30,354 nucleotides of DNA from the IMG/VR virus record IMGVR_UViG_3300020402_000746, positions 1 to 30,354 of that record; one strand, given 5' to 3'. Origin of the DNA: a virus (Duplodnaviria; Caudoviricetes). The position numbers were made by a program, and so were the translations under genes. The notes beneath the pieces were generated by a model. The model made no database searches. It saw only the letters and a list, made by a program, of their open reading frames with translations, and was not told where the DNA came from. Positions within the stretch are counted from its first letter, which is position 1, and each line of letters opens with the position of its first letter. Below, in pieces: positions 1-30,354 of the stretch.

Positions 1-39
1 CGTTTCTTTAAGGCGGAAAAGGTGGAGCTACCAAAATAA
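1..39 (+). CDS. 3' end of an upstream gene (…RFFKAEKVELPK*), probably a virion/baseplate protein
   Basis: Frame 1 is open from base 1 to TAA at 37-39. The product is guessed only from context. Confidence 0.5.
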   Translation, partial: RFFKAEKVELPK

Positions 40-42
40 ATA
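35..42 (+). promoter_or_regulatory. T4-type late promoter box (AATAAATA)
   Basis: One mismatch to TATAAATA. It overlaps the upstream stop and is followed by SD AGGA and ATG 61. Confidence 0.6.
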
Positions 43-60
43 CAGTTGTAGGAAAGTGAT

Positions 61-672
61 ATGATAGACAATTTCAAAGAAAATAACGGAGTGCTTTTAC
101 AAGGGCATATCAAGATTTTTGACCCATCAAATGGTGAGATTATTGTTGATAAGCGTAATGCTATTCATTATGAAAATATGAGTATTTCACTGGCAGAAAG
201 TTTAGGAAACGCAGGTGAAGGATTTATATACGAAATGGCATTTGGAAATGGTGGTACAAGCATAGATCCAACAGGTATAATAACGTACCTTACACCAAAT
301 TCCACAGGCACTAACGCAAGTCTTTACAATCAAACTTTTGTAAAAGTGGTAGATGATAGAAGTGTTAATAACACAGATCCTGCTAGAAACAAAATCGAAT
401 CTAGACACGTAAGTGGTACAAATTACACAGACATATTAGTTACATGTTTATTAGACTATGGTGAACCAACAGGACAAGATGCTGTTGATAATGCTACTAA
501 TAGTAATAGCTTATATGTCTTTGATGAGCTAGGACTTGTAAGTTACAATGCCGCAGGCACAGGAAGATTATTGACACACGTAGTATTCCATCCTGTACAA
601 AAAAGTTTAAACAGATTAGTACAAATTGACTATACAGTCAGAGTACAGAGCTTGACAGGATTTAATGAATAA
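61..672 (+). CDS. Phage virion structural protein (baseplate/tail-associated)
   Basis: 203 aa, rich in N/T/G/D and beta-like. It has a FDELGL…HPVQKSLNR C-terminus, lies directly before fibre genes, and is coupled to the next gene by a TAATG overlap. Confidence 0.65.
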   Translation: MIDNFKENNGVLLQGHIKIFDPSNGEIIVDKRNAIHYENMSISLAESLGNAGEGFIYEMAFGNGGTSIDPTGIITYLTPNSTGTNASLYNQTFVKVVDDRSVNNTDPARNKIESRHVSGTNYTDILVTCLLDYGEPTGQDAVDNATNSNSLYVFDELGLVSYNAAGTGRLLTHVVFHPVQKSLNRLVQIDYTVRVQSLTGFNE

Positions 673-2762
673 TGGCATACTTAATTAATTATTCAGATTC
701 AAACAAAGGAACTATTTCTATAGAGGATAGCACAATTAACCAGACAACCAGTTTGGATATTCCTGGTAGAAATACAACAAGCTACGGTTCAGTCATAGCA
801 GAAAGTTTTTTAAAATTACTAGAAAACTTTTCTAACACAGCCGCTCCGAGAAATCCAATACAAGGACAACTTTGGTATGATACTTCTACCGGAGTAAACA
901 GTTTAAAACTTTATGACGGTACATCGTGGGTAAATGCTGGAGGTCTTAAAAAAGGAAACAATGCTCCAGCAGTAGCATCTTCACTTACAGGTGATTTATG
1001 GGCTGATACAGATAACAACCAATTATATATTTTTACAGGAAGTGCTTGGACTTTAGTAGGTCCTGAGTATAGTGATGGTTTACTTACAGGAGCAAAGCCA
1101 TTAACAGTTACAGGTAAAGACGAAGTTAATTACACAGTACTTCAAATAGAAGTTCAAGGTAATCCTATAGCAATTTACTCTACTAGAACCTTTTCACCAA
1201 AAAGCACTATCGTAGGATTTTCAATTATCCAACCAGGATTGAACTTATCAAGTGCTAACATAGCAGGAGCAGGAATAGGAAAATATTATGGTACGGCAGA
1301 AAAAGCTGAAAATCTTGTTGTATCAGCAAACGAACTTCCTGTAGCGGCAAGCAAATTTTTAAGAAGTGATGTTTCAAGTACAACAAATGAACAATTAATT
1401 ATTAGTAATGACAAAGGACTGAGAATAGGAGTAACAAATACTATTGATATTGCTGTCAGTAACGGTACCGGACAAATGGTTAATCAAACACAAGGTGCTC
1501 CTTTAGATTTTAAAATTAAAAATGATGACGGAATTCAAAAGAATGTATTAAGAATTGATTCTACTGAAAAGGTAGGTATAAACACAATTACTCCTGCCGA
1601 AGCATTGGATGTTGCAGGATCTATTCAAGCTAGTAATAATTTAATTGTACAAGGTACAACTGATAGCACAAGCATAGGTACTGGCTCAGTAAAAATTTCA
1701 GGTGGTGTAGGTATTGCTAAAAAATTATGGGTAGGTAATGCTGTTAACATAGCAGGTACAACAACATCTGCTTCAATTGAACCTAGTGCTACACAAACAT
1801 TCAACTTAGGTAGTTCAGAGAAACGTTGGCAAACAGTCCATGCGGTACAGTTTAGAGGAGATATTGTTGGTAACGTAACAGGTACAGTTACAGGTGGTGC
1901 GGCTAATGCCAATAAATTAACAACAGCATCAACTTTCCAACTGTCAGGTGATGTAAGTTCAAATCAAATTACATTTGATGGTAGTACAGGTGGTACAACA
2001 AAAGTATTTACAACAGCTATTAGTAATACATTTATTGCTAATAAAACTTTAGCTACTGCTCCAAGACAAGACGATGAAGTAATAATTAACAGAGTATCTG
2101 GAGATTCAACTGGGGTATTTAAAATATCACAAAGTGCACTAGTAAGTAGTGTGCCAGTTATTCCAATAGGAACAATAGTTCCTTTTGGTGGTGTAAATCT
2201 TCCAGCAGGTTGGTTACTATGTGATGGTAGTGAACAGAGAATAGCGGACTATCTTGATTTATACAATGCTATACAATTTCAATTTAAAGATCAAAGCCAA
2301 GTTGCTTCAGGCTTTTTTGGATTACCAGATTTCAGAGGTAGATTTCCATTAGGTGCTGACAACATGGGAGGCACAAGTGCTAACAGGGTTACAGACGTAA
2401 ACGCTGATACAGTAGGATTAGCATCTGGAGTTGAAAGCAGAGCAATTGATGTTAAGAACTTACCAGAACACGAGCATGATTTGCGTTCTCCAAAAGGCGC
2501 ACAATTTTATGTAATATTAGATGATAGCGGCACTCCACAAGATGCGGATACAATAATCTATGATGCTCCTACAGGTAACCAAGCAGGACAAGCAAGAACT
2601 TCTTCGGGAGGATTGTTGAATAGAAGAAATATTACTTACAATCAAAATACAGGATTAGAACAATTTGAAACTTTTGATATTTCAGAATTAGGCACACCAT
2701 TCAATGTGTTGAATCCTTTCTTGACAGTCAAATATATAATTTATTCAGGAGTTGGGGGCTAA
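672..2762 (+). CDS. Tail fibre / baseplate fibre protein with phage tail-collar domain
   Basis: 696 aa, T/S/G-rich. Collar signature IPIGTIVPFGG…PAGWLLCDG…FGLPDFRGRFPLG at ~2160-2355. The N-terminal ~130 aa is shared with the next two genes. Confidence 0.85.
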   Translation: MAYLINYSDSNKGTISIEDSTINQTTSLDIPGRNTTSYGSVIAESFLKLLENFSNTAAPRNPIQGQLWYDTSTGVNSLKLYDGTSWVNAGGLKKGNNAPAVASSLTGDLWADTDNNQLYIFTGSAWTLVGPEYSDGLLTGAKPLTVTGKDEVNYTVLQIEVQGNPIAIYSTRTFSPKSTIVGFSIIQPGLNLSSANIAGAGIGKYYGTAEKAENLVVSANELPVAASKFLRSDVSSTTNEQLIISNDKGLRIGVTNTIDIAVSNGTGQMVNQTQGAPLDFKIKNDDGIQKNVLRIDSTEKVGINTITPAEALDVAGSIQASNNLIVQGTTDSTSIGTGSVKISGGVGIAKKLWVGNAVNIAGTTTSASIEPSATQTFNLGSSEKRWQTVHAVQFRGDIVGNVTGTVTGGAANANKLTTASTFQLSGDVSSNQITFDGSTGGTTKVFTTAISNTFIANKTLATAPRQDDEVIINRVSGDSTGVFKISQSALVSSVPVIPIGTIVPFGGVNLPAGWLLCDGSEQRIADYLDLYNAIQFQFKDQSQVASGFFGLPDFRGRFPLGADNMGGTSANRVTDVNADTVGLASGVESRAIDVKNLPEHEHDLRSPKGAQFYVILDDSGTPQDADTIIYDAPTGNQAGQARTSSGGLLNRRNITYNQNTGLEQFETFDISELGTPFNVLNPFLTVKYIIYSGVGG

Positions 2763-4597
2763 TGGCATATCAAATAAACAAAACTAGTGGTACGTTGCTT
2801 GTAAATCTAGCAGACGGACAAATAGATACTACAACTACTGACATATCATTAATTGGTAAAAACTATTCAGGATTTGGTGAAGCTATTAACGAAAACTTTC
2901 TTCACATGCTTGAGAATTTTGCTAATTCTTCAGCACCAAGTACGCCTTTAGCAGGACAAATTTGGTGGGATACAGCTACATCAAGATTAAAAGTTTACAC
3001 AGGCACAGCTTGGACAACAGGTGGTGGACCTATTGTACAATCAAGCCAACCGTCAATGGTTGCTGGTGACTTGTGGATTAATAACGAAGCAAATCAACTA
3101 TACTTTTATGATGGTACAGATTTAGAATTAGCAGGACCAATATACAACGCATTCCAAGGACGTTCAGGTCCACAGGTTGTTACTGTGCTTGATAACACAG
3201 GTACAAGCAGAACTATTGTTAAGTATTGGGTTGGAGGTACACTTGTTGGTTTATGGAGTAAGATTGCGTTTACACCACAGAACATAGATACTATTCCTAG
3301 TTTTACAGGTAATGTTGTAAAAGGATTTAATGTTGTCGACGCAGACTTTGTGTATGCTGGTACAGCTTCAAGAACATCATCACTTGTTGATTCACAAGGC
3401 GTTGTTAGAACAGCCGCACAGTTTTTAGCTAGTGATTCAGATGACTCTACAAGTGGTGCTTTATCAATAAGAAACAACAACGGACTTACAGTTGGATTAA
3501 CAGATAATAACGTTATTAAAGTAACTAACTTGGGTGTTGTATCAGAAAATAATGTTAGTGGTGAAAACTACATTATTAGAATGACAACCAGTTTAGGAAA
3601 AAGAGATGCTGTAACAATTAATTCAGCGAATAATAGAGTAGGTATTTACAATTCAAATCCAGGTGCTACGTTAGATGTAACTGGAGATATGAAAATTTCA
3701 GGAGACTTAACAGTTTCAGGATCAACTACAACAATAGATTCTGCCACATTGAGAGTTGAAGATAAGAATATTGAACTTGGATTAGGTTCAGATAGTACAT
3801 TACTAAACGACACACAAGTAGATTCTGCTGGTATTATAGTTAAATCTTCAGATGGTGACAAAGAATTTTTATGGAGACAGGCAAGTAACGCATGGACAAC
3901 AGGAAATAGTATTAACTTTACCGGTACAGGTGGATTAAAATTTAATGGTGTTACTATTATTAGTGGAACAGAAGCACCAGGTATTACATCTATTGGTAAC
4001 TTGACTACTGCTAACATAGGAAACATCAGCTTTACTGGCGGTATAGGAGTAAGCACAGGAGTTGTTGATGGTAGTGGAAATGGACTTAACCTTACTTTAG
4101 CAGGCAACTTGAATTTGGTAACTCCAAGAAAAATTACTGGAGTAGCAGAACCAACAGCACCAACAGATGTTACAACAAAAAATTATGTTGATACAGCAAT
4201 AGGTACTGAGGTAATTGCCTTAGCATTAGATATAACAGGATTAGGAACAGGCACTAATTTAAATACAAATATAGCAACAATTTTACAAGATATTGCTCCA
4301 GCCGGAGGTAAAGTAGAAGGCTGTGAAGCAAGAGTTCATTGTACAGCAACAACTGGCGCTACAGCAACGCTATCAGCGGCCAACTTGAACGCAAGTTTTA
4401 ACAAAAGTTTAGTGGTTGTACAACAATTAGACGGTAGTGGAAATGATAGTGGTAGTGTATCAGTAATAGGAGACGCAACATTTAACGATGTTACTGGTGC
4501 TATTACATCTACAGTACAAAGATCTTTGAAATTATTTAGGATAAATGGGGGTAGCTGGGGTTATGTACAAGACCTAACTCCGGGCAATTTAATATAA
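2762..4597 (+). CDS. Tail fibre-like structural protein (paralog 2)
   Basis: 611 aa with the same N-terminal domain (GKNY-GFGE-ENF-HMLENF-P-P-GQIWWD). It carries beta-rich fibre motifs (VGIYNSNP…LDVTG; ITGVAEPT…DVTTKNYVD). Confidence 0.8.
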   Translation: MAYQINKTSGTLLVNLADGQIDTTTTDISLIGKNYSGFGEAINENFLHMLENFANSSAPSTPLAGQIWWDTATSRLKVYTGTAWTTGGGPIVQSSQPSMVAGDLWINNEANQLYFYDGTDLELAGPIYNAFQGRSGPQVVTVLDNTGTSRTIVKYWVGGTLVGLWSKIAFTPQNIDTIPSFTGNVVKGFNVVDADFVYAGTASRTSSLVDSQGVVRTAAQFLASDSDDSTSGALSIRNNNGLTVGLTDNNVIKVTNLGVVSENNVSGENYIIRMTTSLGKRDAVTINSANNRVGIYNSNPGATLDVTGDMKISGDLTVSGSTTTIDSATLRVEDKNIELGLGSDSTLLNDTQVDSAGIIVKSSDGDKEFLWRQASNAWTTGNSINFTGTGGLKFNGVTIISGTEAPGITSIGNLTTANIGNISFTGGIGVSTGVVDGSGNGLNLTLAGNLNLVTPRKITGVAEPTAPTDVTTKNYVDTAIGTEVIALALDITGLGTGTNLNTNIATILQDIAPAGGKVEGCEARVHCTATTGATATLSAANLNASFNKSLVVVQQLDGSGNDSGSVSVIGDATFNDVTGAITSTVQRSLKLFRINGGSWGYVQDLTPGNLI

Positions 4598-4600
4598 ATA
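4593..4600 (+). promoter_or_regulatory. T4-type late promoter TATAAATA
   Basis: Perfect consensus overlapping the stop of the upstream gene, followed by AGGGG SD and ATG 4625. Confidence 0.8.
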
Positions 4601-4624
4601 CATATAACATATTAGGGGTTATAG

Positions 4625-6103
4625 ATGGCATACGTAATAAACTTAACAAACGGATCGCAGTTAGCAACTGTTGAAGATGGTACTATTGATCAAAGCACAT
4701 CTCTTAAGCTAGTTGGTAAGAACTATGCCGGCTACGGAGAAATACAGAACGAAAACTTTGTACATTTACTTGAAAACTTTTCAAGTGCTAATCAACCAGC
4801 ATCACCTTTAACAGGTCAAATCTGGTTCGATAGTGCTGGAAGCAAGTTAAAGTTTTACGATGGTACAAAATTTAGATCAACAGGTGGAGCAGAAGTAAGT
4901 TCAACACAGCCTGTAGGATTAACAACTGGTGATTTTTGGTGGGATAGCGGTAACAATCAATTATACGCACAAAACGCAAATGGTGGATTTGTATTAATTG
5001 GTCCACAAAGTATTGGTGCTACAGTTTCAGCAATGGTAACTGGGCAGGTTAGAGATTCAAATCAAAACAATAGAACAATAATTAAAGGTACTGTAGAAGA
5101 TGGTGTAGTATTCATTATAAGTAATTCAGAATTTACAATTGACGCTACTGATCCACAAAACGTAATAACAGGATTTGATGTTGTACGACAAGGTTTAACA
5201 CTTAGAAATACAACTTCAGGCACCGACGGAGTAACAAGTGGGGCATTTAGATTTTATGGTACAGCTACCAACGCAGATAAATTAAATGGATTACCAGCAA
5301 GTGATTATGCGTTATCAGGTGCGGCAAACTTCAACAGTATTGTAAGATTTACAGATTCTGGATTGACTATTGGTGATGCTAATGATTTAGCTATTAAGAT
5401 TGATACAGCAGGAAGTGGCGATGAAGCAGTCATCGATAACACAGTTGGACAAAAAATTAGATTTAAAGTAAAGTCAAGTGGAGGTGTTACTACAGAACCT
5501 TTCCATGTACAGGCGGCAGGACTTATTCCTACAGCTACTACAACTTATGACATAGGGGATAATAACTATAAGTTTAGAGCTATGTATGCTACTTCTTTTA
5601 TTGGATTAGCAACAAACGCTACAAATTTACAAGTGGGTAGCAACTTCAGAACAGGTGACACAAGTGCTACTAATAACACCGTAGCTGTAAGAGATTCCAG
5701 CGGTAATTTAGCGGCCAATGTGTTTAATGGAATATCAACACAAGCAAGATACGCTGACTTGGCGGAAAAATATACAACTGACAAAAATTATCCTGTGGGA
5801 ACACTAATGATGATAGGCGGAGAAGCCGAAGCAAAAGCATGTGAAAATGGAGAAGGTATTTGTATAGGAGTAATTAGTACAAAACCAGCTTATTTAATGA
5901 ATTCAGAGGCTGAAGGTCAAGCAGTAGCTTTAGTCGGAAGAGTGCCAGTAAGAATTACAGGTCCGGTAAATAAAGGGGAAGCTGTATTTGTTGCTGATAA
6001 CGGAACAGCAAGTGTTGATGGAAACGGAGACATGATTGGTGTAGCTTTAGAAAGCAACGACAGGCATGAAGAAACTTTAGTGGAGTGTATTTTAAAGTTA
6101 TAA
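4625..6103 (+). CDS. Tail fibre protein (paralog 3) with C-terminal peptidase G2-like autocleaving chaperone domain
   Basis: Shared N-terminal domain. The C-terminus reads ARYADLAEKY…IGVISTKPAYLMN…VALVGRVPV…VNKG from ~5750. Confidence 0.8.
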   Translation: MAYVINLTNGSQLATVEDGTIDQSTSLKLVGKNYAGYGEIQNENFVHLLENFSSANQPASPLTGQIWFDSAGSKLKFYDGTKFRSTGGAEVSSTQPVGLTTGDFWWDSGNNQLYAQNANGGFVLIGPQSIGATVSAMVTGQVRDSNQNNRTIIKGTVEDGVVFIISNSEFTIDATDPQNVITGFDVVRQGLTLRNTTSGTDGVTSGAFRFYGTATNADKLNGLPASDYALSGAANFNSIVRFTDSGLTIGDANDLAIKIDTAGSGDEAVIDNTVGQKIRFKVKSSGGVTTEPFHVQAAGLIPTATTTYDIGDNNYKFRAMYATSFIGLATNATNLQVGSNFRTGDTSATNNTVAVRDSSGNLAANVFNGISTQARYADLAEKYTTDKNYPVGTLMMIGGEAEAKACENGEGICIGVISTKPAYLMNSEAEGQAVALVGRVPVRITGPVNKGEAVFVADNGTASVDGNGDMIGVALESNDRHEETLVECILKL

Positions 6104-6119
6104 AATATAAGGAAGTAAA

Positions 6120-7034
6120 ATGGCAGTAGGCGATACAATCACCGCGGCAAGGTATAATAATATTAGAGCAAGGGTAGCGGCAGTTTTAGGACTAGGAGCA
6201 GGAGACGAAGGATACGGACAATCAGTAACTAGTCAGACTGTTGTAGTAGGTAATACAGTTACAGCTCAAGATATGGTTAACCTTGACACGGATCTAACAA
6301 AAATAAGAGTTCACCAGACAGGAAGTTTACCTGCGGAAATTGCTCCTCCATCAGTTGGAGATACGATCGAAGATAGCAATAATGCTACAAAAGAAGGATA
6401 CGCTCAGTACGAATCCTTAAGTATTACAGCACAATCTTCAAGATTAAGTGTAGCTCCAAGCCAATTAGGTTTGGAATCAGGAATTACAAGTACAAGAACA
6501 GCATCTTGGTCAACTGATATTGATCATTACTTTACAGTTACATTTGGCGGATACTCTGTTACTAATGGAGACGGAAGTCAAACTACAATTAGTGGTGTAG
6601 ATCATATGAGAGTATATTTTAACGCTGGCGGAACAATCAACATAAGCGGTTTAATCGGATCAGGTAACACTCCTATCAACAATGACTGGAGAAGTTTGAT
6701 GTCTTCAGTAGGTACTGTTGTGTTTGGAAGAAGCACTACAAGCAACGGTTCAATTGGAACTAGTTATGGTTACAGTAATTTACCTGGATCTTATGTAACA
6801 ATATTTAACAAGGCGGCTAGTGCGTATAGTGCTAACGATTATTTAATAGAAGCATATAAAAGTGGAGCTGTATTATATTTCAAAGTTACTTTTAATGAAG
6901 ATAAAGGTCCAAATCCAAATTTTGACGAAGCTGTAGATGCTACAACGTCAAGCACAGCTCAACAAAATAGACCAAATAATTCAAATAGCGTCAATGTACC
7001 GGCGCCAACTTTCAATACCACCAACGCTCTGTAA
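6120..7034 (+). CDS. Virion structural protein (tail-associated)
   Basis: 304 aa, S/T/G/N-rich with no Cys. It has an AAGGA SD and lies in the fibre cluster. Confidence 0.65.
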   Translation: MAVGDTITAARYNNIRARVAAVLGLGAGDEGYGQSVTSQTVVVGNTVTAQDMVNLDTDLTKIRVHQTGSLPAEIAPPSVGDTIEDSNNATKEGYAQYESLSITAQSSRLSVAPSQLGLESGITSTRTASWSTDIDHYFTVTFGGYSVTNGDGSQTTISGVDHMRVYFNAGGTINISGLIGSGNTPINNDWRSLMSSVGTVVFGRSTTSNGSIGTSYGYSNLPGSYVTIFNKAASAYSANDYLIEAYKSGAVLYFKVTFNEDKGPNPNFDEAVDATTSSTAQQNRPNNSNSVNVPAPTFNTTNAL

Positions 7035-7035
7035 G

Positions 7036-7072
7036 ATTAAATAGTTATACATTATATAGGAGTATAACTATG
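7036..7072 (+). promoter_or_regulatory. Late promoter box ATTAAATA (7036-7043) overlapping a 10-bp inverted repeat that encloses the RBS and start of the next gene
   Basis: ATAGTTATAC (7041-7050) is the exact reverse complement of GTATAACTAT (7062-7071). SD AGGAG lies at 7058-7062 and ATG at 7070. Confidence 0.7.
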
Positions 7073-7414
7073 GAAGAATCTCTTGAAAAAGCATTGGAAT
7101 TTTCAAATTATTCTGCGACTCTGAATAACCAAAAGAGGATTCTATATGAAAAGTATCAAGAAAACTTAATTATGTACTATCTTGGCGGCACATTTACAGC
7201 TAATAGAGAGCTTATTAATTTTTGTACAATGCTTTTATCTAAAACATCATCTACTTTAATTATTGATGACAACAAAACTCCTATCGAGATAGATGATTTG
7301 GAAGACTTCACAGAATCACTACTACACAAATATACAGAAGCTACAAATCAGTATCATGAGGAGTACAAAACTCTCAGCACTAAACGTAGTGTAGAAGGTT
7401 TAGTAGATGTCTAA
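7070..7414 (+). CDS. Hypothetical protein (acidic, helical; possible assembly chaperone)
   Basis: 114-aa ORF with a strong SD that overlaps the next start. Function not recognised. Confidence 0.7.
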   Translation: MEESLEKALEFSNYSATLNNQKRILYEKYQENLIMYYLGGTFTANRELINFCTMLLSKTSSTLIIDDNKTPIEIDDLEDFTESLLHKYTEATNQYHEEYKTLSTKRSVEGLVDV

Positions 7415-8237
7415 TGGAATCTTATGCTTTGCTAATAATAATGGTTCTATTAATTATATAAAACAAGCAGTAGAACTTGCTTCCCGTTCAAAAAAATATT
7501 TAAATTTACCTGTTTCAATTGTAACATCTACATTTGACAAACTTGATATTCAATATCATGATGTTTTTGATAAGATAATTCAAATTGATGATTCGCAACA
7601 CAATGAAAAAAGATATTATGATGGACAACAACGTAAGACAACACTGAATTTTAAAAACAATGAAAGACATAATGCTTTTAATTTAAGTCCTTATGATAAA
7701 ACTTTAGTATTAGATACGGATTATATAATATGTAATGATAAATTTAAACACTCCTTTCAAACAAATGATAATTTTCAAATTTATAGACATGGAGTAGATT
7801 TATGCTCCTGGAGAAATTACAAAGAGTTTGATTACATCAATGACAAGGGTATTCCTTTTTATTGGGCAACATGTTTTTATTTTACAAAAAGTCAAGAAAG
7901 TAAAATATTTTTTGATCTATTAAGACATTTGTACGATAATTGGGACCATTACAGTGACGTATATGATTTAGCAAGTAGAAATTTTAGGAATGATCATCTT
8001 TTCAGCATGGGTATACACATTATGAACGGATTTCAAGAAGGAGATTGGGCTAAAAATTTGCCTGGAAAAATGTATTATACACTTGATAGGGATATTTTGT
8101 GTAAGATAAAAGACGACAGTCTAACATTTCTCATACAAAAAGAAAAATTATTTAATGAATATATCCTTTCTACAGTCAAGGGTATGAATATACATGTAAT
8201 GAACAAGTTTAGTTTGGAGAGAAGTTTAAATGTCTAA
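7407..8237 (+). CDS. GT-A fold glycosyltransferase-like protein (GT8-like)
   Basis: SPYDKTLVLDTDY DxD motif, N-terminal beta-alpha Rossmann-like start, and a C-terminal H (IHVMNK). Confidence 0.65.
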   Translation: MSNGILCFANNNGSINYIKQAVELASRSKKYLNLPVSIVTSTFDKLDIQYHDVFDKIIQIDDSQHNEKRYYDGQQRKTTLNFKNNERHNAFNLSPYDKTLVLDTDYIICNDKFKHSFQTNDNFQIYRHGVDLCSWRNYKEFDYINDKGIPFYWATCFYFTKSQESKIFFDLLRHLYDNWDHYSDVYDLASRNFRNDHLFSMGIHIMNGFQEGDWAKNLPGKMYYTLDRDILCKIKDDSLTFLIQKEKLFNEYILSTVKGMNIHVMNKFSLERSLNV

Positions 8238-9027
8238 AGGTTACATTATGATAGCTACCGGAGAAGAGCATATTCAACAAGCCTATCTATGTGCTAAGAG
8301 TATAAAACAAACACAAACTATCAAAAACGTTTCTTTGCTTACCGGTGATGAAGTTTCTGATCAATACAAACATGTGTTCGATCATGTAATTGCTATTCCT
8401 ACATCAGATAGAAACACACAAAACTTCTACAGAACAGATATTAGATGGAAAGCGTATCACGAAACTCCATATCAAGAAACTGTTTTACTGGATACTGATA
8501 TGCTTTTTTTAGATGACATAAGTTATTGGTGGTCGTACTTTAAAAATTATGATTTATGTTTTACAAGTAATGTTAGAACATATAAAAATAATCCTGTTAC
8601 TAGTCATTACTATAGAAAAGCGTTTATTCAAAATAATATTCCTAATATATACTGTGCGTTTCATTATTTTAAACAAAATGATACAGCTTTAAGATATTAT
8701 TTAAAACTTAAACAAGTCTGTAGAAATTACAAGGAATATTATAAAATATATGTTCCTAAACTTACACCCAAAGTAAGTAGTATGGATTTAAATCATGCTA
8801 TTACTTTATTAGATGAAGATATCAAGAATTATATTTTTAAACCAGCAAGTTTTGTTCATATGAAATCTCATGTCCAAGATTGGGAGACCACACAAGAAGA
8901 TTGGACAGAAACAATTCCGTTTTATTTCGACGCAGAAAAACAATTAAAAATTGGAAATTACTTACAACATGGCATAATACATTATACCAAGAATAATTTT
9001 TGTGAAAGGATATTAAATGAATATTAG
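8230..9027 (+). CDS. GT-A fold glycosyltransferase-like protein, paralog of 7407..8237
   Basis: TPYQETVLLDTDM DxD motif, plus FVHMK and IIHY motifs. Confidence 0.65.
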   Translation: MSKGYIMIATGEEHIQQAYLCAKSIKQTQTIKNVSLLTGDEVSDQYKHVFDHVIAIPTSDRNTQNFYRTDIRWKAYHETPYQETVLLDTDMLFLDDISYWWSYFKNYDLCFTSNVRTYKNNPVTSHYYRKAFIQNNIPNIYCAFHYFKQNDTALRYYLKLKQVCRNYKEYYKIYVPKLTPKVSSMDLNHAITLLDEDIKNYIFKPASFVHMKSHVQDWETTQEDWTETIPFYFDAEKQLKIGNYLQHGIIHYTKNNFCERILNEY

Positions 9028-9535
9028 CACCAAACAATATGTATCTTTTGATAAAAACACAGGTGAAATTTTTGGTATAGGACCAAGCATTAACGAGTCA
9101 TACAATCATATTGAGGTTACAAACGAGCAAGTTGAGCCTTTTCAAACACTAAAAGAAAATTTTATTAATTGGAAAGTAATATACAACAAAAGAGATAAAA
9201 ATTTTCAGTTAAAGAAAAATGATGATGAAGCGCCACAAGAATTTTTGCTTAATGAATTGACTTCTCCCAAAGATAATTTTCATGAAATAGAATTTGTAGT
9301 TGACAAGAGTAAAGGTGAATGTTATTTAAACACAATAGATACACCAAAAAACTTAGATGAAGTTAGTTTTTATGTAACAAAAAAAGGAGATCCTCATTTC
9401 TTATTAAATACTTTTACTTTTAAAATAGGATCAAAGGAATCATTTCCTTTTAAAAACATGGAATCTTACAGCGTATACACTAAAAATATATTTGCTGATT
9501 GTGTAACAAGAGAAACAGATGAAAATTATTTGTAA
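9017..9535 (+). CDS. Hypothetical protein
   Basis: 172-aa ORF with AAGGA SD, overlapping both neighbours. Confidence 0.65.
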   Translation: MNISTKQYVSFDKNTGEIFGIGPSINESYNHIEVTNEQVEPFQTLKENFINWKVIYNKRDKNFQLKKNDDEAPQEFLLNELTSPKDNFHEIEFVVDKSKGECYLNTIDTPKNLDEVSFYVTKKGDPHFLLNTFTFKIGSKESFPFKNMESYSVYTKNIFADCVTRETDENYL

Positions 9536-9695
9536 ACATCTTGGACCATATTATGGTATTCAAAAAGCATTTCCTTGTAGGGCTTTTACAAACGAATTTG
9601 TAGGAGAAATGTGGATTGAAATAGACGAAAAATATGAAACACTAATATACTTGATGTTTGGAGACAGCGTGATTAGGAGTGATTATGAAAATTAA
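9519..9695 (+). CDS. Small hypothetical protein, 58 aa (MKIICKHLGPYYGIQKAFPCRAFTNEFVGEMWIEIDEKYETLIYLMFGDSVIRSDYEN)
   Basis: Hand-translated and below the ORF-track cutoff. It fills the gap exactly and overlaps both the upstream stop and the downstream start. Confidence 0.6.
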   Translation: MKIICKHLGPYYGIQKAFPCRAFTNEFVGEMWIEIDEKYETLIYLMFGDSVIRSDYEN

Positions 9696-10602
9696 AATAG
9701 CAGAACTAGATATTATTTTTTTAAGTTATGACGAACCTAATGCTGAAAAAAATTGGGCTGATTTGAAAAACAAAGTTCCATGGGCAAAACGTGTTCATGG
9801 GATACTAGGTTCAGATGCCGCACATAAAGAGTGTGCTAGAATAAGTGAAACAGACAGATTTGTAACAGTTGACGGTGATAACACAATAAAACAGGAATTT
9901 TTAGATCAAGTGTTAGACTTTGACACCCATGCTAATTTAGAAAAAAGTGTTATAAGTTGGTGTGGACAAAATATTATAAACGGCCTAATGTATGGAAACG
10001 GTGGATTGAAATGCTGGCCAAGAGAATATGTTTTGAATATGAAAACACATGAGAATGCTGATCCATACAATGTTCAAGCCAAGGTAGACTTTTGTTGGGA
10101 CGCACAATACATACAGCAGAATAGTTGTTTTAGTTTGACTCATAATAACTTTACTCCTAAACAAGCCTGGCGAGCAGGTTTTAGAGAAGGTGTTAAATTA
10201 TCTCTTAATAGAGGAGAAAGGGTAGCACATTCTGAGTTTTTGAAAGGACATCCTAAAAATTTAAACATGTTGTATATTTGGACAATGGTTGGTAGTGATG
10301 TGAAAAATGGCGAATGGGCTATTTACGGAGCAAGAGAAGGTTTAGAAATGACAATGCTTTCGGATTGGGATTACGTTAATGTAAGAGACTTTACACATTT
10401 AGACGAGCTATGGGCAAATAGAGACGAAATGCCAGAGGATATTTTACATAATGAAATATGGAATATAGGTAACAACTTAATTAATCAATTACAATTACCT
10501 ATTTCTACTCAACCACTGAGCCAAGAACAAAGTATTTTTTTCAAAACTGTAAATCAAAACTATGGCAGAGTAATTAATAAATCGGTAATAGATAATGATT
10601 AG
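9685..10602 (+). CDS. GT-A-like glycosyltransferase (phage SYDEPNA family)
   Basis: IIFLSYDEPNAE…FVTVDGDN (DxD)…YGNGGLKCW…AWRAGFRE. The start is placed at ATG 9685, after AGGAG. Confidence 0.6.
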   Translation: MKIKIAELDIIFLSYDEPNAEKNWADLKNKVPWAKRVHGILGSDAAHKECARISETDRFVTVDGDNTIKQEFLDQVLDFDTHANLEKSVISWCGQNIINGLMYGNGGLKCWPREYVLNMKTHENADPYNVQAKVDFCWDAQYIQQNSCFSLTHNNFTPKQAWRAGFREGVKLSLNRGERVAHSEFLKGHPKNLNMLYIWTMVGSDVKNGEWAIYGAREGLEMTMLSDWDYVNVRDFTHLDELWANRDEMPEDILHNEIWNIGNNLINQLQLPISTQPLSQEQSIFFKTVNQNYGRVINKSVIDND

Positions 10603-11959
10603 AGCTGATCCAGCTGAAGTTCAAGAAAAATTAAATAAAGTTGGCTGTGGATTTTGTTTAGCAAAATGGACACAGGTAACTATACACTTAGGATCAGGGA
10701 TAAATCATAGCTGTCATCATGTCAAAGCTCATAAAATTCCTTTAGAAGATCTAAAAAATAATCCAAATGTACTACATAATACGGAGTTCAAAAAAAATAC
10801 AAGACGTAGGATGCTTAATAATGAACGTCCTGAAGAATGTGATTATTGTTGGAGAATAGAGGATAATACTGATAAGTTTAGCGATAGAGTGTACAAAAGT
10901 GCTGATCATTTCAGTTGGGAAGATTTTGATTCAATATCCAAGTCAACAGGGCATGAAGATTTCTATCCTAGATATGTGGAAATAAGTTTTAGTAATATAT
11001 GTAATTTTAAATGTTCTTATTGTGGTCCTGCCTTTAGCAGTAAATGGGCAGAAGAAGTAAAACAACAAGGTTATTATGATTTAGGAATATGGCACTACAA
11101 TGCCATTGATCCAGACGAGGTACAAATTTTAGAAAGGGAACATAATCCTTATATAGAAGCATTTTGGAAATGGTTCCCAGAAGCAGTGAAACATATGAAA
11201 GTTTTTAGAATTACAGGCGGAGAACCTTTGCTCAGTAAACATACACAAAAGGTTATTGATTACTTGATTGAAAATCCGCAACCTAATTTAGATTTTGCTA
11301 TCAATTCTAATGGATGTCCGCCCAAAGACTTGTGGCAAAAGTTTACACAAAGTATAAAAGAGCTAGAAAGTAAAAAAAGTGTTAATCAGTTTACACTATT
11401 TACAAGTGCTGAAAGTAGTGGAGCTCAAGCAGAATACAGTAGATATGGCATGGATTGGTTCTTGTTTAAGGATAACATAGAATACTTTGCTAGGAATACA
11501 GATAGTAGGATAAGTTTTATGAGTGCCTTTAATATATTGAGCTTACCAACCTTTAAAAATTTTTTGATTTGGATTCTTCATTTGAAAACAACATACTATA
11601 GGAAACACAGAGCAGATCATAGAATAAAGGTTGACATACCTTATGTAAGAAATCCTCAGTTCTTAGATGTAAAAGTAGCAAGTGAAGAACTTGTTAAGAA
11701 ACATTTAATTCCAGCTGTAGATTTTATGATTGAAAACACAGATATTGGTAGCTTTGGAGATATAGAAACAGCTAAACTTAAAAGAATTGTAGCTGATGTG
11801 TTATACAGATTTAAAAACAAAGAATTCAAAGAAGAACAAAGACAAGCACAAAAACTATTTTACAAATTTATAAAGGAATATGATAAAAGAAGAAATTTAG
11901 ATTTTGTAAAAACATTTCCTGAATACAAAGAATTTTACAAGGAAGTTAAAGATGCATGA
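10595..11959 (+). CDS. Radical SAM protein with N-terminal twitch/SPASM-like Cys cluster
   Basis: CNFKCSYC (CxxxCxxC) and TGGEP. Extra N-terminal Cys motifs CGFCLAKW, SCHH and ECDYCW. Confidence 0.85.
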   Translation: MIRADPAEVQEKLNKVGCGFCLAKWTQVTIHLGSGINHSCHHVKAHKIPLEDLKNNPNVLHNTEFKKNTRRRMLNNERPEECDYCWRIEDNTDKFSDRVYKSADHFSWEDFDSISKSTGHEDFYPRYVEISFSNICNFKCSYCGPAFSSKWAEEVKQQGYYDLGIWHYNAIDPDEVQILEREHNPYIEAFWKWFPEAVKHMKVFRITGGEPLLSKHTQKVIDYLIENPQPNLDFAINSNGCPPKDLWQKFTQSIKELESKKSVNQFTLFTSAESSGAQAEYSRYGMDWFLFKDNIEYFARNTDSRISFMSAFNILSLPTFKNFLIWILHLKTTYYRKHRADHRIKVDIPYVRNPQFLDVKVASEELVKKHLIPAVDFMIENTDIGSFGDIETAKLKRIVADVLYRFKNKEFKEEQRQAQKLFYKFIKEYDKRRNLDFVKTFPEYKEFYKEVKDA

Positions 11960-12641
11960 TATAATTTTTATAAGTTATGGAGAACCAAACGCTGATGAAA
12001 ATTATAATGATCTTTTCAAAAGATTTAACGTAAAAGGAGTTTTTGGAGATAGAGTAAAAAGGATAGACGGAGTAAAAGGAATACACCAAGCACATATTGA
12101 AGCGGCAAAAAAGGCAAGCACTCGATATTTTTATGTAGTAGACGGTGACGCTGTCATTACAAAAGAATTTAATTTTGATTACTTTGTTACTTCACAAAAT
12201 GAAAATATTGTTCATGTTTATAAAAGCATGAATCCTGTAAATAATCTAACTTATGGTTATGGTGGAGTTAAATTGCTACCAAGAAAATTAACTAAGAATA
12301 TGAATGTAAACAGTTTTGATATGACAACCAGCATTTCAGATAATTTTATTGTGTTCGACAAAGTAAGTAATATAACAGCTTTTGATACTGACTCGTTCAA
12401 CACATGGAAAAGTGCTTTTAGAGAATGTGCTAAATTAAGCAGTAAAGTGATAGATAGACAACAAGAAGGAGAAACAAATGAAAGACTTAAAATATGGACC
12501 ACTACAGCTAATGGAAGATTTCGTGAAGATGCGATTCGAGGTGCTAATGCTGGTATGGAGTTTGGCTTTTCTAGGGGGTCTGATCTTCGGTTGATAAATG
12601 ATTTTGATTGGTTAAAATCTAAGTTCGATGATTGCCAATAA
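11952..12641 (+). CDS. GT-A-like glycosyltransferase, paralog of 9685..10602
   Basis: IIFISYGEPNADEN…YVVDGDA…YGYGGVKL…WKSAFREC. Confidence 0.65.
   Translation: MHDIIFISYGEPNADENYNDLFKRFNVKGVFGDRVKRIDGVKGIHQAHIEAAKKASTRYFYVVDGDAVITKEFNFDYFVTSQNENIVHVYKSMNPVNNLTYGYGGVKLLPRKLTKNMNVNSFDMTTSISDNFIVFDKVSNITAFDTDSFNTWKSAFRECAKLSSKVIDRQQEGETNERLKIWTTTANGRFREDAIRGANAGMEFGFSRGSDLRLINDFDWLKSKFDDCQ
12478..12594 (+). CDS. Putative nested small membrane protein, 38 aa (MKDLKYGPLQLMEDFVKMRFEVLMLVWSLAFLGGLIFG)
   Basis: Lies in the +1 frame inside 11952..12641. SD AAGGAG (12466-12471) is 6 nt before ATG, the ORF has a 17-residue uncharged hydrophobic C-terminus, and it ends in a TGA-TAA double stop. Confidence 0.45.
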   Translation: MKDLKYGPLQLMEDFVKMRFEVLMLVWSLAFLGGLIFG

Positions 12642-13263
12642 CAGTATATCTTTCATATCCATTTGACATTTTATATGTATCAGCAAACCATATCTTAGTA
12701 AGTCCAGTCTTTTTTATAAATTCATCTAAATTATTTGAACAATTAATATGTTGATCTTTTACATGAAACATATTATTACTTTGTAAAGCAAATACACAGT
12801 TAGGCGTGTAATCTTTATTTGCTATTAAATCAGGCAGATCTGCCATATGTTCACTTGATGTATTAATTACCAGTCTTACGTCTTTGTCTTTATAGTATGA
12901 TGTTTCTATTTTATCTTTAACATCTCTATGTTTGAAAAAAACTTTGTGTTCTAGTTCTAATGCCTGTGTATATTTCCTAGATAAATCTAATGCTTTTTCG
13001 TCCATGTCAATATTTGTAATGTGTTCTATGTTTAAAAACTTGGTCAATAAAAGATTAATTAAAGGATAGCCATACCAGCCACCGTACAAATGTATTTTCA
13101 AATCATTGAATTTTTTCATTTCATCTAAAGGAATACAATCAACAAGATGTATTTTTGATTCCATTTGATCAGGACCTACGCTATAAAGTATGTCTTTTAT
13201 TTCATGACCGTGTTGTACAGCTTCCCACCATACTTTCCAATAATTTTTATTGATTACTTCCAT
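12619..13263 (-). CDS. Class I SAM-dependent methyltransferase-like protein
   Basis: Gly-rich motif I-like HLYGGWYG, acidic NIDMD, and VINTSSEHM. Confidence 0.6.
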   Translation of the reverse strand: MEVINKNYWKVWWEAVQHGHEIKDILYSVGPDQMESKIHLVDCIPLDEMKKFNDLKIHLYGGWYGYPLINLLLTKFLNIEHITNIDMDEKALDLSRKYTQALELEHKVFFKHRDVKDKIETSYYKDKDVRLVINTSSEHMADLPDLIANKDYTPNCVFALQSNNMFHVKDQHINCSNNLDEFIKKTGLTKIWFADTYKMSNGYERYTVIGNHRT

Positions 13264-14765
13264 ATCAAATAATCTCCTAACACTAATAAATCTAATCCGC
13301 TATTATTAAAAGTTTTCAAAGCGTCTTGTGGAGTTTCTACAATAGGTTCCTGGCAGTTGAAACTGGTATTTAATAACATTGGTATTCCAGTGTGTTTGTA
13401 AAAAGCATTGATCAAATCATAATACCTTTCATTGAATTGTCTATTAACAGTTTGTATTCTAGCAGTTCCGTCTACATGAGTTATACCTGGTACTGTATCT
13501 ACCTTTACAGGCATAATTCTTGACATATACGGGCTAGGTTGGTTAGTATCAAAAAAATCTTTATAATGTTCTTCTAACACACTAGGCGCAAATGGTCTAA
13601 AATCTTCGCGTTTTTTAATTCTCTTGTTTATGATATCTTTTATATTTGGATTTCTTGGATCAGCAAGAATGCTTCTATTGCCTAATGCCCTATTTCCGCT
13701 TTCTGATTTTCCTTGATACCATCCTACTATTTTTCCATTTGCTATTTCTTCTGCTACTTTTGTGATTAATTTTTCAAAAGGCCATTTTTCAAAATTCATT
13801 CCTGTGAATAAATCTGCATCTATTTTTTGTTCTTTGCCGGCAAATACGCTTGGCTTGTGTATATTATCATTTAAATAATAATCGGCGTGCATATATGTAC
13901 CTAATGCTTGTCCTTCATCGCCCACAGCGGGAGGAACGTGTACATTTTTGTAATGTTTTGTTAATTCTTCATTCATGTAACCATTGTATGCTACTCCTCC
14001 TGCTACACAAATGTTGTCGCAAGTTTTAAGTGGATACACATAATTTTTTATAAGTTCGATAGTTTTAAATTGTAATGTATATGCTATATCTTCCCTTTTG
14101 TTATTTTTAATTACTTCAGGAGCAAAGCTAGGTAGCGTGTGATTAGGGTTCATTAAATAAGTTTCTATCATAGCATCAGTTTGATAATTGTATTTTCCAT
14201 ATCCAGCTAATCCCATTACTTTGCCTGCGTCAAGATATCTAAATCCTATATCTTGTGCTAATCTATTCCACAGTCCTCCAATTGGGATCTTCTTAGAGAG
14301 ATCTTTAATTATACCATCTTTACCAATAAAAATACAATTAAACTGCCAACCTCTTCCATCTATAGCTAATATGTCAGATTCTGTGAAGCCACTAGTAAGA
14401 AAGGCATAGGTAGCATGTGATTGATGATGATCAATGTAATACACACATCCTCTATGAAACGGTTCCCATAAACTTTTTGGTTTAAATTTTAAAAAATCAT
14501 TATTATAAAAATTTTCGTTGATCAAATCTATAACAAACTCTTGTCCTAAATTTGACACAGTAAATGCAAATATATTATTTTCATCTCTACTTTTATATTT
14601 GTCTAACACAAATTCATTAAAGAATTTTTTACTAGGATTAGGGTCATGTGACCATTCATAATTAAGATTATGCTTAATTCTATTATGACGTTCAATTTGG
14701 TTATGGAAAGTACCGTCATATGTGTTATGGTCATGAATATTTAATGCTACTGAGTAGATGTTCAT
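13254..14765 (-). CDS. O-carbamoyltransferase (CmcH/NodU/TobZ family)
   Basis: HHQSHA, DGRG, GKVMGLAGYG, GGVAYN, GNRALGNRSILADP, FRPFAP, HVDGTARIQTV and LNTSFN motifs. Confidence 0.93.
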   Translation of the reverse strand: MNIYSVALNIHDHNTYDGTFHNQIERHNRIKHNLNYEWSHDPNPSKKFFNEFVLDKYKSRDENNIFAFTVSNLGQEFVIDLINENFYNNDFLKFKPKSLWEPFHRGCVYYIDHHQSHATYAFLTSGFTESDILAIDGRGWQFNCIFIGKDGIIKDLSKKIPIGGLWNRLAQDIGFRYLDAGKVMGLAGYGKYNYQTDAMIETYLMNPNHTLPSFAPEVIKNNKREDIAYTLQFKTIELIKNYVYPLKTCDNICVAGGVAYNGYMNEELTKHYKNVHVPPAVGDEGQALGTYMHADYYLNDNIHKPSVFAGKEQKIDADLFTGMNFEKWPFEKLITKVAEEIANGKIVGWYQGKSESGNRALGNRSILADPRNPNIKDIINKRIKKREDFRPFAPSVLEEHYKDFFDTNQPSPYMSRIMPVKVDTVPGITHVDGTARIQTVNRQFNERYYDLINAFYKHTGIPMLLNTSFNCQEPIVETPQDALKTFNNSGLDLLVLGDYLIWK

Positions 14766-15607
14766 ACTGTTGTTTTTTCCAATGCTATTTTTTCTAAAAT
14801 TTCTAACCTCCTAGCTTCTGGTCTAGGAGGAATAATATCCATACAAGTTGTACAATATTTTTCAAAGTCAAATAATTTGTATTCCATCATTTTTTGTATA
14901 TTCTCTACAGTTATATCAAATTCTCTAGAACCGTTGATTGCTTTTCTACTACAATGTCTAATCTTTTGTATTTCAAAATCAAATACAGGAACCTGTGGAA
15001 ACTTGGCACATATTCTACGCTCTATTTCTGGTGCCTGTATTATATCATGGTCACTATGAAAATCTGGTGATCTAGAATTGTATTCTTTAAATTCAGTGTT
15101 TTCGTGATCTATCTCTGTAAGATCAAATCTATCTCTGTATTTAAAATAGCCAGGCGTTTCTATTATTAAGTTATAATTATTTTTGTCATTTAAAGGTAAG
15201 AAAGGCCAATTGCCTAATTTTTCAATCCTATCTTCATAAAAATCTAAAACTAAATGTTCGATGTATATTATTTCAGGATCTTCAAGAATATGGGGATAAA
15301 ACTTTCTTACCAAACTATTTGATAAGACTTGTGGAATTAAGTTATCATGCTTTTTTATTTCTGCTATGATTTCATCTAAATTTTTTATCAATCCAGGTTC
15401 ACCTCCTAGTAAACATATCCTTGTCTTGTAGGGTGATAATCCTTTCAATATGGTTCGCACTAAATCCATGTCAGTGTGTAGATATCTCATTTCAAGTGTC
15501 CAAGCAGTACAGTAGTGGCAGGACTTATTACAGGATTTTGATAGATAAAAATCCACTGTTCTGTATTCTGAACCTTTTAATTCTTTTAATGATATTGGCT
15601 TTCTCAT
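14762..15607 (-). CDS. Radical SAM protein
   Basis: CNKSCHYC and LGGEP, with C-terminal Cys residues (ICA, HCS, YCTTC). The start is moved to ATG 15607 because TTG 15625 abuts the promoter box. Confidence 0.85.
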   Translation of the reverse strand: MRKPISLKELKGSEYRTVDFYLSKSCNKSCHYCTAWTLEMRYLHTDMDLVRTILKGLSPYKTRICLLGGEPGLIKNLDEIIAEIKKHDNLIPQVLSNSLVRKFYPHILEDPEIIYIEHLVLDFYEDRIEKLGNWPFLPLNDKNNYNLIIETPGYFKYRDRFDLTEIDHENTEFKEYNSRSPDFHSDHDIIQAPEIERRICAKFPQVPVFDFEIQKIRHCSRKAINGSREFDITVENIQKMMEYKLFDFEKYCTTCMDIIPPRPEARRLEILEKIALEKTTV

Positions 15608-15625
15608 ATACAACTCTAGCTTCAA

Positions 15626-15633
15626 TATTTATT
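15626..15633 (-). promoter_or_regulatory. Late promoter box AATAAATA (minus strand)
   Basis: TATTTATT on + in a divergent intergenic gap, upstream of ATG 15607. Confidence 0.6.
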
Positions 15634-15665
15634 TTCCGTAAAATTTAATCTGTTTAAGCCTGGCA

Positions 15666-15673
15666 GGTAAATA
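15666..15673 (+). promoter_or_regulatory. Late promoter box GGTAAATA
   Basis: TAAATA core ending 5 nt before ATG 15679. Confidence 0.55.
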
Positions 15674-15678
15674 TTAGC

Positions 15679-16374
15679 ATGGACAGATTAGTCGCATTTG
15701 GTTGTAGTAATACTTACGGAGAAGGACTTCCTGATTGCTGGGTTGATAAAAATGGAGATCCAAGTCTTACCAAGTCTGGATCACATGGCCCAAAACCTAG
15801 TAAACTTGCTTGGCCAAGATTAATTGCTGATAACATGAAGCGTAAATGTGTAAATTTTGCTGTGCCTGGCGCTTCTAATAAACACATTCTAGATATAATC
15901 CTACACACTAAATTTGTAAAAGGTGATATCGTTGTTATCATGTGGAGTTATTTTGATAGGTATTGTATATTTTTAGACAAAGATCGCAAGAACTGGAGAG
16001 GTGGAAATATTAAAAGATTCATGCCTATGGATTTACAAAAAATAGGAACAAACAAAAACCCACCACCTGGAACAGTATTAGAAGATAGTCTATTGTATTA
16101 TGAAAGATTCCATACCGAAATAGATACTGTGTATGATTCACTTATGAGAATGAATATGGCAAAATATCATTTGGATAGTATGGGAATCAAAAATTATCAT
16201 GTCACCTGTGAAGGAGATTATAAAGATTTTTACTATCCTTGGAATAAAGTCAATGTATATGTAGTGAAGACTAAATCTTTTTTTATTGACATGGCTAGAG
16301 ATGATTTACATCCAGGACGTGGTTCACACATGGTAGCCGCAAGAGATATTCAAGACTTTATGCGGAAAAATTAG
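15679..16374 (+). CDS. SGNH/GDSL-like hydrolase or acyltransferase
   Basis: Block I AFGCSNTYG, block II NFAVPGASN and block V DDLHPG. Confidence 0.7.
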   Translation: MDRLVAFGCSNTYGEGLPDCWVDKNGDPSLTKSGSHGPKPSKLAWPRLIADNMKRKCVNFAVPGASNKHILDIILHTKFVKGDIVVIMWSYFDRYCIFLDKDRKNWRGGNIKRFMPMDLQKIGTNKNPPPGTVLEDSLLYYERFHTEIDTVYDSLMRMNMAKYHLDSMGIKNYHVTCEGDYKDFYYPWNKVNVYVVKTKSFFIDMARDDLHPGRGSHMVAARDIQDFMRKN

Positions 16375-17437
16375 ATTTTACTGTATCGATAATCTTATTG
16401 ATTTCTTCTTCCTTTAACCAAGCATGTATAGGAAGTGATACTATTGTATCTGCCACTAGTTTAGCATTTTTACAATCATCTTTTCTATATTTCAAATGTT
16501 CATACATTGAATTTTCTGATAGTGGCCGTTCGTAATGTATTGACAAACCTAAAGCATTTTTAACTTTTTTTCTAATATCTTTGTTTTCAAATCTCACTGT
16601 GTACTTGTGGAAATTATGATCTAGTATAGGACTAGGCTTCTGTGTAATCACGGGAAGGTCTTTAAATGCTTCGTTGTATTTTTGTGCTATTTCCTGCCTT
16701 GTTTTTTGTGTTTCAACAATATTTTTCATACGCTGTTTTATTATCATGGAATTTAAAACATACATTCTAGAATTGTAACCTATCATTTCAAAGTCTTTAT
16801 CTTTACCGTGTCGTCTTAATTTCTTTACTATATTAGCAATATCTTCATTGTCGGTCATAAAAACACCACCGCCATTTATACCTGCTATTACTTTGTTTGT
16901 ATTGAAACTGAAAGAACTACAATGTCCAATGCTTCCTGCTTTTACTTTATTATAACTTGAACCAAGAGATTGTGCGGCATCTTCAATAAAAAATATTTTA
17001 TTTTCTTTACAAAATTCTATTATTTCTGTTACATCGACCATGTTTCCAAACAAGTGTGTATATATTATTGCTTTTGTCCTCGGACTTACCATACGCTTGA
17101 TGCTATCTAAACTTATATGATATGAATCTAAATCTATGTCACAAAAGACAGGTGTTGCTCCGGTCATGCTTATACAAGATGAACTAGATATCCAGCTAAA
17201 GTCAGTTACTAATACTTCTGCTCCAGGCCCTATACCGTGACTCATTAAAGAAAATCCTAAGGCATCAGTGGCACAAGCAACACTGACAACATGTTTTCTA
17301 CCTACGTATTCTGCTATTTGTTTTTCAAAGTCTTCGGCGTTTTCATAATTAAGTTGTTTCATAAAAATATCAAATATTTCTATGTAAGCATCTTTATTTT
17401 CAGCATATTCCCTATCCCAACCGTCATATGATATCAT
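16358..17437 (-). CDS. DegT/DnrJ/EryC1/StrS family PLP sugar aminotransferase
   Basis: GATPVFCDID, IEDAAQSLG, SFSFNTNK (PLP Lys), GYNSRM and VSLPIH motifs. Confidence 0.92.
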   Translation of the reverse strand: MISYDGWDREYAENKDAYIEIFDIFMKQLNYENAEDFEKQIAEYVGRKHVVSVACATDALGFSLMSHGIGPGAEVLVTDFSWISSSSCISMTGATPVFCDIDLDSYHISLDSIKRMVSPRTKAIIYTHLFGNMVDVTEIIEFCKENKIFFIEDAAQSLGSSYNKVKAGSIGHCSSFSFNTNKVIAGINGGGVFMTDNEDIANIVKKLRRHGKDKDFEMIGYNSRMYVLNSMIIKQRMKNIVETQKTRQEIAQKYNEAFKDLPVITQKPSPILDHNFHKYTVRFENKDIRKKVKNALGLSIHYERPLSENSMYEHLKYRKDDCKNAKLVADTIVSLPIHAWLKEEEINKIIDTVKSNFSA

Positions 17438-18306
17438 TTAGTCACTCCTTGTTTGTGAAGTTCTTGTATAGCCCTTATTATTGGTTTGACATCTGGCTCA
17501 GTTAATCCTCTTTCCCAATACACACTTCCTCCATCTTTTATTGTTTTATCTCTCTGATAAATTATTTCCTTTCCAAAATATCTACATTCTTGAAATATTC
17601 TTGGAGCAGGATCAAATGTATCTTTAGTATATACATAAGTTTCAAACATACCCATTAAGTTCTTGACAGGAGCAAATATATTATTATTATTTGGATCTAT
17701 ATAATCCTCATTGTAAGTAATTATACCATGGTCTGGATAATCCTTTATTATTGATTGCACTGTCGAGTAATATAAATTATTTGTGCCTAAAAATAAATGA
17801 TTAAATTTTACATCATTTTTTAAATCTTTATAAATGCTAAAGTTAATGTGTTTTTCAAAATGAAAATCTGTTGGTCCGTCAGGATATACCTCTGTATCAC
17901 ATAGATCAATTATTCGTCTTGGATGGAAAAATGATAATGCTTGATGATATCGTGTAGGATGATTTTCTGAATATACAGCAATCAAATCACCTTTGAATAC
18001 TTTTTTTAAAGTGTCTTGCTGTTGTTCATTATAGTCTTTAAAATCTTGATAGCCCAGAGTCATCATACTTCTTCCAAGTATCAAAGTTTTATCATTTTCG
18101 TCTGGATCAAAATTATTGAAAATAATATCATCACAATGAATGTACTTTTCTGTAATACTATCCAAGTAGTCTTGTTCTTTGAACTTTCTATGACTAATTA
18201 CGATTAATTTTACAGTCATGCCTATACTTTTAAGTATAGACATATATTCATAACTATAGTAAAACAAACCATCACATGGTTTGCTAGTGACTACAATATT
18301 GATCAT
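17434..18306 (-). CDS. Hypothetical protein, possibly a divergent GT-B glycosyltransferase
   Basis: 290 aa. The C-terminal DTFDPAPRIFQECRYFGKEII loosely resembles the GT-B E-x7-E-A-x3-G-x-P-V nucleotide-sugar motif. Confidence 0.5.
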   Translation of the reverse strand: MINIVVTSKPCDGLFYYSYEYMSILKSIGMTVKLIVISHRKFKEQDYLDSITEKYIHCDDIIFNNFDPDENDKTLILGRSMMTLGYQDFKDYNEQQQDTLKKVFKGDLIAVYSENHPTRYHQALSFFHPRRIIDLCDTEVYPDGPTDFHFEKHINFSIYKDLKNDVKFNHLFLGTNNLYYSTVQSIIKDYPDHGIITYNEDYIDPNNNNIFAPVKNLMGMFETYVYTKDTFDPAPRIFQECRYFGKEIIYQRDKTIKDGGSVYWERGLTEPDVKPIIRAIQELHKQGVTK

Positions 18307-19181
18307 TTAATTTCTATTACCTTTATTTTTCGTATTTTTTGTGTGTTAATTTTTATATCACTTGTAAGAGGTATTTGATGTAAATTGCCATAAGGGTCTA
18401 CTGCTTCTGGGTTATCCTTTATATCAACGATTTTTATTTTTCTTACAGGCTTGCCGGTCACCAAATGGGTATCTACCCAATTAGGATCTTTTTCTGTCAG
18501 TGTAGTAAGTGTATCGCCATTACCAGCACCGATTGCTAATTCTGTTTCGTCAGTTTGCCATCTTTCTTTATCTTCCTGTGGATAACCTATACCTATGCCA
18601 TAAGCGATTTTCTTTTTACCTGCTTTGACATCATCTAAAATTCCTAGTTTATTTTCCCAAAACATATCACCATTTATATCACCGTGGCTTTTATTACATC
18701 CTGTCACCATATCTAATTTATGTGCCGCATGCATGACTAGGCCCATTGCTATTCCAATGCTTACATAAGCATTTTCCCATCTAGAATTTTTTGTGTTAGA
18801 TTTTAATGTGCCATCAGGATTACAATTTTCTTGTGTTTCTGGTTCTTTGGCAACAAACAACATATACATATTAGCATTGCTTTGAGCATTTCTCCATGTG
18901 CTAGGAGGATTTCTGCTATGTGTACACCCCCAAGTATATCTAGATATTTCTTGTATTACTTTTCTATCTGCACTCCAGTAAACATCATAGTACGCTTCCC
19001 ATTGTTTGGAAGGACTGTTTTCAGCTATCCATAGTAAATATTCAACTATTTCGTCCCATATTTTTTTGGAGTAGTCCCAATTTCTTTGACACTTTTGCAT
19101 ATTACGTATTATGTCCATGTTTTTACTACGGTCATAATTCATAAACTTTATTTGATTTTCAAGCTGAGTTTGTCTATTCAT
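18303..19181 (-). CDS. Nitroreductase-fold (FMN) protein
   Basis: QRNWD…SPSKQ (RxxR/APS equivalents), SIGIAMG-L-AHKL-TGC and GIGIGYP, plus a C-terminal extension. Confidence 0.65.
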   Translation of the reverse strand: MNRQTQLENQIKFMNYDRSKNMDIIRNMQKCQRNWDYSKKIWDEIVEYLLWIAENSPSKQWEAYYDVYWSADRKVIQEISRYTWGCTHSRNPPSTWRNAQSNANMYMLFVAKEPETQENCNPDGTLKSNTKNSRWENAYVSIGIAMGLVMHAAHKLDMVTGCNKSHGDINGDMFWENKLGILDDVKAGKKKIAYGIGIGYPQEDKERWQTDETELAIGAGNGDTLTTLTEKDPNWVDTHLVTGKPVRKIKIVDIKDNPEAVDPYGNLHQIPLTSDIKINTQKIRKIKVIEIK

Positions 19182-19207
19182 ATTGGCTAAAACCTTCTTA
19201 TGCGTTC

Positions 19208-19221
19208 AATAAATATTTATA
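19208..19221. promoter_or_regulatory. Overlapping bidirectional late promoter boxes
   Basis: AATAAATA on + (19208-19215) and TATAAATA on - (19221-19214) overlap in the palindrome ATAAATATTTAT (19209-19220) between divergent genes. Confidence 0.75.
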
Positions 19222-19243
19222 TGAATAGAATTTGGAGGATATC

Positions 19244-19861
19244 TTGTCTGGCCTTTATCAAACTATAACACAATATGGAGATTTTATTAGGCTAGGTTTT
19301 AATTTTGATAGCAAAACCTACATAAAATGGACAGAAGAAAATTTTGACTATGTCAAATATAATCCAAGAAAACCAATCGCTAGATACGGATTAAGCCTTA
19401 CAAGTTTGGATGGTGGATTGTCTGGTATACCTGATCTAGATAGTTTACACGAATACAATCAAGAAAATAAAACAAATTATGAAGAAAAAGATTTTAACGT
19501 ATATACAGATGCTTACATAAAAAATGAAAATATTAAAAAGTTTTTGTATCCATTTGAAGGTAATTTTTTTAGAACACACATTTTAAAATTAGCACCAGGC
19601 GGATATTTTCCTACACATAGAGATTTTAGGCATCTTAATTTAGATAGTTGTAGATTAATATGTCCAATGGAAAACCCTTGTACATTTATATTAGAAGATA
19701 AAGTATTAAATTGGCGTGTAGGACATTTATACTTTTTGAATACAGCAAAGGTCCATCAATTATTCAACAGCACAAATAATGATAGTTATTGGTTGGTTGT
19801 TAATCTTGAACTTAATAAAAATACAGCAGAAACAATAGTCACAAATTTAATGCCACTATGA
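19244..19861 (+). CDS. Asp/Asn beta-hydroxylase-like 2OG/Fe(II) oxygenase
   Basis: LAPGGYFPTHRD…LNTAKVH (HxD…H). The start is placed at TTG 19244, after GGAGG. Confidence 0.75.
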   Translation: MSGLYQTITQYGDFIRLGFNFDSKTYIKWTEENFDYVKYNPRKPIARYGLSLTSLDGGLSGIPDLDSLHEYNQENKTNYEEKDFNVYTDAYIKNENIKKFLYPFEGNFFRTHILKLAPGGYFPTHRDFRHLNLDSCRLICPMENPCTFILEDKVLNWRVGHLYFLNTAKVHQLFNSTNNDSYWLVVNLELNKNTAETIVTNLMPL

Positions 19862-20418
19862 TTGAAGTAAAAGTAATAACGGATGATCTCATTCCTAACT
19901 TAGAAAACTTTTGTAAAAAAGCAAAAGAATTAGGTTATGTAAACAATAGTAGTTTGAAAGAAATGAGGTTTGAAAAAACAAAGGAATGGGGTGAATATTT
20001 TTGTGCTATGGAAAACGGAAATATCATAGCAGTTGCTGGGTGTCATCCTTTACCAGAGGTAAGCAATGATGCTTGGAGGATACTATTTAGAGGTTGCGAA
20101 CTTCCGCACAATAATAATTTTAAGGGATTAGGCAAAGGTGATTGGAATAGTGTTACACAAAGAGAATTTATACCTCGCTTTATAGACTACTGTCCTACAG
20201 ATAAGCTATATATTACTACAAACATTTACCGAGAGCATTCAAACGGTAAAGCGGCTCGCAATCACAGATTAATGGGTCTTTTAGCAAAGCAAGGTATATT
20301 AGAAAAATATTGTGATATGGAATTATATAACTGTGAGCAAACTGTTTGGCGTTTAGATATTAATGAATATAATAGACGTAGAAGTTTGCTGAAAGGAAAT
20401 TATGTGGTACAATCCTAA
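19858..20418 (+). CDS. GNAT-fold acetyltransferase-like protein
   Basis: YFCAMENGNIIAVAGC…WRILFRG…FKGLGK pattern resembles GNAT motifs D/A. Confidence 0.5.
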   Translation: MIEVKVITDDLIPNLENFCKKAKELGYVNNSSLKEMRFEKTKEWGEYFCAMENGNIIAVAGCHPLPEVSNDAWRILFRGCELPHNNNFKGLGKGDWNSVTQREFIPRFIDYCPTDKLYITTNIYREHSNGKAARNHRLMGLLAKQGILEKYCDMELYNCEQTVWRLDINEYNRRRSLLKGNYVVQS

Positions 20419-20659
20419 ACATTTAAAAGAAGCAAAAGCAAAAGCAGGTAGAGAAGATGCGGGGTATTGGTGGCATTTTAGATTAGCAATGGCTGAATTC
20501 TTTTTTCTACTTGGAGTAACAATAGGAAGTCTTATTCACGCAATTTTTCCTTGGGTTTTAGATTTTAAATTATTAGAATGGCGTATTAATAGATTAAAAG
20601 AACTTAAGAAAAAATTGCCTGATGATCCGCAACTAAAGAAGGTAAAATTTGATGAGTAA
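20402..20659 (+). CDS. Small membrane protein, DUF6356-like
   Basis: HL…GYWWHFRLAM, a hydrophobic helix, then LIHAIFPW. Confidence 0.6.
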   Translation: MWYNPKHLKEAKAKAGREDAGYWWHFRLAMAEFFFLLGVTIGSLIHAIFPWVLDFKLLEWRINRLKELKKKLPDDPQLKKVKFDE

Positions 20660-21488
20660 CGTATTAGAACTAACAGCATATAAGAACGGTGAGTATATGC
20701 CGTTGAAAGACATAGGGCCAAGTATTTTAGATTTTGGATTTATACATTGTGATGCTACCTACGATGTAATGCCAGTATACAACGGTAATGCGTTTTGTTT
20801 TGATCGACATGAAAATAGATTTCGAAATAGTGCTGAAAGGTATGGATTAAAAATACCAGATGTAGATTTGTTAGAAATTTGTAAAACACTAAAAAGCAAA
20901 AATGAAATTAAAAATGCTTTTGTTTGGTTTATCCTATGGAGAGGATTTCCTCCTAGTGGTAATCCAAGAGATCTTGAAAACTGTCCTGTAAATTTTGCTA
21001 TGTATATGAAACCTAGTTATCCTATAGCGTCTACACCTATGGTAAAACTTTACTTGGACAAACAAGTCAAAAGGGTTCATGATGCTTACTATGGACAAAC
21101 TTTTAAAAACATGGCATGGATAGAACTAACTATGAGCCAAATACAACGTCCTAAGGATTTTGATACTACAGTTCTTGTTGATACTTCAGGAAACGTAACC
21201 GAAGGACCTGGATTCAATGTTGGAATAGTAAAAGATAAAAAAATAATGACAGCTAGTGCCAACGTACTACGTGGAGTCACAATGACCGTAGTTGAGGATA
21301 TAGCAAAGGAGTGTAATTTAGAATTTCATAGAACACCTATTTCTATTGAACAATTTGAATCTGCTGATGAGGTATTCATTACAAGTTCTAGCGGTGGAGT
21401 TACACCCACTACAAAAACAGGATCAATAACAGATTTATTGATAGATAAGTATGAACTTAAAAAAGAACAATATGCTACAAAGTTATGA
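20652..21488 (+). CDS. PLP fold-IV aminotransferase, (R)-selective amine transaminase-like
   Basis: LDFGFIHCDATYDV, H-R-SA, KNMAW (PLP Lys), TEGPGFNV, LRGVT and ADEVFITSSSGG motifs. Confidence 0.85.
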   Translation: MSNVLELTAYKNGEYMPLKDIGPSILDFGFIHCDATYDVMPVYNGNAFCFDRHENRFRNSAERYGLKIPDVDLLEICKTLKSKNEIKNAFVWFILWRGFPPSGNPRDLENCPVNFAMYMKPSYPIASTPMVKLYLDKQVKRVHDAYYGQTFKNMAWIELTMSQIQRPKDFDTTVLVDTSGNVTEGPGFNVGIVKDKKIMTASANVLRGVTMTVVEDIAKECNLEFHRTPISIEQFESADEVFITSSSGGVTPTTKTGSITDLLIDKYELKKEQYATKL

Positions 21489-21993
21489 TCCCTATTATAG
21501 AGTTGTACCTAACATTCTTAGTGAAAGCACTAAGAAAGAACTTTTAGAAATAGCATTAAAGCCTAATGCTTTTGTAGATATAAGTTATAAAATAAGTTTT
21601 TTTAAATTACCTAGCACAATACAAAAATTTAATAACACAGGTTTAAATTGTGTTTGCCAGCTCTTGAAGGTAAACGAATCAGGAAGTAAAATTCATAAGG
21701 ATAAAAATCGCCATAACGAGTTTGAAGGTACATACATACCACGACAAACAGTAATCAGCTTTCCTTTAACGCAAAATTGTGGTGAGACTTGGTTCTATGA
21801 TGAGTCACTAAATAAAGTAGCCAGTATCAATTATGAAGGATACGGGGCAATATTAAATACTGGTGGACATTATCATAATGTTTACTTCACAGAGGACAAC
21901 GATACAAGAATAGTGTTTCAGTTGTGTTTTGAAGAAACATACGAAGATGTTTGCCAAATATTTGAAGATAAATTGAAAGGTAAAACATTATGA
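21472..21993 (+). CDS. 2OG/Fe(II)-type oxygenase (DSBH fold)
   Basis: KIHKD…ILNTGGHYHNV…RIVFQL. The start may be 21451 or 21472. Confidence 0.65.
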   Translation: MLQSYDPYYRVVPNILSESTKKELLEIALKPNAFVDISYKISFFKLPSTIQKFNNTGLNCVCQLLKVNESGSKIHKDKNRHNEFEGTYIPRQTVISFPLTQNCGETWFYDESLNKVASINYEGYGAILNTGGHYHNVYFTEDNDTRIVFQLCFEETYEDVCQIFEDKLKGKTL

Positions 21994-22559
21994 AAGAACC
22001 ATATTTAACAGAGCTACCTGGATTCATAGATTTAGATTATATGAAAGGCATAGCAGATAATATGCTTACTGATGAATGGAAAAGTTTATCAGATGTTGAA
22101 GCACTAGCAATATATACAGATGTGAAGGTGGTTGATGTAGAAGCAGACGATTATCTAAAGGGTATAAGAGACAAGTATCCTAAATTAAAGAATCATATTA
22201 AATTAATGAAATGTAGTAAAGGATCTTGGCCAATACATATTGATGCTCATAGGAGTTCCGCAATAAGCATACCTGTTACTAACTGTGACAATACAAAGAC
22301 CACAAAGTTTTTTACTGGTGGAGAGATAGCAGAAAAAATTTATGATCAATTTGGTGATAAAAAAGGCATATGGCAATCCAACGAATGGTTGACTTATGTT
22401 GAAAATGCTGAACTTGCTTGTGAACATGCTACAGTTATGCCTACTTTAATAAACACTAAAGTACCCCATCAAATAGTTAATAGTACTGATTCTATAAGAG
22501 TAATTTTTAGTTGGGCATACGAGGCGCCATACGCAGAGGCAGTTGCGGATCTTACCTAA
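21990..22559 (+). CDS. 2OG/Fe(II)-type oxygenase (DSBH fold)
   Basis: PIHID…LINTKVPHQI…RVIFS. Confidence 0.65.
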   Translation: MKEPYLTELPGFIDLDYMKGIADNMLTDEWKSLSDVEALAIYTDVKVVDVEADDYLKGIRDKYPKLKNHIKLMKCSKGSWPIHIDAHRSSAISIPVTNCDNTKTTKFFTGGEIAEKIYDQFGDKKGIWQSNEWLTYVENAELACEHATVMPTLINTKVPHQIVNSTDSIRVIFSWAYEAPYAEAVADLT

Positions 22560-23182
22560 TGCCAACACAATATCCGGTCAATAAAAATCTCACAGATTAT
22601 GAGATTAGGTTACCTAATTTTTGGAATAAAATTTATCACGAAGGAAATCCTGCTTGGGGTAAAGCACCGGCTAATGTATTAGATAAGTTTATTAATTTTT
22701 TTCCTAAAGGAGGAAAAATTTTAGATGTAGGTTGCGGTGAAGGCAGGAACAGTATTCCTTTAAGTAAAAAAGGCTTTACAGTACACGGTATAGATATTTC
22801 AAGAACAGCAATTAACATTGCTAAAGAAAAGAAAAGTGATTGTACATTTGATTGTATAGATATATTTAAAATTGACACAAATGAAAAATATGATGTCATA
22901 ATAGACTTTGGTTTATATCATTTTGTACCTCACGAATTAAGGCAAAAGTATGCTGATATTATTTACAAAATGTTAGATCATGAAGGAATATATTGTAATC
23001 AATCCGGCAGATTAGAAAATAAATTAGGAAGCGTGGATTATACTCCTCCACAGCTAGAAGAACAAGATATGTTAGATACATTTAAAAGTTTTGATATTTT
23101 ATTATTAGAAAAGGACACTTTACCTTCCTTTAGTGATTATTGGGCATATCCTTGTTGGAATATGGTGGCAAAAATAAAATGA
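22559..23182 (+). CDS. Class I SAM-dependent methyltransferase (TehB/TPMT-like)
   Basis: ILDVGCGEGRN, GIDIS and YDVIID-GLYH. The start is ATG 22559, in a TAATG overlap. Confidence 0.88.
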   Translation: MPTQYPVNKNLTDYEIRLPNFWNKIYHEGNPAWGKAPANVLDKFINFFPKGGKILDVGCGEGRNSIPLSKKGFTVHGIDISRTAINIAKEKKSDCTFDCIDIFKIDTNEKYDVIIDFGLYHFVPHELRQKYADIIYKMLDHEGIYCNQSGRLENKLGSVDYTPPQLEEQDMLDTFKSFDILLLEKDTLPSFSDYWAYPCWNMVAKIK

Positions 23183-24675
23183 ATTACGCAGTAATTTTTA
23201 ATGAAAGTGGAGACGATATCATTAGACGTACTATGGGTGCGTATAAAATTGCTGATATGATGCGTATGCAATCATGGACTGTTGAGGTGATAGATTGGTT
23301 AGCTAGATGGACAGATAAGGAAGTAAAACAATTTGTAGATTCTTTACCTTATAAAGTTGATTTATTTGCTTTTGGTAATCTATGGATGAACGACGAAATG
23401 GTCCTAAATAAAATTAATTTTTTAAAAAAAGAATATCCAGATGCTAAAATATTGATGGGAGGACCCAAACCTTATCAAATGGATTATGGAGCAGACTGTA
23501 TGGTATTCGGTTACAGTGAACATGCCATTACTCCTGTGTTAGAATGGATGTTCAGAGGCGGACCAGAGCCAATAGGAAAATATCCTGATTGGGCACCTAA
23601 TAGCTTATTAATAGATGCCAATCATCATTATAAAGGTTTAGTAATAGACAAGTATAATTGTAATTACCACCCTAATGATTTCATAGAACCACACGAAGCC
23701 CTTACTTTAGAATGTACTAGGGGTTGTAGATTTAAATGTAAGTATTGTAATTACGCTTTCTTAGCTGTCAAAGAAGATTACAGCAGAAGCTCGGATGATT
23801 TGTATAACGAATTAATGACAAATTATGAAAAATGGGGAACTACTAATTATATTATCGGTGATGATACTTTTAATGACAGAGATAATAAAATAGAGAAATT
23901 AGCAAAAGCAGTAGAAGTTTTACCTTTCAAGGCTAATTTTACTTCTTTCATTAGAGCTGATTTATTGATATCAAGACCACAGCAAATAGAATTACTTTGT
24001 AGAGCAAGGGTATGGGGACATTTTTATGGTATAGAAACATTTCATCCATTGGCCGCCAAATGTATTGGAAAAGGAATGGATCCAAAAAGAGTAAAAGAAG
24101 GGTTACTATGGATTAGAGATCAGTTTAATAATAGGCTTGGATTGTATAGAGGTACTATTGGTATGATAGCAGGGTTGCCATATGAACCGGTTAGTCATTG
24201 GTACGAAAGCATGGATTGGCTCAATAAGAATTGGGATAGCTATTGGTATTGGGGATTACATATAAGCAAAGATAAAGATAACACCACACAAAGTGATTTT
24301 AGCGTAGACGCAGAAAAGTACGGTTACGTCGAAACAAAAAACAAAGAATTATTAGATTGGGCATATAGCAAAGGATATAATAATCCTGATTCAAAAGGAA
24401 GGCTGAATAATAAATTAGATAATAGACCGTTAGTATGGGAAAGCGAATGGAGTAACTTTAGAGAAGCTACAGAATTCAGCGAAATGTTTATGGAAAAATA
24501 TTTTTTTAAACAAAAACTATCTAATTTTGATATGACAGAATACATAGCAAAATTGCCTTTGGACGAACTGCTAGGTATGACACTAGATGAAATGTATATT
24601 AAAAGAGGATACAGTAAAATAAATAGGCAAAGAATCGAAGAATATAAACAAAAAAAATTAAATTTATTTAAATAA
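23179..24675 (+). CDS. Cobalamin-binding-type (class B) radical SAM enzyme
   Basis: N-terminal Rossmannoid domain (KILMGG…GYSE), TRGCRFKCKYC, IGDDTFN, YGIETF and MIAGLPYE. The start is in an ATGA overlap at 23179. Confidence 0.8.
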   Translation: MNYAVIFNESGDDIIRRTMGAYKIADMMRMQSWTVEVIDWLARWTDKEVKQFVDSLPYKVDLFAFGNLWMNDEMVLNKINFLKKEYPDAKILMGGPKPYQMDYGADCMVFGYSEHAITPVLEWMFRGGPEPIGKYPDWAPNSLLIDANHHYKGLVIDKYNCNYHPNDFIEPHEALTLECTRGCRFKCKYCNYAFLAVKEDYSRSSDDLYNELMTNYEKWGTTNYIIGDDTFNDRDNKIEKLAKAVEVLPFKANFTSFIRADLLISRPQQIELLCRARVWGHFYGIETFHPLAAKCIGKGMDPKRVKEGLLWIRDQFNNRLGLYRGTIGMIAGLPYEPVSHWYESMDWLNKNWDSYWYWGLHISKDKDNTTQSDFSVDAEKYGYVETKNKELLDWAYSKGYNNPDSKGRLNNKLDNRPLVWESEWSNFREATEFSEMFMEKYFFKQKLSNFDMTEYIAKLPLDELLGMTLDEMYIKRGYSKINRQRIEEYKQKKLNLFK

Positions 24676-25366
24676 TTTGTTTTTCTATTTGCTCGTCAAT
24701 GTGTAAATCTAATTTTGGTGCTAAATTAATATTCAAAACAAATCTATCAACTTCGTTATGTTGATTGACAGCACCGTGAGGTTTGCCTACATCTAAATAT
24801 CTTAATTTTTCCGATCTCTCGAAATGATAATCTTCCCCTAAAACCCGCCACACGTAATCAACTCCAGGAGTGATACATAAATGTAACCTTATGCCTCTAT
24901 ACCAAGGATAGTCTAAATGACTGGTTTGCTCTCTACTTAAAAGATTATGTCCTGCTTCTAGTTTTATTAATCTTATTTGTGTAACATTGCCTCTAAATTT
25001 ACTGACCACCTCATCTAAGTAATCAAACCAAGCAGGAGTCTTTTCAGTGTATTCTAAATCTATTTGTTCATTCTTATTGCTGTGGGTGTGTACATTACTA
25101 GATAAGCCTTCTGATAACGGTTCTGTGCTAGCCTTTTTACATTTAAAACATAAACCGTAATAACCAGGAACTTTTATAACACCTGCCTTACCAGCATCAA
25201 CAGTATAGGGTATCATTTGAAAATTTTGTAAAGTATTTTTAATGCCTTCATCTAATCGGTTTAAATCTATATTGTATTTGTCAGGTAGATCGGTAACGTT
25301 AAACTTGCTAATTTGGTAATCAGTGTGGGGTTGATATAATTCTTGCCATTTGTTTACATCATACAT
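24668..25366 (-). CDS. Asp/Asn beta-hydroxylase-like 2OG/Fe(II) oxygenase
   Basis: RLIKLEAG…SHLD…IRLHL…KPHGAVN…DRFVL. Confidence 0.72.
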   Translation of the reverse strand: MYDVNKWQELYQPHTDYQISKFNVTDLPDKYNIDLNRLDEGIKNTLQNFQMIPYTVDAGKAGVIKVPGYYGLCFKCKKASTEPLSEGLSSNVHTHSNKNEQIDLEYTEKTPAWFDYLDEVVSKFRGNVTQIRLIKLEAGHNLLSREQTSHLDYPWYRGIRLHLCITPGVDYVWRVLGEDYHFERSEKLRYLDVGKPHGAVNQHNEVDRFVLNINLAPKLDLHIDEQIEKQII

Positions 25367-25393
25367 ATTGGAAACCTATTATGCTTTTCATTA

Positions 25394-25412
25394 TATTTAG
25401 TGTTTATAAATA
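25394..25412. promoter_or_regulatory. Back-to-back late promoter boxes
   Basis: ACTAAATA on - (25401-25394) and a perfect TATAAATA on + (25405-25412) between divergent genes. Confidence 0.75.
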
Positions 25413-25427
25413 CTATGAGATTCATAC

Positions 25428-26360
25428 ATGATTAATGATTTTGATATATCCAAACTAAATTACTACGAACAAGAAGCAGAAGACTGTACATTTTTTGACG
25501 TGGTGGCTGACATAACACACAGGTGTAACATGACCTGTAAAAATTGTTATCTACCAAATAGAACCTTTCCTGACATGGAGTTCGAAAAATATAAGTCTTT
25601 TATAAAAAGATTAAAACGTCCAGTAATGATAAGACTGGTTGGCGCAGAGCCTACTCTACATCCACAATTGATAGACTTTATCAATACAACGTTTGAGCAT
25701 GGACATAATGCTATTCTAGTAACAAACGGTTTAAGATTGTCTAGTTCTAACTTTGTAAAAAAAATAAAAGATACAGGACTTAAACATTTATACATTAGTC
25801 TCAATGGCATAGACAATGACGATTGGTATCAAGAAATTGATGAGATGCGTTGTGCGAATAAAAAAATAAAAGCAGTAAAGAATACAAAAAATGATTTCAA
25901 TCTAAACTTTGGAATCATAATTGTAAAAGGAATAAATGAGGAAGTACCTGCTAGAGCACACGATTTAATTAAAAGAGAAGCTATTCCTGATGTAACTTTA
26001 CGTTTTAAAAACGTTGGTCAGTTAGGTAGATACCAAAAAGAAAAAGACGAAAATTTAAAAATGAAGGACATGGTAAAACTAATAGGATCCCAATTAGGTT
26101 ATACTGAAGATTATATTTGGAGCCATTATGGTAAGCCACATAGATATAGTAAAGTAGTAGAACCTGGCACTATTGAATTTCCTTTGGATCCTAATAACAA
26201 AGATAGATACAAAGGGCAATGGGTAAAGATCACTGATTGGGATACAGATAACGAACAAGGTATTCCAGATCCTGGAAGTATCAGACGAGGAAGAATTACA
26301 CAAGAATGGAAAGTAGCACCGTTCTATGAACATGCGAAAATAAACGAAAATGGATATTAA
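25428..26360 (+). CDS. Radical SAM protein (MoaA/NifB/PqqE-like core, no auxiliary cluster)
   Basis: CNMTCKNC, IRLVGAEP, VTNG, ISLNG and KGINE motifs. Confidence 0.85.
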   Translation: MINDFDISKLNYYEQEAEDCTFFDVVADITHRCNMTCKNCYLPNRTFPDMEFEKYKSFIKRLKRPVMIRLVGAEPTLHPQLIDFINTTFEHGHNAILVTNGLRLSSSNFVKKIKDTGLKHLYISLNGIDNDDWYQEIDEMRCANKKIKAVKNTKNDFNLNFGIIIVKGINEEVPARAHDLIKREAIPDVTLRFKNVGQLGRYQKEKDENLKMKDMVKLIGSQLGYTEDYIWSHYGKPHRYSKVVEPGTIEFPLDPNNKDRYKGQWVKITDWDTDNEQGIPDPGSIRRGRITQEWKVAPFYEHAKINENGY

Positions 26361-27390
26361 AGTTAAAGAAGTCACTAAATTAGATTTTAAAGATGTCTTG
26401 ATAGAACCACGCGAAGCATCTAAATCACTAACACGTAAAGATATAAACATAGAGATTGACTGGTTAGATACTACAGTACATCCTATAGCTATTGCTAATA
26501 TGACAAGCACTGGCACATATAAGATAGCAAACATACTAACACCAATGCGTTTTTTCACTTTTATACACAAAGAATATACGTTAGAAGAACATTTAAACAA
26601 CCTTCAGGAAATAAAGGATAGAAGATATATTGCTATCACAAGTGGTGTGCGTCCTAAGGACAGAGAAAAGACTATAAAAATTATATCTCATTTTCCAGAC
26701 GTAGGGATTATTAATATTGATATTGCTAATGTGTATGCTAATGTTGAAGGAATGGTAGAAACAATAAAACAATTTAGAAAAGAATTTCCACACATAAAAA
26801 TTTGTGCTGGAAACATAGCAACTCCGTCAGTAATTAAAAAATTAGCAATGGCAGGAGCAAATTTAATAAAGGTAGGTGTAGGCAGTGGAGCGGCTTGTAA
26901 AACGAGATCAGAAGTCGGAGTCGGCGTACCACAATTGAGTGCTATTATGGATTGTTATCCCGAAGCAACAAAATTTGGTTTGGATATTGTTTCTGATGGC
27001 GGTTGTGTAACTCCAGGTGATGTTGCGAAAGCAATAGGAGCAGGAGCCAAAATTGTTATGATAGCGGGTATGGTAAGTGGTAGTGATGAGTGCGATAACC
27101 AGGTAGAAATAGATGGAAAACACTATGTAAATTTATATGGATTGGGCAGTACCAAAATGTACAATAAAACAAATCCAGACGAAATGGATTACAAACCTAA
27201 CGAAGGTAGAGACTTGTTAATACCCTGTAAAGGGCCTATTAAACGCATTTTAAAGCAGTTACAAGGGGGTTTAAGGAGTACATGTACGTATGTAGGCGCA
27301 GAACACATAAACCGCTTATATGAGCTTTGCACGTTTGTTAAAGTGAATAATCAAATTAATAATAGTTTGGAAAGATATGAAAATGATTGA
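26350..27390 (+). CDS. guaC: GMP reductase (IMPDH/GMPR family, no CBS domains)
   Basis: KLDFKDVLIEP, IANM, DIAN, AGNIAT, KVGVGSGAACKTR (catalytic Cys), SDGG, GDVAKA and GGLRSTCTYVGA motifs. Confidence 0.85.
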   Translation: MDIKVKEVTKLDFKDVLIEPREASKSLTRKDINIEIDWLDTTVHPIAIANMTSTGTYKIANILTPMRFFTFIHKEYTLEEHLNNLQEIKDRRYIAITSGVRPKDREKTIKIISHFPDVGIINIDIANVYANVEGMVETIKQFRKEFPHIKICAGNIATPSVIKKLAMAGANLIKVGVGSGAACKTRSEVGVGVPQLSAIMDCYPEATKFGLDIVSDGGCVTPGDVAKAIGAGAKIVMIAGMVSGSDECDNQVEIDGKHYVNLYGLGSTKMYNKTNPDEMDYKPNEGRDLLIPCKGPIKRILKQLQGGLRSTCTYVGAEHINRLYELCTFVKVNNQINNSLERYEND

Positions 27391-28087
27391 TTTTGGAAAG
27401 ATTTTGGAAGAAGGTGTAACCATTTCTAGTAGTGGCACAACAGGTCCATCCAAACAAATTTTTAGGTCTCCTGAAAACCTAAAGGCGGCAAATAAGGTAG
27501 CCGTAGAAGCCCAAAAGATATCTGTTTCAAGCAAAATTTTGACTGTTACAAGAATGACCCATGCTGGTGGCTTATTAGCACAAAGTTTACCTGCTTTCAG
27601 TGTAAACGCAGAAGTTACAGTTCTTAATAAATTTAATCCTTTTACTTTTTTAAAAAATTTCCAACACTATACTCATACGTTTTTAGCACCTGCTCAGATG
27701 ACAGCTTTGATGAACACAAAAGGATTTACAGATTGTGATCTATCTGGAAAAAGAATACTAGGTGGCAGTGATCCTGTATCATGGGAAATGATAGAGGCGT
27801 TTGTTAAAAGAGGAGCAATAGTACAACCTAATTGGGGAATGAGTGAAATAGGACCTATTACTATAAACATAGAATTCGATAACTTAGAATATGTAGAATA
27901 TGTAAAACAAAGATGTTTTGAAGGATATACAATTTTAGGAAACAAATTTTACTGTGATTGGAAAATAGTTGACCATGAACTTTATGTAAAAGGAGATACT
28001 TGTATATACGATGATTGGTTTGCCACCGGTGACATAGTTGCTTTAGACATGGGCAACAGAATGTATTATTTAGGTAGGAAAGATTAA
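27377..28087 (+). CDS. Truncated ANL-family adenylate-forming (AMP-binding) protein
   Basis: SSGTTGPSK (P-loop, A3), WGMSE (A5), FATGD (A7) and GRKD (A8) immediately before the stop. Only 236 aa. Confidence 0.8.
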   Translation: MKMIDFGKILEEGVTISSSGTTGPSKQIFRSPENLKAANKVAVEAQKISVSSKILTVTRMTHAGGLLAQSLPAFSVNAEVTVLNKFNPFTFLKNFQHYTHTFLAPAQMTALMNTKGFTDCDLSGKRILGGSDPVSWEMIEAFVKRGAIVQPNWGMSEIGPITINIEFDNLEYVEYVKQRCFEGYTILGNKFYCDWKIVDHELYVKGDTCIYDDWFATGDIVALDMGNRMYYLGRKD

Positions 28088-28088
28088 A

Positions 28089-28667
28089 ATGGAAGACTGT
28101 ATATTTAAATTTTCAATGGAACATGATAAGGAAAAATTATTAGAGGAATCTAAAGTATTTAGATATCAACCTATTAATAAGGAAACTCTTACATGGATAT
28201 ATAACGAAGGAATAGAATACAATGATGATCTATCATTTATTGACAAAGATGACAAATGGTGGACAGAGCAAGAATCATGGACAGCATCAAGAGAACCAAA
28301 AGTAACAGATTTTGATCTGACAGAAAGTAGACGTCTTAAAGCATTATTTCAAAAAGTTTGTGATACTGATGATATAAAAGCTAGTTTTCTTACACAAAAA
28401 CAAAATACAGAAGTCCTAGTACATACTGATGTAGGCACCTTGTGTGCCATAAATTTTTTATTAGAAGGCGGCCAGACTCCAATAAATTTTGAAGGATATC
28501 CAGACGAATATTATGACGTGGCATTGATTAACACTAGCATCAATCATAGTGTGCCGATACAAAAAGACCAAGATAGAATTTTATTTAAGTTACGTTTTAC
28601 ACATAATACTTTTGATGACATAAAACAAAAAATTAAAAATAGCTATCCAATATGGAGAAGAAAATGA
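28089..28667 (+). CDS. 2OG/Fe(II)-type oxygenase (DSBH fold)
   Basis: LVHTD…CAINF…LINTSINHSV…RILFK. Confidence 0.65.
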   Translation: MEDCIFKFSMEHDKEKLLEESKVFRYQPINKETLTWIYNEGIEYNDDLSFIDKDDKWWTEQESWTASREPKVTDFDLTESRRLKALFQKVCDTDDIKASFLTQKQNTEVLVHTDVGTLCAINFLLEGGQTPINFEGYPDEYYDVALINTSINHSVPIQKDQDRILFKLRFTHNTFDDIKQKIKNSYPIWRRK

Positions 28668-29248
28668 GACCGTACTTTCAAAAAATAAATGAGCTTACAT
28701 TTACTGAAGAAACAAGAAATAAACTTGCTGATCATATTTTAAAACATAAAGACAATTTTGCCTATACAGGAACAAAGCCTGACAAGTATGGAAAAACAGA
28801 TTGGAATTGGTATTGTCCTAGAGATATTATTCCAACAGAGCTAATGGATGAAGTTGGTAAAAAATTTTTAGTTGATGTACATTATGAAATACTAGGACAG
28901 ACGCCTTTTACTATAGGAAAGATTCATGTAGATCAAAAGAATCCTTTTGTACCAAGAGTAAGTGTAATTAGTATTCCTGTCTATCCGTTAGACATTCGTA
29001 GTTTTGGACCTACAAAGTTTTGGACACTAGAATCAGGAGAATACAGTGATTACGATAATGCTAAATTTAAATTACAAGAAACAATAAATTATACGGATCA
29101 CACAGCAGTAATTTTTAATTTATTAGAATATCATAATGCCACAAATGAAACAAATGATTATAGATTTCACTGTCAGTTCAGCACAGATATACCTTTCAAC
29201 GAAATTGTTGATTTATATGATAAAGGAAAATTATTTAAATTAAATTAG
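28664..29248 (+). CDS. 2OG/Fe(II)-type oxygenase (DSBH fold)
   Basis: KIHVD…ISIPV…FNLLEYHNA…RFHCQF. The start is in an ATGA overlap at 28664, after GGAG. Confidence 0.62.
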   Translation: MRPYFQKINELTFTEETRNKLADHILKHKDNFAYTGTKPDKYGKTDWNWYCPRDIIPTELMDEVGKKFLVDVHYEILGQTPFTIGKIHVDQKNPFVPRVSVISIPVYPLDIRSFGPTKFWTLESGEYSDYDNAKFKLQETINYTDHTAVIFNLLEYHNATNETNDYRFHCQFSTDIPFNEIVDLYDKGKLFKLN

Positions 29249-30332
29249 CCCAAGCACCATTTTCATAGCCTTGGAACTTATTATCTGTAGAATTATATAT
29301 TACCATTCCATTAGCGGCAGTCAAAGCATCTCTTTGTGTAGTAGTGTAACTTCCAAACTGAATGTAACCTTGTGTCGTTACACCCTTATCTGCTTTAATT
29401 CTCATTGCTTCACCATAAGTTGATATCGCACCGTTTCTGGTTCTAATAATCAAATCTGCTGATAGGTTGTTTGATGAAACAGAATTAATTACACTATTCA
29501 TGTTAGCACCAATTAGAACGGATGATCCGTCAAATGCCGACCAACCAAAACCACCTATAACATCATTTGCTTGTACAGTGACTCTTGCGCCTAATGTTCC
29601 TCTAGATCTAAATAAACCTAATTCATCTGCTGTCACATCATTGTGTACATTTCTTATCTGTATAGTTGACTGTGGGAAAGCACCGTTAGTAGAGGTTGTG
29701 TTATAATTAAAAGCCGGATTAGATACCTTTGTACCTATGTTAATAGTGTTATCAAATGTTGATTCATTCATAGCATTGATAGCACCAGTAATTTTGTTGT
29801 TTATTCCATCTACTAATAATCCTGAGCTGTCATCACCAAATACTGAACCTGTCATTGTTCCTGTTAATGAACCTGTAACAGTACCTACAACGTTTCCGAC
29901 CACATCACCAACAACTCCACCTGTATGAGATCCATTAGTATCTCCTGTTAGGTTTCCTGTTAATGTAGTTGCGGATACTGTTGAAGTTTCTACTGGTCCT
30001 ACTATTTTTCCGTTTATAGCATCAACTAGTAAGGTTGAATCGTCACCGTATATGTTACCACGTATGTCTACTGCTGGATTATCTGTTGCGGCCCAGTTTG
30101 ATCCTGTATATACTAATATTTGATCTTTTTGTGCCGCTAGTGCTTGAACATTACCTAAATCTTCTAGGTTTTGTGTGGATACTGAAACTGGTACGCCACC
30201 TTGTGTGGCTCCATCGCCTACAAATACCTCTTTACTATCCGTTGTATAAACAAGTTCACCCTCCGCAGGTGTAAAACCAGGGTTGGTTTGTAGTGCTTCT
30301 TTTGTTCCTCTTTTAAGTCTTAAAGTACCCAT
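29235..30332 (-). CDS. Tail fibre-like protein with Mtd_N/hyaluronidase-type N-terminal domain
   Basis: LRLKRGT…PAEGELVYTTD…FVGDG-TQGG, G-x3 repeats, and C-terminal TTTQRDAL…GMVIYNSTDNKFQGY. AGGAG SD. Confidence 0.78.
   Translation of the reverse strand: MGTLRLKRGTKEALQTNPGFTPAEGELVYTTDSKEVFVGDGATQGGVPVSVSTQNLEDLGNVQALAAQKDQILVYTGSNWAATDNPAVDIRGNIYGDDSTLLVDAINGKIVGPVETSTVSATTLTGNLTGDTNGSHTGGVVGDVVGNVVGTVTGSLTGTMTGSVFGDDSSGLLVDGINNKITGAINAMNESTFDNTINIGTKVSNPAFNYNTTSTNGAFPQSTIQIRNVHNDVTADELGLFRSRGTLGARVTVQANDVIGGFGWSAFDGSSVLIGANMNSVINSVSSNNLSADLIIRTRNGAISTYGEAMRIKADKGVTTQGYIQFGSYTTTQRDALTAANGMVIYNSTDNKFQGYENGAWANLI
29784..30062 (-). repeat. Protein-level internal repeat: two G-x-(I/V)(Y/F)GDDS-LLVD-IN-KI-G units flanking a G-x-x-x run
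   Basis: RGNIYGDDSTLLVDAINGKIVG (aa 91-112) and TGSVFGDDSSGLLVDGINNKITG (aa 161-183). Confidence 0.75.
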
Positions 30333-30354
30333 CTAATACTCCTAATTCATTGTT

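Follow-up and report, generated by a model that had tools for sequence, protein, structure and literature searches.

A probable overprinted gene for a small membrane peptide in the 3′ part of a phage GT-A-type transferase gene

Does the +1 frame of a phage enzyme gene carry a second gene, and what could its product do? The question is raised by a stretch of 30,354 nts, hereafter the window, in which a short ORF with a hydrophobic end and a Shine-Dalgarno (SD) sequence of its own lies wholly inside a larger gene, called here the host gene. The window covers 30 kb of the genome of a large tailed phage, with relatives on contigs of up to 327 kb, and its source is an uncultured marine giant phage.

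The nested ORF and its host gene

The first-pass annotation had described an AAGGAG motif, an ATG at 12478, a +1-frame ORF of 38 codons and a TGA-TAA end, all of which can be read directly from the sequence (Table 1), with a spacer of 6 nts between AAGGAG and ATG. It had also placed this SD among the best in the window. Taking SD strength as the energy of pairing with an 8-nt anti-SD motif, we obtained -8.1 for the nested ORF and weaker values for all 34 annotated starts (best -7.5), in agreement with that ranking. Four among 459 out-of-frame internal ATGs had a stronger SD, and the nested ORF alone in this set combined an SD of -7 or below with at least 30 codons. The unusual host codons noticed over the overlap were equally apparent: a CAI-like index was 0.499 for codons 176-214 vs 0.734 for codons 2-165 (median 0.709), and a value as low was reached in 3 out of 684 windows of the index. 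The hydrophobic tail was recovered too, on the hydropathy measure alone (best 19-residue value of 1.98).

Table 1. Coordinates of the nested ORF, its signals and the surrounding enzyme genes in the window
Feature	Position	Strand	Remarks
Packed co-directional enzyme genes behind fibre-like genes	7070..12641	+	DxD-motif ORFs among them
Host-gene paralog in the enzyme island	9679-10602	+
Radical SAM gene in the enzyme island	10595-11959	+
Host gene, 229 aa	11952..12641	+	GT-A / NDP-sugar-transferase fold predicted for residues 1-147; invariant D64-G-D66
SD of the nested ORF, AAGGAG	12466..12471	+	host codons E172-G173-E174
Nested +1-frame ORF, 38 aa	12478..12594	+	soluble, variable N-terminus of about 21 aa; hydrophobic segment at the C-terminal end, predicted single-pass
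Predicted transmembrane segment, peptide residues 22-38	12541..12591	+	host third positions constrained
Tandem stops TGA-TAA	12592..12597	+	TGA 12592-12594, TAA 12595-12597; written in host L214-I215-N216

On the single sequence the case for the nested ORF is weak and not decisive, because the +1 frame stays open in 17.6% of synonymous recodings of the host gene (P(open) = 0.18), the SD letters spell host E-G-E with codons that are common anyway, and genes with T-ending codons automatically yield hydrophobic +1 frames (PMC8227390). It is the homolog tests that carry it.

The host protein fell into no Pfam family at its cut-off, and a PDB sequence search with its profile gave 0 matches. Its structure model (pLDDT 87.7) aligned with B4GALNT1 (Z 10.6, rmsd 2.8, 131 aligned residues), the protein matched the PBCV-1 capsid glycosyltransferase (GT) at E 1.8e-4, and both D64 and D66 are invariant in homologs. 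According to the model, residues 1-147 have the GT-A/nucleotidyltransferase superfamily fold with a DxD motif, with which glycosyl or nucleotidyl transfer would both fit. Structure matches to GTs (Z 9.2-9.4) and to nucleotidyltransferases (Z 9.0-9.1) are tied; from the former label ‘glycosyltransferase gene’ we therefore retain the GT-A fold with DxD and not the choice of activity. The overlap (codons 176-214) corresponds to the helical C-terminal part of the protein, outside the fold core. The host protein belongs to a large family (6,273 clusters). In some relatives (L023, L024, L041, L048, L059, L062, L070 and L079) the host domain is found inside longer ORFs of 450-874 aa; the C-terminal extension of L023/L024 resembles, by eye, the 214-aa methyltransferase-like ORF of the window, and this fusion retains the nested peptide.

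The order of genes in the enzyme island is the same in the Ralstonia jumbo phage RsoM2USA, as judged by ORF sizes. A membrane-like segment was found in only 2 out of 29 tested ORFs between 7070 and 29248. One is the nested peptide; the other product is encoded by an 85-aa ORF at 20402-20659 (+ strand, hydropathy 1.92). Between 12619 and 19181 lies a block of enzyme genes, most of them on the minus strand (among them methyltransferase-like and carbamoyltransferase genes), which runs towards the host gene and overlaps it by 23 nts. The octamer TATAAATA, which we take to be T4-late-promoter-like, occurs three times in the window, at 4593 and 25405 on the plus strand and at 19221 on the minus strand; one copy stands just before the gene at 4625, and none lies near the nested ORF.

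Frame, codons and start sites among homologs

A first comparison of the best 80 of 543 viral relatives of the host gene separated two types of 3′ end: one retains the ATG, the open +1 frame and the hydrophobic tail down to 58% host identity, and the other carries +1 stops. For finer comparisons we used 26 peptide-bearing representatives with less than 90% nucleotide identity, and 15 peptide-less ones. The +1 frame was open over host codons 170-211 in 26/26 peptide-bearing representatives, over codons 182-217 in 1/26, and in at most 4/26 for windows ending before codon 194. Over the overlap, the +2 frame was open in 0/26 and the antisense frames in 18/26, 17/26 and 0/26; only the +1 frame was open in all 26/26.

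Since picking sequences by their open frame makes a stop count circular, the homologs were split by a host-frame trait that is blind to the +1 frame, namely the distance from G205 to I215, either short (10 residues) or long (13 residues). The set was made of the first loci, 160 added loci and RsoM2USA (242 sequences, 9 without anchors being dropped; 144 unique regions). ATG, open frame and hydrophobic tail were found together in 101/111 short-type vs 1/33 long-type regions. The peptide was present in 30/33 short-type and 0/14 long-type regions of the training set. Held-out loci, which are still kin of the training loci and include the yield of one search with a peptide-bearing query, behaved similarly: 73/78 of the short type were open with ATG, 71 of those with the hydrophobic tail, and 4/18 of the long type were open, one with a hydrophobic tail. 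Codons that would create a +1 stop were counted 13 times in the 111 short-type regions (260 sites) vs 160.7 expected, and 49 times in the 33 long-type regions vs 56.9 expected. With near-copies removed, the figures were 9 vs 50.5. Conservation of the +1 frame, which the first-pass annotation had named as a point to check, is thus borne out by the open held-out regions and by the avoidance of stops. Seven short-type loci (L111, L115, L121, L126, L034, L073 and L160) carry +1 stops, most of them with a proximal SD that looks weakened by eye; the nested gene has probably been lost there.

Openness alone is insufficient, because in the neighbouring radical-SAM family an open hydrophobic +1 window is common without synonymous suppression; part of that gene has an open +1 window in 25/41 by chance. 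Another candidate for a nested hydrophobic peptide in the +1 frame, of 35-45 aa and with an AGGAG-type SD, was seen in the nearby radical-SAM gene of relatives (L031:4524, L023:5383, L022:5082, L079:5068 and L020:4893) and not in the window. Its frame was open in 28 of 41 representatives, with ATG, at least 25 aa and a hydrophobic segment in 26, and no synonymous suppression was detected among the 41; it makes a weak candidate for a gene. A 33-aa hydrophobic +1 ORF with SD is also present in the upstream radical-SAM gene of two close loci only (L020:1510 and L025:1510).

The host codons were then compared at four-fold third positions. Differences among the 26 peptide-bearing representatives amounted to 0.57 outside the overlap, 0.52 in codons 176-193 and 0.26 in codons 194-214; the 15 peptide-less representatives gave 0.61, 0.70 and 0.62 in the same three zones. 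Codons 176-193 are near synonymous saturation and their amino-acid divergence is as high as elsewhere, which argues against a recent sweep. In the span of the predicted transmembrane segment, A at four-fold sites was reduced (0.06 vs 0.41). The invariant host position 198 is written GCT in 99/101 peptide-bearing vs 12/43 peptide-less regions, and GGA is never used at G197, G201 or G205 in peptide-bearing regions. Between the window and its relative L007, synonymous changes were 3/39 inside the overlap vs 45/144 outside (p=0.002); judging from these codons, the constraint is active in the window's own lineage. Suppression at synonymous sites, the other comparison proposed at first pass, is thus seen both across the family and in this pair.

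The start site itself moves. An ATG at the window's position was found in 63 regions, with a proximal SD of -4 or below in 61 and a distal one in 1. In 38 regions the ATG lies solely 3-5 codons upstream; none of these has the proximal SD, and a distal SD reaches -4 or below in just 17/38, the distal SDs being weak. The host residue D/N168 is kept in 12/38 upstream-start vs 59/63 window-position-start regions, and the proximal SD is present in 4/43 peptide-less regions. As read from these alignments, the SD relocates together with the ATG, usually at the cost of a conserved host residue. When the two traits are mapped on a tree built from the part outside the overlap, they need 12 and 11 changes, and only four independent pairs on well-supported branches gave 3.3 concordant and 0 opposite (sign test, p=0.25). 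The co-movement of SD and ATG in these sequences is therefore persuasive as a pattern, and not significant once kinship is allowed for. That frameshifting yields an enzyme isoform anchored in the membrane is less likely in our view, since SD and ATG shift together at initiation spacing.

How is the peptide distributed? Among 50,697 phage records the host gene matched only RsoM2USA (42% identity), its one match in a cultured phage, which groups with XacN1 (PMC8504454); this phage is of the long type with stops and lacks the nested ORF. Genome collections contributed 11 loci, 9 of them anchored. Eight of these nine are of the long type with stops, including Bdellovibrionia MAGs at 40%, and the ninth, on a 4-kb contig of a MAG, carries the peptide. 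Homologs of the host gene (40-47%) were also noted on Bdellovibrionales, Bdellovibrionia and Oligoflexia MAG contigs of 19-494 kb (L329-L332), including two anchorable loci without the nested ORF. In a tree built on 83 columns that include the overlap, and whose outgroup does not fall on one side, all peptide-bearing rows (59/59) are in one branch holding 68/97 rows, with peptide-less rows nested within and an SH-aLRT of 88, which is not strong. When mapped on the tree of the catalytic part, rows with and without the peptide intermingle, which requires 8 changes (with L055 mislabelled as closed). As most distant relatives are without the peptide, de novo overprinting is suggested: from the sequences we infer one de novo origin in a clade of the gene's 3′ module, followed by losses, and this 3′ module would have spread by recombination over different catalytic parts.

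Could the codons be explained with no gene at all, by a DNA or RNA element or by shared ancestry of one 3′ module? The mosaic 3′ module, the single branch of peptide-bearing rows and the outcome of the independent-pair test all speak for this. Of the changes at host first positions, a fraction of 0.69 is silent in the +1 frame, near the values of peptide-less homologs (0.66) and control windows (up to 0.75), a comparison that does not separate the two readings. However, RNAalifold predicted only 3 pairs at -0.82 kcal/mol and none with a compensatory change, an Rfam scan returned no match, promoter-like sites occurred at chance level, and promoter and terminator scans were negative. Also, codons 176-193 avoid stops although near synonymous saturation, and the SD shifts jointly with the ATG and is mostly gone where the frame is broken. 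We thus consider it very unlikely that there is no gene. Since some hundred homologs retain a +1 ORF that has its own SD, start and stop and is both open and hydrophobic, the nested ORF is, in our assessment of the comparison, very likely a real, translated overprinted gene. The nested single-pass microprotein under dual-coding constraint proposed in the first-pass annotation is strongly supported by conservation, synonymous suppression and the SD moving with the ATG. Contigs from RNA libraries (4 runs of one study) span the peptide region, which records presence only, and such libraries may contain DNA.

The predicted peptide and its possible role

The 93 unique peptides are 37-51 aa long, with a median identity of 43% and a minimum of 18%. 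Their soluble N-terminal part varies, its net charge ranging from -3 to +5, and from residue 22 on a single charged residue was found in 1606 positions. Positions 30 and 34 are both occupied by small residues in 81/93 peptides (small-xxx-small), and the alignment is without any conserved stretch of 7-10 columns. Because much of the helix identity is forced by invariant host residues and by hydrophobicity, what comparison of the homologs shows is selection, at the level of sequence, on initiation, open frame, stop position or length, and an uncharged C-terminal helix rather than on a specific binding face; the product of 38-44 aa is predicted to sit in the inner membrane of the host cell as a single helix. 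Rz1-type o-spanins are lipoproteins with an N-terminal signal and lipobox Cys, nested in an i-spanin gene. Here the N-terminus is hydrophilic, no Cys is conserved, and the host gene encodes a soluble GT-A-type fold.

Searches with the peptide in Pfam and PHROGs revealed no family common to more than 2/26 members, short peptides being easily missed, and no similarity to lysis families. The best ESM Atlas scores (0.85 and 0.80) are leads only. Profile searches in collections of 5.8 and 1.84 billion proteins yielded 7 and 11 matches; these are, judged by sequence alone, the same nested peptide, apparent chimeras in which a frameshift joins it to the host frame, and one low-complexity repeat. When the profile was run on the window and 80 loci in all six frames, no match beyond the host gene had an E value better than 1.2. 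A 15-billion-protein collection contains the host protein on 79 contigs; the exact peptide is absent from it, and peptide relatives appear there as scattered singleton gene calls only.

We tentatively favour an inner-membrane micropeptide acting on a membrane protein of the host cell, a reading that we hold plausible, short of probable, by analogy and from the sequence features above. Ribosomes would initiate internally on the island mRNA at the nested ATG, and the peptide would insert in the inner membrane with its N-terminus in the cytoplasm. Small residues 30 and 34 could pack against an envelope-synthesis or transport protein of the host cell or against a second copy of the peptide, which may then tune superinfection, the timing of lysis or the synthesis of envelope glycans, with no need of the enzyme in whose gene it is written. 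The variable soluble tail, the many enzyme homologs without peptide, the near-wholly soluble island and the precedents discussed below favour such a role. An anchor or scaffold, bringing its own enzyme or other island enzymes to the inner membrane for glycan assembly, would agree with the co-encoding of peptide and enzyme, with the scarcity of membrane-like segments in the island region (2/29 ORFs) and with the 3-residue-shorter host C-terminal helix region that peptide presence tracks; moreover, the nested bacterial comS and GndA are described as supporting the function of their host gene (PMC11230408). However, the soluble tail that would have to bind the enzyme is short as well as variable, 33 long-type regions, RsoM2USA and bacterial homologs do without the peptide, and its presence is interspersed with absence on the catalytic-part tree. 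The variable tail and the many host-gene homologs without peptide somewhat disfavour anchoring, which we regard as unlikely.

Internal initiation or the nascent hydrophobic chain could also act in cis, keeping ribosomes on the island mRNA or tethering the mRNA to the membrane, with an effect on downstream genes. The very strong SD would suit this, as would the nested stop about 45 nts upstream of the host stop, the next gene being co-directional in most relatives; but the window and L001-L008 have a convergent gene in that place and the constraint is still there, and a charge-free helix is needless for simple coupling. We give such a cis effect little credence. Large tailed phages normally use holin-endolysin systems, which counts against a pore, a holin-like oligomer or an E/Sgl-like lysis factor, as do the absence of the peptide from many relatives, its apparently repeated loss and the fact that no lysis family of Pfam or PHROGs resembles it. 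Its anatomy resembles what is looked for in finding sgl genes, that is an SD, more than 25 codons, one transmembrane segment (TM) and the +1 frame (PMC7693330), and the small-xxx-small pattern of 81/93 peptides points the same way; a pore or lysis role is nonetheless quite improbable in our view.

A bolder proposal, which we find rather doubtful, extends the favoured membrane-protein reading: large tailed phages, although they have genome space in plenty, would routinely breed unannotated membrane micropeptides in enzyme genes, and this one would be an antibiotic-like de novo inhibitor or modulator of a host envelope-synthesis protein, of the E/LysM/Iap kind. If true, the peptide would be valuable enough for the phage to alter conserved enzyme residues in order to rebuild the SD after start shifts. 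The locus is a well-supported case of a gene overlooked by annotation, and its approximately 90 natural variants, with start turnover and apparent losses, can serve as a model for how overprinting gives rise to a new gene in a large dsDNA phage. As known nested phage membrane peptides target essential envelope enzymes, these variants are also cheap candidate envelope modulators.

Comparison with known systems

Overprinted phage membrane peptides are known already. No description of this nested gene, or of its co-moving SD and start, was found in the main texts of the open-licence literature, and this predicted family and its jumbo-phage glycan-island setting were not found in print. The E protein of phiX174 is about 90 aa long with an N-terminal helix. 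Gene E, a lysis gene nested in gene D, is a precedent for a nested membrane peptide (PMC8227390), and its product targets MraY (10.1101/2023.10.16.562596). In both cases a gene in a shifted frame, de novo for E and probably so here, brings T from the host third position to the second position and thereby yields a leucine-rich membrane helix (PMC8227390). Unlike E, which belongs to a tiny ssDNA genome and has a proven target, the peptide described here has 38-44 aa, a C-terminal helix, a patchy distribution in large tailed phages and a putative target; no sequence similarity between the two was found.

The leviviral sgl genes, e.g. lysM, embedded in the +1 frame of rep and with lytic function shown (PMC7693330), are similarly short, with SD and one TM, lie in a less conserved host part, and are gained and lost among relatives (PMC7693330). 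They belong to ssRNA phages, whereas the nested ORF lies in an enzyme island of a dsDNA phage, and no homology between them was found. It comes from a large tailed phage, unlike the E and Sgl genes of small ssDNA or ssRNA phages with one lysis gene.

The island itself is reminiscent of the host recognition cluster of pelagimyophages and cyanomyophages, a hypervariable glycosyltransferase and radical SAM island beside tail-fibre genes (PMC7029224): in the window, too, an enzyme island with radical SAM stands beside fibre-like genes. In contrast to the window island, no mention of nested genes was found for that cluster (PMC7029224).

In bacteria, the 36-aa microprotein GndA of E. coli is nested in gnd, associated with the inner membrane and UUG-initiated, as shown experimentally (PMC11230408). 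Our nested ORF is likewise on the same strand in a shifted frame of an enzyme gene and of similar size, and the limited distribution is consistent with de novo origin (PMC11230408). It differs from GndA in being phage-borne, in its ATG start with a strong SD and in being supported by comparison only.

The peptide Iap is small and hydrophobic and acts on a host membrane enzyme, the O-antigen polymerase; its gene is free-standing and shares a cassette of temperate phages with a gene for a membrane polymerase. Seroconverting phages such as Pseudomonas D3 are the source of Iap, the inhibitor of alpha polymerase (10.1101/2021.11.03.467220). Unlike in the Iap cassette, no multi-pass enzyme was found among the 29 tested ORFs, and the nested peptide has no family match. 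Like Iap, it would be a small hydrophobic phage peptide encoded beside surface-glycan genes, and by this analogy Iap would provide the functional model for the explanation that we favour.
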